NCBI GenBank assembly: GCA_964646425.1 | Contig: CAZYEI010000003.1 | Coordinates: 8,974 to 72,802, forward strand | Source: an uncultured Eubacteriales bacterium | Lineage (GTDB): Bacteria > Bacillota_I > Bacilli_A > RFN20 > JAISJY01 | Direction of reading: 5' to 3' | DNA: 63,829 nt | Shown here: positions 1-63,829 of the stretch, piece by piece | Numbering within the stretch: position 1 is the stretch's first letter | How the letters are laid out: each line of letters starts with the position of its first letter | Notes under the pieces: generated by a model | What the model was told of the DNA's origin: nothing | Database searches by the model: none | What the model saw: the letters and a program-made list of their open reading frames with translations, nothing else | Program-made: the position numbers and the translations under genes

Positions 1-56
1 ACTGATTGCCGTGTGCATCACTAAATAAAGCTATTTTCATAAAAAAATTATTATTC

Positions 57-83
57 ACTAAATTTTTAAAGATGCATAGATTA
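57..83 (+). promoter_or_regulatory. sigK-type promoter of spoVIF
   Basis: AC(57-58)-16 nt-CATAGATTA(75-83) matches the sigK consensus AC-N16-CATANNNTA; spoVIF is a late mother-cell gene in B. subtilis. Confidence 0.6.
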
Positions 84-100
84 TTTTAGGAGGAAATTTT

Positions 101-340
101 ATGAATAATGGAATTTTTGATAAGATTGAAAAGAAAACTAATGTAAAAAAGGAGGATATTCTTAATCTCGCTAAATCAATTCAAGGTAAAGATATGAAAA
201 ATGAAGATAATTTGAAAAAGTTAATTAGAGATGTTGCGAAGCTAGCAGGAAAAGAAGTAAGTAAGGAAAAAGAACAAAAAATTATTGATTCAGTTAAAAA
301 TGATCGGATTCCTAAAAGTATGAATAATATTGTTAAATAA
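101..340 (+). CDS. spoVIF: Stage VI sporulation protein F
   Basis: 79 aa; FDKIEKKTNV...LAKSIQ...LIRDVAKLAGKEVSKEKEQKII pattern of SpoVIF; SD AGGAGG. Confidence 0.8.
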   Translation: MNNGIFDKIEKKTNVKKEDILNLAKSIQGKDMKNEDNLKKLIRDVAKLAGKEVSKEKEQKIIDSVKNDRIPKSMNNIVK

Positions 341-391
341 TTATATGATTAAAAATCAATTGCTATTAGATGAGTCAATTGATTTTTTTTA

Positions 392-420
392 GAATATTTT
401 TATTTTTTTCTTCATATATA
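392..420 (+). promoter_or_regulatory. sigE-type promoter of spoIVA
   Basis: GAATAT(392-397)-15 nt-CATATATA(413-420); AT-rich context lowers significance. Confidence 0.4.
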
Positions 421-447
421 CTAATGATAATGTATAGGAGGAAAAAT

Positions 448-1926
448 ATGAACACCAAGGAGTTATTAAAGGATATTGGGGCAAGAACTAATGGTGATGT
501 CTATTTAGGTGTAGTTGGTCCAGTGAGAAGTGGTAAATCAACATTTATTAAAAAATTTATGGAACTTGCTGTTATTCCTAATATGAGTGATGAGTATGAG
601 ATTGTTAGGACGAATGATGAATTGCCACAATCAGGACAAGGCAAACAAATAATGACTACGGAACCTAAATTTGTTCCTAATAATGCTGCCAAAGTTGTGG
701 TAGATAATAATATTGATGTTAGAGTAAGACTGGTAGATTGTGTTGGTTTTGTGATGGATGGTGCTAAGGGGTATGAAGATGAACAAGGGGATAGAATGGT
801 TAAAACTCCTTGGTTTGATGAACCAATACCATTTAAAGAAGCCGCTAAAATTGGAACTCAAAAAGTAATTGTTGAGCATTCATCTATTGGTATAGTAGTT
901 ACGAGTGATGGTAGTTTAGTTGATATTGATCGTAATTCTTATGCAAAAGCAGAAGCAGAAGTTATTGATGAATTAATAGGTATTGGTAAACCATTTATTA
1001 TAATTGTAAATACTACAAATCCTAATAGTGAAACTGCTCAAAATATAGCAAATAGTTTAAAAGAAAAATATAATGTGCCAACATTATGTTTAAAAGTTGA
1101 TGAATTATCCTTAGAACAAATCGGAGAAATATTACATCATGCACTATATGAATTCCCAGTAGCAAATATCCATATAGGATTACCTAATTGGGTTGCTGCT
1201 ATGGAAGATAGTCATTGGTTAAAGAAATCAATATCTGAATCTTTAGAAAACGCTATGGAGAGTGCTAAGAAAATTAAAGATGTCGATCACATTAGTGAAA
1301 TATTATCTGCTAATGAATATATTGAAACATGTGAGATGGTAAGCGTAGATACGGCAAATGGCATTGTCGATGTTGCGATTGAAGTTAAAGAAGGTTTGTA
1401 TGAAGAAATAATGAAAGAAGTAGTTGGTTGCGAAGTTCTAGATAAAGGAGATTTATTGGCTTTATTAATTGAATTTTCTAAAGCAAAGAAAGAATATGAT
1501 AATATTAAAGATGCTTTAGAAATGGCAAGAATAACTGGTTATGGAGTTTCAACTCCAACACAAAATGATATTGAAATTGAACGACCTATTGTTTCCAAAC
1601 AAGGAGGTCGATATGGCTTAAGCGTTAAAGCCAAAGCATGTTCTTATCATATAGTAAGAGTAGATGTTGATACAAATTTTGAACCTTTAATTGGAAGTAA
1701 AGAGCAAAGTGAAGCATTGGTAGCAATGTTGAATGAAGATTATGACGAAGGAATGGTTAAAATACTAGATAGTTCGATATTTGGTAGAAAACTTGGTGAT
1801 GTAATTCAAGATGGTTTAAGAGTAAAGTTAAATACACTTCCGGAAACTACTAGAGCTAAAGTTCAACAAATAATAAAGACTCTTGCTAACAAGGGCAAAA
1901 CTAATGTAATAGCGATAGTTTTTTAA
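448..1926 (+). CDS. spoIVA: Stage IV sporulation protein A (coat morphogenetic ATPase)
   Basis: GVVGPVRSGKSTFIKKF Walker A, LPQSGQGKQIMTTEPKFVP, DCVG, TPWF; ATG 448 after AGGAGG gives 492 aa. Confidence 0.97.
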   Translation: MNTKELLKDIGARTNGDVYLGVVGPVRSGKSTFIKKFMELAVIPNMSDEYEIVRTNDELPQSGQGKQIMTTEPKFVPNNAAKVVVDNNIDVRVRLVDCVGFVMDGAKGYEDEQGDRMVKTPWFDEPIPFKEAAKIGTQKVIVEHSSIGIVVTSDGSLVDIDRNSYAKAEAEVIDELIGIGKPFIIIVNTTNPNSETAQNIANSLKEKYNVPTLCLKVDELSLEQIGEILHHALYEFPVANIHIGLPNWVAAMEDSHWLKKSISESLENAMESAKKIKDVDHISEILSANEYIETCEMVSVDTANGIVDVAIEVKEGLYEEIMKEVVGCEVLDKGDLLALLIEFSKAKKEYDNIKDALEMARITGYGVSTPTQNDIEIERPIVSKQGGRYGLSVKAKACSYHIVRVDVDTNFEPLIGSKEQSEALVAMLNEDYDEGMVKILDSSIFGRKLGDVIQDGLRVKLNTLPETTRAKVQQIIKTLANKGKTNVIAIVF

Positions 1927-1951
1927 AAAAATATAATTTATTAATGATAAC

Positions 1952-1988
1952 AAAAGATTATATCATCATAGATATAATCTTTTTTTTA
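1952..1988. terminator. Bidirectional intrinsic terminator
   Basis: AAAAGATTATATC-6 nt-GATATAATCTTTT plus T-run, between convergent genes. Confidence 0.8.
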
Positions 1989-2003
1989 ATATATTAATTG
2001 TTG

Positions 2004-2507
2004 TTAATAAATAAAAAGTATGGATTCAAAAGAGCTTTTTGAAAATATTGTCATAAATAGCACAATCAATAAAGCAAGCCCAAATATACCATTAATTACT
2101 TTAGAAATAGTTTTAATTGGATAAAATAAATTTCCTAGAATTGCAATAACTAAGAATACTCCCCAAATAATAGCAGATAATATCAGTGGAGTAAATGAGG
2201 AGATAGTATCACTTAAGCCTGTTATTTCCACGATAAATGTTACGAATGCATTATACATAAGTATAATCGGATATAGGTATTTACTAATTCCAAATTTTAT
2301 TATATCACCTAAATTTGAATTAAAACTAGTGATTTCGTCAATAAATTGTGTTACTAGATTACAATATAAAACTATTGTTAAAATGCCTACAAGTGCATTG
2401 GTTTTTTTGGCGACCCAATAAGATAATACTAAAGGAATAAAAATTGATAAAAATGGTAAAACGAGCTCTCTAAATGTATTGAATGCATCACTAAAAGATA
2501 AAAACAC
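2004..2507 (-). CDS. Hypothetical multi-pass membrane protein
   Basis: 167 aa, about 4-5 hydrophobic segments, SD GGGAGG before GTG. Confidence 0.7.
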   Translation of the reverse strand: MFLSFSDAFNTFRELVLPFLSIFIPLVLSYWVAKKTNALVGILTIVLYCNLVTQFIDEITSFNSNLGDIIKFGISKYLYPIILMYNAFVTFIVEITGLSDTISSFTPLILSAIIWGVFLVIAILGNLFYPIKTISKVINGIFGLALLIVLFMTIFSKSSFESILFIY

Positions 2508-2733
2508 TATAATTCCTCCCTTTCATACGAGATTATGTACATTATACTACAATATTCGACAAAATTGTACATAATTTTATTTAATGTTAATTCTATAAGC
2601 AAAAGAATAGGCTTATAACTATTATTATGCAGAAATTTTAATTAAAACACATTTTCTTAATAAAATTTAGATATAGTAATAGTAAAATAAATTTGTTATA
2701 ATATTAAGCGTGTCTAAAGGAGGGGGAAACCAT

Positions 2734-3816
2734 ATGAACAAAGATGGAATGATTGAAAGATTAGAAACTATTCTTAAACGTTCGACTTATTTACAAAAAA
2801 TGATGGAACTTCCTGGTGTTATTGCCGATTTCCCAAAATATAAAATGTTTGCTAAAGAACATGCATCATTAGAAAAAGTAGCTGCATTATATCAAGAATA
2901 TAAAGATTGTGTTGCAAATATGGAAGATGCAAAGATTTTAATGAATGATTCTGACCCTGAAATGGCTGCAATGGGTAAAATGGAATATGAAGAAAGCCTT
3001 TCGAAAGAAGAAGATTATTTGCAAAGATTACAAATAATGTTAATTCCTAAAGATCCTAATGATGATAAGAATGTTATTGTTGAAATTAGAGGGGCTGTTG
3101 GTGGCGATGAAGGTAATATATTTGCTGGTGATTTATTTAGAATGTACATCAATTATGCTGAAACTCAAAACTGGAAAATAGAATTATTGGATTCTCAAGA
3201 ATCAGAGATGGGTGGATTTTCTTTTGTTTCATTTTCTGTCAGAGGAAAAGAAGTATATTCAAAGTTAAAATATGAATCTGGTGCTCATCGTGTACAAAGA
3301 GTTCCTAAGACAGAAGCAAGTGGAAGAATTCATACAAGTACTGCTACTGTACTTGTAATGCCAGAGGCTGAAGATGTAGATGTTGTTATTAATCCAGGAG
3401 ACTTACGTGTAGATACATATAGATCAAGTGGTGCAGGTGGTCAACATATTAATAAAACAGATTCTGCTGTTCGTATCACTCATATGCCAACTGGAATTGT
3501 CGTATCATGTCAAGAAGGTCGTTCACAAATAGAAAATAAAGAAAAATGTATGCAAATGTTACGTACTAAAATATATGATGAAATGACAAGAAAACAAGAA
3601 GAAGAAAGAGGACAAGAAAGAAGATCTAAAATTGGAACTGGAGAACGTTCGGAAAAAATCAGAACTTATAACTATCCTCAAAATCGTGTAACAGATCATC
3701 GTATTGGCTATACAGTTCAACAATTGGATAGAATTATTGATGGTGATCTAGATGGTGTTATTAATGCATTAATTAACGAGGATCAAAGAAGAAAATTAGA
3801 AGGAGAATCGTTATAA
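2734..3816 (+). CDS. prfA: Peptide chain release factor 1
   Basis: [11 protein letters not shown] stop-codon recognition motif, [26 protein letters not shown]; ATG 2734 after AGGAGGGGG. Confidence 0.97.
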
Positions 3817-3817
3817 T

Positions 3818-4666
3818 ATGAATTTAATTTCTTTTATCGCTGATAAGAGAAAAATTTGTAGAGAAAATAATAAGGATGAGGGTGTTGTCCATATGATATT
3901 AAGTCATATTTATGGAATTGAACCTTCATCCTTATATTTGCATTATTATCAAGAGATTGATGAAACTAATATTGCTTTGTTTGAAACATTTTTTTCTCCT
4001 TATATAACAGATTCATATCCACTACAATATCTAATGGGCTATACTTACTTTTATGGATTGAAATTAGAAGTTGATTCTAATGTTTTAATCCCTAGAAGCG
4101 AAACAGAAGAATTGGTAGATAGATTTATTAAAGAACACAAAGAATACACAATGCCATTAACTATCGCTGATATTGGAACAGGAAGTGGAGCAATTGCTCT
4201 TTCTATAAAAAATAATAGAAAACAAGATAGAGTGATTGCCTGTGATATATCTAATAATGCATTAAATGTTGCTAGGAGAAATGCCGAAAATTTGCATTTA
4301 GAGATTGAATTTTATCAAGGAAATCTTTTAGATAAATTAATTGAAAAAAACATAAAAGTAGATGTAATTTTAGCTAATCCACCATATATTGATAAAAATG
4401 ATAATGAAGTCGCAGAAATTGTCAAAAAATATGAGCCTGAAATTGCTTTATTCGCCAAACAAAATGGCCTTGCTTGCTATATTGAAATTTTAAATAAGTG
4501 TAAACAAATATTAAATCCATTTGGAAAAATATATTTTGAAATAGGATATAAACAAAAAGAAAGTATTATTAATATAGTAAATGGTATGTATCCTAATGCA
4601 AGTATAATTTGTTATAAAGATATTTATGAAAATGATCGAATTATAAAAGTTATATTTAATGATTAA
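3818..4666 (+). CDS. prmC: Release factor glutamine methyltransferase
   Basis: LIPRSETEELV, DIGTGSGAIA, NPPY, FEIG; directly after prfA. Confidence 0.95.
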   Translation: MNLISFIADKRKICRENNKDEGVVHMILSHIYGIEPSSLYLHYYQEIDETNIALFETFFSPYITDSYPLQYLMGYTYFYGLKLEVDSNVLIPRSETEELVDRFIKEHKEYTMPLTIADIGTGSGAIALSIKNNRKQDRVIACDISNNALNVARRNAENLHLEIEFYQGNLLDKLIEKNIKVDVILANPPYIDKNDNEVAEIVKKYEPEIALFAKQNGLACYIEILNKCKQILNPFGKIYFEIGYKQKESIINIVNGMYPNASIICYKDIYENDRIIKVIFND

Positions 4667-4696
4667 TGCTTATGTTTATAAGCATTTTTTTAAGGT

Positions 4697-4725
4697 TTGA
4701 AATATATATTTATTGGCTGTATAAT
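4697..4725 (+). promoter_or_regulatory. sigA promoter
   Basis: TTGAAA-17 nt-TATAAT, just after the prmC terminator hairpin (AATGCTTAT/ATAAGCATT). Confidence 0.7.
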
Positions 4726-4750
4726 TGTTTATAGATTATGAGGTGTTTTT

Positions 4751-5770
4751 ATGCTTGAAAAATTAAAAAGTTTTTTTACTAAATTCAATAAAAAAGAAAA
4801 TAATCAAGAAATTCAAAAGAAGAATAAAAATAAATTATCGAGTATATGTAGCTTTGTTATTATCTTTTTATTATTTGCTTTTTTAATTCAACAATTTGGG
4901 GTTTTTGAATTATTATTCAATAAATCAAGTACTTCAAATTCTAATAATAATAATTCTATAAATGCTTCAAATGTATCTTCTTTGCAAAATCAAGTAGTTA
5001 GAGTAGATAATGATTTTATAATTGATGATTTTATTTTTGAAAATTTAATAAATAAAAAAGATGAATTTTCTGTTTTGTATAAGGGATTAGAAGAAATTGA
5101 TGAATATTTATTAGACTGTATAAATATATATAATAGCTATAATTTAAAATCACTAGATAATATTCAGTTTTCTTTAATTAATGGAAAATATATTTATAGT
5201 AATAACAATTATGACTATATTTATCAGCCTCAATATAGTCAAATATCTATTGCTAATTCTTCATTTACATATAATAATGTTAATGATAAAGTAAGTGTAT
5301 CTTTATTGGGAAAAAAGAAATATTTAATGATTTTAGATGAAAAAGAGTTATCTTTTTCTATCGATAATTCTGAATATATTTTTGAATTAAACGAAAATGA
5401 TTGGACATTAACTTATCGTGATAGTAATAATATTGAGTATTGCGAACATTATCGTTTGGATAATTGTTCATTAATTGAAGTAGAAACAACAAACAATGAT
5501 TATTTGTATCATATTTTTGTTTATGAAGAAATAAAAAATGAAACTACAATTAATTTTTCTCAAGAATCTGGCGTTTATTTGATTTATGAAGAAAATAGTG
5601 AAGATCCTCAAGAGACATTTAATTATAATGAAACACTTATGATTCAAAATTATTATATGAGTGATGCAATTGAGATTTACTTAAATGGGATACCACAAGA
5701 TATTATTTGCTTTATAGTATTAGATATATATTTAAATGATATGGGTATGCCTTTTGGCTTAGGAAAATAA
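4751..5770 (+). CDS. Hypothetical single-pass membrane protein with large extracellular domain
   Basis: Basic N-terminus, one TM helix, Ser/Asn linker, acidic/aromatic C-terminal domain; own promoter and SD. Confidence 0.7.
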   Translation: MLEKLKSFFTKFNKKENNQEIQKKNKNKLSSICSFVIIFLLFAFLIQQFGVFELLFNKSSTSNSNNNNSINASNVSSLQNQVVRVDNDFIIDDFIFENLINKKDEFSVLYKGLEEIDEYLLDCINIYNSYNLKSLDNIQFSLINGKYIYSNNNYDYIYQPQYSQISIANSSFTYNNVNDKVSVSLLGKKKYLMILDEKELSFSIDNSEYIFELNENDWTLTYRDSNNIEYCEHYRLDNCSLIEVETTNNDYLYHIFVYEEIKNETTINFSQESGVYLIYEENSEDPQETFNYNETLMIQNYYMSDAIEIYLNGIPQDIICFIVLDIYLNDMGMPFGLGK

Positions 5771-5805
5771 ATAGAAGGAGTTATCACAAAATAACTCCTT
5801 CTATT
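5770..5805. terminator. Bidirectional terminator
   Basis: AATAGAAGGAGTTAT-CACAAA-ATAACTCCTTCTATT, 15-bp perfect stem between convergent genes. Confidence 0.8.
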
Positions 5806-6973
5806 TGTCTATTTCTTCTTTTTTAGGAATAATAACGCCATTTGTACCTGTAGTCCATAAATCTACAATAGTACCACAATGAATACAAGCTTCATATCTT
5901 CCATATAATCCGGTACATTCATGGAGATTTTGCTTTGATGCTCCACAATGACAATATTCTAGATGATATTCATCATTGTATTGTGCATATGAATGTGTAT
6001 ATTTGTGCTTATGAGTAGGCAATTCACAACCACAATGATATGTTAGGTTTCCGTTTGTGACTAATATATAGTTGTTGCTATGATTATGTTTTGAATTAAA
6101 TTCAATAGTTAAAGCAGAACAAAAATATGTATTTATGCTTGCCATACTTGACATATGAACTGTTGCTTGATAATTTCCAAAATGTAAATAGAGAATATCA
6201 CTTGTGGCATTATAGTCGTATATAATGCAAGTATGAGATATTGAGTCCATGATAATAGAGGCAAGTACTGGATTGCCCTTTTTTGCTTGTTCAACAATAT
6301 AGGACTTAATTGCATCCGAATATGTGATATCTCCATCGCCACCTTTCATAGTTATTTTATAGTCTGTTTGTTCTAGTCCACCATATGTTTGAAGATAGTG
6401 ATCTAAAAATATCGCTCTTTCAATTGCGCTCATAGTAGCAAATGAATTTTCATTATGTTTTAATTCATAGCCTAAATCATCTTCGGCAATTTTAAATAAA
6501 AAAGGTTGAAAATATGTATCTGTCATCTCCATTACTAAATTATAATATTCTGAATTAGATAAATTCATTGCTTCTTCATGAGTATAATGAGGAATTTTAT
6601 CGCTTCTAATTCCTGGTGAACTTGTCCTTTGATCGATAGCAACTGTAGAGGCTGGATTAACTTCATATTGATATGGGATTATATTATCATCCCAAAAAGT
6701 ATCATAATAAGAAAGAAACATTGCTATTGCTACATAATTACATGTACCTTTATAATTTTTAGCAAAATTTTCTGTTAAATTATAATAATAATATGTAGCA
6801 TCATTGTTGAGATAGCTACCTGTAGTAGAATTACTAGCTTTTTTCTTCTCGCTATTTGTGTTTTTTAAAGAGTGTTCTATATTTTTATAGTAATTTAAAG
6901 TGGATAGTGGATTGCTAAAATACAATTGACCTAAAAATACACTTATTAATGTAAGTAAAAATGGTTTATTCAT
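5801..6973 (-). CDS. Secreted papain-like cysteine peptidase (C39/C10-like) with His/Cys-rich C-terminal tail
   Basis: Signal-like N-terminus; NYKGTCNYVAIAMFLSYYD (nucleophile Cys), GNPVL, SHTCIIYDY (His), LHFG; tail with HCGC, CHCG, CIHCG. Confidence 0.65.
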   Translation of the reverse strand: MNKPFLLTLISVFLGQLYFSNPLSTLNYYKNIEHSLKNTNSEKKKASNSTTGSYLNNDATYYYYNLTENFAKNYKGTCNYVAIAMFLSYYDTFWDDNIIPYQYEVNPASTVAIDQRTSSPGIRSDKIPHYTHEEAMNLSNSEYYNLVMEMTDTYFQPFLFKIAEDDLGYELKHNENSFATMSAIERAIFLDHYLQTYGGLEQTDYKITMKGGDGDITYSDAIKSYIVEQAKKGNPVLASIIMDSISHTCIIYDYNATSDILYLHFGNYQATVHMSSMASINTYFCSALTIEFNSKHNHSNNYILVTNGNLTYHCGCELPTHKHKYTHSYAQYNDEYHLEYCHCGASKQNLHECTGLYGRYEACIHCGTIVDLWTTGTNGVIIPKKEEIDK

Positions 6974-6984
6974 AATACCTCCTT

Positions 6985-7040
6985 ATTTAATAAAATAAAT
7001 ATAATAAATTATTTAAATCTCGAGATTTAATAAAATAAAT
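6985..7040. repeat. 18-bp perfect palindrome with 16-bp direct repeats
   Basis: TTAAATCTCGAGATTTAA (7013-7030); ATTTAATAAAATAAAT at 6985-7000 and 7025-7040. Confidence 0.6.
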
Positions 7041-7312
7041 TTATAATATTAATATTCTAAGCATTATTTGTTAGAATTAGTGATGAAATCTATCTTTAAT
7101 TATTATTAGTTAAATTATTTATAAATTAATTGATAGTATTAAATACATGTTTAAATAGTGTGTGATATTTATGTACATGTAGGATTTATTTTCCTTTTTA
7201 TTATTCTAACGTTAAATATGTGAATAAAAATATTTAATAATTCAAAGTAAAAATAGGATTATTAATTAACACTAATAATAAAATAATGTGAATAAATATA
7301 AACTATATATAC

Positions 7313-7430
7313 AAAAAATTCGCATTTGAGAGTTATAAGTTAGCGTAATTAATAAAAGTTTTGTAACTAATTAGTTATTATCATTTATACTCCGGTTGAA
7401 TAAATGGAAGTTAAAGGGGGCTAACTTCAC
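7313..7430 (-). ncRNA. Candidate structured small RNA or long leader
   Basis: Three stem-loops (7407-7428 and 7382-7406 adjacent, then 7364-7377) immediately downstream of a TATAAT; first loop is GCCCCCUU; U6 tract at 7313-7318 is a weak 3' end. Confidence 0.45.
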
Positions 7431-7434
7431 TGCT

Positions 7435-7478
7435 ATTATATACTATCAATTTTGCGAATCGTGTCGAACCATGTCGAA
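7435..7478 (-). promoter_or_regulatory. Spo0A-box array overlapping a sigA promoter with 21-bp spacer
   Basis: + strand TTGCGAA(7452)/TGTCGAA(7462)/TGTCGAA(7472) at 10-bp period; - strand TCGACA-21 nt-TATAAT(7440-7435). Confidence 0.65.
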
Positions 7479-7541
7479 AGTGAAAAAATTTTTTTTAAAA
7501 AAATATTTTTTTTGTTTTTAAAACAGAATATGGGCGTATTT

Positions 7542-8930
<1,389 letters not shown>

Positions 8931-8947
8931 TTAGATATATTTTTCAT

Positions 8948-10321
8948 TTATTTTTTATTACTCATATTTTTTAAGTGATAGTCTTCCTTATTGATTTGCC
9001 TTGTTCTAGCAATACTTAATGCTTTAGCAGGGACATCGTTTGTTATTGTGGAACCTGCTGCGATATATGAATTTTCTTTAATTGTTAATGGAGCAATTAA
9101 ATTAACATTACAACCAATAAAGACATTATCTTCGATAATTGTTCTATTTTTTACTTTTCCATCATAATTAACAGTTACTACTCCACAACCAAAATTGACA
9201 TTTTTTCCACATGTAGTATCACCAACATAAGTTAGATGGGCAATTTTGGTGTTATCTCCAATAGTTGAATTTTTAATTTCGACATAATTACCAATTCTAA
9301 CATTATCGCCAATTATAGAATTGTTTCTAAGTTGAGCAAAGGGACCAATAGTAGTTTCTTTCCCAACTTGCGATTGATTTATTAATGAATGTTTTATTGA
9401 TGTATTTTCAAAGATAGTACTATCATTGATTTCGGTGTTTGGTCCAATAATACATCCCTTTTTTATTTGTGTTTTTCCTGTTATATAGGTGTTTGGATAA
9501 ATAATAACACCAGGTTCAATTGTAACTTCTTTAGCAATTGTGATAGTATCACTTGATATCATCAATACTCCGTTGTTACGATGATAATTAATAATGTTTT
9601 TTCTAAGTTGTTCTTCGACATTAGAAAGAGCGTGTAAATCATCAATACCATTAAATTGAAATGAATCAAGATTTTGGTAAACTCCTACTTTATATTTATT
9701 TTGATAAGCTATTTCAATCATATCAGTTAAGTAGTATTCTTGCTGAGCATTTTTATTATTTAATAATGATATAAAAATAGGAAGTAAAGTAGTATTAATA
9801 CAATATATTCCTGTATTAACTTCATTTATTTTCTTTTCTTCTTCGGTAGCATCTTTAAATTCAACAATTCGAGATAGATTCGAGGCTTTATCTTTAACAA
9901 GTCTACCATATCTTTTGGGATCAGCTACTATTGTAGATACTACAGTTATATCATTTTTATTATACAAGTGATATTCTCGTAAAGAGTTTAGCGTTTGTTC
10001 TTCAAGCAATGGCATATCTCCACAAATAATAAATGTTAAATCCTCTTTCATATCAAGAAAAGGAAGAGATGTTGCTACTGCATGTCCTGTACCTAATTGA
10101 TTTTCTTGGTATACATATATTGCAAAATCTTTTAATATTTTTTTAATTGTATTACTATCATAACCAAGCACAACAATTTTATTTTTGAAATTTAATTTAT
10201 TGATAGTGTCTGCAAGATGTAAAATAATCGGCTTTCTAAGTAATGGTATAGCACATTTGCTGGTTTTCATTTTCATTCTTGTGCTCTTACCGGCAGCTAA
10301 AATAATAATATTATCTTTCAT
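8948..10321 (-). CDS. glmU: Bifunctional GlcN-1-P acetyltransferase / UDP-GlcNAc pyrophosphorylase
   Basis: ILAAGKSTRMK, QLGTGHAV, NAQQEYYLTD, hexapeptide repeats, NYDGK, GSTIT. Confidence 0.95.
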   Translation of the reverse strand: MKDNIIILAAGKSTRMKMKTSKCAIPLLRKPIILHLADTINKLNFKNKIVVLGYDSNTIKKILKDFAIYVYQENQLGTGHAVATSLPFLDMKEDLTFIICGDMPLLEEQTLNSLREYHLYNKNDITVVSTIVADPKRYGRLVKDKASNLSRIVEFKDATEEEKKINEVNTGIYCINTTLLPIFISLLNNKNAQQEYYLTDMIEIAYQNKYKVGVYQNLDSFQFNGIDDLHALSNVEEQLRKNIINYHRNNGVLMISSDTITIAKEVTIEPGVIIYPNTYITGKTQIKKGCIIGPNTEINDSTIFENTSIKHSLINQSQVGKETTIGPFAQLRNNSIIGDNVRIGNYVEIKNSTIGDNTKIAHLTYVGDTTCGKNVNFGCGVVTVNYDGKVKNRTIIEDNVFIGCNVNLIAPLTIKENSYIAAGSTITNDVPAKALSIARTRQINKEDYHLKNMSNKK

Positions 10322-11615
10322 AGTATTTACCAACCTTATCAATAACATTTAATAAATTATTATTACATTCATTTAAAATATTTTGTTCTTTATGGCATAA
10401 GTAAATTCTAATTAAATCTTCAGTTCCACTTGCTCTTAATAGTAAGAAACCATCATTACCTAGTTTTTGATTTATTGATTTTATCGCTTCATTTATTAGT
10501 TTATCATTTAATATTGTTTTTCTGTATTTGGAAATGTTTTGTTTTATGAAGGGATATAATTCTATATTAACTAATAATTCTTCTAAAGGAATATTAATCA
10601 TAGATAAAGCGTTTAACAATAATATTGAAGTTAGTAAGCCATCTCCATATCTAGAATAAGGAGTAATGATGTGTCCTGAATCTTCGCCACCGAGTATTAT
10701 TTTTTCTGTGTCCATTTTATTTCTTACATTGTTATCTCCAATATCACTTAAAATTACTTTAATATTTATTTTGTTAAATGCACGAATAATTCCTAAATTA
10801 GAATCTTTAGTTAATACTACTGTTCTATTGGGGTAACCTAAGATATCAAAAAAGTAAATTGCTAATAGGTATATAATGATATTTCCACTGATAATATGAC
10901 CTGATTTGGTAGTAGTAATTACTCTATCACCATCTCCGTCAAAACTAAATCCAATATCTAATTGATGTTTTTTAACATTATCAATCATGGCTTCTATATA
11001 GGTGCTACCAACCTTATCATTAATATTATATCCATTAGATATATTATTAAAAATATATAAATAATTTGAAGTATTTTTATAAACATCTCGTGCTAAAAAA
11101 CTAATAGCACCATTAGCACAATCTAATCCGATTTTTAAATTTAATTTGCTATTATGCTTGTTTATATAATTTAAGTACTTATATTTTAAATTACTAGCGT
11201 GATATAAACCTATATTATTAGAATAAGAAAGTTTATCATTAAAAATATTTTCTTCGATAAATTTTTCTTGTTTTTGAGATAGTTTATTTCCGTTAATAAA
11301 TATTTTAATTCCATTATAATAAAAAGGATTATGAGAAGCAGTTATCATTATTCCGATAGTGTTGAATTTTTTACTTAAATAGGCAATACAAGGAGTAGAA
11401 GTTACTCCTTCATCATAAACGTTAATTCCCATTGATAATAAACTACCAATAATGCTAAATGCCAACATCGGGCTTGATATTCTTGTATCTTGTCCGATTA
11501 TTATTTTATTTTTGTTAAATAGTGATAATGTTTTACCTAAATTAGATAATAAGTCAATTGTTAATTCTTTATTTACTATTCCTCTTATTCCATCTGTACC
11601 GAAATATTTATTCAT
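10311..11615 (-). CDS. glmM: Phosphoglucosamine mutase
   Basis: KYFGTDGIRG, ITASHNP, FDGDGDR, GGEDSGH, RASGTE. Confidence 0.93.
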   Translation of the reverse strand: MNKYFGTDGIRGIVNKELTIDLLSNLGKTLSLFNKNKIIIGQDTRISSPMLAFSIIGSLLSMGINVYDEGVTSTPCIAYLSKKFNTIGIMITASHNPFYYNGIKIFINGNKLSQKQEKFIEENIFNDKLSYSNNIGLYHASNLKYKYLNYINKHNSKLNLKIGLDCANGAISFLARDVYKNTSNYLYIFNNISNGYNINDKVGSTYIEAMIDNVKKHQLDIGFSFDGDGDRVITTTKSGHIISGNIIIYLLAIYFFDILGYPNRTVVLTKDSNLGIIRAFNKINIKVILSDIGDNNVRNKMDTEKIILGGEDSGHIITPYSRYGDGLLTSILLLNALSMINIPLEELLVNIELYPFIKQNISKYRKTILNDKLINEAIKSINQKLGNDGFLLLRASGTEDLIRIYLCHKEQNILNECNNNLLNVIDKVGKYYER

Positions 11616-11734
11616 ATTTACTTTAACACCTCAAGTAAATATATGCTATAGAAACAAAAAATAGATATTTATATTTTAGTAGTAGTTTAAAAAAGTAAAA
11701 CATATATTGTATAAAAAAGGAGTTGAATTAAGAT

Positions 11735-13522
11735 ATGTGTGGAATAATAGGATATGTTGGTAATCCTAAAAAAATAAAAGATACAATCATACAAGGATTA
11801 AAGATATTAGAATATCGAGGATATGATTCGGCTGGTGTTTGTTTTTTATTCGATAATAGCTTTAATATATATAAAAGTGTTGGCAAAATTAAAAATTTAG
11901 AAAATATAAACGATTTTGAGCAATTATCACCTCTTGCAATAGGTCATACAAGATGGGCAACTCATGGAGAAGTTAATGAATTAAATACGCACCCACACTT
12001 TTCAAATAATAAACGAATTTCACTGGTTCATAATGGAGTGATAAATAATTATTTAGATATCAAAAAAGATTTAGCAAAAAAGAACTATCGGTTTTATAGT
12101 GACACAGATAGTGAGATAATTGCTAATTTATTAGAAGATCTTTTAAAAGATAATGAAATGTTAGAATCTTTAAATATCTTAAAGACAAGATTGGATGGAA
12201 GTTATGCCTTAGTTATTATTGATAATAGCGCTAAGGATAAATTATATTTTATTAAACATTTAACGCCATTACTTATATGTAAATGTCAAGATGCTAATCT
12301 TTTGGTCAGTGACATAAATGCAGGATCTTATTTTTCAAATAAATTTATTTCCCTTGAAGATAATCAATATGGCTGTATTAGTAAAGATAAAGTGTCAATA
12401 TATCAAGATGGTAAAAAGATAATTCCGAAAGAATTTGAAAGTCAAATATCAAAAAATGATATATCGCTGGGAGGATTTCCACACTATATGATTAAAGAGA
12501 TATATGAGCAGCCATATATACTTCAAAGAATTTGTGAAAGATATATAAACGATAATAACGAATTAATTAATATTGATTGTAATATTTTAACGAAAATAGA
12601 AGAGGCTTCAAAAATTTATATAGTAGCATGTGGAACTTCATATCATGCAGGATTGATTGGGAAACAAGTATTTGAGAAAATACTTAAAAAAAGTGTAGAT
12701 GTATTAATTGCAAGTGAGTTTGACATTAATAATATGTTCATTAACGAAAATTCATTTTTCATTTTTATTTCCCAATCAGGAGAAACATATGATATAAAAA
12801 TGGCATTAAAACAAATAAAGGGAAGATATGGCAACCTGTTATTAACAAATGTAATTTCTAGTAGTTTAGGAAGAGAATGTGATAGTGCTATAGATATATT
12901 AGCAGGACCAGAAATTGCGGTTGCGTCAACTAAAGCATATAGTGCTCAAGTGGCAATTCTCTTACTTATTGCATATGGATTAACAAACAAAATTTTAGAA
13001 TACAAAAAAGAAATAATAGAAGTATGTTCGAGCATTCAAGAAACTTTAATTAGAACTCATCATATTTTGAATCTTGTAAAGGAAAATTTAGTAGATAAAG
13101 AACATTGTTTTTATCTTGGAAAATCAGTAGATTATTATATTGCTCAAGAAGCTAGTTTGAAACTTAAAGAAATATCGTATATTCATAGTGAGGCTTTTGC
13201 TGCTGGTGAATTAAAACATGGAACAATAGCATTAATTGAAAAAGATACTCCAGTTATTGGAATAATATCTCAAGAAAATGCTGCTAATAATTTGCGAAAC
13301 AATCTTGAAGAAGTTAACAGTAGAAAAGCAAGAGTAATCGTAATCACAACTTCATCACTTGCAAGAGATAATGATGATTTTGTGATAAAAGATGTTTCGC
13401 CTAATATGATTTCTTTGGCAATGATTCCGGTATTTCAATTAATAGCATATTATGCAGCATTACTTAGATATAAAGATATTGATAAGCCAAGAAATCTAGC
13501 TAAGTCAGTTACGGTGGAGTAA
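11735..13522 (+). CDS. glmS: Glutamine-fructose-6-phosphate aminotransferase
   Basis: MCGIIG, EYRGYDSAG, GHTRWATHG, SQSGET, VASTKAY, GELKHG, PRNLAKSVTVE. Confidence 0.97.
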   Translation: MCGIIGYVGNPKKIKDTIIQGLKILEYRGYDSAGVCFLFDNSFNIYKSVGKIKNLENINDFEQLSPLAIGHTRWATHGEVNELNTHPHFSNNKRISLVHNGVINNYLDIKKDLAKKNYRFYSDTDSEIIANLLEDLLKDNEMLESLNILKTRLDGSYALVIIDNSAKDKLYFIKHLTPLLICKCQDANLLVSDINAGSYFSNKFISLEDNQYGCISKDKVSIYQDGKKIIPKEFESQISKNDISLGGFPHYMIKEIYEQPYILQRICERYINDNNELINIDCNILTKIEEASKIYIVACGTSYHAGLIGKQVFEKILKKSVDVLIASEFDINNMFINENSFFIFISQSGETYDIKMALKQIKGRYGNLLLTNVISSSLGRECDSAIDILAGPEIAVASTKAYSAQVAILLLIAYGLTNKILEYKKEIIEVCSSIQETLIRTHHILNLVKENLVDKEHCFYLGKSVDYYIAQEASLKLKEISYIHSEAFAAGELKHGTIALIEKDTPVIGIISQENAANNLRNNLEEVNSRKARVIVITTSSLARDNDDFVIKDVSPNMISLAMIPVFQLIAYYAALLRYKDIDKPRNLAKSVTVE

Positions 13523-13550
13523 TCAAAGATATATAAGAATAGTGAAATTT

Positions 13551-13580
13551 AAAAGAGAACACTGCAGTGTTCTCTTTTTA
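13551..13580 (+). terminator. Intrinsic terminator after glmS
   Basis: 28-bp perfect palindrome AAAAGAGAACACTGCAGTGTTCTCTTTT. Confidence 0.8.
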
Positions 13581-13784
13581 TGTTAGCGATGTTATTTATA
13601 TATGTTCAAAAACACTATTTTATATTCTTAGCAAGTTGATGATATGAGATAATATAGTATGAAATACTATAAAATATTTGGAAAATTAGTTTTTATTAAT
13701 ATATTAACTTTAATTTGAATCTTTATTATGATAAAATATTGAATTATAGGAAGGCAAATTCTTGGCAAGATATGGTGTAAGTTT

Positions 13785-14534
13785 ATGATTGAAACAAAAG
13801 TTAAAGATTTGGATGTTGAATTCAATCAAAATATTGGCGGTGTAGCTGTTTCTGAAAAAATAATAGTAACTCCAGAAACTGAACGAGATTTAATAATTGT
13901 TGTAAAAGGTGGAAAAATATATGCTTTTTTCAAACGAATATTCGATGTTTTTTGTTCATTGCTAGCGATTATTGTTTTGTCACCGCTTCTTTTGTTGCTT
14001 TCATTATTAGTTAAAATTACAACTAAAGGCCCGGTGTTTTTTTTAGATAGAAGGGTAGGAAAAAATGGAAAAGAGATTAAAGTATACAAATATAGATCTA
14101 TGTATGTTGATGCTGAATCTCGTTTAAAAGAATATTTAACTGAAGAACAATATCAAACTTGGCTTACCGAGAGAAAAATAGATAATGATCCTCGAATTAC
14201 TAAATTAGGCAAAATTATTAGAAAAACATCATTGGATGAATTGCCTCAACTATTTAATATTTTAAAAGGCGATATGTCTATAGTTGGACCTAGACCAATT
14301 ACCAAACTTGAAATAGATTTAAATTTTAGTGAAGAAGAAAGAAAGATTTTATTATCTGCACATCCTGGCCTTACTGGATATTGGCAAGTTTATGGTAGAA
14401 GTGATGTTGATTATGCTTCGGGAAAAAGACAAAAATTAGAACTAGAATATTATAAACATAGAAGTATTTTGTTTGATATTAAATTAATTTTATTAACAAT
14501 CCCTGCAGTATTAAAAAGTAAGGGGGCTAAATAA
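13785..14534 (+). CDS. Initiating (priming) sugar-1-phosphate transferase, CpsE/WcaJ family
   Basis: FKRIFD, KYRSM, DPRITKLGKIIRKTSLDELPQLFNILKGDMSIVGPRP, PGLTGYWQV. Confidence 0.92.
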   Translation: MIETKVKDLDVEFNQNIGGVAVSEKIIVTPETERDLIIVVKGGKIYAFFKRIFDVFCSLLAIIVLSPLLLLLSLLVKITTKGPVFFLDRRVGKNGKEIKVYKYRSMYVDAESRLKEYLTEEQYQTWLTERKIDNDPRITKLGKIIRKTSLDELPQLFNILKGDMSIVGPRPITKLEIDLNFSEEERKILLSAHPGLTGYWQVYGRSDVDYASGKRQKLELEYYKHRSILFDIKLILLTIPAVLKSKGAK

Positions 14535-15493
14535 TGTCTAATATATTGTTTATCTGTCCTGATTTTTTTGCGTATCAAAAAGATATATCAAATGAATTAA
14601 ACAGGTTTGGCTATAATGTGACTTATTATGATGATCGACCATCCAAAAGTTTAATAGATAAAATAATAATTCGTTTAAATAAAAAAGTACTCAAAAAAAA
14701 GATTGATAGATATGTAAATAAAATAATTGAAGATAATAAATATACAAAATTTGATATTGTGCTTGTGATATTTGGCCAATCATTTGAAAAAGAACATATC
14801 CAAAAATTAAAAGTTGCTAATCCAAGTGCAAAATTTATTTATTATACATGGGATTCAGTTTGTAATTTCCCGTTTATTAAAGAATTATATTTGGAATTTG
14901 ATAAAGCTTATTCCTTTGATGATGAAGATGCTCAAAAATATGATATGGAATTTTTACCATTATTTTATTCAAATAAATTAGAAAATAGTGAGATTAAATA
15001 TGATTGTTGTGCAATTCAAACAATCAAAACAGGTAAGTTAGAAAATTTTGAAAATATTAAAAAGTCATTACCTAGAAATATAAAAATCTATAATTATCTT
15101 TATTTGCAATCAAAACTTGTTTATTTATATTTTAAGTTTAAATCAAAAGCATTTAAAAAATATAAAATGAAGGATTTTCATTATAAAAAGTTAACTAGAG
15201 AAGAAGTAAATAAAATAACTTGCGAATCAAAAGTCATTATTGACTGTCAAATGAAAAATCAAGTTGGTTTGACAATGCGCACATTTGAAGCTCTACATTT
15301 GAATAAAAAATTAATTACAAGCAATGCTAATATTAAAAAATATGATTTTTATACCCCAAATAATATTTATGTTATTGAAGACTATGAAAATATTGAAATT
15401 CCTAGTGATTTCTTTGAATCTAAATTTGATAATGATTATTCATTATCATCTAATTATTCAATTGAAAGTTTTATTAAAAAATTAATTATGTAA
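14534..15493 (+). CDS. Putative glycosyltransferase (polysaccharide biosynthesis protein)
   Basis: [30 protein letters not shown] motif seen in capsule and O-antigen loci. Confidence 0.55.
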
Positions 15494-15504
15494 TTTTTGG
15501 AGGA

Positions 15505-16395
15505 ATGATTATGAAAGGAATTATTTTAGCCGGTGGTTCTGGGACTAGACTATATCCGGTTACTCAAGCAATTAGTAAACAACTTTTACCGGTTTATGAT
15601 AAACCGATGATTTATTATCCATTAAGTATGTTAATGCTTGCTGAAATTAGAGATATTTTAATAATCTCCACTCCTGAAGATACGCCAAGATTTGAAGCAT
15701 TATTAGGTGATGGTTCTAAATTTGGAATTAATTTACAATATAAAGTACAACCATCTCCTGATGGGTTGGCACAAGCATTTGTTTTAGGCGAAGATTTTAT
15801 TGGTGATGATTCTTGTGCAATGGTGCTTGGCGATAATATTTTCTATGGAAATGGAATGAGAAAAAGATTATTGCAAGCAAGAGAAAATGCTGAAAATGGT
15901 AGAGCAACAATATTTGGTTATTTTGTTAAAGATCCCGAGAGATTTGGCGTTGTTGAATTTGATGGCAATGGTAAAGTTATTTCACTTGAAGAAAAGCCGA
16001 ACAATCCTAAAACTAATTATGCAATAACTGGTTTATATTTTTATCCAAAAGGTGTTTCACAAAAAGCCTGTGAAGTTCGTCCATCATCAAGAGGTGAACT
16101 TGAAATTACTACATTAAACCAAATGTATTTAGAAGATAGCATCTTAGATGTTATTTTATTAGGAAGAGGTTTTACGTGGCTTGATACTGGCACAACCGAT
16201 TCATTAATTGAGGCAGCTAGTTTTGTACAATTAATGCAAACACATCAAGGAATTGTTATGTCATGCCTTGAAGAAATTGCCTATAAAAGAGGTTGGATTA
16301 GCAAAAAGCAAGTATTAGAAGCGGCTGAATTGATGAAGAAAAATGCTTATGGTAAGCATTTGCTTAATGTTATTAATAACAAAATTGTATATTAA
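15505..16395 (+). CDS. rmlA: Glucose-1-phosphate thymidylyltransferase
   Basis: [44 protein letters not shown]. Confidence 0.97.
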
Positions 16396-16410
16396 GGAGA
16401 AGATAGAAGA

Positions 16411-17487
16411 ATGTCAAAAAATGTAATGTTAATTTCACATTTTCCACCTCCATATGGCGGTATAGCTACTTGGACCAAAAGAGTAATGGAACATGGAATA
16501 CCAAGTTGGAACATCCATTTTGTTAATTCTAGTACAATTCAAGGAAGAGACCCTTTTAAATCTCCTAAAAGGTCATTAATAGTCGAATTAAAACGAGCTC
16601 GTGGTATTTATAATAATGAAAAAAGAATTTTGAAAAGCGAAAAAATTGATGTAATTCATGATAATATACCATGCACTTTATTTGGAAACTTAAGAGAACT
16701 ACATACTGCGCGAATTGCTCAAAGATATAAAATACCATTTATTTTACATTGTCGTTGTACAGTTCCAAATGTTGTAAACTCATGGTTTAAAAAATTTTGG
16801 TATAAAAGATTGTTGAAAAAATGTTCTGGAGTAATTGTTTTAAATCAAAAATCGTATGAATTTGTAAAATCCTTTAATACTAAAGCGTATGTTGAGATTA
16901 TTCCCAATTTTGTTTTAGATAAGGAAATTTCTAATAATTTAGTAATTAAGGATGAATTGACTAAAATTTCCTATGTTGGCGGAGTTGTAATAGAAAAAGG
17001 ATGTAAATTAATATTTGATGTTGCCCCATATTTTCCTGAAATTAAATTTGAATTAGTTGGAAATATCAATGATGAAATTTTAAAGTTAAAAAAACCTCAC
17101 AATGTTGAATTACTTGGAAGTATTGATCCTTCACAAACAAAATCATACTTAGAAACATGTGATGCATTTTTGTTTTTAACAAGATATTTTGGTGAAGGAT
17201 TTTCAAATTCTTTAGCAGAGGCAATGGCACATGGATTGCCTTGTGTTGCAACTGATTGGGCAGCTAATAAAGATATGTTAGAAAACAAAGGTGGTATAAT
17301 TATTGATGTTGATAATAAAGACCAATTAATTGCTGCTATTAATCAAATTAAATCTAAAAAAGTTAGAGAAGAAATGAGTCAATGGAATATTGATAAAGTA
17401 AAAAATAACTATTGTGCGGATATTGTAATTAATAAATATGCTAAATTTTATGATTATGTGAAAGACCATAATATATGGAGAAAATAA
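16411..17487 (+). CDS. GT4 family glycosyltransferase
   Basis: PPPYGGIA, EGFSNSLAEAMAHGLPCVAT. Confidence 0.85.
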   Translation: MSKNVMLISHFPPPYGGIATWTKRVMEHGIPSWNIHFVNSSTIQGRDPFKSPKRSLIVELKRARGIYNNEKRILKSEKIDVIHDNIPCTLFGNLRELHTARIAQRYKIPFILHCRCTVPNVVNSWFKKFWYKRLLKKCSGVIVLNQKSYEFVKSFNTKAYVEIIPNFVLDKEISNNLVIKDELTKISYVGGVVIEKGCKLIFDVAPYFPEIKFELVGNINDEILKLKKPHNVELLGSIDPSQTKSYLETCDAFLFLTRYFGEGFSNSLAEAMAHGLPCVATDWAANKDMLENKGGIIIDVDNKDQLIAAINQIKSKKVREEMSQWNIDKVKNNYCADIVINKYAKFYDYVKDHNIWRK

Positions 17488-17488
17488 T

Positions 17489-18040
17489 ATGAAATTAATA
17501 GAAACAAAGTTAAAAGATGTATATATTATAGAACCTCAGGTATTTGGTGATAGTCGAGGTTGGTTTATGGAAACATATAATAAATTAAAATTGACAAATA
17601 CTGAAGTTTCTTTTGTACAAGATAATCATTCTTATAGTCAAAAGAAAGGTATAATTAGAGGTCTTCATTGCCAAGTTAATCCAATGTGTCAAACGAAATT
17701 AGTTAGATGTACTAGAGGACGTATCATGGATGTAATTGTGGATATTCGTAAAGGTTCTCCGACATATAAGAAATGGATAAAAGTTGAATTGTCTGAAGAT
17801 AATAAAAAACAATTGTTTATTCCTAAAGGTTTTTTACATGGATTTGTTAGTTTAACAGATGATGTAGAAATTCAATATAAGGTAGATGAATACTATTCAA
17901 AAGAATGTGATCGTTCTATTAAATTTAACGATGAAGAATTTGGGATAGATTGGGGAATAGAAAATCCGATTTTATCTGATAAAGATAAAAATGCCCCTAA
18001 ATTTAAAGATAGTGATTGTATTTTTGAATATACAAAGTAG
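17489..18040 (+). CDS. rmlC: dTDP-4-dehydrorhamnose 3,5-epimerase
   Basis: FGDSRGWFME, QDNHSYS, RGLH, PKGFLHGF, YKVD. Confidence 0.95.
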   Translation: MKLIETKLKDVYIIEPQVFGDSRGWFMETYNKLKLTNTEVSFVQDNHSYSQKKGIIRGLHCQVNPMCQTKLVRCTRGRIMDVIVDIRKGSPTYKKWIKVELSEDNKKQLFIPKGFLHGFVSLTDDVEIQYKVDEYYSKECDRSIKFNDEEFGIDWGIENPILSDKDKNAPKFKDSDCIFEYTK

Positions 18041-18048
18041 GTGATTAT

Positions 18049-18876
18049 ATGAAAATATTGGTTACAGGTGCCAATGGATATATTGGTTCAAAAGTTGTTA
18101 AAGAATTATGTGAAATCGGTGTTGAAGTTATTGCTACAGATTTAGATAGTTGTAATATAGATAAAAGAGCTAAATATATTCAAACAAATATATTTTCAAA
18201 TAATGAAAATTGGTTTGCTTATTTTGAATATCCAGATGTATGTTTACATTTAGCGTGGCGTGATGGCTTTATTCACAATTCTCCAAAGCATATGGGGGAT
18301 TTATCTAGCCATTATAAATTTATGTGTAATTTAATTGACAATGGATTATCTCAAATTGCATGTATGGGAACAATGCATGAGGTGGGTTATTATGAAGGTT
18401 CAATAGATGAGAATACTCCATGTAATCCATCATCAATGTATGGAATATCAAAAAATGCATTAAGAAAGTCAATAGAGGTATATTCACAAAGTAAAAATTG
18501 TAAGTTTCAATGGTTGAGAGCTTACTATATTTATGGTGATGATTTATATGGTAACTCAATATTTTGTAAGATACGACAAGCAGTTAAAGATGGAAAAGAA
18601 CTATTCCCATTTACTACTGGAAAAAATAAGTATGACTTTATTCATGTTGAGGAACTAGCAAGACAAATTGCTAAATGTGTTATGCAAGATAAAGTTTTAG
18701 GCGTTATTAATGTATGCTCTGGTAAACCAATTTCACTTGCTAATCAAGTAGAATGGTATATTAGTTATAACAAATTACCAATTAAATTAGATTATGGAAA
18801 ATATCCAGATCGTCCTTATGATTCTCCTATTATTTATGGAGATAATAAAAAAATCAAAGAAATTCAAGGAGATTAA
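18049..18876 (+). CDS. NAD(P)-dependent reductase, Tll-like (dTDP-6-deoxy-L-talose forming)
   Basis: TGANGYIG, HLAW.DGF.H, GTMHEVGY, TPCNP..YG..KN.LR, WLR.YYI.GDD, NSIF.KI, YDF, NVCSGKP, P.RPYDS; recalled as Tll-like, unlike RmlD. Confidence 0.7.
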   Translation: MKILVTGANGYIGSKVVKELCEIGVEVIATDLDSCNIDKRAKYIQTNIFSNNENWFAYFEYPDVCLHLAWRDGFIHNSPKHMGDLSSHYKFMCNLIDNGLSQIACMGTMHEVGYYEGSIDENTPCNPSSMYGISKNALRKSIEVYSQSKNCKFQWLRAYYIYGDDLYGNSIFCKIRQAVKDGKELFPFTTGKNKYDFIHVEELARQIAKCVMQDKVLGVINVCSGKPISLANQVEWYISYNKLPIKLDYGKYPDRPYDSPIIYGDNKKIKEIQGD

Positions 18877-18880
18877 GACA

Positions 18881-19900
18881 ATGGAAAAGTTTTTAATAAC
18901 AGGTGGAGCAGGCTTTATTGGTGGTAATTTTTTGATCATGATGGTTAATAAATATCCCGAAGATCAATATGTGTGCATTGATGCTCTTACATATGCAGGA
19001 AATATGGAAACATTGGAATCAATACTTAATAAACCAAATTTTAAATTTGTTCATGAAAATATATGTAATCGGGATGCTATCTATAATTTGTTTGAAGAAG
19101 AAAAATTTGACTATGTAATTAATTTTGCAGCAGAATCACATGTAGATAGAAGTATTGAAAATCCTGAAGTATTTTTAAAGACTAATATTTTAGGAACGCA
19201 AGTATTAATGGATGCTTGTAGAAAATATGGAATTAAGAGATATCATCAAGTATCAACTGATGAGGTGTATGGAGATTTACCACTTGATAGACCAGATTTA
19301 TTTTTTCATGAGGAGACACCAATTCATACATCAAGTCCATATAGTGCTTCAAAAGCAAGTGCGGATTTATTAGTGCTTGCATATCACAGAACATTTGGCT
19401 TACCTGTAACTATTTCTAGATGTTCAAATAATTATGGACCATATCATTTTCCGGAAAAATTAATTCCTTTAATGATTCAAAAAGCATTGAGAAATGAGAG
19501 TTTACCAGTTTATGGTAATGGCGAAAATGTAAGAGACTGGTTGTATGTAGAAGATCATTGTACAGCTATTGATTTAATAGTTAGAAAAGGTAGAAATGGT
19601 GAAGTCTATAACATTGGAGGACACAATGAAAGAACAAATTTAGAAGTTGTTAAAACAATATTGAAAGCATTAGGAAAACCAGAAACATTAATTAAGTTTG
19701 TTAAAGATAGACAAGGTCATGATTTAAGATATGCAATGGATCCAACAAAAATTGAGACTGAGTTAGGTTGGAAACCAAAACATAATTTTGATACTGGAAT
19801 TGGAGAAACAATTAAATGGAATTTAGATAACAAAAAGTGGTTAAAAAATGTTGAATCTGGTGAATATTTGAAATGGATAGATGAACACTATGGAAAATAA
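18881..19900 (+). CDS. rmlB: dTDP-glucose 4,6-dehydratase
   Basis: ITGGAGFIG, FAAESHVDRSI, VSTDEVYG, YSASKA, SNNYGPY, RDWLYVEDH. Confidence 0.97.
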   Translation: MEKFLITGGAGFIGGNFLIMMVNKYPEDQYVCIDALTYAGNMETLESILNKPNFKFVHENICNRDAIYNLFEEEKFDYVINFAAESHVDRSIENPEVFLKTNILGTQVLMDACRKYGIKRYHQVSTDEVYGDLPLDRPDLFFHEETPIHTSSPYSASKASADLLVLAYHRTFGLPVTISRCSNNYGPYHFPEKLIPLMIQKALRNESLPVYGNGENVRDWLYVEDHCTAIDLIVRKGRNGEVYNIGGHNERTNLEVVKTILKALGKPETLIKFVKDRQGHDLRYAMDPTKIETELGWKPKHNFDTGIGETIKWNLDNKKWLKNVESGEYLKWIDEHYGK

Positions 19901-20969
19901 AAAGAAAATACTTTTCGTTATTCCATCATTATCAAATGGAGGAGCAGAAAGAGTTGTTTCTAAAATTTCTACTGAATTAACTAAATATGATTATGATGTA
20001 AATATATTAAAATTCTATAATACTGATAAAGATTATTCTGTTGGAGAAAAAGTTTCTATTTATAATTTATCTAATGGAAATTTAGAAGATTATAAGAAAA
20101 TTGGAACTTTGAAAAGATTAAAATTAATAAGAAGAAAAATTAAAGAAATTAATCCTGATGATATATTTCCTTTTCTTGATCATGTATATATATATGTTTA
20201 TACTGCACTATTTTTTACTAGATTTAAAAAAATGATATATTATTCAATGAGAAATAATCCTAAATTTCAAGAAAAAAAGCAAATAATCTTGATAAATTTC
20301 TTTAACTCATTTGCTAAAAAAATTATTGTACAAAATCAAGGACAAAAAGAATATTTTTCAAAAAGAAAACAAAGAAAAATAATTGTTATTCCTAATCCGA
20401 TTGATGAAAAATATCTTAATTTTGGAAAAAAGTTTAATGTTTTTCCCAAACAACTTTTTTCAGTAGGCAGATTAGAAAAACAAAAAAATTATGAATTGGC
20501 ACTTAATTCTTTTGCACATATTATAAAAGATTATCCTGATTTAAAATATATTATTTTTGGAAAAGGGAGTTTGAAAGAACAGTTGATTGATATGTGTGAA
20601 AAATTAAATATTAAAGATAAAGTAGAATTTAAAGGTTTTACTTCTAACTTTGAAGATATATATAAACAAGGTGATATCTTTGTTATGAGTTCTATTTATG
20701 AAGGTATGCCTAATGCTTTAGCAGAAGCAATTGCAGTAGGAGTTCCTGTTATTTCAACAAATTGTGAGTTTGGGCCTAATGATCTGATACTGGATTCTAA
20801 AGTTGGAATATTAGTAAATGATTTTACAATTGAGTCATTTACTAAAGGATTAAAAAGTATTATAGATAACTATGGTTATTATGTTTCAAAGAGTGATTAT
20901 CGAAAAAAAGTTATTTATGATAATTATTCATTAGAAAAAATTGTAAGACTATGGATTGATATTTTATAA
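19881..20969 (+). CDS. GT4 glycosyltransferase (PglJ-like HexNAc transferase)
   Basis: LSNGGAERV, VGRLEKQKN, EGMPNALAEA, STNCEFGP. Confidence 0.85.
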   Translation: MNTMENKKKILFVIPSLSNGGAERVVSKISTELTKYDYDVNILKFYNTDKDYSVGEKVSIYNLSNGNLEDYKKIGTLKRLKLIRRKIKEINPDDIFPFLDHVYIYVYTALFFTRFKKMIYYSMRNNPKFQEKKQIILINFFNSFAKKIIVQNQGQKEYFSKRKQRKIIVIPNPIDEKYLNFGKKFNVFPKQLFSVGRLEKQKNYELALNSFAHIIKDYPDLKYIIFGKGSLKEQLIDMCEKLNIKDKVEFKGFTSNFEDIYKQGDIFVMSSIYEGMPNALAEAIAVGVPVISTNCEFGPNDLILDSKVGILVNDFTIESFTKGLKSIIDNYGYYVSKSDYRKKVIYDNYSLEKIVRLWIDIL

Positions 20970-21033
20970 ATACATAAATGACTTATTTGTAATAATATTA
21001 TATAATTATAAAAAATGAAGGAGTTGATGAATA

Positions 21034-22278
21034 ATGATGAGTATATTTAAAAGAAAAAATATAACTTTAGAAAGAGCGTTATTATTCTTTACTTTTTTCT
21101 TTTTTATAGTTTATACATTATTTTCTTATATTGGTGGTAGTTGGTATTTAAAATATACATCAGCTTCAAGTTTAACACAAAATGCTAATAGTGGAACATT
21201 TGTAAAGTTGTTACTTTTTTGTGCATTAGTATGTTTTTTGTTCCTTGTTGTAACTCAATGTTTGAAACAGCGCCTTAGCCCGATTATAATGATATCATTA
21301 ACGATTTTAACATTATTTGGGGTATTTTGGACAGGATATTCTGTTTTAATAGATAATGTTACTATTTTAGTTTTAGTTAGAGACCCCTTTCCGCCGATTA
21401 CTTTATTATTGCCTCTTGCAATACTAATTGGAATAAAAGATAATCTTTGGAAAGATATAAAAAAATATATATTTATATGTTCAATTGTGCTAATATCGGC
21501 TTCTTTTATTAGCGCTATTGACTTTTTAAAGACCTATGGAACAGTATATAGACCTACAGCAAGTGGAATGATTTATTGGTTTTATAAAGGATTTTTCTTG
21601 CTATATGCAACTATCTTATTTACTGATGAATGGAAAAAGAAATATAAACCAATTGTATTCATCCTAATAATAATGTTATTTTTTATTTCTGCTATATTGC
21701 AAGCAAGGTCATGGTTTATTCAAACGATTATTATGTTTATTGTTTATATGGCTACTGCTAAAAATAAGAGAGGCTATAATATTTTAACAATATTGATTTT
21801 GTGCTTGATAATATTAATATTATCTGCAACACATGAAGAAATATTTACGGGACTAATTAAGAGATTCACAACAAGCGGAGATACAAGAAGTGGGCAACTT
21901 GAACAATTCTTTGAACAAGTTGGATTGCCCAATTTCCTTATTGGCCAAGGAATGACTGCTAGTTATAATTTTTCAAATTTTAAGGATTTTAATTATATTG
22001 ATAATCAATTTTTATTGTCGATGTTTAGATATGGAATTATTCCAACAATTTTATACATGTATTTATTAATCTATCCGATTGTTCGTTCTATTGATGAAAG
22101 AAATAAAGTATGTCTAAAACAATCATTTTTAATAATTGTCTGGATTTTTGCAATATTTGGCTTATCTGTTTATTTTAACTTATCATTTGAAATTGCAGGA
22201 TTTGTAATATTTGTTATGGTAGGGAGAATAATTGGACAATTAGAGAAAAGTAGAAATTTATTGTGGAGAGGTGTATAA
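21034..22278 (+). CDS. Polysaccharide polymerase Wzy (putative)
   Basis: About 11 TM segments, late loop with TR.GQ and IGQG..A, DN.F; position in the locus. Confidence 0.7.
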   Translation: MMSIFKRKNITLERALLFFTFFFFIVYTLFSYIGGSWYLKYTSASSLTQNANSGTFVKLLLFCALVCFLFLVVTQCLKQRLSPIIMISLTILTLFGVFWTGYSVLIDNVTILVLVRDPFPPITLLLPLAILIGIKDNLWKDIKKYIFICSIVLISASFISAIDFLKTYGTVYRPTASGMIYWFYKGFFLLYATILFTDEWKKKYKPIVFILIIMLFFISAILQARSWFIQTIIMFIVYMATAKNKRGYNILTILILCLIILILSATHEEIFTGLIKRFTTSGDTRSGQLEQFFEQVGLPNFLIGQGMTASYNFSNFKDFNYIDNQFLLSMFRYGIIPTILYMYLLIYPIVRSIDERNKVCLKQSFLIIVWIFAIFGLSVYFNLSFEIAGFVIFVMVGRIIGQLEKSRNLLWRGV

Positions 22279-22280
22279 AT

Positions 22281-23276
22281 ATGAGAATATTAGTTACTGG
22301 AGCAGCTGGATTTATTGGTTCAAATTTATCTCGAGAATTACTTTTAAGAGGGGATTATGTAGTAGGCATTGATAACTTGAATGAATATTATGATATTAGA
22401 TTAAAATATGATAGGTTAGAAAAGCTTAATAAATTTGATAATTTTTCATTTATAAAAATGGATTTATCTCATAAAAATAATATTGATGATTTATTTGCTA
22501 AAAATGAATTTGATATTGTTGTTAATTTGGGTGCTCAAGCAGGAGTTAGATATTCAATTACTAATCCTCAAGCGTATATGGATAGTAATATGATAGGTTT
22601 TTTTAATATATTAGAAGCTTGTAGACATTCTCGAAGTGTGAAACATCTAGTATTTGCCTCATCATCATCAGTTTACGGAACAAATAAAAAAGTTCCATAT
22701 TCCACAAATGATAAAGTTGATAATCCAGTATCATTATACGCCGCAACAAAAAAATCTAATGAATTAATGGCACATGCATATTCTAAATTATATGGAATCC
22801 CGTGTACTGGATTAAGATTTTTTACTGTTTATGGTCCAATGGGAAGACCGGATATGGCTTATTTTGGATTTACTAACAAAATGGTCAAAGGTGAGCCAAT
22901 TCAAATATATAATTATGGAGATATGTATAGAGATTTCACTTATATAGATGATATTGTCAAAGGAATAATATCTGTAATTGATAAAATTCCAGTTGCAACT
23001 GAAGATGGTGCAAAATATAAAATTTATAACATTGGAAATAATAAACCAGAAAGCCTAATGTATTTTGTAGAAACTCTTGAAAAATGTTTATTAGAAGAAG
23101 GAGTTATTAAAGAACATGCAAAAAAAGAACTACTCCCAATGCAACCAGGAGATGTTTATCAAACATATGCAGATGTTGATGATTTAGTGAAAGATTTTAA
23201 TTTTAAACCTTGTACTCCATTAGAAGAAGGCTTAAGAAAGTTTGCTAAATGGTATAAAGAATATTATAAGATATAA
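22281..23276 (+). CDS. UDP-glucuronate 4-epimerase
   Basis: TGAAGFIG, LGAQAGVRYS, ASSSSVYG, YAATKKSNE, RFFTVYGPMGRPDMAYF, QPGDV. Confidence 0.88.
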   Translation: MRILVTGAAGFIGSNLSRELLLRGDYVVGIDNLNEYYDIRLKYDRLEKLNKFDNFSFIKMDLSHKNNIDDLFAKNEFDIVVNLGAQAGVRYSITNPQAYMDSNMIGFFNILEACRHSRSVKHLVFASSSSVYGTNKKVPYSTNDKVDNPVSLYAATKKSNELMAHAYSKLYGIPCTGLRFFTVYGPMGRPDMAYFGFTNKMVKGEPIQIYNYGDMYRDFTYIDDIVKGIISVIDKIPVATEDGAKYKIYNIGNNKPESLMYFVETLEKCLLEEGVIKEHAKKELLPMQPGDVYQTYADVDDLVKDFNFKPCTPLEEGLRKFAKWYKEYYKI

Positions 23277-23317
23277 AAAAGACTAATTTAGATTTTCTAA
23301 CCTAAATTAGTCTTTTT
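23276..23317. terminator. Bidirectional terminator
   Basis: AAAAAGACTAATTTAG-10 nt-CTAAATTAGTCTTTTT. Confidence 0.8.
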
Positions 23318-23319
23318 GC

Positions 23320-24537
23320 TTAATCTCTATAAAATAGATCTCTTGTGTATGTTTTATTTTTAACACTGTCTAAAGATTTATTATATCTATTTGCTAAAAT
23401 AATAGTTGATGTATTTTTAAAATGCTCTAATGAGTGTTCAACAGGATAATCTGCAAAGGTATCAGCAGTTAATGTTGGTTCATAAATTACTAATTTAACA
23501 TTTTTTTCTTTTATTCTTTTCATTATTCCTTGGATAGCGGAAGCTCTAAAGTTATCTGAATTAGATTTCATTGTTAATCTATAAATACCAATAATAATAT
23601 TTGAATTGTCACAATCTTCTTTATATCCAGCTAATTCTAAAACTTTGTTAGCAATAAAATCTTTTCTTGTATGATTTGAAGCAACGATAGCTTTAACTAA
23701 ATCATTTGGAACATTTTCAAAGTTGGCTCTTAATTGTCTAGTATCTTTTGGTAAACAATATCCACCATAGCCAAATGAAGGGTTATTATAGTGATTGCCG
23801 ATTCTTGAATCTAGTCCCACCCCAGTGATAATGTCATAAGAACTCAATCCTTTAATTTCACAATAAGTGTCTAATTCATTAAAATAAGCAACACGCATTG
23901 CTAAGTAAGTATTTGAAAATAGCTTAACTGCTTCTGCTTCAGAAGAATTCATAAATAAAATAGGAGTATCTTTTCTTAAAGAACCTTCTTTAAGAAGATT
24001 TGCAAAAATTTTTGCAGCGTCCTTTGATTTTTCATCATTATTATGACTAACTATGATTCTTGAAGGATATAAGTTGTCATATAAAGCTTTAGATTCTCGT
24101 AAAAATTCTGGTGAAAAAAGAATAGTTAAATCAGAATAGTTATTTTTGATTTTTTCTATATATCCAACAGGAATCGTAGATTTAATAACTACAATAGCTT
24201 GTTTATTTATTTTATTAATTAAATCTAGAACACTTTCAATTGATGATGTGTCAAAGAAATTCTTTTCAGTATCATAATTTGTAGGTGTAGAAATAATAAT
24301 AAATTCTGCATCTTTATAAGCTTTATTTGCATCAGTGGTAGCAGTTAAATTTAATTTTTTTGTCTTAAAATATTCTTCAATTTCATTATCTTGAATCGGA
24401 GAAATTCTTTTGTTGATTAAATCAACTTTTTCTTTAATTATATCTACCGCAATAACTTCATTTTTTTGCGATAGTAAAACTGCTAAAGACAAACCAACAT
24501 ATCCAGTCCCAGCAATAGCTATTTTATATTTCACCAC
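23320..24537 (-). CDS. ugd: UDP-glucose 6-dehydrogenase
   Basis: [48 protein letters not shown]. Confidence 0.95.
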
Positions 24538-24707
24538 AAATATTACCTCAACTTTACTAACATAAAAAATATATCACAAAATATATTTATATTCAAGAAT
24601 TGAAGTCAAAACAAAACGATATTTATGTAAATTTTTTCATTTAAGCTGCTATTTTATCTAAAAAAGTCAGTTTATAATTTTAATGATTTTATTAATCATC
24701 TATAAAA

Positions 24708-24736
24708 TTGACATTAATTATATGCGAGTGTATAAT
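24708..24736 (+). promoter_or_regulatory. Consensus sigA promoter of wzx unit
   Basis: TTGACA-17 nt-TATAAT perfect match. Confidence 0.85.
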
Positions 24737-24766
24737 CTAATTATTGTTAATTAGGAGGAAATATAA

Positions 24767-26218
24767 ATGAAAAGTAATGAATCATTATTTGTAAAATTTT
24801 CTCCAAAAAACATTATTAATAAATGGAAAAAAACATTTAAAATTATTTTTAATAGGGATATAGATACTTCAACTGATGAAGGTAGAGAAGAAAAACGTCA
24901 ACAAGCAATTACATTAACTGCAGTAATTGCTTCAGTTGCTAAAATTATTGCATTATTAATACCTTTTATTACGGTAAAAATTACTAGAAGCTATTTAGGC
25001 GAAGAAATATATGGCCTTTGGAGTTCGGTAAATTCTTTTTTTGCACTATTTGCATTTGCTGATTTAGGGCTTGGTAGTGGACTTCAAACAAATTTAAGTA
25101 AAGCTACAGGGAAAAATAATAATGAAGATGAATGTAAAAAACTAATATCTAGTACATTTATAATGCTATTTGCTGTTGCTGGTATTGTTATATTCTTATT
25201 CTTAGGCTGTTATTATTTTGTTGATTGGGCAAAAATTGTTGGTGCTAAAAGCCCAGAAGCTGTTGCACTAGCTGGACCAGTGTTTTTGGCGATTGTGATT
25301 CCAAAGTTAATTGATATTCCGATTGCATTAACACAAAGAACTCAAGTTGCGTTACAAGAAGGATATAATTATTATATTTGGTCAATAGTGGGTAGTTTTT
25401 TATCACTTGGTTCAGTATATTTAAATTATTATTTAGAAAGTCCAAAATTTGTAATGATTTTATGTTCGGCTACAATACCAACAATTGTTTCTATTTTAAA
25501 TTTCGTCTATTATTTTTGTTTTTCGAAAAGAAAAATATTTTTTCCTAAAATTAGATATTTTAATTTTAATACATGTAAAATGATGTTAGCAACAGGAGTT
25601 GGATTTTTGATTATCCATATTTTAATGAATATTGGATTAAGCAATATGGATAGTTTTATAGTCGGTAATATCGATGATTTATCTATGGCTGGTGATTACT
25701 CGATATGTTTGAAAGTTGCCTCTGTTATTAATGTAGTAGTTAATATGTTTGGACTGCCTTTGTGGGGGGTATATGGAGAGGCTTTAGAGCATGGTGATGT
25801 AAAATATGTAAAGAGACATGTTACAAAAAGAGCTTTTTTTATGCTAGGTATCACTTTATTTGCCACATTATGTGGGATGATTCTTTCTCCTATAGCATTT
25901 AAAATAATTGTAGGTAATGATTTTTATTATAATCCATGGACATTATTAGGAATGTTTTTACTTCAATGTTCATTTGGCTTTTTAAGCTCATTTCTTATGA
26001 TTCTAAATGGAACAGGAAATATAAAAATGCAAATTCTTGCATATGGAATATTTACTCCAATTTCGTTTATATTAAAATGGATATTATCTCCAATTTATGG
26101 TGTTGGAATCATGCCATGGATAACAATGATTACTTATATAGCTGTTATGTTTCCAATAATTATAATTAGTGCTTTAAAAATTATAAATAAATACGAAAAA
26201 GCGAAAGAGGGCATTTAG
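24767..26218 (+). CDS. Oligosaccharide flippase Wzx
   Basis: About 12 TM segments, YLG.E.YGLW, DLGLGSGL; within polysaccharide locus. Confidence 0.85.
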   Translation: MKSNESLFVKFSPKNIINKWKKTFKIIFNRDIDTSTDEGREEKRQQAITLTAVIASVAKIIALLIPFITVKITRSYLGEEIYGLWSSVNSFFALFAFADLGLGSGLQTNLSKATGKNNNEDECKKLISSTFIMLFAVAGIVIFLFLGCYYFVDWAKIVGAKSPEAVALAGPVFLAIVIPKLIDIPIALTQRTQVALQEGYNYYIWSIVGSFLSLGSVYLNYYLESPKFVMILCSATIPTIVSILNFVYYFCFSKRKIFFPKIRYFNFNTCKMMLATGVGFLIIHILMNIGLSNMDSFIVGNIDDLSMAGDYSICLKVASVINVVVNMFGLPLWGVYGEALEHGDVKYVKRHVTKRAFFMLGITLFATLCGMILSPIAFKIIVGNDFYYNPWTLLGMFLLQCSFGFLSSFLMILNGTGNIKMQILAYGIFTPISFILKWILSPIYGVGIMPWITMITYIAVMFPIIIISALKIINKYEKAKEGI

Positions 26219-27205
26219 ATGGAACAAAATAAAAAAATAAAGTTTGTTATAGCTAAACCTTCATACGGAAATGTTTATGATTATTGTTATAAAGAACTTG
26301 AAAATAAAGATAATGTTGATTTGTTAGATAGTTTTATTAATTTCAAATCAAAAAAAGAAGAAAAAATATATTATAAACACTTTACTCCAAAAATGTGGTT
26401 GCCATTTAGAAGTTTTTGGAACAAAAGGTATTTTAATACTAAATTTGATACTTATGATAAAATTTATTTTATTTTAGGAAGTTTGAATAAAAATATATAT
26501 AAATATGGACTTGTAACATATTTAAAGAAGAAATATAAAAATGCAAAATTTATTTTATATTTTAATGATTTAGTTTATAAAAATTATAAAACTGCAAAGG
26601 AAGAAAAATTATTGAAGCAATTTGATGCTGTACTCTCATTTGATTATAACGATTGCAAAAAATATGGATTTTATAATCATCCGTTAGTATATTCAAAGCC
26701 GGAAAATATTGAAAATAATGCTGAAGATATTGATGTTTATTTCTGTGGTAAAGATAAAAATAGATTAGATTTAATAATGAAGTCTTTTTATTATCTAAAG
26801 AGCAAGGGATTAAAGTGTTTATTTATGATTTATGGTGTTCCTCAAGAAAAAAGAGAAAACATTGATGGATTGGAATATTTAGATAATTTCATGCCTTATG
26901 AACAAAATTTAGAGTATCTAAAGAGATCAAAATGCATTTTAGAAATAATGCAAGAAGGTGGAAATGGTTACACATTACGAACATGTGAAGCAGTTGCTTA
27001 TAATAAAAAGATAATTACTAATAATAAAATATTAAAAGAAGCAGATTTCTATGATGAAAATATGATTGCTTTTTTTGATGATGCTGAAGATATTGATATT
27101 AAATTTATAAAAAAAGAAAGAGGAAAATATTTAGATAATAATTATTTTACTCCTTTAAAATTATTGGATAAAGTAGTAAAAATTTTCCAGCAAGAGGTTG
27201 AATAA
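26219..27205 (+). CDS. Putative glycosyltransferase, distant relative of 14534-15493
   Basis: LSFDYND, YFCGKDKNR, GYTLRTCEAV..KKIITNN. Confidence 0.55.
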   Translation: MEQNKKIKFVIAKPSYGNVYDYCYKELENKDNVDLLDSFINFKSKKEEKIYYKHFTPKMWLPFRSFWNKRYFNTKFDTYDKIYFILGSLNKNIYKYGLVTYLKKKYKNAKFILYFNDLVYKNYKTAKEEKLLKQFDAVLSFDYNDCKKYGFYNHPLVYSKPENIENNAEDIDVYFCGKDKNRLDLIMKSFYYLKSKGLKCLFMIYGVPQEKRENIDGLEYLDNFMPYEQNLEYLKRSKCILEIMQEGGNGYTLRTCEAVAYNKKIITNNKILKEADFYDENMIAFFDDAEDIDIKFIKKERGKYLDNNYFTPLKLLDKVVKIFQQEVE

Positions 27206-27206
27206 A

Positions 27207-28283
27207 ATGAAAAAAGTAATGTTTGTAATTGGTGGATTGGCTAATGGAGGCGCAGAAAGAGTAATTACTTCTATTTCGAGTGCAATTGCTGAAAGGGGAT
27301 ATGATGTTGTTTTATTAACGTATTATAAATCGGATAATGAATATAGCTATTCATCAAAAATTAAAAGAATATGTCTTGCTGATGGATATTATGATAATTA
27401 TATAAAAATGTCAACAATAAAAAAAATAAGAAATATTAGAAAGATTATTAAAAAAGAAAAACCTGATGAAATAATTTGTTTTTTATCTAATCCATCTGTT
27501 TACGTTTTTCTTTCTACAATTTTTACAAAATATAGAAAAAAGATTTCTTTTGCAATTAGAGCAAATCCTAAAGTAGAAAAAGGAAAGATTGCAAAATTTC
27601 AAAAGATTTTTTCTAGATATGTAAAAAATATAATTGTCCAAAACAAAGGCCAAATAACTTGCTTTTCGCTTAAAGTACAAAATAAAATTGTTGTTATACC
27701 GAATCCAATGTATGATGAATTATTTGAAAAAGAAAAAGCATATAGTCATGTACCAACAAAAATTGTTTCTGTCGGAAGACTGACAGACCAAAAAAACTAT
27801 GATCTTGCTATTGAGGTTTTTAATGAGATTCATAAAACTAATTTTAATATAGAGTATTATATTTATGGTGTTGGAAATAAAGAAGAATATCTGCAAAATA
27901 AAATTAATGAATTAAAACTAAATAATTCTATAAAACTTATGGGATTTGAAAATGACAGAAATCTAATATATTTGGATAAGGATATATATTTGATGACATC
28001 AAAATATGAAGGTATGCCAAACACTTTAGCAGAAGCTATGTGTATGGGAGTCCCTTCTATTTCAACTAATTGTGAGTTTGGACCATCAGATTTAATTATG
28101 AATGAAAATATGGGGATATTAGTTAATGATTATGAATGTGCAACACTTGTGAAAGCTATAGAAAAAATAATTAATAATTATCAAGAATATGTAGATAAAG
28201 CAAGATATGCTAAGAAAGTTTTAAGAGATACTTATTCATATGAAAAAATAATTCAAAAATGGATTGATTTTATAAATAAATAA
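27207..28283 (+). CDS. GT4 glycosyltransferase (PglJ-like), paralog of 19881-20969
   Basis: LANGGAERV, VGRLTDQKN, EGMPNTLAEA, STNCEFGP. Confidence 0.85.
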   Translation: MKKVMFVIGGLANGGAERVITSISSAIAERGYDVVLLTYYKSDNEYSYSSKIKRICLADGYYDNYIKMSTIKKIRNIRKIIKKEKPDEIICFLSNPSVYVFLSTIFTKYRKKISFAIRANPKVEKGKIAKFQKIFSRYVKNIIVQNKGQITCFSLKVQNKIVVIPNPMYDELFEKEKAYSHVPTKIVSVGRLTDQKNYDLAIEVFNEIHKTNFNIEYYIYGVGNKEEYLQNKINELKLNNSIKLMGFENDRNLIYLDKDIYLMTSKYEGMPNTLAEAMCMGVPSISTNCEFGPSDLIMNENMGILVNDYECATLVKAIEKIINNYQEYVDKARYAKKVLRDTYSYEKIIQKWIDFINK

Positions 28284-29203
28284 TGCAAAGGGGATGCTCT
28301 AAAATGATAGAAAGAGTAAAACTTTTTATTCAAAAAATTATAACAAAAGTAAAAAGAAAATTATTTGAAAATAAAAAAATTGATAATGATAAGGATTATC
28401 TAATAAATCTTGGTAAAATTAGGATTAATTATAAAATGAATTTAGATAATCCTAAGTCATTTAATGAAAAAATAAATTGGTATAAAATAAATTATAGAAA
28501 TGATTTAATGGTAATATGTACTGATAAATATACTGTTAGAGATTATGTTAAAGAAAAAGGATTGGAAAGAATACTTTTAAAAGACTATGGTATCTATGAT
28601 AAGGTCGAAGATATCAATCTAGATAGTTTGCCAAGTCATTTTGTTGCTAAAGTGACAGGAGATTCTGGTGGGGTCGTTGTTTGTAAAGATAAATCAAAGT
28701 TCTATGCTCAAATCGGAAATAAATTTTCTTATTTGGACAAAGATTATTCTGCTACTAATAAAGAATGGCCGTATCATTACATTAATAATCGAATTATTGT
28801 AGAAGAATTAATTGAAACTGAAAATGGAAAGTCTCCTAATGATTATAAATTCTTTTGTTTTAATGGCGAGCCAAAGTTTTTGTTTGTGGCAAGTGATAGG
28901 GATACTAATTGCAAATTTGATTTTTATGATATGGAATGGAATCATATTAATGTAATTCAAGGCCATCCTCATAATAAAATAGGAATAAAAAAACCCGAAA
29001 AATTTGCAGAGATGGTAGAAATATGTAAAATATTATCAAAGGATTTTCCTCATGTCAGAGTCGACTTATATTATGAAAATGGAAAGATTTATTTTGGCGA
29101 ATTAACTTTTTTTCATTATTCTGGATTAACACCATTTATGCCAAGAAAATTTGACTATGAATTTGGGAAATATTTTGATATTACAGGTATAAAGAATAAT
29201 TAG
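28283..29203 (+). CDS. TupA-like ATP-grasp amide ligase
   Basis: NPKSFNEKINW, DKYTVRDYV, IIVEELI, DYKFFCFNGEP, HVRVDLY, YFGELTF. Confidence 0.85.
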   Translation: MQRGCSKMIERVKLFIQKIITKVKRKLFENKKIDNDKDYLINLGKIRINYKMNLDNPKSFNEKINWYKINYRNDLMVICTDKYTVRDYVKEKGLERILLKDYGIYDKVEDINLDSLPSHFVAKVTGDSGGVVVCKDKSKFYAQIGNKFSYLDKDYSATNKEWPYHYINNRIIVEELIETENGKSPNDYKFFCFNGEPKFLFVASDRDTNCKFDFYDMEWNHINVIQGHPHNKIGIKKPEKFAEMVEICKILSKDFPHVRVDLYYENGKIYFGELTFFHYSGLTPFMPRKFDYEFGKYFDITGIKNN

Positions 29204-29297
29204 AGATACATTATGATAATGAAAGCATTATTACAAAAAAATAAGAAAATATAAGTATCATTATTAAATAATAAATATAAAATTAGAGTACAAATTT

Positions 29298-29325
29298 AAA
29301 GTATTAGGACAACCTAATACTTTTT
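29298..29325 (+). terminator. Intrinsic terminator
   Basis: AAAGTATTAGG-ACAA-CCTAATACTTT followed by further T. Confidence 0.7.
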
Positions 29326-29400
29326 AGTATATATAATAAAAAATAAAAGTAGTTTAATATTTTTTTTTATTGTATAATAAAACAAAGGTTGTGAATCTAA

Positions 29401-30561
29401 ATGTACGATATAAAAATTAAACAATTTTTAAGATATTTATTTCTTTCTGCAAGTGAAGACAAATTTGAGTATAACGATAAATTAGATTTTGAACTATTTT
29501 TACCTATTGCTACTCGAAATAGAGTAACAAATATAATGTTTTATGGCTTAAAAAATATATCTAAAGAAAATGTTCCTAGCAAAGAGATAATTAATAGATT
29601 GCAAAGTGATTGTATGTTATATGGAGTAAAAGCTTTTCATCAAGAAAAAGCTTTTAAAGCTATTGCTAATGAATATGAGAAAGAAAATTTAAAATTAACT
29701 GTAATTAAAGGACAAATATTGAAAAGTCTATATCTTAAAGAAGATATGAGAGTAATGGGTGACATAGATTTTATTGTTCCTAATAATGATTATTTAAAAG
29801 GAAGAAAAATACTTGTGGATAAATTTGGTTATATAATCGAACATGAAGACAAAGATGAGCTATGTGCATTAAATTCTCAAAAAGTATGTGTGGAACTTCA
29901 TCAGCATTTGGTAACGGAATTATCGAATAATCAAAAGTATTTTGATAAAACATATTTATCACATATTATTAAAAAAGAAAATTATTATGTTTTAGATAAA
30001 GATTATCATTTCATTTATATGATGGATCATATTTATAAGCATTTTATTGATGGAGGTTTAGGCTTAAAATATATATTAGATTTTGCGTTGTATATAAAAA
30101 AATATCCCGATGTTATCAAAAATACTATTGCGGAACTTAAAAAATTAGGCCTTGCAAATTTAACTTTAGGTTTTTTGCAAGTTTGTAATGATTGTATTGA
30201 CTTAGATGTATCGGTTCAATTAAATTTGTTTAATAAAAGAATCAATGAACAAGCATTGCAAAAATTAATTATATTAATGTTAAAAAATGGTGAATATGGT
30301 ACTGTCGAAAGTCGAGTTAATGCTAAAAATGTACAAGGAACATTTTTTAAACGAATGAAAAGAAGATTGTTTCCAATGGTTGTGAGACCTGGAAAAAATA
30401 AACTTGCTGAATTTATTTTATATCCATTTAGATTAGTTTGCTATTGGTTTTCTTTTTTGTTTAAAAATTTAGGTTATGTTTTCTTAGTTTTGAAAAAGCG
30501 TTCTAATATTGATTTAAAAGAAAAAATAGATTTAAAAAATATGTTTGATGAACTGAAGTAA
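29401..30561 (+). CDS. Uncharacterised nucleotidyltransferase (NTP_transf_5-like)
   Basis: VIKGQIL..LY....R.MGDIDF, VELH, H..KHF..GG.GL..ILD. Confidence 0.75.
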   Translation: MYDIKIKQFLRYLFLSASEDKFEYNDKLDFELFLPIATRNRVTNIMFYGLKNISKENVPSKEIINRLQSDCMLYGVKAFHQEKAFKAIANEYEKENLKLTVIKGQILKSLYLKEDMRVMGDIDFIVPNNDYLKGRKILVDKFGYIIEHEDKDELCALNSQKVCVELHQHLVTELSNNQKYFDKTYLSHIIKKENYYVLDKDYHFIYMMDHIYKHFIDGGLGLKYILDFALYIKKYPDVIKNTIAELKKLGLANLTLGFLQVCNDCIDLDVSVQLNLFNKRINEQALQKLIILMLKNGEYGTVESRVNAKNVQGTFFKRMKRRLFPMVVRPGKNKLAEFILYPFRLVCYWFSFLFKNLGYVFLVLKKRSNIDLKEKIDLKNMFDELK

Positions 30562-30637
30562 AAATAGAGCTTATAAAACTTGTTTATATTAATATAAAAT
30601 GCTAAAATATTTGTGTATGTAAAAAGGAGAAAAACTT

Positions 30638-31366
30638 ATGAGTAGTAATAAATATGAAATAAAAACTATTACTGATCCTCGTTCTTTATATAGTGAAGCT
30701 TTTAGAAGACTTCAAGTTAATATTCAATATGCTTCTGTAGATACACCATATAAAGTTATTCAAGTAGCATCAAGTAAACCAGGAGAAGGGAAAACAACAA
30801 CTGCGTTAAATTTAGCAGCTGTTTATGCTGAAAAGAAGAAGAAAGTTATAATTGTTGATTTGGATTTAAGGAGTCCTAAAATTCATCGAGCATTTAAACT
30901 TCATTCAAATGAACTTCCAGGTGTTACACAATATATTTTAGGTAATGCAAAGTTAGAAGATATTATTTATCATAGCGAGTATGGGATTGATGTAATCACA
31001 AGGGGAGAAAAAATTACTTTTCCTGAGACATTATTAGATTCTCGTGTTTTAGAGGAATTAATTAATAATTTAAGAAAAATGTATGATTATGTAATTTTAG
31101 ATTGTCCTCCTGTATTATTGGTTACAGACCCAATTATTATTTCAAAATACTCAGATTGTCAAATATTTATTGTTTCCCATAAGAAAACAAAAAAAGCCGA
31201 AGCAGTAGAAGCAATTAAACTTATGAAAAAGGCAAAAGCAAATATAGCAGGTGTCGTCATGCAAGGAGTAAAAAAAGCAACGACATATCGTGAAAAATAC
31301 TTCTATGGTTACTATTCATATAATGAATTTGAAATATATGGAAAAAACAAAGGAGGTAAAAAATAA
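30638..31366 (+). CDS. cpsD: BY-kinase catalytic subunit CpsD/CapB
   Basis: SEAFR, SSKPGEGKTT, VDLDLR.P, ILDCPP, Tyr-rich C-terminal tail. Confidence 0.9.
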   Translation: MSSNKYEIKTITDPRSLYSEAFRRLQVNIQYASVDTPYKVIQVASSKPGEGKTTTALNLAAVYAEKKKKVIIVDLDLRSPKIHRAFKLHSNELPGVTQYILGNAKLEDIIYHSEYGIDVITRGEKITFPETLLDSRVLEELINNLRKMYDYVILDCPPVLLVTDPIIISKYSDCQIFIVSHKKTKKAEAVEAIKLMKKAKANIAGVVMQGVKKATTYREKYFYGYYSYNEFEIYGKNKGGKK

Positions 31367-32172
31367 TGGAAAACAATAAACAAACTGACATTTCTCTTTA
31401 TGAAGAAAAAGGATTATCTTTCTTTGATTTATTTCAAATTATTAAGCGTCGCATGATTTCAATTATTGTGTGTGTTATTGTAGGTTTTGGATTAATGATT
31501 ACATATAGTTATACAATTCAAAAGCCGGTTTATACTGCGTCTGCTACTGTAATGGTTAATCCTACAATTAGTGGCTCAAGCAGTTCAATTAATAATGACT
31601 ATACATATGTTCAAAAAATTATGTCAACATATGAAATTTTATTTAAAAGCCGTTTAGTATTAGGCGAAGTATCAGAGAATATTCAAGATTATTCAAATAA
31701 GGATGGTTCTATTAGTCACTTAAATTACACAGTTGGTTCGATTTATTCAATGACAACAATAGAAGTTTTATCTGGCTCAGTTATATCAAATGTAGATTCA
31801 CTAATTTTCCGCATTTCAGTTAGTGGTTATAACGCTGATGATTGCGCCATTATTGCAAATGAAATTATTAATGTTGCCAAATCATTGCCATCAATAGAAG
31901 GAGATTTTTCGATTTTAAGAAATTCGACATTAACTACGGTAGATGAAGCATTACCTAATTATAATTATAGTAAAAACTTATTTAGAAATGGTGTTATTGG
32001 AATTGCACTTGGATTAATATTTGCTGCTGTTTATATTGTAATTAGAGAAGCTACTGATACAACAATTTCAGATGCTAAATCTATTGAAGATATATTGGGC
32101 TTGAATGTTCTAGCTATTGTCCCTGATATTGAAATGTCAGAGAAAGAGAAATATAAAACAATAAAACAATAA
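31366..32172 (+). CDS. cpsC: Chain-length regulator / BY-kinase activator CpsC/Wzz
   Basis: Two TM helices, PVYTASAT.MV, D.TI...IE..LGL.VL..VP. Confidence 0.85.
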   Translation: MENNKQTDISLYEEKGLSFFDLFQIIKRRMISIIVCVIVGFGLMITYSYTIQKPVYTASATVMVNPTISGSSSSINNDYTYVQKIMSTYEILFKSRLVLGEVSENIQDYSNKDGSISHLNYTVGSIYSMTTIEVLSGSVISNVDSLIFRISVSGYNADDCAIIANEIINVAKSLPSIEGDFSILRNSTLTTVDEALPNYNYSKNLFRNGVIGIALGLIFAAVYIVIREATDTTISDAKSIEDILGLNVLAIVPDIEMSEKEKYKTIKQ

Positions 32173-32204
32173 TATATTTATAATTAAAAGAGGAGGCTTT
32201 ACAT

Positions 32205-32909
32205 ATGATTGATGTTCATAGTCATATATTACCTAATGTTGATGATGGTTCTAATAGTTTGGAATTTTCGATTGAATTAGTTAAAGAGGCGATTAAATTG
32301 GGCATCACTGATATTGTGTTTACTCCTCATTATGAATTAATTCCTAAAAGAGTAAAGCCAGATGTTAATATTGAGGATGTTTTTAATCAATTTAAAAATG
32401 AACTGGTTAAAAATAATTTGGATATTAATTCTTATTTAGGAAATGAAATAACAATTTCAGAAAATATTTTAGACGAACTTAAAAATAAAAAATGTTTATC
32501 GCTAAATGGTTCTAAATATATTTTACTAGAACTAGATTTTTATTCTTTTGATTTGGATATTGGTGAATTTATTTATGAAGCTTCTTTGCTTGGTTATTAT
32601 ATAATTATTGCTCATGTAGAAAGATATATTTATACTAATTATGAGTATGTTGAAATGTTAGTAAAAGAAGGGGCTTTGATTCAAATTAATGCTAATTCTT
32701 TATTTTCAAATGGTTTTAGGACAAGAAAATTAATATTAAAACTTATTAAAAATAATTTAGTACATTTTATTGCTAGTGATATTCACTTTGGGCGAGATAA
32801 TAAAATGTTGGATGCATATCATTTAGTTTTAAAAAGATTTGGAAAAGAGAAAGCTAACTTATTATTTGAAGAAAATCCTAGAAAAGTATTATTAAATCAA
32901 GATATCTAA
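32205..32909 (+). CDS. cpsB: PHP-family tyrosine phosphatase CpsB/CapC
   Basis: MIDVHSHILPNVDDGS, TPH, GNEI, AHVERY, ASDIH. Confidence 0.92.
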   Translation: MIDVHSHILPNVDDGSNSLEFSIELVKEAIKLGITDIVFTPHYELIPKRVKPDVNIEDVFNQFKNELVKNNLDINSYLGNEITISENILDELKNKKCLSLNGSKYILLELDFYSFDLDIGEFIYEASLLGYYIIIAHVERYIYTNYEYVEMLVKEGALIQINANSLFSNGFRTRKLILKLIKNNLVHFIASDIHFGRDNKMLDAYHLVLKRFGKEKANLLFEENPRKVLLNQDI

Positions 32910-32963
32910 CAAAGGGGGCTTAGGCTCCCTTTGTTTTAATAAAATATATAGAGGAGTGGAAAA

Positions 32964-33350
32964 ATGAAGACGTATATATTAAAAAAAGTATCTTTGTTCT
33001 TTACTTGTATAACAATAGCTATTAGCTTTATATTGACATTTATTAGTTATCTAGACTTAAGATTTACTAATTTTAGTAAATCTATCATAATTTTAATAGT
33101 AATAAGTTATATTTTATTGTTAACTTTTAGCTATATATTACAAATTATTTATATAGTTTATTTTAGAAAAGAATTTAAAAATATGAAAGTAATTTTTTTT
33201 AATTTATTTATTATTTTATTGTGTTTTATATTTATTGGATATTTTAGCATAATTATGAATTATGTTGATTGTTTGTTGTTGGCATTAATTGGTTTGATAC
33301 TTCAAGGCTATATATATTATAAAATTGATATTAACACAAGTGATTTTTAA
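32964..33350 (+). CDS. Hypothetical 4-TM membrane protein
   Basis: 128 aa, almost wholly hydrophobic; SD GAGGAG. Confidence 0.6.
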   Translation: MKTYILKKVSLFFTCITIAISFILTFISYLDLRFTNFSKSIIILIVISYILLLTFSYILQIIYIVYFRKEFKNMKVIFFNLFIILLCFIFIGYFSIIMNYVDCLLLALIGLILQGYIYYKIDINTSDF

Positions 33351-33412
33351 TTTTAGATATTTTAAAAATTAACAAAGAAAATTAATTATGTTATAATTTA
33401 AATGGTGATATT

Positions 33413-33961
33413 ATGAAGGAATTAACATTTAATCAAATATTAAAATTAATGAGAAAGAAGTTGGATCAAGAAACTTCTAATATTATTGATTACTTAAATA
33501 ATGGAACATTTACTAGTCAGTTATTTGAAGAAGTGGTTATAATAAACAAAGATATTAAGAAGAACTCTGAAACATATAAAAAATTATATAGTAGAAGAGC
33601 ATTATATATAGTTAAAATAAATAATGATTTATTAATACCACCACAATTTAATTGGATATCAGGCGCTTTAAAATTAATTGATTCTAAAAAAGTAATTTTT
33701 AATAAGGATGAGACATTATATGTTGAAAAAACGACTTCTCCGATTACAAGAATGCATGAACATTTTACTGGTTTAAACGGAGATAAAGCGAGTTTGAAAT
33801 TAAATGAATGGCCAAGAGATACTTTATTAGATAATATAACTATTCATATATTTGTTTTAAAAAATAAATATAAAAGTGAAAATGAAATAATACTTGGAGG
33901 TATTGAGTCTCGACTTGAGAAAATATTAACTCCTGCTATGAAAATAGATAATTTGAGGTAG
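33413..33961 (+). CDS. GIY-YIG-like nuclease-fold protein, possibly degenerate
   Basis: ALY...LYVEKT...R.HEH.G...SL.L..W...IESRL...L.P pattern. Confidence 0.45.
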   Translation: MKELTFNQILKLMRKKLDQETSNIIDYLNNGTFTSQLFEEVVIINKDIKKNSETYKKLYSRRALYIVKINNDLLIPPQFNWISGALKLIDSKKVIFNKDETLYVEKTTSPITRMHEHFTGLNGDKASLKLNEWPRDTLLDNITIHIFVLKNKYKSENEIILGGIESRLEKILTPAMKIDNLR

Positions 33962-33966
33962 AATTC

Positions 33967-34968
33967 ATGTTATATGTAGCTATTATATTGATTGTTATAG
34001 TTATATTGTTATTTATCTTTGCTTTATTTATTTATCAAGGAATATTTGGTCATCGTGAAGAAAAAAAAGAAGGATTAAAATATTTTTCTAATGAAGAATT
34101 TGATAATATAGGTAAAACTATTTATTCATTTATGTCTAAAGAATGTAAAATCAATGGATTTGTATATGAAAAAAATGATAATTTAAATGCTAAAGGTATT
34201 GTAGTTTTAGCTCATGGAATGGGTGGCGGACATATTAATTATATGAAAGAAATATGTTACTTTGCTTCATTAGGATATAAAGTTATTTCATATGATAATC
34301 ACGGAACAATGTTAAGTGAAGGGAAAAGTTTAAATGGATTTGAACAAGCTGTCATTGATTTAAGATCATGTATTTTAGACATTCAAAGTAGAATAGAGTT
34401 TGTAGGTTTGAAAGTTATTCTATATGGCCATTCATGGGGTGCATATAGCGTAAGTAGTGTGTCAAATTTTGAAGATGTTCATGTAGATGGAATTATTTCA
34501 TTAGCAGCTTTTAATTCTCCCTCTGTCATTTTAACAAAAATGATAAAAATGCAAATTAATCCTATATTTGTTAGCTTATATCCTTTCTTTTGGCTTATTG
34601 AATTTTTAAAATTCGGAAAAATATGTAATTATACATCGTTAAAAGGTTATAAGAAATGTAATTGTCCGCTTTTATTAATTCATGGAAGAAAAGATCAACT
34701 AGTTCCTATTAGTGAATTTAGATATTATCGAGAAAATTTAAAAAATAAGAATGATGTTGAGTTTATAGAATTACCTACAAAGTATCATCGTCCTAATATA
34801 AGTGATGAGAGTGTTATATATGATAATTCTTTTAATATTGAAGCTTCAAAAATTTTAAAAGAAAAAGGAAACATCAAAGAGTTTTATGAAAATGCTGATT
34901 ATAATCTTTTAACAAAATTTGATGATAATGTAATGAATCGAATAAAAGATTTTATTGAAAGAATTTAA
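33967..34968 (+). CDS. Membrane-anchored alpha/beta hydrolase
   Basis: N-terminal TM, AHGMGGG, YDNHG...SEG, GHSWG nucleophile elbow, IHG.KD. Confidence 0.85.
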   Translation: MLYVAIILIVIVILLFIFALFIYQGIFGHREEKKEGLKYFSNEEFDNIGKTIYSFMSKECKINGFVYEKNDNLNAKGIVVLAHGMGGGHINYMKEICYFASLGYKVISYDNHGTMLSEGKSLNGFEQAVIDLRSCILDIQSRIEFVGLKVILYGHSWGAYSVSSVSNFEDVHVDGIISLAAFNSPSVILTKMIKMQINPIFVSLYPFFWLIEFLKFGKICNYTSLKGYKKCNCPLLLIHGRKDQLVPISEFRYYRENLKNKNDVEFIELPTKYHRPNISDESVIYDNSFNIEASKILKEKGNIKEFYENADYNLLTKFDDNVMNRIKDFIERI

Positions 34969-34995
34969 TTTTTTGATTAATTTCATAAAGAAAAC

Positions 34996-35024
34996 TTGAA
35001 AAATGATTTTTGAAATAATATAAT
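34996..35024 (+). promoter_or_regulatory. sigA promoter of a small RNA
   Basis: TTGAAA-17 nt-TATAAT; predicted +1 at G35031. Confidence 0.8.
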
Positions 35025-35030
35025 AATATT

Positions 35031-35081
35031 GTCAAAGTAGTTCGAAAGGGGAACCCGGTACGGTTCCCCTTTCTTTTTTTT
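35031..35081 (+). ncRNA. Candidate ~51-nt antisense / antitoxin-like RNA
   Basis: 13-nt single-stranded 5' end, then a 12-bp perfect GC-rich stem (35044-35073) and U8; the 5' 13-mer recurs at 35097-35109. Confidence 0.6.
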
Positions 35082-35115
35082 GAGGTTATTAGTAACGTCA
35101 AAGTAGTTCAAATCC

Positions 35116-35238
35116 TTACTTTAGTTTTCGATATTCTTTTAAGAATAGAATAAACAGAAATAATACTAATATTACTTCCATTATAAAGTAAAATAGAACT
35201 ACTAAGAGTTAGTAATACCCTCTCAGTTCTTTGAACAT
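35116..35238 (-). other. Unannotated hydrophobic small-peptide reading frame, interrupted by an in-frame TAA
   Basis: SD GAGGTG, then MFKELRGYY*LLVVLFYFIMEVILVLFLFILFLKEYRKLK*; intact 21-codon sub-ORF at 35181-35116. Confidence 0.45.
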
Positions 35239-35447
35239 TAACCAATCACCTCATTATACAATTCTCCTTTTTTGCTTTTTAACCTTAAAAAAAATAATAA
35301 AAATAAATATATTGCTATTATCTATTATTGCAGTAGTCATTCTATTTTAAATGCTTTTAAAACTATTATAAATATTGTATAATAATTAAGATTATAAAAA
35401 TGGGGAATATTATTATAAATAATATTACAAAGGAAGGAGTGTTTATC

Positions 35448-38400
35448 ATGGACATTTCATTAGTAAAGCAAAAAGTATTAAATTTTTGGAATATCGTTAA
35501 AATCAAATGGAAGAAAATAAAAAATCATGAATATTTTAAAGCATTTGTATTTACGTTTTTGGTTGGCTTTTTCTTATTTGCGCTTGAAGCAGCTCCTAAT
35601 GGTTTTACTTTATTTTTAAATGGCGATTATTCTTTACAATCTTTATCTTTTTATGCTGATGGATACACAAAAATGTGGAGGTTCTTTAGAACAGGCGAAT
35701 TTCCAATGTTTGATTACTCCAATTTGTTTGGAGAAAACTATATCGGTTCTCAAAGTTTTTATTATTTAGGAAGTCCTTTCTTTTGGCTATTATTATTAAC
35801 GCCGAGACCATTATTATATCAAGGGATTTATTTCTCGATGATTTTAAAATTAGCTGTTGGTGGCTTGTTCTTTTATATTTTATTAAGAAAATATTTTAAT
35901 ATAAGTGAAAAAGTTTCGTTAATAGGGGCTTGTTGTTATGCGTTCTCGGGATGGACTATGTATTATTTATGGTTTCATTTTGGAGATGCATTAGCATTTT
36001 TTCCTTTAATTATTATTGGTATAGAAATGGTGCTTCAAAAGAAAAAGGGATGGGCGTTAACGCTTGGCTTATTTTTTAGTTGTGTTACGAACTATTTCTT
36101 TGGTGCGACATTTGTTATATTTGGCGTATTATATGCTTTATTTAGGTGGATTCAAATTTATGGGATTACTAAAAGAAAGGGATATAACGTCAAAGAAAGA
36201 TGGGGAGTATTACTTCAAGGTATTTTATATTATATTGCAGGTGTAGGTCTTGCCGCTTTTATCCTTATGCCTGCAAGTGTAAGTGTTGCTGATTCTGGAA
36301 GAGCAGAGACTAATATTTTAGATACATTTTTAAGTTTTTTCTTAAAATCTAGTACAGATATTGAAGGTCAAATAACATATAGTGGTTTGAAATCTTTTAG
36401 TGATATATTTTCAAAAGAAAATCTAACAGCATTATTTGATTTTTCATTCAAATGGGAAGAAAATAGACCAGCAAATGGAATGGAAATTTCTTCAACCCAA
36501 ACAAGATATTATATCCTATCTAATTTCTTATTTATTAACTCAAATTGTTGGGGTGGAACATTATTTAATAATGCTCAGTTAGATAACAATTTAGGAGGAT
36601 TTTTTGTTACTACTCCAATTGCACTGTTGTTAATTCCAAGTTTAATTAGAGCAGTCAAGTCAAAAAAGAAATGGACTATATTTGGATGCATTGTCTGTTT
36701 AATTGCACCTTTTGTGCCAATAACTTTTTACTTATTCCATGTATTTACGTATCCTTATGGTCGTTGGCAAATCATTATTGTATTAGTATCATTAATCTTT
36801 TTATTAAAAACATTAGATGATTTTGATGATCTTAAATTACATGAATTTATTCCTGGAGCGATATTTAATGTTGTTTTAGCTGTCTATTTAATTATATATT
36901 CATATTATAATGGAACTTTAGATTCAACTTATTCAATTTATTTATTTGGTGAATATCGTGAAATAAAATATCAATTATTAATAGTTTCTTTACAAGTTGT
37001 TTATATATTGCTAGTAGGATTAGCTACGATTACTGTTTTATTGCTAAAGAAACACAAAGTAAATATAAGTACTGCTAAAGTTAAACATGCAGCTTTAGTG
37101 TTGGTAATTCTTGAACTGTTTGTTCAAGCTACTGTAACTGTTAATGCTCATGGATATGCTTCTTATTCTTCTTTTTATGGAGGACAAGCAATCTTAAATT
37201 CTCAAAGAAAAATAATTAATAATTTAACTGAAGAAGATTCACAATTTTATCGAATTTATAATGAAATGGCAACAAGAGGATATGTTAATCATCCTTCAAC
37301 ATTATCATATAATGGTTTATCAATGTTCAACTCTATATATAATAATGAGAATGATGATTTTATTAAGCGTTCTCGCTTATCGTACAATAATTCTTGGATT
37401 GCAGCAGTTCATGAAAAAAGAAACTACTTGGATGAATTTTTAGGAGTAAAGTATTATATTGTTTCTCGTAATGATCCTAATAATGATGGTTATTACTTTA
37501 AAGATTGGACAGACCATGATACTGCTGATTTATATTATGAAGGAAGAGTAAATCAATATACGTCTTCACAAAATTATAATTTGAATATTCCTGGTGGTTA
37601 TCAATATCGTGATGATTTAAGTAATGATGATTTTATGGTGTATGAAAATGCTAATTTTATTGAATTGGGTTTTGCTTATGATACTTATATCGCTTCATCT
37701 GTTATCGGTCCTAATTTGGATGGATATTTAAGTCCTAATGGATATCTTGATTCAAGTTATTATGAAAAATCATACTTCAACGCTGTTATTGTTGAAGATG
37801 ATGATTTAGAAGAAGAATTTTTACAAAAATATACAAAATTAAAATCAAAGCCTGTTTTTGATACAGTAACATCTTTAAGCAGTGGCAACTTCAATATATA
37901 CTTAAAACCTAGGGAAGATGTTAGCAAGTCAATAGTAGAAGATGGAAGAGATTTAGTTCGTATCTTGTCTAATAATGGCATTAAAGATTATTTTTCAAAT
38001 AGTGAATATGGTACAATTTTACATGGAAGATGGACAGATCATCAAAGTATAGATGAACAAGGCCAAACTTACTCAAATCCTTATTTTGGTGATCAAATAG
38101 TTATTGAGCCAAAGAGTGCCTCAATTTGTAAGGATGCAAGTGATACTAATACATGTAATATGAGTATTAAATTTCAAATGGGACCACAAGTAGTTATTAG
38201 TCTTTATAATGGAGATACATTAATTACTCAAGATGCACATATGACTCATAATTATTCAATGTCAAATAAATGGGGCGAATATAAAATGGAAAGGGGATTC
38301 TATAGCAATCAAGAAGTTACCAAGATTGTTATCGAATTTATTAATGATGCGAAAATAGATGATTTTGAAATAAGTGATTTTCAAATTAAATATGAGTATC

Positions 38401-38825
38401 AAAGTGATTATGAAGCAACATTACAACCATTTAAAGATAATGCTATTAAGAATGTTGTATATAAAACAAATTCATTTACCTTTGATACAAATTATGAATC
38501 ACCTAAATTATTAGTAATAAATGTTCCTTATGATGCTGGCTGGTCAATGAAAATAAATGGTGAAGATGCTAAAATATATGTTGCTAATGGTGGCTTTATT
38601 ATGGTAGAAGCTCCAAGTGGTCAAGCAACATATGAATTATCATATTTTACACCTCGTTTAAAAATTGGTTTAATTTTAACTGGCATTTCTGCTTTATTTT
38701 TAACATTTGTTTCTTGTTTCTATAATAGAGATAAAATAAAAATTTGGTTAAAAAATCAAAAAGAAAAAAGGAATAAAAAAATTGAAACAAATATAGCTAT
38801 TAACAATGCTGATTTAAAAGAATAG
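35448..38825 (+). CDS. yfhO: YfhO-family GT-C membrane glycosyltransferase
   Basis: GD...Q, YYLGSPF, KL..GG, YAFSGW, NFIELGFAY, VPYDAGWS..ING, NGGF, Y.TP.LK.G; ATG 35448 after GGAAGGAG. Confidence 0.85.
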   Translation: MDISLVKQKVLNFWNIVKIKWKKIKNHEYFKAFVFTFLVGFFLFALEAAPNGFTLFLNGDYSLQSLSFYADGYTKMWRFFRTGEFPMFDYSNLFGENYIGSQSFYYLGSPFFWLLLLTPRPLLYQGIYFSMILKLAVGGLFFYILLRKYFNISEKVSLIGACCYAFSGWTMYYLWFHFGDALAFFPLIIIGIEMVLQKKKGWALTLGLFFSCVTNYFFGATFVIFGVLYALFRWIQIYGITKRKGYNVKERWGVLLQGILYYIAGVGLAAFILMPASVSVADSGRAETNILDTFLSFFLKSSTDIEGQITYSGLKSFSDIFSKENLTALFDFSFKWEENRPANGMEISSTQTRYYILSNFLFINSNCWGGTLFNNAQLDNNLGGFFVTTPIALLLIPSLIRAVKSKKKWTIFGCIVCLIAPFVPITFYLFHVFTYPYGRWQIIIVLVSLIFLLKTLDDFDDLKLHEFIPGAIFNVVLAVYLIIYSYYNGTLDSTYSIYLFGEYREIKYQLLIVSLQVVYILLVGLATITVLLLKKHKVNISTAKVKHAALVLVILELFVQATVTVNAHGYASYSSFYGGQAILNSQRKIINNLTEEDSQFYRIYNEMATRGYVNHPSTLSYNGLSMFNSIYNNENDDFIKRSRLSYNNSWIAAVHEKRNYLDEFLGVKYYIVSRNDPNNDGYYFKDWTDHDTADLYYEGRVNQYTSSQNYNLNIPGGYQYRDDLSNDDFMVYENANFIELGFAYDTYIASSVIGPNLDGYLSPNGYLDSSYYEKSYFNAVIVEDDDLEEEFLQKYTKLKSKPVFDTVTSLSSGNFNIYLKPREDVSKSIVEDGRDLVRILSNNGIKDYFSNSEYGTILHGRWTDHQSIDEQGQTYSNPYFGDQIVIEPKSASICKDASDTNTCNMSIKFQMGPQVVISLYNGDTLITQDAHMTHNYSMSNKWGEYKMERGFYSNQEVTKIVIEFINDAKIDDFEISDFQIKYEYQSDYEATLQPFKDNAIKNVVYKTNSFTFDTNYESPKLLVINVPYDAGWSMKINGEDAKIYVANGGFIMVEAPSGQATYELSYFTPRLKIGLILTGISALFLTFVSCFYNRDKIKIWLKNQKEKRNKKIETNIAINNADLKE

Positions 38826-38857
38826 ATAATTGCTAAATTAAGTTAAAAGATGTAAGC

Positions 38858-38896
38858 AATAAGAGAGCCTATCGTGATATGATAGGCTCTCTTATT
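38858..38896. terminator. Bidirectional terminator
   Basis: AATAAGAGAGCCTATC-7 nt-GATAGGCTCTCTTATT. Confidence 0.85.
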
Positions 38897-38899
38897 TTA

Positions 38900-39109
38900 T
38901 TAATATTTTTGTTTACGAAGTTTTCCATCAACTTTGTGAATAGAAATGCTTCCTTCTTGGTTTTTAGCTTTTTCTTTTGCAAATGTAATAGCTTCAACTT
39001 GAGTATCAAAAAGTTTTAATGCTCTTTCTCCATTAGCAAACTTGACTTGCCATTTTCCATCTTCTTTTCTTTTTGAAACATGATAAACTTTATTTTTAAC
39101 TTCTGCCAT
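38900..39109 (-). CDS. DUF2188 family protein
   Basis: YHV....GKWQVK..G.ERA...F.TQ.EAI..A...A......IH..DG. Confidence 0.85.
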   Translation of the reverse strand: MAEVKNKVYHVSKRKEDGKWQVKFANGERALKLFDTQVEAITFAKEKAKNQEGSISIHKVDGKLRKQKY

Positions 39110-39226
39110 ATTACAAATCTCCTTCTCTTTATTTTAATATTATCATATCAAAAAAATGTTGTAAAATGTAAAAATAAATAATATTTTAGAAATAAATGTA
39201 AATACTACTACTGAGGTGTTTGTTAG

Positions 39227-39751
39227 ATGAAAGAAACAGGAGTAGTTCGTCGTATTGATGAATTAGGAAGAATTGTAATACCTAAAGAAATAAGAAAGAA
39301 TTTAAGAATAAGAGAAGGAGATCCTATTGAAATATTTGTAACACAAGGTGATAACATTGTTTTAAAAAAGTATTCATCGTTAAATGGACTTGAGAGTGAA
39401 TTTGCCAATGTTGCAACTGCTATTTCAAATAAATTAGATACTACAACACTTATTAGTGATAATGATAAAATAATTGCTAGTGCTGGACAAAATAAAGAAG
39501 GATTTCAAGGTAAAGATTTATCATTTAAATTAAGGAATGTTTTACAAGATAGAAGGCCAACTCAAATAAATATTCCGAATATTATAAGTGGTGAAATGTA
39601 TCAAGGTAATATTTATGTATTACCACTTATCGTTGAAGGCGATCTATTCGGAAGCATAATAATATTATTAAATGATTTAGAAATTAATGATAATTATAAA
39701 ATAGTTGTAGAAGTAATGGGAAACTATATTGTAAAAAGGCTTGAGTCATAA
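39227..39751 (+). CDS. spoVT: Stage V sporulation protein T (AbrB N-terminal domain plus GAF)
   Basis: TGVVRRIDELGRIVIPKEIR..LRIREGDPIEIF, C-terminal PLIVEGD.FG; position before yabO-yabP. Confidence 0.88.
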   Translation: MKETGVVRRIDELGRIVIPKEIRKNLRIREGDPIEIFVTQGDNIVLKKYSSLNGLESEFANVATAISNKLDTTTLISDNDKIIASAGQNKEGFQGKDLSFKLRNVLQDRRPTQINIPNIISGEMYQGNIYVLPLIVEGDLFGSIIILLNDLEINDNYKIVVEVMGNYIVKRLES

Positions 39752-39807
39752 AATGGTAGAAAATTTCTTTGATATTAGTTATAATGATTTCAAGGAGTTT
39801 TTTTATT

Positions 39808-40056
39808 ATGCGATTAGATAAATTTTTAAAAGTATCCAGAGTTATTAAAAGAAGAACAATTTCAAAAGAATTGGCATTATTAAATAAAGTAAAAGTAAAT
39901 GGTAATTATGCTAAACCAGCTCATATTTTGAAAGTTGGTGATATTATTACTTTAGAATTAGGCGAAAAATCTTTTTCTATGAAAGTTTTAGATTTAAGAA
40001 ATCATGCTTTGAAAAATGATGCCACTGAAATGTATCAGGTTATTAATGAAGAATAG
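39808..40056 (+). CDS. yabO: S4-domain ribosome quality-control protein YabO/RqcP
   Basis: MRLDKFLKVSRVIKRRT. Confidence 0.92.
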   Translation: MRLDKFLKVSRVIKRRTISKELALLNKVKVNGNYAKPAHILKVGDIITLELGEKSFSMKVLDLRNHALKNDATEMYQVINEE

Positions 40057-40083
40057 TATTGGTTTGCAATACTATTTTTTTGT

Positions 40084-40111
40084 TCTATTTTTTATTTGAA
40101 AAGCATAAATT
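40084..40111 (+). promoter_or_regulatory. sigE-type promoter of yabP-yabQ
   Basis: TCTATT-14 nt-CATAAATT; yabPQ is sigE-controlled in B. subtilis. Confidence 0.55.
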
Positions 40112-40132
40112 CAAATAGGAGATGATAAGTTA

Positions 40133-40426
40133 ATGGAAAATAATATTAATATAAATAATAAAGTAAATAATCACACATTATTTTTGAGGGATCGGAGAGA
40201 GTTAGCAATAACTGGAGTAAAGAATATTAGAAGTTTTGATAGTTTGGAGTTTTTGATTGAAACAAATCTAGGTATGTTACATATAGTTGGTCATTCATTA
40301 GTTTTAGGTAAAATGGATACAGAGGGAGAAACATTAGAAATAAAAGGGAATATAACTTCGATTACATATTTACAAAAAGAAACTACAACGGAAAAAGGCT
40401 CTTTCTTTAAAAAGTTATTCAAATGA
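40133..40426 (+). CDS. yabP: Sporulation protein YabP
   Basis: HTL.L..R.EL.ITGVK.I.SFD..EFL.ET..G.L.I.G. Confidence 0.9.
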   Translation: MENNININNKVNNHTLFLRDRRELAITGVKNIRSFDSLEFLIETNLGMLHIVGHSLVLGKMDTEGETLEIKGNITSITYLQKETTTEKGSFFKKLFK

Positions 40427-40905
40427 CAGAACTAGAGGTTCAAATTCAAGTTATTTTTTTTGGAATACTATTCGGTTTTCTTATAGGGATTATTTACTCA
40501 CTTTTTAATAGATTTTTTTATCATTATCAAAGTACTTTATTCCGATTTATCTTTGAGTTACCTTTATTTATTATTTTTACGATTATTTACTTTTTAATAA
40601 TGATAAGAATTAATGATGGAGTTTTAAATATATATCAGCCTTTATGGATTGCAATAGGTTTAATAATTTATTATAAATATTACAGTAAATTATTTTTACC
40701 ATTATTTGAGAAAATAGTTAATATATTAGCTGTAAAATTGCTTCTTCCTTTTAAAAATAAATATGATATAATTAAAAAGAAATTAAATAGAAAAAAGGTG
40801 AAGAAGCATGGAAAGAAGAAATCAGCAACCATTAATAAAATGGAATCAAAACAGAGCAGGGAGCATTTTACTTCTTGGAATTTCCCTAATTCTAATAATC
40901 TTTAG
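40423..40905 (+). CDS. yabQ: Spore cortex protein YabQ
   Basis: TM-rich, N.G...Y motif, ATGA overlap with yabP. Confidence 0.8.
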   Translation: MTELEVQIQVIFFGILFGFLIGIIYSLFNRFFYHYQSTLFRFIFELPLFIIFTIIYFLIMIRINDGVLNIYQPLWIAIGLIIYYKYYSKLFLPLFEKIVNILAVKLLLPFKNKYDIIKKKLNRKKVKKHGKKKSATINKMESKQSREHFTSWNFPNSNNL

Positions 40906-41095
40906 TGCTTTCTTTGTACTTCGTGCGATATCTTCAGCCAATGAGAATAAAAAAGTATCATCAATGCTTAATGAAAAAGAATTAGAATATGAAGGTGTTC
41001 GTATAGATATAATTTTAGCTGAAGATTCAGAATATCAAAAAATTACAGAATACGACAAAACTAATCAAAATCAAAATGTTATTACCTTTAAATAG
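40808..41095 (+). CDS. divIC: DivIC/FtsB-like septum protein (divergent)
   Basis: One TM plus short coiled region; syntenic position after yabQ. Confidence 0.55.
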   Translation: MERRNQQPLIKWNQNRAGSILLLGISLILIIFSAFFVLRAISSANENKKVSSMLNEKELEYEGVRIDIILAEDSEYQKITEYDKTNQNQNVITFK

Positions 41096-41202
41096 CAGAA
41101 AAAAACTGCTATTTTTTTATTAGTCTAATAATGTGACATATTTTTTACTTATTTTAGTATAGAGTAATCAAAGAAAGGCAAGCAATTAAATTTGTTGATT
41201 AA

Positions 41203-43512
41203 ATGGTGAAAAATATGGAAGGATATTTAAATAAAGAGAGCAGTAAAAAAAGTACTAAAGGATTAATATCAAAGAAAATATTTGTAGATATTGAAAAAAA
41301 GATTGTCTTTTTAATCTTATCCTTTTTAATATCATTGTTAACATTTAGAGGAAATGTTTTGATAACTGTAATTCCGATTTTAGCTATTGGTTATTTATTA
41401 GATTTTGGCTATTTAATTTTTGCAATATTATCATGTGCTATTGGATGTATTATGCTTGGTTCGAATTATTTTTTATGCTATGCTATCATGATTTTTACTT
41501 TTTGTTTCTTTGCTTTTATTAGCCAGGTTTTTGCTTTTAAATTATATACACGTATTGGTATATGTGTCTTTGTTGGAGATATTTGTTCTCGAATTATTTG
41601 GCTGTTAGGAAATAAGCAAATTTTATCTATTGATATAATAGCATACTCTTGCATTTCTCTATTTCTCTATTGTCTTGGTGTTCAAGTGTTACAGATTTTT
41701 TTGCATAGAAGAATAGAAAGAATAAGTCAAAGATGTGCATTATCACTTGGAATTATTGTTATTCTTGCAATATGTGGATTCAGTAGAATAATTGATAATA
41801 CGCTACTTATATATGTACTTATAAATTTTTCTCTTTTAGTAATTTCACGAGTTTATGGAATTAGTTTATTATCCTATATTATTGTAGCTTCGGCTTTTTT
41901 ATTGTTTTATTTTTTTGATATGTCTTTTATTGATATTTCATTGTTTTGCATTCCAATTTTATTATCGCATTTATTAGGTAAAAATGGTAAATATCAGGCT
42001 GGTATCGCACATATTATTACATATTTTTGTCTAGGAATATTACATGGTAAAGATATTTTGACGTATGAATTTTTTTTAGTTCCGATAATTGTAATTATTT
42101 TGTTTTCTTGTATTCCTAATGCGTTTATTATAGAAATGCGAAGTCATATATTAAATGTAGAAACATTTGAAAATGAAAATATATTGCATATTAAGAAATT
42201 AGAAAATGAAGTTGTTAAAAAATTAAATAAATTTTCTACTTTATTTGAAACTGTTGCACAAGAATATAAAGATGATGAATCATATAAATTGGTAAAAAAA
42301 CAAACCAGTACTATCTTTAAAAACTTATGTATTAATTGTCCTAAAAATAAAATGTGTTATCAAAATAGTAATATAGAAAATATACCTTTATTTTTAAAAA
42401 GTATTACATTAGATTTATCTTCAAAAGAAATAAAGAAAATAAATGAAAATTGTTTGAAGCCGAGTAGATTTTTAGAGTTAAGTGCTACAATGAAAAATGA
42501 TTTCTATTTAGAATATCAATATGATCAACATTATAAAAATTTAAAAAAAGCATTATCATTTCAAATGTTAGGTTTTAAAGATATTCTAGACTCCTATAGT
42601 ATTAAAATTAAAGAAGAAAATTTACATTCAATGAAGTATAAGGATAGCTTAATTAAAAAAACATTAGAAGCTATGAATATAGATGTTTTATTTGTTAAAT
42701 CCAAAATGGCTTTAGATGGAAAACTAAATTTTTTATTAGATATAAAAGTAGATAATGTTCAAGATATTTATTCTCTTGTTCTTCCTGCATTGGAAAATGT
42801 ATTGCAATGTTGTTTAAAGGTTAATGATATTAAGGAAGTTATTATTGAGAATTATTATGCTTTAAATATAAAAGAATATGAAGTTTATGATTTTATATTA
42901 GGAATTCATCAACGAAGTAAAGATAGTCAGATTATTGGAGATTCATATCTAAGTTTTAGTGATTCTTTTAATCAAATTTTTGCAATTAGTGATGGTATGG
43001 GAGTTGGAGAAGAAGCAAGAGATGAGAGTAAAACAGCGATAAAACTCTTAAAAGAAGTATTAGAATGTGGTATGGATATTAAAAATACGATAATGATGAT
43101 TAATTCTTTGCTAAAAACTAAAAATAAATATGATATATATGCGACATTAGATTTAATTAATATTGATAAGAAAACGTTAAAAGCAAATTTTAGTAAAAAT
43201 GGAAGTCCTTTTTCTTATGTGTATCGAGGTGGTGAATTGCTAAAAATAGATCCATCTTCATTACCAATTGGAATTGTTGATGATATCGAAGTATATGATT
43301 GTTCAATTAATTTGCAAGAAGGTGATTATATTATTATGTTTAGTGATGGAATAAGTGGCAGTGAAAAAAAGATGAAGGAAATATTAAGCAGGTGCTCAAA
43401 TTATCATCCGCAAATTCTAGCAAAAGAGATTTTAGATAGTTTTGTAGGAAAAAAAATAAAAGATGATACTACAGTAATGGTTATAAAAATCCAAAAAAAA
43501 CAAAATAATTAG
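41203..43512 (+). CDS. spoIIE: Stage II sporulation protein E (PP2C phosphatase)
   Basis: About 10 N-terminal TM, C..C..K..C segment, GDSY, AISDGMG.G, ATLDL, MFSDG, DDTTV; syntenic. Confidence 0.9.
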   Translation: MVKNMEGYLNKESSKKSTKGLISKKIFVDIEKKIVFLILSFLISLLTFRGNVLITVIPILAIGYLLDFGYLIFAILSCAIGCIMLGSNYFLCYAIMIFTFCFFAFISQVFAFKLYTRIGICVFVGDICSRIIWLLGNKQILSIDIIAYSCISLFLYCLGVQVLQIFLHRRIERISQRCALSLGIIVILAICGFSRIIDNTLLIYVLINFSLLVISRVYGISLLSYIIVASAFLLFYFFDMSFIDISLFCIPILLSHLLGKNGKYQAGIAHIITYFCLGILHGKDILTYEFFLVPIIVIILFSCIPNAFIIEMRSHILNVETFENENILHIKKLENEVVKKLNKFSTLFETVAQEYKDDESYKLVKKQTSTIFKNLCINCPKNKMCYQNSNIENIPLFLKSITLDLSSKEIKKINENCLKPSRFLELSATMKNDFYLEYQYDQHYKNLKKALSFQMLGFKDILDSYSIKIKEENLHSMKYKDSLIKKTLEAMNIDVLFVKSKMALDGKLNFLLDIKVDNVQDIYSLVLPALENVLQCCLKVNDIKEVIIENYYALNIKEYEVYDFILGIHQRSKDSQIIGDSYLSFSDSFNQIFAISDGMGVGEEARDESKTAIKLLKEVLECGMDIKNTIMMINSLLKTKNKYDIYATLDLINIDKKTLKANFSKNGSPFSYVYRGGELLKIDPSSLPIGIVDDIEVYDCSINLQEGDYIIMFSDGISGSEKKMKEILSRCSNYHPQILAKEILDSFVGKKIKDDTTVMVIKIQKKQNN

Positions 43513-43541
43513 GTTTAAAAATAAAATAATTGCCCAAAATA
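43513..43541 (+). promoter_or_regulatory. Forespore (sigF/sigG-type) promoter
   Basis: GTTTA-14 nt-GCCCAAAATA versus sigF consensus GYWTA-N15-GGnnAnAnTA. Confidence 0.45.
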
Positions 43542-43557
43542 CAATTGGGTGATAAAA

Positions 43558-43956
43558 ATGAAAGGAAAACTTCTAGTAGCATCATTGGGTTTAGTACAAG
43601 CAATTAATTTTTTACCTCATTCTAATAATTTTTCTTATAAATATACAATTAAAGCAAATTCCACTTCAATTGCAGATATGCTTGTTTTATATGATGTCAA
43701 GCAAGAATTTATTGCTAGATATAATAATCTTGTATTAAGTGTTAATGAAAAATATCATGAACAAATTGTGAAAGATAATATTGACTCTTTTATTGATTCG
43801 GATTTAGGCACAAGTACATATACTAATGGAAAAATAGTTATTTGTATTGGAGAAGGAAAAGGAGGGAGTATCGAGGGTGAGTTAAGGAAAAGTGCTTGTG
43901 ATGAAGATGCAATAAATTATCGTATATACATTTTTGATTTAATTTTTGGAAGTTGA
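43558..43956 (+). CDS. Compact SpoIIR-like secreted protein
   Basis: Signal-like N-terminus, IKANS.S..D....DVK, IVICIGEGKG, C-terminal INYRIYIFDLI; no NWWCVLFP. Confidence 0.55.
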   Translation: MKGKLLVASLGLVQAINFLPHSNNFSYKYTIKANSTSIADMLVLYDVKQEFIARYNNLVLSVNEKYHEQIVKDNIDSFIDSDLGTSTYTNGKIVICIGEGKGGSIEGELRKSACDEDAINYRIYIFDLIFGS

Positions 43957-44075
43957 TTTTCAACAAGGGTGATTAGGTTCACTCTTTTTTATTTTATTGG
44001 TTAATACAATCATTTTATTTGCTAATAATTGATTAATAAAGTATAATATAAATGTCTATAGGTGTGGTGAAAAAT

Positions 44076-44981
44076 ATGAAATGTATTTTTATTTATAATC
44101 CTAATAGTGGAAAAGGAAAAGTAGCTAAAAAGAAAGATTATATTTTTAATAAGTTAAAAGAAAAGTTTGATGAAGTTGAAATGATTGCAACTCAATACCC
44201 AAAACATGCTTTATTATTAGCTGATGAGGTTTGTGAAAAATGCGATTACTTAATTTTTTCTGGTGGAGATGGAACTTTTAATGAGATAGTTCAAGGTGTA
44301 GCTTCACATGAAAAAAGACCAATACTTGGGTATATTCCTACCGGTACCGTAAATGATAATGCTAAAAACTTAGGAATGTCGAAAAATATAAAAAAATCAT
44401 TAAAAATAATTCTTAATGATAAACAAATAGATATGGATATTTGTAAAATTGGAAATCAATATTTTTCATATGTTGCTGCGCTTGGATCGTTTTCTGCGAT
44501 TAGTTATGCTACAAAGCAAAGGAGTAAAAAGGTTTTAGGTGCTTTAGCATATGCTCTAAATGGAATTGATGATTTCTTTCATACGAAGAATTTTGATGTA
44601 AAGATTACCTTGCCCGACGGAAGAATATATGAAAATAATTGTGCTTTTCTAGGGGTTTTAAATTCTCGTTCTGTTGGAGGATTTAGATTTAATAAAGAGG
44701 CTGATATTTCTGATGGATTGATTGATTTTGTTATGGTTGATTCATTGATTTATAAAGAACGAGTAATGTCTATATGTTCTTCTTTTAGAATTTTTAATTT
44801 ATTTTTAAGAGGAATAAAGAAAAAAAGAGATGTTAGACATGTAACTCATTTTATTGCTACTAGTGCAAAAATTGAACTTTCGGATAATGTTGTTTGGTGT
44901 CTTGATGGTGAAAAAGGTGAAAGTGGTAGTAAAAATATTGAAATGTTACATCACCATCTTAAAATTATTACTAAAGGGTAG
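44076..44981 (+). CDS. Diacylglycerol/lipid kinase (YegS/DgkB family)
   Basis: IYNPNSGKG, GGDGTFNE, GYIPTGTVND, DGE. Confidence 0.9.
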   Translation: MKCIFIYNPNSGKGKVAKKKDYIFNKLKEKFDEVEMIATQYPKHALLLADEVCEKCDYLIFSGGDGTFNEIVQGVASHEKRPILGYIPTGTVNDNAKNLGMSKNIKKSLKIILNDKQIDMDICKIGNQYFSYVAALGSFSAISYATKQRSKKVLGALAYALNGIDDFFHTKNFDVKITLPDGRIYENNCAFLGVLNSRSVGGFRFNKEADISDGLIDFVMVDSLIYKERVMSICSSFRIFNLFLRGIKKKRDVRHVTHFIATSAKIELSDNVVWCLDGEKGESGSKNIEMLHHHLKIITKG

Positions 44982-45090
44982 TATTACTACTCTTTTTATC
45001 TATAAAAAAGCAATATTTTATTAATATTTATTGTTTTGTTAATAATTAGTTTATTTAATTTTATTAAAATATTGAAATGGAGGGGGAAAA

Positions 45091-46350
45091 ATGAATCAAA
45101 AATTTATCGATATGATAAATAAGCTTAATTTAAATGATGTTTTTCTAGTTGCAGTATCTGGTGGGCCGGATTCAATGGCACTACTCCATATGCTTAAAAA
45201 TTATTCAATAAAAATCGTTGTTTGTCATGTAAATTATAAAACAAGAAATGAAAGTGATTTTGAAGAAGAACTTGTAAGAAAATATGCTATAGAAAATAAT
45301 TTGATTTTTGAATATTGCAATGTAAGCAAAAATGATATTGCTAACTTCCAAGATAGTGCTAGAGTATTTAGATATGCCTTTTTTAAAAAAATGTATGATA
45401 AATACAATGCTAAGGGATTAATAGTAGCTCATCATTTAGATGATTCTTTAGAAACATATTTATTACAAAAAAAGCGAAAAAGTATTGTAAGACATTATGG
45501 TATTGCTTATCATACTTCGTTAATGGGAATGGAAGTATATCGTCCTTTACTTGCTTATCGCAAAAAAGAGTTATTAGAATTTTGTCAAAAAAATGAAATT
45601 CCCTATTCTATTGATTACACAAATAATCTCCCTAAATATCAAAGAAATATTATTAGATTAAATACAATCAATAATTTAACTGATAAAGAATTATGTGCTT
45701 TGATAGAAGAAATGAACCAGAAAGAAAAAGAGAATGAATTGCTTTTTGAACAAGTTAATGACTTGTTAAATAAATGCTTATTAAATGAATTTTTAGATGT
45801 AAATATTTTTAGGGGAATAGCAGAGAAGTATAAGATTTATGTTTTATATTCATATTTACAACCATTAATATTAAGAAGTTCTAAAGTTTTATCGAAATCA
45901 TTTTTAAAGGATTTAATTCAGCAAATTGAAGATTGTCAAAGTAATAAGAAATATATAATTGATCGGAAGTATTTTTTGTATCAAGAGTATAATAAGCTTC
46001 ATGTTGAGAAAAATGAAGAAATCAGTTATTGTTATTACTTAAATAAAAATGAGGAAATTATTACTCCATATTTTAGTGTTAATAAAACTGGAGATAATAA
46101 GAATGGAATTTATCTAGCTGATGATGAATATCCTATAATGATTAGAAATTATCGTGATGGTGATGAAATTGTTTTAGAAAACGGTCATAAAAAATTACGA
46201 AGATGGTTTATAGATAAAAAAGTACCATTGTCTAAAAGAAAAAAGATCCCTTTATTATTTAATTGTCAGGGGAAATTAGTTTATATTCCTTATTTATACA
46301 AGGATTTTGAGCGTAAAAACTTGCAATCAACTTTATTTATGATAGAATAA
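45091..46350 (+). CDS. tilS: tRNA(Ile)-lysidine synthetase
   Basis: VAVSGGPDSMALL, HVNY, AR..RY, AHH.DD..ET, RPLL, RN.IR. Confidence 0.95.
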   Translation: MNQKFIDMINKLNLNDVFLVAVSGGPDSMALLHMLKNYSIKIVVCHVNYKTRNESDFEEELVRKYAIENNLIFEYCNVSKNDIANFQDSARVFRYAFFKKMYDKYNAKGLIVAHHLDDSLETYLLQKKRKSIVRHYGIAYHTSLMGMEVYRPLLAYRKKELLEFCQKNEIPYSIDYTNNLPKYQRNIIRLNTINNLTDKELCALIEEMNQKEKENELLFEQVNDLLNKCLLNEFLDVNIFRGIAEKYKIYVLYSYLQPLILRSSKVLSKSFLKDLIQQIEDCQSNKKYIIDRKYFLYQEYNKLHVEKNEEISYCYYLNKNEEIITPYFSVNKTGDNKNGIYLADDEYPIMIRNYRDGDEIVLENGHKKLRRWFIDKKVPLSKRKKIPLLFNCQGKLVYIPYLYKDFERKNLQSTLFMIE

Positions 46351-46385
46351 TTTATGTATTTGTTTAGGAAAGGCGGCTAAGTCTA

Positions 46386-46937
46386 ATGAGAAATATAAAT
46401 GATGACATTGAAAGGGTCTTAATTGATCATGAAACTATTATTAATCGTTGTAAGGAATTAGGAAAGCAAATAAGCGAAGAATATGAAGGAAAAGATTTAA
46501 TTTTAATATGTATCTTGAAAGGTTCAATTCCTTTTCTTAGTGAATTAATTAAACATATCACAATTGATGTTAGATTTGAATGTATGTGTCTATCAAGTTA
46601 TCATGGAACTACGCAATCTAGTGGTGATGTTAAAATTATTAAAGATATCGATTGTTCTTTGGTTGGTAAGGATGTTATTATAGTTGAAGATATTGTAGAT
46701 ACAGGTAGAACGTTGCAATGCCTTCAAGAATTGTTAAAATTCAGGAAAGCCAATAGTGTTAAGATTATGACATTAATAAGTAAAAAAGTTAAAAGAATTT
46801 GTGATATTGATGTTGATTATGTCGGCTTTGAAATTGATGATTATTTCATTGTTGGTTTTGGCTTAGATTATAAAGAAAATTATCGTAATATTCCTTACAT
46901 CGGAATACTAAAAAAAGAGGCAATAGGAGGCGTATAA
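46386..46937 (+). CDS. hpt: Hypoxanthine phosphoribosyltransferase
   Basis: [34 protein letters not shown]. Confidence 0.96.
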
Positions 46938-46941
46938 AATA

Positions 46942-48981
46942 ATGAACAATTTTAATAAAAATAGAAAAAAGAAAGGAATTTGGTCCATTTTATTACCATA
47001 TCTAATTTGTTTTGGCATGGTATTATTAGTGGTTTATTTCTTTAGTGGAAGTGGCTCAAAAGATTCTAATTGGGGGCAAAGTCAATTATTGAATAATGTT
47101 AATGTGACCATAGATGAGCTTAATGATGATAAGGAACCTACAATAGTTTTTAAAGAAGCAAGTGCTACTTATCCATCTAGCCAATCTGAGTTGTATACAT
47201 TAGTAGGAACTTGTGAAGTAAAAAATAGTGATGGAGAAAAAACTGCTTATACATTCGAAATACAGTTTAATTTAAATGCTCCAAATGAAAAAGAAATATA
47301 TATCGATGTAATAACTGGATTTGAAACAATCGAAAATTTGACTCAAAAAACTATTTGGAAAGGTGCTCAACCTGCTAGCGAATCAGGAAATACTTTCTTA
47401 ACAATTTTAATAAATATTATTATTCCGGTTGGTGGAGTTTTGTTAGTAGTATTTATTATGTTTAAGATGTTAGGAGGAGTTGGCGGCGGTGCTGGCGGAA
47501 AAGCTTTTGATTTTGGAAAGTCTACTGCTAAAGAACAAAAAAATCTTCATGTTAAATTTGCTGATGTAGCTGGTTGTGATGAAGAAAAAGCTGAAATGCA
47601 AGAATTAGTAGAATATCTAAGACATCCTGCTAAATTTACTGATATGGGTGCAAGAATTCCAAAAGGTGTAATTCTAAAAGGCCCACCTGGTACAGGAAAA
47701 ACATTGTTAGCTAAGGCTGTTGCTGGGGAAGCTGAAGTTCCATTTTACTTTATTTCTGGTAGTGATTTTGTTGAAATGTTTGTTGGTGTTGGTGCATCTC
47801 GTGTTCGTGATATGTTTAAAACAGCCAAAGAACATGCTCCAAGTATGATTTTCATTGATGAAATTGACGCTGTTGGTCGTCAAAGAGGCGCTGGTTTAGG
47901 TGGCGGCCATGATGAAAGAGAACAAACACTTAACCAACTATTAGTAGAATTAGATGGTTTCGGTTCAAATTCAGGTGTTATCGTTATTGCTGCTACAAAT
48001 AGACCTGATGTATTAGATCCGGCTTTATTAAGACCTGGTCGTTTCGATCGTCAAATAACTGTTAATCTTCCGGATAAAAAAGGAAGAGAAGCGATTTTAA
48101 AAGTTCATGCTCGTAATAAGAAAGTAAGTCCAACTGTTGATTTTGCTCATGTTGCAAGTAGAACACCTGGATTTAGTGGTGCTGAACTAGAAAATGTTTT
48201 AAACGAAGCAGCTATTTTGGCAGTTCGTTTAAATAAGAAAGAAATTTCTACTTCTGATATTGATGAAGCAATTGATCGTGTAATGGGCGGACCTGCTAAG
48301 AAGGGTAAAGTTATGTCAATTAAAGAAAGAAATTTAGTTGCATATCACGAATCAGGACACGCAATTGTGGGATTAGTCGTTGAAACAGCAGATGTAGTTC
48401 AAAAAGTTACAATTATTCCTCGTGGTGATGCTGGTGGTTATGTCTTGATGACTCCAGAAGATGATCATTTCTTGCAAACTAAGGGTGAGTTATTAGATAA
48501 GATTTGCGGCTTACTTGCAGGTAGAGTAGCTGAAGAAGTATTCTTTGATGATGTTACAACAGGTGCTCATAATGATATTGAAAAAGCTACTAGAATTGCT
48601 CGCTTAATGGTTACAGAACTTGGTATGTCAGAATTAGGACCAATTCAATACGAAAAGAATACTGGTAGTGTTTTCCTTGGAAGAGATTATGCTAATAATG
48701 ACAAAGTTTATTCAAGTGAAATTGCTGTTCAAATTGATAAAGCTGTAAGAAAGATTATTGATGAAGCTTATGAAAGAGCTAGAAGAGTTATTATTGAAAA
48801 TCGTGATAAACTTCAATTGGTTGCTCAAACCTTATTAATTCAAGAAACTTTGACTAATGAAGAAATTGTATCACTATATAAAACAGGATATTTGCCTAAT
48901 CAACAACCAAAAGAAGAAATTGTTGAAAAAGAGATTAGCGATAGTAATTTAGATATCGAAAATAATCAAAAGAATAATTAG
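46942..48981 (+). CDS. ftsH: ATP-dependent zinc metalloprotease FtsH
   Basis: [33 protein letters not shown]. Confidence 0.98.
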
Positions 48982-48986
48982 TTTTG

Positions 48987-49016
48987 AAGAACTATACTTG
49001 TACGAGTATAGTTCTT
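48987..49016 (+). terminator. Terminator after ftsH
   Basis: AAGAACTATACT-6 nt-AGTATAGTTCTT. Confidence 0.7.
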
Positions 49017-49077
49017 ATTGTTTTTAAAGATATTTTTTGTTAGAATGATGTATGTTTAGAGAGTTGGTGTTATTATT

Positions 49078-49974
49078 ATGGGAAATTTAATTAGAGGATT
49101 AATAAAAAATCATAGAGTGAGATTCTTGGCATGTAATACTAAAGATATTGTTCAAGAAATATGTAATTTAAGACAAACAACTCCTGTTGTTAGTGCTGCA
49201 CTTGGCAGACTTGTTAGTGTTGGAGCAATGATGGGTAAAATGGAAAAAGATGATAATGCTGTTGTTTCACTTAGGATACAAGGTGAAGGTCCAATTAGAA
49301 TGTTAATTGTGGATGCTACAGGCTCAGGAAAAATAAGAGGATATGTTGCTAATCCTTATGTTGATATCCCACTTAAAGATAATGGCCATTTAGATGTTGG
49401 TAAAGCAATTGGAAAAGGTATTTTAAGTGTTACTAAAAGTCTAGGACTAAAACAAGATTTTGAAGGTCAAGTAGAACTTCAAACTGGAGAGATAGGAGAT
49501 GATTTTAGTTATTATTTCCTAACTTCAGAACAAACACCTTCTGTTGTTGCTGTAGGAGTTTTAGTTGATGTTGATTATTCCATAAAATATGCAGGTGGTA
49601 TGATTGTTCAAATGCTTCCTGATGCTAGTGAAGAGGATTTTGTTTTTGTTGAAAACTGTATAAAAAATCTTAATTCATTTACAAAACTATTAGAAGATTA
49701 TAATGAAAATTTACATGAAATTATGTGTAATATTTTCGGTGAAACAGAATATGAGGAAAGTCATGATTTAGTGTATGAGTGTAGTTGTAGTGTTGAAAAG
49801 TTCGTTGACTTGATTGCCACATTACCGATAGATAATATCAAGGAAATGATTGATGAGGATCATGGTGCTGAGGTTCGCTGTAATTTTTGTGGAAAAACAC
49901 ATAATTTAACTCAAGATGATTTAACTATAAGTTTAAAAAAAGCTATAGAAAATAAAAATAGAAAGAAAGATTAA
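49078..49974 (+). CDS. hslO: Redox-regulated chaperone Hsp33
   Basis: GEIGDDF.YY...SEQTPS, CSCS...CNFC zinc motif. Confidence 0.95.
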   Translation: MGNLIRGLIKNHRVRFLACNTKDIVQEICNLRQTTPVVSAALGRLVSVGAMMGKMEKDDNAVVSLRIQGEGPIRMLIVDATGSGKIRGYVANPYVDIPLKDNGHLDVGKAIGKGILSVTKSLGLKQDFEGQVELQTGEIGDDFSYYFLTSEQTPSVVAVGVLVDVDYSIKYAGGMIVQMLPDASEEDFVFVENCIKNLNSFTKLLEDYNENLHEIMCNIFGETEYEESHDLVYECSCSVEKFVDLIATLPIDNIKEMIDEDHGAEVRCNFCGKTHNLTQDDLTISLKKAIENKNRKKD

Positions 49975-50025
49975 CATAAAAACAACCCATCATTCATATA
50001 ACATAATGAAGGTGGGTTTTTTATT

Positions 50026-50547
50026 ATGGGAAATTACCAAGAAATTGTAACTAAGGCTGTAATTGGAAAAGGAAAAAAACAAACGAGTGTTACTCATGAT
50101 ATTATAACAGAATATGAGCCGAGTAAAGTACTTGGATGTTGGATTATTAATCATAAGTATAATTGTTTTGTAGATAATGAAATAGTATATATAGAAGGAC
50201 AATATGATGCTCATATTTGGTATGCTTGTAATGAAGATGAAGATACAAATTTAGTTAAAACAACACTTAAATATAAAGAAGATATTCCTTTTAAAATGAA
50301 AAAAGGAGAAGTATTATCTCCTAAAATTGAATTAAAAGGATATTGCCCTAAATATCCAACTTGTTCTTCGCTTCTTATTAATGAAGATAAAAAAATTAGT
50401 TTCATTGTTGATAAAGATTTTATTGTTGATGCAATCGGTGAAGCTGTAATTAAAGTACAAGTTAGCCAAGTATTAGTGGATGAATGGGCTATTGATGAAG
50501 AAATAGATAAAAATGTAAATCCTGATTATATTAAAGATAAAGAATAA
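50026..50547 (+). CDS. cotE: Outer spore coat morphogenetic protein CotE
   Basis: YQEIVTKAVIGKG, PSKVLGCWIINH, G.YD..IWY. Confidence 0.92.
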   Translation: MGNYQEIVTKAVIGKGKKQTSVTHDIITEYEPSKVLGCWIINHKYNCFVDNEIVYIEGQYDAHIWYACNEDEDTNLVKTTLKYKEDIPFKMKKGEVLSPKIELKGYCPKYPTCSSLLINEDKKISFIVDKDFIVDAIGEAVIKVQVSQVLVDEWAIDEEIDKNVNPDYIKDKE

Positions 50548-50550
50548 ATA

Positions 50551-50886
50551 TTACATTAACCGATTTAGAGCAAAAGAGAAAATTAAAATAACAATTCTAA
50601 TGAGAATATATAGAACTACTAATAAATTTAAGATTAAAGCAGTTTGAGCTAGATTGTTAGTTTTAAGTGTATCTTTGTAAGCTTTTTGATGAATTATAAA
50701 TCCCATACCAGCAAATACAACCATCGGAATAATAAAAATTAATGATTTTTCAGCAAAAAAGGATATTGAAACAGCAATAAGCCCACAAACAATTGATAGG
50801 ATTGTCATCCAAAATTTCCTTTTACTTAGATTGCTTACAGGTTCAAAAGTTATATTTAATTTTTGCTTTTGTTTATTATTTTGCAT
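50551..50886 (-). CDS. Small 3-TM membrane protein
   Basis: 111 aa, starts 2 nt after the kinase stop. Confidence 0.65.
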   Translation of the reverse strand: MQNNKQKQKLNITFEPVSNLSKRKFWMTILSIVCGLIAVSISFFAEKSLIFIIPMVVFAGMGFIIHQKAYKDTLKTNNLAQTALILNLLVVLYILIRIVILIFSFALNRLM

Positions 50887-50888
50887 AA

Positions 50889-51941
50889 TTATTTCTCCTC
50901 GATTATTGGTAAAGTTATCGTAAATGTTGTTCCTTTATTTAAGTTACTATCGACAGCTATTTTACCATTACATAATTTTAAAATCTCATTAACAATGGCA
51001 AGACCTAAACCATTTCCTTTAGTAGAATGAGAAGTATCTGCTTGATAAAATTTATCAAAGATATGGGCAATCTCGGCATTTGATATGCCTATGCCATCAT
51101 CACATATTTTAATAATATAATTATTATCTTCTTTTTTACTTAAAATTTCAATATGACCATTTGGATTTGTGAATTTAATAGCATTGCTAATTAAATTAAT
51201 CCAAATTTGTTTAATCAATTCTTCATTTCCATGATACTTCATCGTAATAATATCAACATTTATATCAATATTTTTATCTTCCCATTGTTTAACGAATAAT
51301 AAAACACTCTGTCTAATTTGTTCATCAAGAAAGAAGTTTGTTGTTTTAGGTAATTCATTGGTTTCTGTTTGTAATTTTGATAATAATAATACATTTGTAG
51401 CTAAATCAGATAATCGATTTGCTTCATTGATTATAATATTGATATATTCTTCTTTTTCTTCTTCGGTTGTTGAAGGATCTTTTAATAATTTAGCAAATCC
51501 CAGCATTGAAACTAATGGGGTTTTAAATTCATGTGAGAAATTTGCAATAAAATCAGATCTTAATGTTTCGATGCTATTTAATTCCTTAACCATTTTATTA
51601 AAATTATGAATTATATCATTTATTTTGGGACTATTATAATAATGTTCATCTAGTTGGATTTCAAAATTCCCTTTAGCTACTTCATTTAATGCTTTAATAA
51701 TTTTTTTAGTTATCGAAGAAAAATTATTTGAAAAAACGGGTGTCACCATTAAACCAATGACAATACTAGCACTAAGTAATATTGTTGCTGTTATTAGAGG
51801 ATTAAATCTATGGGGATTAACAACATTAAGGTGTAAAATAATTGCGTAAATAACCATAAGTAGGATATTTGAAAAAAACATAATTGTAAAAATAATTGCA
51901 ATTAGTTTTAATTTAATTGAGTATTCTTTGTTTTTTTTCAT
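50889..51941 (-). CDS. HAMP sensor histidine kinase (HssS-like)
   Basis: 2 TM, FSHEFKTPL, NLISNAIKF, DDGIG, IFDKFYQ, GNGLGL. Confidence 0.92.
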   Translation of the reverse strand: MKKNKEYSIKLKLIAIIFTIMFFSNILLMVIYAIILHLNVVNPHRFNPLITATILLSASIVIGLMVTPVFSNNFSSITKKIIKALNEVAKGNFEIQLDEHYYNSPKINDIIHNFNKMVKELNSIETLRSDFIANFSHEFKTPLVSMLGFAKLLKDPSTTEEEKEEYINIIINEANRLSDLATNVLLLSKLQTETNELPKTTNFFLDEQIRQSVLLFVKQWEDKNIDINVDIITMKYHGNEELIKQIWINLISNAIKFTNPNGHIEILSKKEDNNYIIKICDDGIGISNAEIAHIFDKFYQADTSHSTKGNGLGLAIVNEILKLCNGKIAVDSNLNKGTTFTITLPIIEEK

Positions 51942-52612
51942 ATTTTTTTTACCGCCTTATATCCTAGTCCCCTAATTGTTTGTATTTCAAATTCAGGATA
52001 ATTATTAAATTGGCTACGAAGTCTATTTATGTGTACAGTGATTGTTTTATCATCAGATTCGCTATCCATTCCCCATATTTCATTCATTAATTGATATCTT
52101 GTAAAGATAACATTAGGATAGGATAATAGTTTGTATAATAAATAAAATTCTTTTTTAGGAAGTTCAACGATTTTCTCTTCTCTTGTTACAGTTAATGAAT
52201 CGTAATCAAGTGTAACTTTTCCGATAATAAGTTTGTGTTCGTTTACAATTTTTGAACGTCTAAGTAAAGCATTAATTCTAAGTAGCAATTCTTCTTCATC
52301 AAAAGGTTTTACTAGGTAGTCATCTATTCCTACTAAAAATCCTTCTTTTTTATCTTCGATATTTCCTTTGGCAGTAACCATTAGTAAAGGAAGATTATAT
52401 TTATTATCACGCAAAAACTTTGTAAGTTCATAGCCGTTCATTTCAGGCATCATTACATCTATAATTGCTAAATCAATGTGATAATCTCCAAGTAATTTTA
52501 ATGCTACATTACCATTTTCAGCAAGTATAGGAGAATATCCGTTATTTTGCAATAATTTACCAATAAGTTTTCGAGTGTGTAAGTCATCTTCTACTATTAG
52601 TATATTAAGCAT
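51938..52612 (-). CDS. OmpR-family response regulator (HssR-like)
   Basis: IVEDD, DVMMP.MNG, DDYLVKPF, KEF.LL, VHI.RLR. Confidence 0.93.
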   Translation of the reverse strand: MLNILIVEDDLHTRKLIGKLLQNNGYSPILAENGNVALKLLGDYHIDLAIIDVMMPEMNGYELTKFLRDNKYNLPLLMVTAKGNIEDKKEGFLVGIDDYLVKPFDEEELLLRINALLRRSKIVNEHKLIIGKVTLDYDSLTVTREEKIVELPKKEFYLLYKLLSYPNVIFTRYQLMNEIWGMDSESDDKTITVHINRLRSQFNNYPEFEIQTIRGLGYKAVKKI

Positions 52613-52809
52613 TTAAATCACATCCTTAATTAAATTATAATATAATTTAAGAAATTTGTATATAAAGCAATTTTTATTAAAACTAGAAAGTTGATTTCTT
52701 ATTTTAATATTTCGATTTATAATATAAATTGTTATATTATTTGGTAGAGATAAAATTGGATTTATGATATTATAATAAATATATATTTTAGAAAAGTAGG
52801 GATAGAAAA

Positions 52810-53517
52810 ATGAATGAGATTAAATTCAAGGAATTAATAGCACAAAAGGGATTGATATTAACTGATAAACAATTGAATCAATTTAGACAATATTTGCTTC
52901 TTTTACAAGAATGGAATGAAAAAATGAATTTAACTTCAATAATTGAAGAAGAAGCAGTATATGAAAAACATTTTTATGATTGTTTGTTAAGTATTGATCA
53001 AATTGATTTTAATAATAAAACTTTATTAGATATTGGTGCTGGGGCAGGTTTTCCTTCTATTCCTTTAAAAATCGCTTTTCCTACTTTAAAACTAACTGTC
53101 TTAGATTCTTTACAAAAGAGAATGATTTTCATTGAAGAAGTAGTAAAAAAATTAGATTTAAAGGATGTAAATATTGTTGTTTCTAGAGCTGAAGATTATG
53201 CGTTAAGTAATAGAGAAACTTTTGATATAGTTACTTCAAGAGCAGTAGCAAGATTAAATATTTTAGCAGAGTTATCGTTACCATTAGTAAAACTTGGAGG
53301 AATATTTCTAGCCTATAAAGGGCAAAGTGCAATGGAAGAATATCAAGAATGTCAAAAAGGCATAGCATTACTTGGAGGAAAATTAAAAAAAATTCAAACA
53401 GAATCTTTGCCTAGTGAAAATGCAATAAGATATAATTTATTTATTACTAAGGAAAAAGAGACACCATTATTATATCCTAGATCTTATAGTAAGATAAAAA
53501 AGAGTCCGATTAAGTAG
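52810..53517 (+). CDS. rsmG: 16S rRNA m7G527 methyltransferase
   Basis: WNEKMNLT, KHFYD, DIGAGAGFP.IPLKI, RAE, SRAVA. Confidence 0.96.
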   Translation: MNEIKFKELIAQKGLILTDKQLNQFRQYLLLLQEWNEKMNLTSIIEEEAVYEKHFYDCLLSIDQIDFNNKTLLDIGAGAGFPSIPLKIAFPTLKLTVLDSLQKRMIFIEEVVKKLDLKDVNIVVSRAEDYALSNRETFDIVTSRAVARLNILAELSLPLVKLGGIFLAYKGQSAMEEYQECQKGIALLGGKLKKIQTESLPSENAIRYNLFITKEKETPLLYPRSYSKIKKSPIK

Positions 53518-53534
53518 AGAGAGTGTGAAGTATT

Positions 53535-54317
53535 ATGGGAAAAATTTTTGCAATAACTAATCAAAAAGGTGGAGTTGGAAAAACAACCACAGCCATTAAT
53601 TTAAGTGCTGCATTAGCAAGCAAAGGAAAAAAAATATTATTAATTGATTTAGATCCTCAATGTAATGCTACACGAGGAATTGGTCAAGATCCGTATATTT
53701 TAGAAGAAAATATTTATACAGCTATGATGGAAAATCATGATATTACATTAGCTATTGGAGGAACAACATTCAAAAATTTGAATATTATTGCGGGTTCTTT
53801 GAATTTAGCTGGAGCAGACATTGAACTACTAAATGAAGAACATAAGCATACAAAATTAAAAATAGCATTACAGCCAATAATCAATAAATATGATTTTATA
53901 ATTTTGGATTGTCCACCTTCACTCGGATTACTTACCATGAATGCTTTGGTAGCTTCTGATGGTTTAATTATTCCAATGCAATGCGAATTCTTTTCAATGG
54001 AAGGTATTTCTCAACTTTTGAATACTATTTTAAAAGTAAGACAAAATTTTAATCCAAGTTTATACATTGAAGGGATTTTGTTAACAATGTGTGATTTCAG
54101 GACAAAATTTGCAGTATCCATTCAACAAGAAGTAAGAGGTATTTTTAAGGATAATGTATATAAAACTGGAATTCCTAGAAATATAAAAGTTGTAGAAGCT
54201 GCAAGTAAAGGAAAGTCAATTATAGAATATGATATAAAAGCGACAGGGGCACAAAGCTATTTAGCACTTGCAAAGGAAGTGTTACAACATGAAAATAAAC
54301 GAAAAAACCAAGGGTAA
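53535..54317 (+). CDS. soj: ParA/Soj ATPase
   Basis: NQKGGVGKTTT, DLDPQ.NAT, DCPPSLG, QCEFF. Confidence 0.95.
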   Translation: MGKIFAITNQKGGVGKTTTAINLSAALASKGKKILLIDLDPQCNATRGIGQDPYILEENIYTAMMENHDITLAIGGTTFKNLNIIAGSLNLAGADIELLNEEHKHTKLKIALQPIINKYDFIILDCPPSLGLLTMNALVASDGLIIPMQCEFFSMEGISQLLNTILKVRQNFNPSLYIEGILLTMCDFRTKFAVSIQQEVRGIFKDNVYKTGIPRNIKVVEAASKGKSIIEYDIKATGAQSYLALAKEVLQHENKRKNQG

Positions 54318-55119
54318 AGGGTTATCTTTAATACTTGGAGATAATTTAGATTTTAAAGCTGAAGAACTGCAACATAATAGTGAAAATACAATTTTGGTAA
54401 AGTTATCAGATTTAGTTTTAAATCCATTTATTGAATTTGAACAAGATTCAAAAGCAATTGCTAAACTCGCAGAAGCTATTAAAGAAAATGGTCAATTAAC
54501 TCCAATTTTAGTAAGAAAAAAAGATAATTATTATGAAGTTGTAACTGGAGAAAAGAGATATTATGCTTGTAAAATTATAGGACTTGATAAAATAAAAGTA
54601 GTAGTTTGTGATTTTGATGATCAAGAAGTTCAAGAGTTATATATGTATGATTTATTAAACAAAGATCGTCTTAATTTAGTTACAGAAGCTAAGCTTTATA
54701 AAAGCATTATTGAAAATAAAGGGATAAGTCAAAGCGAACTTGCAAAAAGATTAGATCGTTCACGTTCATCGATATCAAATTCATTACGCTTATTAACCTT
54801 AGATAATGAAGTTTTAAAATTGATTGTAAAGTATAAATTAACGCTTGGTCAAGTAAAGCCACTGATTGGACTTGATACAGATTATATTATTGAAATTATT
54901 GAAAACATTAATAAACAAGGATTATCAAGTAGAGATATTGAAGATATTGCTAAGGCAGAAAAGAGTAAACATAAATCACTTTGTATTATTAACGATACCG
55001 AGAGAAAAATAAATGACAAGTTTAATTGTAAAACCAAAATCCGAGGTAAAAAGATTGAATTTACCTTTAAAAATAGTAACGAACTTCAAAAATTTGTTAA
55101 CTCTCTCAATAAATTATAG
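54289..55119 (+). CDS. spo0J: ParB/Spo0J (divergent)
   Basis: VVTGEKRYYA, HTH SQSELAKRLDRSRS.ISN.LRLL, after soj; ATG 54289. Confidence 0.85.
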   Translation: MKINEKTKGKGLSLILGDNLDFKAEELQHNSENTILVKLSDLVLNPFIEFEQDSKAIAKLAEAIKENGQLTPILVRKKDNYYEVVTGEKRYYACKIIGLDKIKVVVCDFDDQEVQELYMYDLLNKDRLNLVTEAKLYKSIIENKGISQSELAKRLDRSRSSISNSLRLLTLDNEVLKLIVKYKLTLGQVKPLIGLDTDYIIEIIENINKQGLSSRDIEDIAKAEKSKHKSLCIINDTERKINDKFNCKTKIRGKKIEFTFKNSNELQKFVNSLNKL

Positions 55120-55169
55120 AGAAATAATAGTAATATAAAGCTAAAGTTTTTTTAGAATAATAACTTAAT

Positions 55170-55197
55170 TCTAAAAGATTATAGATATACATAAAAT
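55170..55197 (+). promoter_or_regulatory. sigE-type promoter of dacB-spmA-spmB
   Basis: TCTAAA-14 nt-CATAAAAT; the operon is sigE-dependent in B. subtilis. Confidence 0.6.
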
Positions 55198-55218
55198 ATA
55201 GAGAAAGAGGGGATATAT

Positions 55219-56289
55219 ATGCACCTTTTATCTCTATTTTTTTTATTAACTTCCTTTTTTGTTCCAACAAGTGTTACAAATAAAAACATTAATGAATATT
55301 ATGCCAAAAGTTACATAGTCATGGATTTTTATAGTGGAAAAATACTTGAAGAAAAAAATAAGGATTTAATAAGAAGTGTAGCCAGTATTTCTAAATTAAT
55401 GACAGCGTATGTAACACTAAATTATGCTTCTGATTTAAATCAAAAAGTTTTAATTGGAAAAGAAATAGAAAATGCATATGGAAGCGCAGTATATCTTAAT
55501 GAAGGAGAAGAACTTTCGTTATTAGAATTATTGTATGCTTTATTGTTAAGAAGCGGAAATGATGCCGCATTTAGTATTGCAAGTTATATTGGAGATGGCG
55601 ATATTTCTTTATTTGTGGCAATGATGAATAATGAAGCAAAGAAAATTGGCATGAAGAATTCATTGTTTAGAAATCCCTGTGGTCTTGATGAAAAGGACGG
55701 AGGAAATTTATCATCTGCTTATGAAATGGCTTTACTAATGCGTGAATGTATGAAAAATGAGATATTTGCTAGCATTGTTAATTCTTCAAGTTATCGTAGT
55801 ACAAATCATGGAGAATGGAAAAATAAAAATAAATTATTATCGCTTTATGAATATACTACTGGTGGTAAAACAGGATACACTAGACTTGCAAAAAGAACTT
55901 TAGTAACAAGTGCTAAAAAAGTTCATACCCATTTGATTATAGTAACCCTAGATTGCGGCAATGATTTTTTATTTCATAAAACGTTTTATGAAAAGTATTT
56001 TAATTTATATGAAAATAGGTTATTAATAAAGCAGGGAAATTTTATTATTGATAAATATCATATTTATGTAAAGCAAGACTTAAATTATATATTAAAAAAA
56101 GATGAATGGCAGAGTACTCTTTTGATTTATAAAATTAATCATGATAAAACAGAATTAGATATTTATTTGCTTATTGATAACGAAGAATATTATTTAGAAA
56201 CATGTGAAATTAAAGAAATTGAGCAAGGAAATATAAAAATATCTTTTTGGAAAAAAATAATTAATTTTTTTAGGAGGCTATTTAGATGA
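55219..56289 (+). CDS. dacB: D-alanyl-D-alanine carboxypeptidase (cortex)
   Basis: VASISK (SxxK), SGND, GKTG; precedes spmAB. Confidence 0.88.
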   Translation: MHLLSLFFLLTSFFVPTSVTNKNINEYYAKSYIVMDFYSGKILEEKNKDLIRSVASISKLMTAYVTLNYASDLNQKVLIGKEIENAYGSAVYLNEGEELSLLELLYALLLRSGNDAAFSIASYIGDGDISLFVAMMNNEAKKIGMKNSLFRNPCGLDEKDGGNLSSAYEMALLMRECMKNEIFASIVNSSSYRSTNHGEWKNKNKLLSLYEYTTGGKTGYTRLAKRTLVTSAKKVHTHLIIVTLDCGNDFLFHKTFYEKYFNLYENRLLIKQGNFIIDKYHIYVKQDLNYILKKDEWQSTLLIYKINHDKTELDIYLLIDNEEYYLETCEIKEIEQGNIKISFWKKIINFFRRLFR

Positions 56290-56867
56290 ATAAATTATGG
56301 GGCGTAATAATACTTATTAGTGCAGGGTATGGATTAATAACTGGGCGAGGTGTAGAAATGGCTAATGAAATATTAAAAATACCGGAGACTACAATTAATT
56401 TAGGAATAACAATTATTGGAAGTGCGATATTTTGGAGTGGAATTATGAAAATTATGGAGAACGCTGGAATAATTGATTCATTAAGTAATTTTTTGGCTCC
56501 CATTATGAAAAAAATAATGCCTAAATTAAAAGATCAAAAAGCATTAAACTACATTTCAACTAATATAGCAGCAAATATGTTCGGATTAGGATTTGCAGCT
56601 ACGCCATCTGGATTAAAAGGAATAAAAAGATTGAAAGAAATTTCACCATTACCTGATGGGGTAGCTAGTGATGATATGATAACTTTTCTGGTTTTAAATA
56701 CTGCTGGAGTTACTCTTATTCCTACAAGTGTCCTGGCTTTAAGGCAAGCATTGGGTTCAAAACACCCAGGAGATTTTATGCTTATTGGTTTAATTGGAAC
56801 TGTTGTGTCGTGTGTTGTTGGTTTAACTGCAGATAGATTATTTAGGAGACCATATCATGAATGTTGA
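56286..56867 (+). CDS. spmA: Spore maturation protein A
   Basis: FWSGIM.I, N..ANMFGLG.AATP.GLK, FLVLNT...TLIP. Confidence 0.92.
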   Translation: MNKLWGVIILISAGYGLITGRGVEMANEILKIPETTINLGITIIGSAIFWSGIMKIMENAGIIDSLSNFLAPIMKKIMPKLKDQKALNYISTNIAANMFGLGFAATPSGLKGIKRLKEISPLPDGVASDDMITFLVLNTAGVTLIPTSVLALRQALGSKHPGDFMLIGLIGTVVSCVVGLTADRLFRRPYHEC

Positions 56868-57381
56868 TTATTGGATGCTAATAGTTCCGTTACTAATTAT
56901 TTGGGCGGTAGCATATAGTTTAAAAAAGAAAAGTCATCCATATGATTCTTTTATTGAAGGTATTTATGAAGGTGTCCCTTTGATAAAAGAAATATTTCCT
57001 TCGTTAATAGCAATGGTTATTGCAACCACTTTGCTTAGAAGTTCTGGATTAACTAATGATTTAGCAAGTCTATTGAGAAAATTAATTCCTTATGGTGATT
57101 TTTTAGCAGAATTAACTCCAATGGCAATCTTTAGACCTTTATCAGGAAGTGCTTCAATGTCAGTTTTAAACGATATATGTACAACTCATGGACCTGATAG
57201 TTTACTTTGTCAAACAGTAAGTAGTATTCAAGGAAGTACCGATACAACCTTTTATGTTATCGCCTTATATTTTGGTTCGATTGGTGTTAAAAAATGGCGT
57301 CATACATTAAAAGCAGGCTTAACTGCTGATGCTGTTGGGATTATTGTAGCAGTAGTTCTTTCGATTGTTATTTTTGGATAA
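56857..57381 (+). CDS. spmB: Spore maturation protein B
   Basis: RPLSGS.S, QGSTDTTFYV..LYFGS.G. Confidence 0.93.
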   Translation: MNVDYWMLIVPLLIIWAVAYSLKKKSHPYDSFIEGIYEGVPLIKEIFPSLIAMVIATTLLRSSGLTNDLASLLRKLIPYGDFLAELTPMAIFRPLSGSASMSVLNDICTTHGPDSLLCQTVSSIQGSTDTTFYVIALYFGSIGVKKWRHTLKAGLTADAVGIIVAVVLSIVIFG

Positions 57382-57387
57382 TTGAGT

Positions 57388-57470
57388 TAAAACGCATAGA
57401 AATATACTTGATTTTAATGTTTCTCTAGGGTTTAGATAAACTTTTTAGTTGAGTATAAATATGCGTTTTA
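57388..57470 (+). other. 83-nt imperfect rod-like hairpin between spmB and rluB
   Basis: 11-bp outer stem, 11-bp middle stem with 3 G-U pairs, apical stem of about 8 bp. Confidence 0.6.
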
Positions 57471-57529
57471 TTATACATTGGTTACATTTAGATTTAAAAT
57501 ATGATATATTTATAGTGGAGTGATAAAAT

Positions 57530-58243
57530 ATGGAAAGATTACAAAAAATTATGGCCCAATGTGGTGTTGCATCTAGAAGAAAATCTGAAGAATTAATATT
57601 AAATGGAAAAGTAAAAGTTAATGGAAAGGTATGTACTACTTTAGGAACATGTGTTTCAAGTGAGGATACTATTGAAGTAAATGGAAAAGTAATTGGCAAA
57701 GAAAAGAAAGTTTATATTTTGTTAAATAAACCTAGAAATTGTGTTACTACTGTTAGCGATGATCGAGGAAGACCAACAGTTATTGACAAATTAGATGGCA
57801 ATATTAAAGTAAGAATATATCCAGTAGGTAGATTGGATTTTGATACAACGGGAGCTTTGATTTTAACTAATGATGGGGATTTAGCAAATAAGTTAATGCA
57901 TCCTTCTAAAGAAATCGAAAAAGTATATATTGCTAAAGTTAAAGGATTGGTAACTGATGATAAATTAGAATTATTAAGAAATGGAATAGAATTAAGCGAT
58001 GGTATGACTTCTCCAGCAGAAGTGGAAATTTTAAACTACAATGAAGAAAAGCGTACTACTATTGTAAAATTAACAATACATGAAGGTCGAAATAGACAAG
58101 TTAAACGAATGTTTGAAGCTATTAACTATGATGTTATAAAATTAAATAGAGAATCAATTGCAGGTATTTCTACTAAAGGTTTGTATGAAGGCAAATATCG
58201 TAAATTAACATTAGAGGAAGTTAAATATTTGAAATCGCTATAG
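57530..58243 (+). CDS. rluB: rRNA pseudouridine synthase RluB/RsuA family
   Basis: ERLQK..A..GVASRR, NKP, PVGRLDFDT.G, EGRNRQVKRM; follows spmB as in Bacillus. Confidence 0.92.
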   Translation: MERLQKIMAQCGVASRRKSEELILNGKVKVNGKVCTTLGTCVSSEDTIEVNGKVIGKEKKVYILLNKPRNCVTTVSDDRGRPTVIDKLDGNIKVRIYPVGRLDFDTTGALILTNDGDLANKLMHPSKEIEKVYIAKVKGLVTDDKLELLRNGIELSDGMTSPAEVEILNYNEEKRTTIVKLTIHEGRNRQVKRMFEAINYDVIKLNRESIAGISTKGLYEGKYRKLTLEEVKYLKSL

Positions 58244-58252
58244 TATAAGGAG

Positions 58253-60094
58253 ATGAACCTTATGGCAACAATAAGCATTATTCCTAAAGTGAAAGAATAT
58301 ATAGATTATAGTGATAAGATAAATTTTGATAGATTAAAGTGTAATATAAAGTTATCGGCATATCAAAAAACTTTATTAAATAAGCATCTTTCAAGTACTT
58401 CTTTAAATGAATTAATATTTATAAAAAAAGCGAATATTACTAAAGAAGGATATGAAATTAAGGTTAATAGGGATAATATTGATTGTTATTACTCATCGCA
58501 TAAAGGAATACATAATGCTATATTAACTTTGAAACAATTATTAGATAAAAAAGATAATTTAACTTGTTGTTTGATTAAAGATGAACCAAATTTTGAACTG
58601 AGATCAGTGATGATTGATATTTCTAGAAATAAAGTTCCTAATATTTCCACTTTAAAAAAAATAATTGATGAATTAGCTTTAGTGAAAATTAATGATTTAC
58701 AATTATATATTGAAGGAAGATCTTTTTATTTTGCAAGTCTTGCAAAATACTATGTAAACAAAGAAGATTTTTTAACAGGAGAAGATGTATTGGAATTAAC
58801 AAGATATGCAAGTGCTAGAGAAATAGAATTAACTCCTAATTTTAATTGCTATGGTCATATGGCGTATTGGTTAAACCAAGATGAGTTAAAGCATTTGGCC
58901 TTAAATAGGGAGGGATTCACTTTCCCTAATTCCCATTCATTTAACTATCCTCAAACAATAAATTCTCAATTAAAAGAAAGTAAAGATTTTTTGTTTGGTA
59001 TGATTGATGATTTATTAAAATATTATCCTAATGGCGATAGGTGTACAATCGGAGGAGATGAGCCATTTGAATTATTGTTTCCGACAAGACACCCCAATGC
59101 GAAAAAGTTATATGAAAATCAAATCAAAGATGTTATTAATTATGTAAAAAAATATAATAAAAAACCATACATGTGGTCGGATGTTGCAAGAACATATCCT
59201 GAAATGTTAACTGAATTAGAGGATGTTATTTTATTAGATTGGTGTTATGAGGCATCTTGGGTTAATGATGAAAGAATGAAGTTTTTTGAAAAATATCAAG
59301 TCCCATTTATTATTTGTCCAGGAACGAGTGGATGGTTTTCTTTTGCTGGAAGAATGGAAAATATGTTAATAAATTATCAAGAAACAGCATTATATGGTAA
59401 AAAATATCACGCCAAAGGATATATGATAACTGATTGGAATGATGGAGGTGCCTTTACTCAGTTTGTAACAAATATAGCTACATATATTTATGGTGCTTGT
59501 TTTGCTTGGAATGATGAAAATCTTAATTATAATGACATTAATAGGTATTTAGATGAATATATTTATTTTAATAATATCGCAGAAAGTGTAATTGAACTTG
59601 GTAAATATAATTTACAACAAGATAATGTAATACCAGGTATGCCTAAACTTTTTACAATGTTTTTTTCACATCAAATAGATGGTTTAAACTTTGATATTGG
59701 TTCATATTCTGATTGTGCTGCTCTAAATAATTCAAAAGATATTCTTAATTATAACGAATGCACTAAAACAATAAAGTTTTTAGATAAATGGCTTCAAAAT
59801 TTTCATTATCAAAAAGAAAATGATTATATTAAAGAGTTAATATTTGAATATCGATTAATCAAGCATTCAGTTAATTTGAATCTTGTTTATTTGAAATTAA
59901 GAGATTTTAGAGCATTTAAGGAAGATATTGAATACTTGTTAGAAGATATAAATTCTTTAATTCATGATTATCCTAAAATTTGGAGTAAAAGAAATAAAAG
60001 AAGTGATTTTAAATTTTCTATTTTTAGATTAAAATTATTAAAAATAAAATATAAAAATTATATTAATTTATTTAATCAAATTGAAAAAATATAA
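58253..60094 (+). CDS. GH20 beta-N-acetylhexosaminidase-like hydrolase
   Basis: R.VMIDISR, LQLY.E, GHM..WL, IGGDEP catalytic pair, MWSD, ITDW.D.G. Confidence 0.8.
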   Translation: MNLMATISIIPKVKEYIDYSDKINFDRLKCNIKLSAYQKTLLNKHLSSTSLNELIFIKKANITKEGYEIKVNRDNIDCYYSSHKGIHNAILTLKQLLDKKDNLTCCLIKDEPNFELRSVMIDISRNKVPNISTLKKIIDELALVKINDLQLYIEGRSFYFASLAKYYVNKEDFLTGEDVLELTRYASAREIELTPNFNCYGHMAYWLNQDELKHLALNREGFTFPNSHSFNYPQTINSQLKESKDFLFGMIDDLLKYYPNGDRCTIGGDEPFELLFPTRHPNAKKLYENQIKDVINYVKKYNKKPYMWSDVARTYPEMLTELEDVILLDWCYEASWVNDERMKFFEKYQVPFIICPGTSGWFSFAGRMENMLINYQETALYGKKYHAKGYMITDWNDGGAFTQFVTNIATYIYGACFAWNDENLNYNDINRYLDEYIYFNNIAESVIELGKYNLQQDNVIPGMPKLFTMFFSHQIDGLNFDIGSYSDCAALNNSKDILNYNECTKTIKFLDKWLQNFHYQKENDYIKELIFEYRLIKHSVNLNLVYLKLRDFRAFKEDIEYLLEDINSLIHDYPKIWSKRNKRSDFKFSIFRLKLLKIKYKNYINLFNQIEKI

Positions 60095-60210
60095 AAATAT
60101 GCACTATATATTGCTGCTTTTTATAAAAAAATATAAGTTCTCTTATTAAGAGATTATGTTCTAGCAACAATTTATTGATGATGATTTATAATATGATTGG
60201 AGGAAGAGTA

Positions 60211-60894
60211 ATGGATAAATATAAATTTGGTGAATTTATCTACAATCAAAGAAAAAAACTTGGGTTGACCCAAGATGAGTTAGGAAGAAAATTAAATGTT
60301 ACAAATAAAGCTGTTTCAAAATGGGAAACAGGAGAAACATTACCTGATATCCAATTACTTGAAAAACTGGCCAGTACGCTTAACGTAACAATTGATGAAT
60401 TATTAACTCAAAAGAAGCCGAAAGTAGAAACAACAATAAAAAAGCCTAAAATTTATCTTTATATTATTCATGCCTTAATTAGCTTGGCTTTATTAATAGT
60501 AATAGTTTTACTTTTTATTAAGCCAATTGGAGAAGAAAAAATAGAATTTGTTTCTCAAGCTAATGCTGAAAATTACTTTTCAATAACTCCTTGCGAAAAA
60601 TCTTATTTAAATGATTTAACTTTAACAATTTATGGGTCGATAACTGAAAAAAAAGAAATTATCGAACCTGAATTAGTGTTGGCATTTTCTATTCAATATT
60701 ATTATTTTAATGATAATAATGAATTAAGTGAAATACTATATGTTGGTAGAAAAGTTACATATACAGGTGAAACAAGAGATTTTAGCATAATTGTAGAGCC
60801 AAAAGATCCAATCAGTAATTATAAGTCGTTTTATGGTTTTAATGTTAATTATGAAATAGTTGATGCGAAAGGACGTGTTGAAAAATCATTATGA
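60211..60894 (+). CDS. Membrane-anchored XRE-family HTH regulator
   Basis: R..LGLTQ.EL...L.V..KAVSKWE.G..LPD, then one TM and an extracytoplasmic domain. Confidence 0.85.
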   Translation: MDKYKFGEFIYNQRKKLGLTQDELGRKLNVTNKAVSKWETGETLPDIQLLEKLASTLNVTIDELLTQKKPKVETTIKKPKIYLYIIHALISLALLIVIVLLFIKPIGEEKIEFVSQANAENYFSITPCEKSYLNDLTLTIYGSITEKKEIIEPELVLAFSIQYYYFNDNNELSEILYVGRKVTYTGETRDFSIIVEPKDPISNYKSFYGFNVNYEIVDAKGRVEKSL

Positions 60895-61523
60895 AAAAAA
60901 TAAATTATGGATTATTGACAATAGTGATTTTATTACTTTCTTCATGTGCTGCATCTTCTGTAAATAATGGAGCCCATCCAAGTATTGATGGAACAACTTT
61001 CAATTATTTTACAAGTTTTACGTACAATAATAATGAGTATCAAATCGCTTTCCCTATTAATAATGAATCAGCATTTTATTTGTATGAAAAAACTCCATAT
61101 AAAACCACAATGAAAACTTGGGTGATAAACTATTATTATACTAGTACATATTATTGCGATGAATATTTTTATGAAGACAAAGAAATACTAGTAAGTTTAT
61201 ATGAAACATTATTAGAAAAAGAGTTAGAAATTGAAGAATTAATTGAAATGGAGATAGATTTATATCATCCTAATAATGAAAGTGTAGAAGAAATTATTAT
61301 AAATAATATTTTTGATAGTGAAATAGAATGTGTTATTGTAGATAAATATCTACCAATTAGATTAAAGAATAATTATAGGAATAATTCATATACTATTTCT
61401 ATTCCAATTAAAAGATTTTATTTAACTAAAAGTAACAATTTGATTGAAAGTCCGATAAATGACGATATTATTACTTGGGAGGATTTTTTGGCAATTCCAA
61501 ATATGAATGAAAATATATATTAG
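60891..61523 (+). CDS. Hypothetical lipoprotein
   Basis: MKK...LLLSSC lipobox; ATGA coupling to the XRE gene. Confidence 0.7.
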   Translation: MKKINYGLLTIVILLLSSCAASSVNNGAHPSIDGTTFNYFTSFTYNNNEYQIAFPINNESAFYLYEKTPYKTTMKTWVINYYYTSTYYCDEYFYEDKEILVSLYETLLEKELEIEELIEMEIDLYHPNNESVEEIIINNIFDSEIECVIVDKYLPIRLKNNYRNNSYTISIPIKRFYLTKSNNLIESPINDDIITWEDFLAIPNMNENIY

Positions 61524-61535
61524 GAGGTCTAAAAA

Positions 61536-62999
61536 ATGACTAAAAGGACAACAATATTATTAATTTTAGCAGGATTAATGACATCATGTGGCGTAAATAG
61601 TGGTTATTATGGTGGTTATAATAATGCTGGTGGAGTAATTGAAAGAACATATAATGAGGAATATGTCGATATTAATGAACGAGGATTTATAGACCCGACA
61701 CTTAATCCTTTATCAAATTTTTCACTTGATTCATCATCTTATGCTTATTCAAATATTCGCCGATTAATTAGAAATAACGAATATATTAGTAAAGATGCTG
61801 TGGTAATAGAACAAATGCTTAATTATTTTGAATATTCATATAAGAATGATACTGATGAGGCATTAGCAATCACAATTGAATTAGCAAATTGTCCATGGAA
61901 TGATGAGCATTATTTAGCTGCGATAAGTGTTAATGCTAAAGATATAGAATTAAATGAAACAAAGAATAATTTAGTTTTTCTAATTGATACTTCTGGTTCT
62001 ATGGGGGATTCAAATAAATTAGGATTATTTCAAGAATCATTTAAATTGTTAGCAAATTCTCTTGATGAAGATGATACAATTTCAATTGTTACTTATGCAA
62101 GTGGAGTAAAAGTAATAGCTGATGGCATTAAAGGAAACGAAAAAATTTCGTTAGTTAATGCGATTGATGAATTAGTAGCATATGGGGGAACTAATGGTAG
62201 CGGAGGAATTGAAAAAGCGTATAAAATTGCTCAAAAACATTTTATTGCTAATGGCAATAATCGAATTATATTAGCGACAGATGGAGACTTTAATATTGGT
62301 ATTTCTAATCAAAATGAACTTAATGATTTCATTTCTAATAAAAGAGAAAGTGGCGTTTATTTATCGGTATTAGGATACGGATTTGGAAATGCAAAACATA
62401 ATACGATGGAAACATTAGCGAAAAATGGAAATGGCAACGCTTATTACATTGATTCACTTTTAGAGGCTAAGAAAGTATTTATAAATGAAATAGGTTCTAC
62501 TTTAAATACAATAGCAAAAGATAGTAAGATTCAAGTGGAATTTAATCCTAATATTGTTAATAAATATCGGTTATTAGGATACGAAAATAGTATGCTAAGT
62601 GATGAACAATTTGAAGATGAAAATACTGATGCTGGAGAAATCGGAGCTGGTCATACGACAATTGCTATGTATGAAATTGAATTAAAAGAAGATTATTCAG
62701 TAACAGAATATATCCTTAAGACTAAATTAAGATATAAAGAACCAAGCAATGATGAACAAAAAGAAATTGTTGATGAAATAACGCAAATTAAGGAAATACC
62801 AAGTATGGATTTTATGTTTGCTGCTTGCGTTGTTGAATTTGGATTGATTTTAAGAGAGTCTAATTATAAAGGAAATTCAAGTTATAATCATTTAATGCTT
62901 CAATTAAATAGTTTAAATTTAGAAAATGATCCTTATAAAAATGAATTTAAACTTTTGGTAGAAACAGCAAAAAGAAATAGTGAATTAAATAAGGATTAG
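61536..62999 (+). CDS. YfbK-like von Willebrand A lipoprotein
   Basis: LMTSC lipobox, DSSSY, E.MLNYF.Y.Y, LIDTSGSM MIDAS, LATDGDFN.G, YRL.GYEN, DAGEIGAGH. Confidence 0.88.
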   Translation: MTKRTTILLILAGLMTSCGVNSGYYGGYNNAGGVIERTYNEEYVDINERGFIDPTLNPLSNFSLDSSSYAYSNIRRLIRNNEYISKDAVVIEQMLNYFEYSYKNDTDEALAITIELANCPWNDEHYLAAISVNAKDIELNETKNNLVFLIDTSGSMGDSNKLGLFQESFKLLANSLDEDDTISIVTYASGVKVIADGIKGNEKISLVNAIDELVAYGGTNGSGGIEKAYKIAQKHFIANGNNRIILATDGDFNIGISNQNELNDFISNKRESGVYLSVLGYGFGNAKHNTMETLAKNGNGNAYYIDSLLEAKKVFINEIGSTLNTIAKDSKIQVEFNPNIVNKYRLLGYENSMLSDEQFEDENTDAGEIGAGHTTIAMYEIELKEDYSVTEYILKTKLRYKEPSNDEQKEIVDEITQIKEIPSMDFMFAACVVEFGLILRESNYKGNSSYNHLMLQLNSLNLENDPYKNEFKLLVETAKRNSELNKD

Positions 63000-63093
63000 A
63001 CTAATTTATCTAAAAATATTGGATTTTGACTAATGAAAAAAATATTATGTAGTATAATTTTTTATATCACATATTTTTAAGGGGAGTTTAAGC

Positions 63094-63603
63094 ATGGAAA
63101 ACAATTTTTCAATTGAGGAAATAAAGAATAGTGTTGAATATCAATGGAGAAAAGGTAACATTAATCAATATTTAATAATTTGGTTAATAGTGTCTATAGT
63201 TACTTTAATAGTTCCACTTATAGAAATTACAATTAATTTAGAATTTGTTTGGATGGGTTTTTTAATGTGGCTTATTTGGAGCTTTTTTATGGGATTATTA
63301 TTTGGAAGTTTGGCATTTTTTGAATATCGAAAAAATCAATATTTATTAAAAAACTATAAAAATTTTAGTATTTATGAAGTTTTATTAGATAATTTTGCTA
63401 CATCAATTGGATATAAAAGCTGTGTTTATTATAAGGTTAAAATTGATGTTTTTGGTTGTATGAAAATCGTTGATACAAATCCTTATTTTTCTGATTCTAT
63501 ATTTTCTAAATTTTCTCCAGAAGACTATAATAATAAAAAAGTAATTGGCTTATATGATGAATATAAGAATAAATTTTATATAATTAAGTTAAAGAACGGA
63601 TAG
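63094..63603 (+). CDS. Hypothetical 2-TM membrane protein
   Basis: 169 aa, SD AGGGGAG. Confidence 0.65.
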   Translation: MENNFSIEEIKNSVEYQWRKGNINQYLIIWLIVSIVTLIVPLIEITINLEFVWMGFLMWLIWSFFMGLLFGSLAFFEYRKNQYLLKNYKNFSIYEVLLDNFATSIGYKSCVYYKVKIDVFGCMKIVDTNPYFSDSIFSKFSPEDYNNKKVIGLYDEYKNKFYIIKLKNG

Positions 63604-63623
63604 TAGAAATTAATGATTTTTCC

Positions 63624-63713
63624 TTGCAAAAAAATTATTTTTTGGTAAAATATTAGTTGCATAACGAGTAGCTTAAAAGGGCGTAAATCCAGTTTGGGGA
63701 TTACGCCCTTTTT
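63624..63713 (+). promoter_or_regulatory. Promoter plus leader terminator (attenuator) upstream of MATE gene
   Basis: TTGCAA-16 nt-TAAAAT with TGn extension; hairpin AAAAGGGCGTAA.../...TTACGCCCTTTT (63675-63712) before the SD. Confidence 0.65.
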
Positions 63714-63732
63714 ATTATGTAGGAGGGGTAAA

Positions 63733-63829
63733 ATGAAAGAAAAAGAACAAAATAAAATGGCGATTATTCCGATAAATAAATTATTTTGGAAAATGGGATT
63801 ACCTATGATTATATCAATGGTACTTCAAG
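63733..63829 (+). CDS. MATE-family efflux transporter, N-terminus only (truncated by window end)
   Basis: MKEKEQNKMAIIPINKLFWKMGLPMIISMVLQ after AGGAGG. Confidence 0.75.
   Translation, partial: MKEKEQNKMAIIPINKLFWKMGLPMIISMVLQ

What the first reader, a model, noticed from the sequence alone, without database searches (positions are those of the whole stretch)
7313..7478. Candidate Spo0A-activated small RNA with an exposed anti-Shine-Dalgarno loop
Seen: TTGCGAA-tcg-TGTCGAA-cca-TGTCGAA (7452-7478), two perfect and one near 0A box at exact 10-bp helical phase. On the - strand the middle box supplies TCGACA exactly 21 nt before TATAAT (7440-7435). The predicted +1 (about 7428-7430) coincides with hairpin 1, GAAGUUA-GCCCCCUU-UAACUUC. 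Hairpin 2 (CAUUUAU/AUAAAUG) follows with no gap, then a 14-bp palindrome, with no real CDS for about 450 nt. Known: the 0A box is TGNCGAA; the Spo0A-activated sigA promoters spoIIE and spoIIG have 21-22 bp spacers with boxes over the -35; Firmicute sRNAs such as RsaE/RoxS, FsrA and RNAIII use C-rich loops to pair with SD sequences. Several SDs in this window are G-run type (prfA AGGAGGGGG, tilS GGAGGGGG). Inference: an undescribed sporulation-entry riboregulator, or a structured leader for the peptidase. Hairpin 2 also hides GGAG-N5-AUG of a 5-codon ORF (MIITN).
Basis: partly seen in the sequence, partly recalled or inferred. Interest (0 to 1): 0.75.

Follow-up and report, generated by a model that had tools for sequence, protein, structure and literature searches.

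The report
Spo0A-type promoter with hairpin leader
The flagged stretch is a real, evolutionarily conserved promoter carrying phased binding boxes of the Spo0A type, followed by a two-hairpin 5' leader of a sigma-factor/secreted-peptidase operon (reduced to the peptidase gene here); it does not look like a free small RNA that blocks ribosome-binding sites.

Summary
In eight distinct related lineages, the 62 nt upstream of hairpin 1 align without a single indel. Each has a TTCGACA box exactly 21 nt from a sigma-A -10 hexamer, plus a second box 10 bp upstream or downstream, and 6 nt between the -10 and the first hairpin. Two hairpins follow directly. Hairpin 1 keeps its pairing although its sequence and loop vary. 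Hairpin 2 has an almost invariant stem and an invariant CCGG in its loop.

The C-rich "anti-SD" loop occurs only in the window and its closest relative. No terminator follows the hairpins. In one relative (L021) the hairpins lie about 20 nt upstream of an ECF sigma-factor gene, which is followed by a membrane protein gene and the peptidase-like gene.

The best reading is therefore a Spo0A-type activated promoter of the spoIIG/spoIIE kind, plus a 5'-terminal structured mRNA leader that probably stabilises the transcript. The window's lineage has lost the sigma and membrane-protein genes but kept the promoter and leader.

No Rfam family matches. Spo0A binding, the transcription start and the transcript's 3' end are untested. 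This is a new member of a known kind, of moderate to low interest.

The parts
7472..7478 (-). 0A-type box 1 (TTCGACA on the - strand, TGTCGAA on +), at -50..-44 relative to the predicted start. It lies 31 nt from the -10.
   Evidence: A box at this position is also present in L001, L005 (CTCGACA) and L003 (ATCGACT).
7462..7468 (-). 0A-type box 2 (TTCGACA), at -40..-34. It contains the -35-like hexamer TCGACA exactly 21 nt from the -10.
   Evidence: A box at exactly this spacing is present in all 8 lineages: 6 perfect, L005 ATCGACA, L019 TTCTACA.
7452..7458 (-). Imperfect 0A-type box 3 (TTCGCAA on -, TTGCGAA on +), at -30..-24. It lies 11 nt from the -10, inside the spacer.
   Evidence: The same position holds a perfect TTCGACA in L015 and L019 and TTCGCAA in L001.
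7435..7440 (-). Sigma-A type -10 hexamer TATAAT.
   Evidence: It is TATAAT in the window, L001, L020 and L021. In L003, L005, L015 and L019 it is TGN-GATAAT or TGN-AATAAT, an extended -10 that offsets the weaker hexamer.
7428..7428 (-). Predicted transcription start: the G of GAAG, 7 nt after the -10. This is inferred, not mapped.
   Evidence: Exactly 6 nt separate the -10 from GAAG/GATG in all 8 lineages.
7407..7428 (-). Hairpin 1 (GAAGUUAG / UUAACUUC, loop CCCCCU), a 5'-terminal stem-loop.
   Evidence: Searches give the fold. The outer stem GAAG(U/A)...(A/U)CUUC is conserved with one compensatory change. The upper stem and the loop differ completely between lineages yet stay paired. The C-run occurs only in the window and L001.
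7382..7406 (-). Hairpin 2 (CAUUUAU / AUAAAUG) with loop UCAACCGGAGU. CCGG is invariant, and the GGAG is Shine-Dalgarno-like.
   Evidence: There is one compensatory pair (A-U in clade A, U-A in clade B). CCGG is present in 8 of 8 lineages and CCGGA(G/A)U in 6 of 8.
7364..7377 (-). 14-bp palindrome TAACTAATTAGTTA, an optional weak third hairpin. The stop codon of the 5-codon ORF lies inside it.
   Evidence: CTAATTAG recurs in L001, L005 and L019, and a different palindrome (TTGCTAGTTAGCAA) sits there in L015. It is absent from L003, L020 and L021.
6974..7363 (-). Long AT-rich stretch between the leader and the gene, presumed to be 5' UTR. It occupies the position held in relatives by the sigma and/or membrane-protein genes.
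   Evidence: It is poorly conserved and full of indels against L001, in contrast to the promoter and leader. It holds no protein remnant of the lost genes and no terminator.
5801..6973 (-). Downstream gene: a 390-aa secreted protein with a putative papain-like (C10/C39-like) cysteine peptidase domain and a Cys/His-rich C-terminus.
   Evidence: Searches give NF045837 hits below the cutoff. One search gives weak Peptidase_C39_2 and C10 hits. The best fold matches are weak and go to IdeS, SpeB and C39 domains (from a low-confidence model).

Best explanation
This is the control region of an operon, not a free riboregulator.

**Promoter.** A sigma-A promoter (TATAAT at 7440..7435) has its -35-like hexamer 21 nt away, which is too far for unaided use. 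That hexamer lies inside a head-to-tail array of 0A-type boxes (7-mers separated by 3 bp, so in 10-bp phase). The most likely binder is phosphorylated Spo0A. Bound at about -34 to -50, and here also at -24 to -30, it would activate transcription by contacting RNA polymerase, as at spoIIG and spoIIE in Bacillus subtilis. The unit would then switch on at the entry to stationary phase or sporulation.

**Leader.** The transcript starts at the G of GAAG (about 7428), so its 5' end is immediately locked into hairpin 1, with hairpin 2 stacked directly behind it. This 47-nt module is the 5' leader of an operon. In relative L021 the operon encodes an ECF sigma factor, a single-pass membrane protein (anti-sigma-like) and a secreted cysteine-peptidase-like protein. 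One clade has lost the sigma gene. The window's lineage has lost both the sigma and the membrane-protein genes, leaving about 410 nt of UTR before the peptidase-like gene.

**Function of the leader.** The most likely role is protection of the 5' end, that is mRNA stabilisation by a 5'-terminal stem-loop together with an exposed SD-like GGAG in the loop of hairpin 2. The invariant CCGG loop suggests an additional sequence-specific partner.

**Shown versus inferred.** Shown: the sequence anatomy, its conservation and the gene contexts. Inferred: Spo0A as the binder, activation rather than repression, the start site, and the stabilising role.
For: **Promoter geometry**
- In 8 distinct lineages the neighbouring proteins are only 36-78% identical. 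Even so, the 62 nt before hairpin 1 align with no indel.
- A TTCGACA box lies 21 nt from the -10 in all 8 lineages. A second box lies at 31 or 11 nt.
- The -10 co-varies: TATAAT without TG in one clade, TGN-GATAAT or TGN-AATAAT in the other.
- Exactly 6 nt separate the -10 from the hairpin.
- Against L001, the promoter and leader are about 90% identical, while the rest of the spacer is riddled with indels.

**Spo0A plausibility**
- The 7-mer TGTCGAA is the Spo0A core site in Bacillus and Clostridioides, and the presence of a perfect site has predictive value for binding (PMC3485338).
- Two boxes separated by 3 bp form a footprinted Spo0A site (PMC2731898).
- The genome is that of an endospore former: spoIVA, spoIIE, spoVT and yabQ are in the window, and spoIVA and spoVIF are in relative L022.

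**Hairpins**
- 7 of 8 elements fold on their own into the same two hairpins.
- Compensatory changes occur in both stems, and the upper stem of hairpin 1 is completely rebuilt between lineages.

**Leader rather than sRNA**
- In L021 and L020 the element is followed within about 20 nt by the ECF sigma gene (TIGR02937, 50.7 bits against a 42.9 cutoff), then the membrane protein, then the peptidase-like gene.
- No terminator follows the element.

**Stabiliser idea**
- GGAG or GGAA is in the hairpin 2 loop in exactly the 6 lineages where no gene follows closely. It is missing (GGU) in L020 and L021, where the sigma gene's own GGAG lies 3 nt after hairpin 2.
Against: - There are no transcript data, so the start site, the 3' end and the timing of expression are all predictions.
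- spo0A itself is not in the window, and the organism could not be identified. Nothing tests binding.
- The spoIIG/spoIIE architecture (21-22 bp spacer, boxes over the -35) is recalled from memory. I could not retrieve the primary papers, and I did not compare box orientation with those promoters.
- The extended -10 in one clade could make the promoter independent of an activator, in which case the boxes could mediate repression.
- Folding energy is the same on both strands (sum -92.8 against -92.6 kcal/mol), so only the promoter assigns the strand.
- Covariation rests on 8 sequences, and the two clearest compensatory pairs each split along one clade boundary. L019 breaks one pair of hairpin 1.
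- In the window about 410 poorly conserved nt separate the leader from the gene, so the gene may have its own promoter.
Confidence: 0.5

Rival explanations
1. One reading: an independent, Spo0A-activated small RNA. Its C-rich hairpin 1 loop would pair with G-rich Shine-Dalgarno sequences (prfA, tilS and others) and block their translation.
For: - The window's lineage has lost the genes that follow the leader in relatives, so the transcript could have been put to a new use.
- The C-run is kept, and even lengthened, in L001.
- Three genes in the window have G5-run SDs. The SD of the ORF at 14534 (AAGGGGGC) is a perfect 8-nt complement of the loop GCCCCCUU, with a duplex energy of -16.4 kcal/mol.
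Against: - The C-rich loop is absent from 6 of 8 lineages, whereas hairpin 2, which is not C-rich, is the conserved part.
- There is only one C-run, unlike RsaE/RoxS-type RNAs.
- There is no intrinsic terminator or conserved 3' end.
- There is no Rfam match.
- In L020 and L021 the element is plainly an mRNA leader.
- The window and L001 are close relatives (about 90% identity in this stretch), so the shared loop carries little weight.
- C5-G5 complementarity is trivial to find once G-run SDs exist.
Confidence: 0.08
2. The promoter and leader are real, but the boxes do not act by Spo0A activation. Either a different response regulator binds the direct repeats, or Spo0A binds and represses a promoter that is otherwise constitutive.
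For: - Boxes that overlap a core promoter repress it in phages phi29 and Nf (PMC2731898).
- Clade B has an extended -10 (TGN), which usually makes a -35 dispensable.
- Box 3 lies inside the spacer at -24..-30.
- Direct repeats in 10-11 bp phase are typical of many winged-helix response regulators (general knowledge).
- No Spo0A data exist for this organism.
Against: - The 7-mer is a perfect match to the Spo0A core site, repeated with the canonical 3-bp gap.
- The single-nucleotide rigidity of the box-to-(-10) distance in all lineages points to a direct contact with RNA polymerase, which is what activators need and what a mere steric repressor does not.
- The -35-like hexamer at 21 nt cannot be used unaided.
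Confidence: 0.2
3. The inverted repeats act in DNA, not RNA. Hairpin 2 (TTTAT-N3-4-CCGG-N3-ATAAA) would be a palindromic operator at about +25 to +47 for a dimeric repressor that blocks transcription.
For: - The sequence of hairpin 2, not only its pairing, is nearly invariant, and its centre is the palindrome CCGG.
- Folding energies do not favour either strand.
- In clade B the site is an almost perfect 22-bp palindrome.
Against: - Hairpin 1's outer half-sites are separated by 12 to 17 nt in different lineages, and its inner sequence is replaced while pairing is kept. That fits a nucleic-acid stem, not a protein site.
- Clade A has one extra base on one side of CCGG, which breaks the DNA symmetry of hairpin 2.
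- G-U pairs in L020 and L021 work only in the sense RNA.
Confidence: 0.1
4. Hairpin 2 controls translation of a 5-codon upstream ORF, whose ATG lies in its 3' arm. This mini-ORF would couple to or gate expression of the downstream gene. In L020 and L021 its stop codon is 5 nt before the sigma gene's ATG.
For: All four clade A lineages have a 5-codon ORF starting at the same ATG: MIITN, MKKTN, MIGDY and MIGDY. In the window a GGAG lies 5 nt upstream of that ATG.
Against: - The ATG is absent from all four clade B lineages, which read ATAAAAG.
- The peptide sequence is not conserved.
- L020 and L021 have no SD in front of the ATG.
- Short ORFs ending after a few codons are expected in DNA with 27% G+C.
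Confidence: 0.05

Closest known systems
Spo0A-activated sigma-A promoters of Bacillus subtilis spoIIG and spoIIE
   Same: - A sigma-A type -10.
- A -35-like hexamer at an over-long 21-nt spacing.
- Spo0A core sites (TGTCGAA) overlapping and upstream of that hexamer, in 10-bp phase.
- A host that forms endospores.

Sources: plus my own recollection of the spoIIG/spoIIE literature.
   Different: - The gene controlled is not a core sporulation gene. It is an ECF sigma / membrane protein / secreted peptidase-like operon, reduced to the peptidase-like gene here.
- The boxes are perfect consensus, whereas the Bacillus prototypes have weak boxes.
- A third box lies inside the spacer.
- Binding, activation and box orientation relative to the prototypes are untested.
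5' stabiliser leaders of Gram-positive mRNAs (aprE leader 5' stem-loop; ermC; cryIIIA STAB-SD)
   Same: - A stem-loop that begins at the predicted first nucleotide.
- An exposed SD-like GGAG far from any start codon, in lineages with a long UTR.
- aprE is likewise a secreted protease expressed after exponential growth.

Sources: PMC3997798.
   Different: - There is no sequence similarity to those leaders.
- The stabilising effect has not been measured.
- The invariance of the hairpin 2 stem and its CCGG loop is more than simple end protection requires.
C-rich-loop regulatory RNAs of Firmicutes (RsaE/RoxS, FsrA, RNAIII)
   Same: One unpaired C-run (CCCCC) in a hairpin loop, complementary to G-rich SDs in the same window.
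   Different: - No Rfam match.
- A single C-run instead of several.
- No terminator.
- The C-run is not conserved beyond the nearest relative.
- The element is an mRNA leader in relatives.
ECF sigma / anti-sigma operons
   Same: In L021 a 185-aa ECF sigma gene overlaps the start of a gene for a single-pass membrane protein with a short cytoplasmic N-terminus. An exported protein gene follows.
   Different: - The promoter is sigma-A-like (TATAAT), not an ECF-type autoregulated promoter.
- The membrane protein matches no anti-sigma family.
- The window itself has neither the sigma gene nor the membrane-protein gene.

Membership tests
Spo0A-dependent sigma-A promoter (spoIIG/spoIIE class) | One or more 0A boxes matching TGNCGAA (core TGTCGAA) | tested here: met
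   The window has two perfect boxes and one imperfect box. A box is conserved in all 8 lineages. The consensus comes from PMC3485338 and PMC2731898.
Spo0A-dependent sigma-A promoter (spoIIG/spoIIE class) | Sigma-A -10 with a -35-like element at a 21-22 bp spacing that a box overlaps | tested here: met
   TCGACA-21 nt-TATAAT occurs once in the window against 0 in shuffles. The 21-nt spacing is invariant in 8 lineages. The definition of this feature itself rests on my memory of the literature.
Spo0A-dependent sigma-A promoter (spoIIG/spoIIE class) | The genome encodes Spo0A | not testable with these tools
   spo0A is not in the 64-kb window. Sporulation genes spoIVA, spoIIE, spoVT and yabQ are present. 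The genome is absent from the searchable genome collection.
Spo0A-dependent sigma-A promoter (spoIIG/spoIIE class) | Spo0A~P binds and stimulates transcription; expression is lost in a spo0A mutant | not testable with these tools
   This needs EMSA or footprinting, in vitro transcription and genetics.
Trans-acting C-rich sRNA (RsaE/RoxS type) | Match to the family covariance model | tested here: not met
   There were no Rfam hits at gathering score or at E <= 10 in 6900-7600. Relatives gave none either (noise only).
Trans-acting C-rich sRNA (RsaE/RoxS type) | Conserved unpaired C-rich motifs (several per RNA) | tested here: not met
   There is a single C-run, present in 2 of 8 lineages only.
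Trans-acting C-rich sRNA (RsaE/RoxS type) | A discrete transcript ended by an intrinsic terminator | tested here: not met
   The standard scan found no terminator. A relaxed scan found no conserved hairpin followed by a U-tract. In L020 and L021 a coding gene follows after about 20 nt.
5'-terminal stabilising leader (aprE/ermC/STAB-SD type) | A stem-loop at or within a few nt of the 5' end, and/or an SD-like sequence without a start codon | tested here: inconclusive
   Hairpin 1 begins 6 nt after the -10 in all lineages, and GGAG or GGAA is in the hairpin 2 loop in 6 of 8. The 5' end is predicted, not mapped.
5'-terminal stabilising leader (aprE/ermC/STAB-SD type) | The leader lengthens mRNA half-life | not testable with these tools
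   This needs rifampicin chase experiments with and without hairpin 1 and the loop GGAG.
ECF sigma / anti-sigma operon (in relatives) | A sigma-70 family ECF-type sigma factor | tested here: met
   L021:3534-4091 scores 50.7 bits on TIGR02937 (cutoff 42.9) and matches Pfam Sigma70_r2 at 6e-9. The gene is absent from the window.
ECF sigma / anti-sigma operon (in relatives) | An adjacent anti-sigma factor with a recognisable anti-sigma domain | tested here: not met
   The 351-363 aa membrane protein matches no Pfam, NCBIfam or PDB family. Only its position, its overlapping start and its topology suggest the role.

The most novel reading that the evidence does not exclude
The two-hairpin module with its invariant CCGG/GGAG loop is a previously undescribed RNA element restricted to an uncultured group of low-G+C spore formers, with a specific protein or ribosome partner. 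In the window's lineage, which lost the sigma and membrane-protein genes downstream, the Spo0A-driven transcript has been re-used as a riboregulator. Its newly acquired C-rich loop would pair with G-run Shine-Dalgarno sequences, including a perfect 8-nt match at the ORF starting at 14534.
Probability: 0.07. Interest if true: 0.6.

Novelty: new member of a known kind. Interest (0 to 1): 0.3.

Why it matters
If Spo0A does bind here, this is a clear case of the master sporulation regulator directly driving an ECF sigma / secreted-peptidase module outside the core sporulation programme, in an uncultured lineage. It would use the unusual long-spacer activation geometry known from spoIIG and spoIIE.

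The locus also shows a promoter and leader kept intact while the genes behind them were lost step by step. That is useful for thinking about how regulatory modules are re-used.

The small hairpin 2 motif, with its invariant loop, is a candidate new cis-regulatory RNA. None of this overturns current understanding, and the more exciting sRNA reading is unlikely.

Tried and rejected
**Searches that found nothing useful**
- Rfam at gathering score and at permissive thresholds, on the window and on relatives, gave nothing or noise.
- Exact-pattern scans for the hairpin 2 core in the GTDB representative genomes and in JGI metagenomes gave only chance hits, in coding DNA of unrelated phyla. One look-alike after a terminator in Solibacillus lacks hairpin 1 and breaks the stem. 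The motif is therefore restricted to this lineage, and the window's own genome is not in that collection.
- Extra copies were sought in the window and the held loci, and none were found.
- tblastn for remnants of the lost membrane-protein and sigma genes in the spacer found none.

**Organism identification**
- GDH homologues only gave Gastranaerophilales names at about 65% identity, which is uninformative.
- Cluster look-ups returned no names.

**Alignment and folding**
- MAFFT misaligns the variable hairpin 1 and the hairpin 2 loop. I therefore used a hand-anchored, feature-based alignment and did not build a covariance model.
- Sense and antisense folding energies show no strand preference.

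**The downstream protein**
- The AlphaFold2 model of the 390-aa protein has low confidence (pLDDT 51.5).
- Fold matches to cysteine peptidases are weak, with E >= 0.03.
- Profile searches against PDB found nothing.

**Other checks**
- I could not retrieve the spoIIG/spoIIE promoter papers or any paper on Spo0A-box-driven sRNAs.
- CCGG is not avoided in the window, so the invariant loop is not explained by restriction-site avoidance.
- The window's spoIIE upstream region has no consensus box, so it could not serve as an internal positive control.
Full report
**1. What is in the sequence**

- The + strand carries TTGCGAA (7452-7458), tcg, TGTCGAA (7462-7468), cca, TGTCGAA (7472-7478). That is three 7-mers separated by 3 bp.
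- On the - strand these read TTCGACA, TTCGACA, TTCGCAA. They are followed by TATAAT at 7440..7435.
- The hexamer TCGACA (7467..7462) lies exactly 21 nt before the -10.
- Six nt after the -10, the - strand reads GAAGUUAGCCCCCUUUAACUUC (hairpin 1, 7428..7407).
- Directly after that comes CAUUUAUUCAACCGGAGUAUAAAUG (hairpin 2, 7406..7382).
- Then comes the 14-bp palindrome TAACTAATTAGTTA (7377..7364).

The 47-nt element folds as two abutting hairpins (-8.0 kcal/mol, z = -2.4). A longer 133-nt stretch is not unusually stable (z = -1.15).

TGNCGAA alone is not enriched in the window: 16 matches against 11 expected. The combination is what stands out. TCGACA-N20-22-TATAAT occurs once against 0 in 100 shuffles. 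An exact tandem of boxes is found nowhere else in the window or in 21 kb of a relative.

**2. Context**

- Upstream on the - strand are glmM, glmU and a glutamate dehydrogenase gene that ends at 7542.
- Downstream, starting at 6973, is a 390-aa secreted protein.
- The window comes from an endospore former. It encodes SpoIVA (370-1926), SpoIIE, SpoVT and YabQ. Its G+C content is about 27%.
- The 390-aa protein has only weak similarity to cysteine peptidases. These are NF045837 below its cutoff, Peptidase_C39_2 and C10, an invariant Cys and His, and weak fold matches to IdeS, SpeB and C39 domains from a low-confidence model. "Putative papain-like peptidase" is as far as the evidence goes.

**3. 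Relatives**

The protein family is rare, with 7 clusters among 5.8 billion sequences. Contigs encoding its homologues, the GDH homologues and the neighbouring membrane protein gave eight distinct versions of the locus. All lie downstream of gdh where that side of the contig is present.

Stacking the 62 nt before hairpin 1 without any gaps shows the following:
- A TTCGACA box lies exactly 21 nt from the -10 in all eight. Six are perfect, L005 has ATCGACA and L019 has TTCTACA.
- A second box lies 31 nt from the -10 in the window, L001 and L005, with a weaker one in L003. Alternatively it lies 11 nt away: perfect in L015 and L019, and TTCGCAA in the window and L001.
- The -10 is TATAAT without TG in one clade (window, L001, L020, L021). 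In the other clade (L003, L005, L015, L019) it is TGN-GATAAT or TGN-AATAAT.
- Exactly 6 nt separate the -10 from GAAG everywhere.

The neighbouring proteins of these lineages are only 36-78% identical. Between the window and L001, the promoter and leader are about 90% identical while the remainder of the spacer is full of indels. This is strong evidence for a functional promoter with rigid geometry. A weaker hexamer paired with an extended -10 is what a real sigma-A -10 predicts.

**4. The hairpins**

- Seven of eight elements fold on their own into the same two hairpins (z from -1.7 to -6.7). L019 has one U-U mismatch.
- The outer stem of hairpin 1, GAAG(U/A)...(A/U)CUUC, carries one compensatory change.
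- The upper stem and loop of hairpin 1 are completely different in sequence and length between lineages, yet remain paired: UAGAA/UUCUA, U(A/G)AAC/GUUUG, AGG/CCU and GGG/CCC.
- Hairpin 2 has one compensatory pair (A-U against U-A), an otherwise invariant stem, and CCGG invariant in the loop.
- The distance between hairpin 1's outer half-sites varies from 12 to 17 nt. That argues for a nucleic-acid stem rather than a protein-binding palindrome.
- Folding energy does not distinguish the two strands. The sense assignment therefore rests on the promoter.
- The C-rich loop on which the sRNA idea depends is present only in the window (CCCCCU) and L001 (ACCCCCC). The other loops are ACUC, AAAA, GGAAA or A-rich.

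**5. What follows the element**

- In L021, and in the truncated L020, hairpin 2 is followed after 3 nt by GGAG and then by a 185-aa ECF sigma factor gene (TIGR02937 above its cutoff).
- That gene's end overlaps the start of a 351-aa single-pass membrane protein gene. The peptidase-like gene follows.
- In L003, L005, L015 and L019 the sigma gene is absent. About 200-250 nt, including a second canonical promoter (TTGCAA-17-TATAAT), precede the membrane protein gene.
- In the window and L001 both genes are absent. No protein-level remnants are detectable. About 410 and 610 nt respectively separate the leader from the peptidase-like gene.
- No terminator follows the hairpins in any lineage.

The element is therefore an mRNA leader in at least one lineage, and nothing marks it as a separate RNA in the others. 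A distant homologue of the peptidase-like gene in another genomic context (L011) lacks the element.

**6. Mechanism proposed**

The 7-mer is the Spo0A core site. Its G2, C4 and G5 positions matter for binding by both the Bacillus and the Clostridioides protein, and perfect sites have predictive value for binding (PMC3485338). Two boxes separated by 3 bp form a footprinted Spo0A site (PMC2731898).

From my own knowledge of the spoIIG and spoIIE literature (Satola, Baldus, Bird, York, Moran, Spiegelman and colleagues), which I could not retrieve here, those sigma-A promoters have 22- and 21-bp spacers. They carry 0A boxes over the -35-like element and depend on Spo0A~P.

The single-nucleotide rigidity of the box-to-(-10) distance suggests a direct contact with RNA polymerase, and hence activation. 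The transcript would begin at about 7428, so its 5' end is buried in hairpin 1.

[quoted passage not shown] GGAG or GGAA lies in the hairpin 2 loop in exactly the six lineages with a long UTR. It is replaced by GGU in L020 and L021, where the sigma gene's own GGAG lies just after hairpin 2. I therefore propose a stabilising leader. The invariant CCGG hints at a further specific partner.

All of these steps are inferences. Only the anatomy, the conservation and the gene contexts are shown.

**7. Rivals**

- **The anti-SD sRNA.** It cannot be excluded for the window and L001. G5-run SDs exist at prfA, tilS and the ORF at 14534, and the last of these is a perfect 8-nt complement of the loop. Against it stand the lack of loop conservation, the absence of a terminator, the single C-run and the Rfam negatives. 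I give it about 8%.
- **Repression, or another regulator.** This is possible because of the extended -10 in one clade and the box inside the spacer. About 20%.
- **A DNA operator reading of hairpin 2.** About 10%.
- **A mini-ORF mechanism.** About 5%. The ATG is missing from half of the lineages.

**8. Comparison and novelty**

- The promoter works like, and on the sequence criteria I could test qualifies as, a spoIIG/spoIIE-class Spo0A promoter. Binding and the presence of spo0A are untested.
- The RNA is not a member of any Rfam family. It fails the tested criteria for RsaE/RoxS-type sRNAs.
- The hairpin 2 motif was not found in GTDB representative genomes or JGI metagenomes, so it is confined to this uncultured lineage.
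- Overall this is a new member of known kinds, namely a Spo0A-type promoter and a structured 5' leader. It comes with a tidy story of stepwise gene loss behind a retained control region.

Interest: 0.3.

Noticed in passing
L021:3534-4091 (also L020:5483-5701, cut by the contig end): In one related lineage an ECF-type sigma factor gene lies directly behind the leader. Its end overlaps the start of the membrane-protein gene. The window and most other relatives lack this gene at the locus, and tblastn finds no remnant of it.
   Followed up: yes
L003:4740-4909, L005:290-434, L015:2860-3000, L019:2860-3000: Lineages that keep the membrane-protein gene but lack the sigma gene share a second conserved block. 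It contains CTAC(N)ATAATAA followed by a canonical sigma-A promoter (TTGCAA/TTGCAT-17-TATAAT), upstream of the membrane-protein gene's start codon. These operons therefore probably have two promoters.
   Followed up: partly
window 7013-7030: An 18-bp perfect palindrome, TTAAATCTCGAGATTTAA, lies about 40-57 nt upstream of the start of the peptidase-like gene. L001 has TAAGTCCCGGGATTTA at the same place. The centre changed from TCGA to CCGG while staying palindromic, which suggests a symmetric protein-binding site or a hairpin just before the ribosome-binding site.
   Followed up: no
window 7155-7195 (ORF on + strand 7158-7223): An island conserved with L001 (AAATAAATCCTACATGTACATAAATATCACACAC on the - strand) lies inside the otherwise diverged spacer. 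On the opposite strand it overlaps a 21-aa hydrophobic ORF (MCDIYVHVGFIFLFIILTLNM). L001 has a similar ORF, but an indel shifts its start frame. It may simply reflect T-rich sequence.
   Followed up: partly
window 14520-14527; also 2718-2726 (prfA) and 45079-45086 (tilS): Three genes have G5-run Shine-Dalgarno sequences. The one before the ORF at 14534, a gene of unknown function in a polysaccharide cluster, reads AAGGGGGC. That is the exact complement of the 8-nt hairpin 1 loop.
   Followed up: partly
window 41133-41163: Upstream of spoIIE, GTGACA is followed after 19 nt by TATAGA. This is an over-long spacer without a consensus 0A box, reminiscent of the weak-box early sporulation promoters described in other species.
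   Followed up: no
window 1-63829; glmS at 11735-13522: No Rfam family reaches its gathering score anywhere in the 64 kb, so there is no tRNA and no riboswitch. In particular no glmS ribozyme precedes glmS, where the upstream spacer is only 119 nt. Relatives have spacers of 400-970 nt there, also without a hit.
   Followed up: partly
window 7479-7541: Between the gdh stop codon and the boxes lies a pure A/T palindromic tract (AAAAAAAATATTTTTTTAAAAAAAATTTTTT), conserved with L001. More distant relatives have an ordinary hairpin terminator after gdh at this place, G+C-rich in L003 and L019 and A/T-rich in L015. The tract may serve as a weak terminator, as an UP-like element, or both.
   Followed up: no
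window 2555-2561: A single perfect box (TTCGACA on the + strand) lies in the spacer between a 167-aa gene of unknown function and prfA. It lies about 140 nt upstream of the TATAAT before prfA and is not arranged like the promoter studied here.
   Followed up: no

What the first reader, a model, noticed from the sequence alone, without database searches (positions are those of the whole stretch)
34996..35252. Unannotated type I toxin-antitoxin-like locus: 51-nt RNA, 13-nt repeat and a self-sequestering peptide mRNA
Seen: a near-consensus promoter (TTGAAA-17-TATAAT) starts at the G of GTCAAAGTAGTTC (35031-35043), followed at once by a 12-bp terminator and U8. The same 13-mer recurs at 35097-35109, 7 nt past the stop of a convergent hydrophobic frame MFKELRGYY*LLVVLFYFI-MEVILVLFLFILFLKEYRKLK (SD GAGGTG). 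On that mRNA, 35196-35203 pairs with 35102-35109 (8 bp). 35184-35193 pairs with 35114-35123 (10 bp; two G-U pairs valid only on the - strand). Together these clamp the region just upstream of the second AUG to the stop codon and 3' UTR. The sRNA 5' end is complementary to the outer clamp. Known: convergent sRNA plus a hydrophobic, C-terminally basic peptide, shared direct repeats and 5'-3' mRNA fold-back typify Fst/par, TxpA/RatA, Hok and AapA systems. Inference: a new type I TA or peptide switch. The in-frame TAA is either a detoxifying mutation or a 9-codon leader controlling the 21-aa peptide.
Basis: partly seen in the sequence, partly recalled or inferred. Interest (0 to 1): 0.7.

Follow-up and report, generated by a model that had tools for sequence, protein, structure and literature searches.

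The report
Candidate type I toxin-antitoxin-like RNA cassette
Between two ordinary genes of an uncultured, very AT-rich gut bacterium sits a conserved promoter-plus-terminator unit for a tiny (about 51-nt) RNA, facing a strongly folded opposite-strand RNA that carries a broken toxin-like membrane-peptide frame; it looks like a small, lineage-restricted type I toxin-antitoxin-style cassette, but no transcript, toxicity or relative could be shown.

Summary

**Best supported: the + strand unit**
- It runs promoter TTGAAA-17-TATAAT, then 13 nt, then a 12-bp hairpin with U8.
- In two diverged relatives the hexamers and the 13-mer are unchanged (0 of 25 positions). Surrounding spacer and loop bases change at 23-28%, and one stem pair changes compensatorily.

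**Opposite strand**
- The RNA folds far better than shuffles (-50.1 kcal/mol, z -5.6).

**Against a working toxin**
- The in-frame TAA is real and is kept in a related strain.
- The 21-aa frame has no SD.
- The - strand has no clear promoter or terminator.
- No peptide or DNA relative was found in any collection searched.
- No RNA data exist.

**Context and verdict**
- The hairpin is also the only terminator of the upstream operon.
- The spacer is a variable hotspot that holds a type II TA pair in one relative.
- Verdict: a plausible new type I TA-like antisense cassette with an attenuated or decayed toxin frame, confidence about 0.4. It is not a member of the Fst, Hok or TxpA families. Interest is moderate.

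The parts
34996..35024 (+). Sigma-70-type promoter TTGAAA-17-TATAAT for the short RNA
   Evidence: 11 of 12 match. It is one of only 9 such sites in 64 kb. Both hexamers are unchanged in the X strain and in L001, while the 17-nt spacer carries 3-4 changes.
35031..35081 (+). Predicted 51-nt RNA: a 13-nt single-stranded 5' tail followed by a terminator hairpin and U8
   Evidence: Folds at -22.1 kcal/mol with the tail unpaired. The start is inferred from the -10 position. No transcript data exist.
35031..35043 (+). 13-mer copy 1 (GTCAAAGTAGTTC), the proposed seed of the short RNA
   Evidence: Exact repeat. It runs from the predicted +1 to the base of the hairpin. 0 of 13 positions change in two relatives.
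35044..35081 (+). Intrinsic terminator (12-bp stem, 6-nt loop, T8). It is also the only terminator after the upstream hydrolase/polysaccharide operon.
   Evidence: In the X strain one stem pair changes G-C to U-A (35048/35069) and the loop changes at 4 of 6 positions.
35082..35086 (-). Anti-SD (CCUC within ACCUC on the - strand)
   Evidence: Pairs with SD GAGG 35252-35249 with probability 0.97-1.0. GAGGTTATTA is unchanged in L001 and the X strain.
35097..35109 (-). 13-mer copy 2. Its complement on the - strand RNA is the target of the short RNA's tail, and within the fold it pairs with the first AUG region.
   Evidence: Duplex energy -19.3 kcal/mol, opening cost 10.9 kcal/mol. Unchanged in the X strain.
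35116..35181 (-). 21-codon frame MEVILVLFLFILFLKEYRKLK plus stop. It has no SD, and its AUG lies inside a 13-bp inner hairpin.
   Evidence: The three X-strain changes in this frame are 2 synonymous and 1 V>A; the fourth change in the block (35218, synonymous) lies in the upstream 9-codon frame.
35209..35238 (-). 9-codon frame MFKELRGYY ending at the in-frame TAA (35211-35209)
   Evidence: The TAA is present in independent contigs of the X strain. It lies in the loop of a local hairpin.
35247..35252 (-). Shine-Dalgarno GAGGTG, 8 nt before ATG 35238
   Evidence: Sequestered in the predicted fold.
35082..35252 (-). Long-range 5'-3' fold-back RNA (about 33 bp of interrupted closing helix)
   Evidence: Folding 35260..35075 gives -50.1 kcal/mol, z -5.59. 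The same structure is kept in the X strain at -50.2 kcal/mol.
35324..35351 (-). Candidate - strand promoter TTTAAA-16-TGnAATAAT (weak, 9 of 12)
   Evidence: X-strain changes fall in the spacer and at the n of TGn. The nearer candidate at 35282..35253 is not kept in the X strain.

Best explanation
This is a small, lineage-restricted antisense-RNA cassette of the type I toxin-antitoxin kind, inserted in the variable spacer between a hydrolase gene and yfhO.

Shown or well supported:
- A conserved sigma-70-type promoter at 34996-35024 is followed, from its predicted +1, by 13 nt and an intrinsic terminator. This would give a roughly 51-nt RNA whose only single-stranded part is the 13-nt tail.

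Inferred:
- A convergent - strand RNA carries a strong SD and AUG heading a frame with a toxin-like transmembrane core and a basic tail.
- This RNA folds back on itself. Its 3' UTR (CCUC plus the complement of the second 13-mer copy) sequesters the SD and the first AUG, which would keep it translationally silent, as in Hok, AapA1 and the B. subtilis toxin mRNAs.
- The short RNA pairs with the 13-nt site 7 nt after the stop.
- If the - strand RNA reads through the hairpin, the short RNA also pairs with it over its whole 51 nt. Such a duplex would mark the RNA for cleavage or degradation.

State of the toxin frame:
- It is interrupted by a TAA at codon 10 that predates the split of two strains.
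- The peptide is therefore either inactivated or attenuated, or reduced to a 21-aa product made only by inefficient re-initiation after the 9-codon leader.
For: - Promoter quality and genomic rarity.
- Three-lineage alignment: hexamers 0 of 12 and 13-mer 0 of 13 changed, against 10-12 of 55 in other spacer positions and 4-5 of 6 in the loop, plus one compensatory stem change.
- The 13-mer repeat spans exactly from the predicted +1 to the hairpin base. It recurs 7 nt after the convergent stop.
- The - strand fold has z -5.59 with the SD and AUG paired at p about 1.0, and it is preserved in the X strain.
- The block 35075-35262 differs at 2.7% between strains, while flanks differ at about 6-16%. 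No change occurs in 35075-35147.
- Three of four substitutions in the frame are synonymous, the fourth is V>A, and all are compatible with the fold.
- Only 6 of 587 stop-to-stop frames in the window are as hydrophobic, and only 2 of those also have a basic tail.
- The same spacer holds a Gp49/HTH_3 type II TA pair in relative L004.
- These general features match published descriptions of type I systems (PMC7472228; PMC5961336).
Against: - The in-frame TAA is conserved in the related strain.
- There is no SD before the second AUG.
- The strongest - strand -10 overlaps the SD and is not kept in the X strain. The remaining candidate promoter is weak.
- There is no U-tract after the hairpin on the - strand and no other - strand terminator.
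- The element is single copy, with no paralog in the window.
- No peptide or DNA relative exists in any collection searched.
- No Pfam, NCBIfam or Rfam family matches.
- No RNA-seq data exist.
- The hairpin's conservation is explained by its role as operon terminator alone.
- The coding signal rests on only four substitutions (p about 0.1).
- The one other hydrophobic, basic-tailed frame in the window is spurious.
Confidence: 0.4

Rival explanations
1. The short + strand RNA is real, but the - strand partner is a non-coding structured RNA (or only an antisense target) and no peptide is made. On this reading it is an sRNA/antisense pair or a sponge with some other role, for example control of antisense transcription into the hydrolase/polysaccharide operon. 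The hydrophobic frame would be a by-product of T-rich sequence.
For: - The promoter and 13-mer are conserved.
- The block is conserved at nucleotide level beyond what coding alone requires, with 0 changes in 73 nt.
- The TAA is conserved and the 21-aa frame has no SD.
- The nearest -10 would start the RNA after the SD, producing perfectly paired 5' and 3' ends.
- The other hydrophobic frame in the window is spurious.
Against: - A strong SD with 8-nt spacing and an AUG lies in the same frame as a rare transmembrane-plus-basic-tail frame.
- Substitutions are biased to synonymous in that frame.
- The SD pairs specifically with an anti-SD.
Confidence: 0.25
2. Ordinary intergenic DNA. The hairpin is simply the terminator of the upstream operon. 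The promoter-like site, 13-mer repeat and inverted-repeat block are relics of an old insertion or duplication in a variable spacer and have no present function.
For: - The hairpin is the only terminator after the hydrolase gene. Relatives have their own, different terminators at the same place.
- The spacer content differs in every relative.
- There are no homologs anywhere and no RNA evidence.
- Promoter-like sites are frequent in 26% GC DNA: 14 were found against 9.3 expected.
Against: - 0 of 25 changes in the hexamers plus 13-mer, against 23-28% in adjacent spacer and loop positions, in two relatives.
- The block is more conserved than the neighbouring protein genes.
- z -5.6 for the fold.
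- The repeat boundaries coincide with the predicted +1 and the hairpin base.
Confidence: 0.2
3. A cis-acting leader or attenuator. Transcripts from the 34996 promoter read through the hairpin conditionally and continue into yfhO, with the 13-mer copies and the GAACTACT element forming alternative structures on the + strand.
For: - The promoter points toward yfhO.
- The + strand RNA is also well folded, z -4.67.
- Both 13-mer copies can pair with 35196-35203 on the + strand.
Against: - yfhO has its own promoter (35356-35383), and that is the only part of the spacer conserved in all relatives.
- Relatives lack the block entirely yet keep yfhO.
- Only 13 nt precede the terminator, which leaves no room for an anti-terminator.
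- The - strand fold is 13 kcal/mol more stable and uses G-U pairs that are C-A mismatches on the + strand.
Confidence: 0.07
4. A remnant of a miniature inverted-repeat mobile element. The block 35082-35222 has imperfect terminal inverted repeats of about 28 nt.
For: GAGGTTATTAGTAACGTCAAAGTAGTTC against the reverse complement of 35196-35222 matches at about 21 of 28 positions. The spacer is a hotspot for insertions.
Against: - Single copy in the window.
- In the X-strain runs its assembly depth equals that of the flanks.
- No target-site duplication at its ends.
- No other copy in any collection.
Confidence: 0.04

Closest known systems
par (pAD1) Fst / RNA I-RNA II of Enterococcus faecalis and the Fst/Ldr family (PMC7472228)
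   Same: - A very short antitoxin-sized RNA (about 40-65 nt) made of a 5' tail plus terminator.
- Convergent layout around one terminator hairpin.
- A DNA direct repeat on either side of that hairpin, which makes the two RNAs complementary outside the overlap.
- An intramolecular structure hiding the SD.
- A chromosomal location between unrelated operons.
   Different: - The mRNA's repeat copy lies in the 3' UTR, 7 nt after the stop, not at the translation start. The short RNA therefore cannot directly mask the SD or AUG.
- The hairpin has a U-tract on one strand only.
- The peptide has no PXXXG motif, no Pfam hit, and an internal TAA.
Bacillus subtilis 3'-overlap systems (txpA/RatA, bsrG/SR4, bsrE/SR5) and Clostridioides difficile CD2517.1/RCd8, CD2907.1/RCd9 (PMC5961336)
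   Same: - The antisense RNA meets the 3' end of a toxin mRNA.
- The toxin mRNA is highly structured with a sequestered ribosome-binding site.
- The toxin is under 60 aa, with a hydrophobic N-terminal part and a positively charged C-terminus.
- The host is a low-GC Firmicute.
   Different: - Known antitoxins are 130-280 nt with overlaps of 75-280 nt; here the RNA is 51 nt with a 13-nt seed.
- No sequence similarity.
- The frame is interrupted.
- No experimental data.
hok/sok (with mok) and Helicobacter aapA1/IsoA1
   Same: - Long-distance 5'-3' fold-back that keeps the full-length mRNA inert.
- A short upstream reading frame that could couple translation to the toxin frame, as mok does for hok.
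   Different: - Here the leader frame ends 27 nt before the second AUG instead of overlapping it.
- No Hok or AapA similarity.
- The antisense RNA targets the 3' end, not the 5' end.
- A different phylum.
Ordinary intrinsic terminator of an operon
   Same: A 12-bp G+C-rich hairpin with U8, 76 nt after the hydrolase stop. It is the only terminator there. A compensatory stem change occurs in a relative.
   Different: It is preceded by a conserved near-consensus promoter and an invariant 13-mer that is repeated 66 nt downstream. A terminator needs none of these.

Membership tests
Fst/par (Fst/Ldr) type I TA | Convergent promoters for toxin mRNA and antitoxin RNA | tested here: inconclusive
   The short-RNA promoter is strong and conserved. 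The - strand has only weak candidates. The best one overlaps the SD and is lost in the X strain.
Fst/par (Fst/Ldr) type I TA | Shared bidirectional intrinsic terminator | tested here: not met
   The U8 lies on the + strand only. On the - strand the hairpin is followed by GAACUACUUUGAC, and the scan finds no - strand terminator.
Fst/par (Fst/Ldr) type I TA | Direct repeats transcribed in opposite directions that pair the antitoxin with the toxin's translation initiation region | tested here: not met
   A 13-nt direct repeat flanks the hairpin. The mRNA copy lies in the 3' UTR after the stop, and the translation start has at most 5 nt complementary to the short RNA.
Fst/par (Fst/Ldr) type I TA | Intramolecular structure sequestering the SD and 5' end of the toxin mRNA | tested here: met
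   By prediction only. The SD-CCUC pairing has p 0.97-1.0, the AUG is paired at p 1.0, and the fold has z -5.59.
Fst/par (Fst/Ldr) type I TA | Fst-like peptide (hydrophobic domain with PXXXG(C), charged tail; family profile match) | tested here: not met
   No Pro or Gly in the hydrophobic core. No Pfam or NCBIfam toxin hit at E up to 10.
Type I TA in general | Intact small ORF (under 60 aa) for a hydrophobic membrane peptide with a charged C-terminus and a usable ribosome-binding site | tested here: inconclusive
   The frame has the right composition, which is rare in the window. It is split by a conserved TAA, and the 21-aa part has no SD.
Type I TA in general | Antisense RNA complementary to the toxin mRNA, encoded at the same locus | tested here: met
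   At sequence level only: a 13-nt perfect match at -19.3 kcal/mol, and 51 nt if the - strand RNA reads through the hairpin. Transcripts were not observed.
Type I TA in general | Peptide is toxic and the RNA neutralises it | not testable with these tools
   Needs expression experiments.
Hok/Sok | Hok/Gef peptide family and a Sok-type 5' antisense RNA | tested here: not met
   No family hit and no Rfam hit. The antisense RNA lies at the 3' end.
Intrinsic terminator of the upstream operon | G+C-rich hairpin followed by a U-tract downstream of the last gene, with no other terminator | tested here: met
   A compensatory change occurs in the X strain. Relatives carry different terminators at the same place.
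MITE-like repeat element | Multiple copies with terminal inverted repeats and a target-site duplication | tested here: not met
   Single copy. No duplication at the block ends. No copies elsewhere.

The most novel reading that the evidence does not exclude
The 51-nt RNA is not an antitoxin but an activator ('anti-clamp'). By pairing with the 13-nt 3'-UTR copy, which itself holds the first AUG region shut, it would open the fold-back. Translation of the 9-codon leader, and through it the 21-aa membrane peptide, would then depend on the small RNA. Two GAGG motifs (the SD at 35252-35249 and codons 6-7 at 35222-35219) compete for a single CCUC. This would be an RNA-activated micro-peptide switch with a conserved, deliberate stop codon, rather than a decayed toxin.
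Probability: 0.08. Interest if true: 0.65.

Novelty: new member of a known kind. Interest (0 to 1): 0.4.

Why it matters
- If real, this would be a new, sequence-orphan type I TA-like family from an uncultured, poorly sampled gut Firmicute lineage. Neither of two neighbour-gene scans of 185,579 reference genomes found a relative of that lineage.
- Its antisense RNA would be unusually minimal: a 13-nt seed plus a terminator.
- Its layout would differ from par. The repeat targets the 3'-UTR element that also closes the mRNA fold.
- The conserved in-frame stop makes it a possible natural example of a toxin frame that was attenuated while its RNA partners stayed under selection.
- The practical value is modest. 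It is one locus, with no expression data and no culture.

Tried and rejected
**Searches for relatives, all empty or unrelated**
- Repaired 40-aa peptide against 5.8 billion proteins: no candidate.
- The 30-aa post-TAA part by HMMER against 1.84 billion representatives: 0 hits.
- Pfam and NCBIfam: only a 15.8-bit chance hit to a membrane-protein family.
- Rfam at gathering and at permissive thresholds: only terminator-driven sub-threshold hits.
- blastn against plasmids and phages: none.
- The 13-mer-gap-13-mer pattern in viral contigs: none.
- The same pattern in JGI metagenomes: 5 hits, all Ser-rich coding repeats, tandem duplications or a CRISPR-like array.
- TATAAT plus 13-mer in viral contigs: 5 chance hits inside phage genes.
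- Reference-genome scans with the hydrolase and with a YfhO alignment: none.

**Look-ups that gave nothing**
- Exact-protein look-ups of window ORFs: none.
- A YfhO N-terminus protein search returned only 43-50% relatives and was of no use.

**Attempts to recover the rest of the L001-lineage locus**
- A conserved 64-mer from the window found no run.

**RNA and paralogs**
- RNA runs: none.
- Paralogs in the window: none.

**Readings rejected**
- MITE: the block is single copy with no target-site duplication.
- TAA as a sequencing error: it is seen in independent contigs of another strain.
- TAA as a sense codon: neighbouring genes end in TAA.
- The 45-aa TTG frame (35245..35108) as the real gene: its start is 1-2 nt from the SD, and strain differences there are mostly non-synonymous.

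Full report
**Setting.** The window is about 26% G+C and comes from an uncultured gut organism. Only four gut-metagenome runs of one study hold a related strain, here called X, as short contigs. The finding lies in the 430-nt spacer between two + strand genes:
- Upstream is a 333-aa alpha/beta hydrolase (33967-34968), the last gene of a polysaccharide-type cluster with Wzz, CpsB and a CpsD-like ATPase.
- Downstream is a YfhO-family gene.

**Observation.**
- TTGAAA-17-TATAAT (34996-35024) is an 11 of 12 match.
- The window has only nine sites that good. Four of the five on the + strand are intergenic, and the other three lie directly before genes.
- GTCAAAGTAGTTC occurs exactly twice, at 35031 and 35097. 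The other close 13-nt repeats in the window are A/T low-complexity.
- The 12-bp hairpin plus T8 (35044-35081) is the only terminator-like site within 1.2 kb.
- On the - strand, GAGGTG (35252-35247) lies 8 nt before ATG 35238. The frame then reads MFKELRGYY, TAA (35211-35209), LLVVLFYFI, MEVILVLFLFILFLKEYRKLK, stop (35118-35116).
- Both claimed pairings are exact.

The - strand RNA 35260..35075 folds at -50.1 kcal/mol, with z -5.59 and none of 200 shuffles as good.
- The closing helix is about 33 bp long and interrupted.
- SD GAGG pairs with CCUC at 35085-35082 (p 0.97-1.0).
- The first AUG and codons 2-3 pair with the complement of 13-mer copy 2 (p about 1.0).
- The second AUG sits in a 13-bp inner hairpin, and the TAA lies in a hairpin loop.
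- The + strand fold is weaker at -37.2 kcal/mol, z -4.67.
- If the RNA started at 35246, after the nearest -10, an alternative fold forms.

**Comparative evidence, + strand unit.** Hydrolase homologs led to neighbouring loci.
- L001 is 84.8% identical in nucleotides and colinear. Its contig ends at the position equivalent to 35091.
- The differences of strain X were read from contigs.
- In the three-way alignment of 34969-35091:

| Element | Changed in X | Changed in L001 |
|---|---|---|
| Two promoter hexamers | 0 of 12 | 0 of 12 |
| 13-mer copy 1 | 0 of 13 | 0 of 13 |
| GAGGTTATTA (anti-SD strand) | 0 of 10 | 0 of 10 |
| Stem | 2 of 24 (one compensatory G-C to U-A pair) | 0 of 24 |
| Loop | 4 of 6 | 5 of 6 |
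| U-tract | 1 of 8 | 3 of 8 |
| Remaining positions | 10 of 55 | 12 of 55 |

- At the background rate of 23-28%, zero changes in 25 positions has a probability of about 0.001 per lineage.
- The + strand promoter and the 13-nt tail are therefore under selection. This is the firmest result of the study.

**Comparative evidence, - strand block.**
- In strain X, 35075-35262 has 5 substitutions (2.7%) and none in 35075-35147. The flanks differ at about 6-16%.
No other frame does as well.
- With four sites this is weak evidence (p about 0.1).
- All changes are also neutral for the fold, which is -50.2 kcal/mol in X.
- The TAA is present in X. It is therefore neither an error nor a recent lesion.

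**The spacer is a hotspot.** More distant relatives (62-69% hydrolase identity) lack the module.
- L005/L006 and L012 have a short spacer with their own terminator.
- L002/L003 and L013/L014 carry small + strand genes there.
- L004 carries three - strand genes, including a Gp49/HTH_3 (HigB/HigA-like) type II pair.
- Only the yfhO promoter region (35346-35399) is shared by all.

**Is the peptide frame more than composition?**
- Of 587 stop-to-stop frames of 30-70 codons in the window, 6 contain a 20-aa stretch with GRAVY of at least 2.8. Two of these also end in a basic tail, and this frame is one of them.
- The other (45006-45119) is merely a T-rich promoter region with no start codon. Such frames can therefore arise by chance in intergenic DNA.

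**Weak points of the toxin-antitoxin reading.**
- The SD-led frame stops after 9 codons.
- The 21-aa frame has no SD, and its AUG is buried in a hairpin.
- The best - strand promoter (35282..35253) would start the RNA after the SD. In X it has a 19-nt spacer and TATAGT.
- A weaker TTTAAA-16-TGnAATAAT site (35351..35324) is kept.
- The hairpin has no U-tract on the - strand. A - strand RNA would therefore read on, antisense to the short RNA's gene and to the hydrolase 3' end. It would then be fully complementary to the 51-nt RNA (cofold gain -51 kcal/mol).
- For the 13-nt site alone, the duplex is -19.3 kcal/mol against an opening cost of 10.9 kcal/mol.
- No RNA data exist.
- No relative of the peptide, the RNA or the DNA was found anywhere.

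**Interpretation.**
- Most likely (about 0.4) this is a lineage-restricted type I TA-like antisense cassette. Its short RNA and folded partner are maintained, and its toxin frame is attenuated or decayed.
- It works like the 3'-overlap systems of Bacillus and Clostridioides (PMC5961336).
- It shares with par/Fst the repeat-around-a-terminator idea (PMC7472228).
- It fails the defining tests of the Fst family: position of the repeat, bidirectional terminator and peptide motif. It also matches no Hok, TxpA or other family.
- Rivals:

| Rival | Confidence |
|---|---|
| Real short RNA with a non-coding partner | 0.25 |
| Ordinary terminator plus relics | 0.2 |
| yfhO leader or attenuator | 0.07 |
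| MITE remnant | 0.04 |

**Verdict.** If real, this is a new member of a known kind, of moderate interest. The next step is transcript mapping and expression tests.

Noticed in passing
L004:2991-4151 (- strand), the same hydrolase-yfhO spacer in a relative: A 120-aa Gp49 (HigB-like) protein, a 120-aa HTH_3 (HigA-like) protein and a 132-aa unknown gene occupy the spacer. The site is therefore a hotspot that accepts toxin-antitoxin cargo.
   Followed up: partly
window 35400-35450: The longest YfhO ORF starts at ATG 35400. The SD-backed start (AAGGAAGGAG, then ATG 35448, MDIS...) is the one shared with relatives. The yfhO promoter TTTAAA-16-TATAAT (35356-35383) is the only spacer segment conserved in all relatives.
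   Followed up: partly
window 35246-35271 (- strand): A two-codon mini-ORF, AUG AGG UGA (35254-35246), has its own SD AAGGAG (35271-35266). Its stop overlaps the downstream SD GAGGUGA. In strain X its start codon is GUG. Its function, if any, is unknown.
   Followed up: no
L001:6003-6123: The 14.4-kb contig of the closest other lineage ends inside the module, at the position equivalent to window 35091. Its U-tract is TCCTTTT rather than T8. Whether the peptide block follows could not be recovered.
   Followed up: partly
window 45006-45119 (+ strand): This is the only other frame in the window with a strongly hydrophobic stretch and a basic tail. It has no start codon and is the T-rich promoter and leader of the gene at 45091. 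It served as a caution about chance hydrophobic frames.
   Followed up: yes
L002:5179-5738 and L013:1725-2126: Other relatives carry small + strand genes with a lipoprotein-like signal (…LTIFTGC…) right after the hydrolase gene. In L002/L003 they are called as two overlapping ORFs (62 and 124 aa), which may be a frameshifted single gene.
   Followed up: no
whole window / reference genome collection: YfhO is 81-85% identical among the metagenomic relatives. Yet neither it nor the hydrolase found any relative among 185,579 species-representative genomes. The lineage appears unrepresented there, or the exact-word scan missed it.
   Followed up: partly
window 34966-34968: The hydrolase stop codon is TAA in the window and TAG in strain X (34968 A>G). 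The 18 nt after it are almost unalignable between lineages, and conservation resumes about 9 nt before the -35 hexamer.
   Followed up: yes
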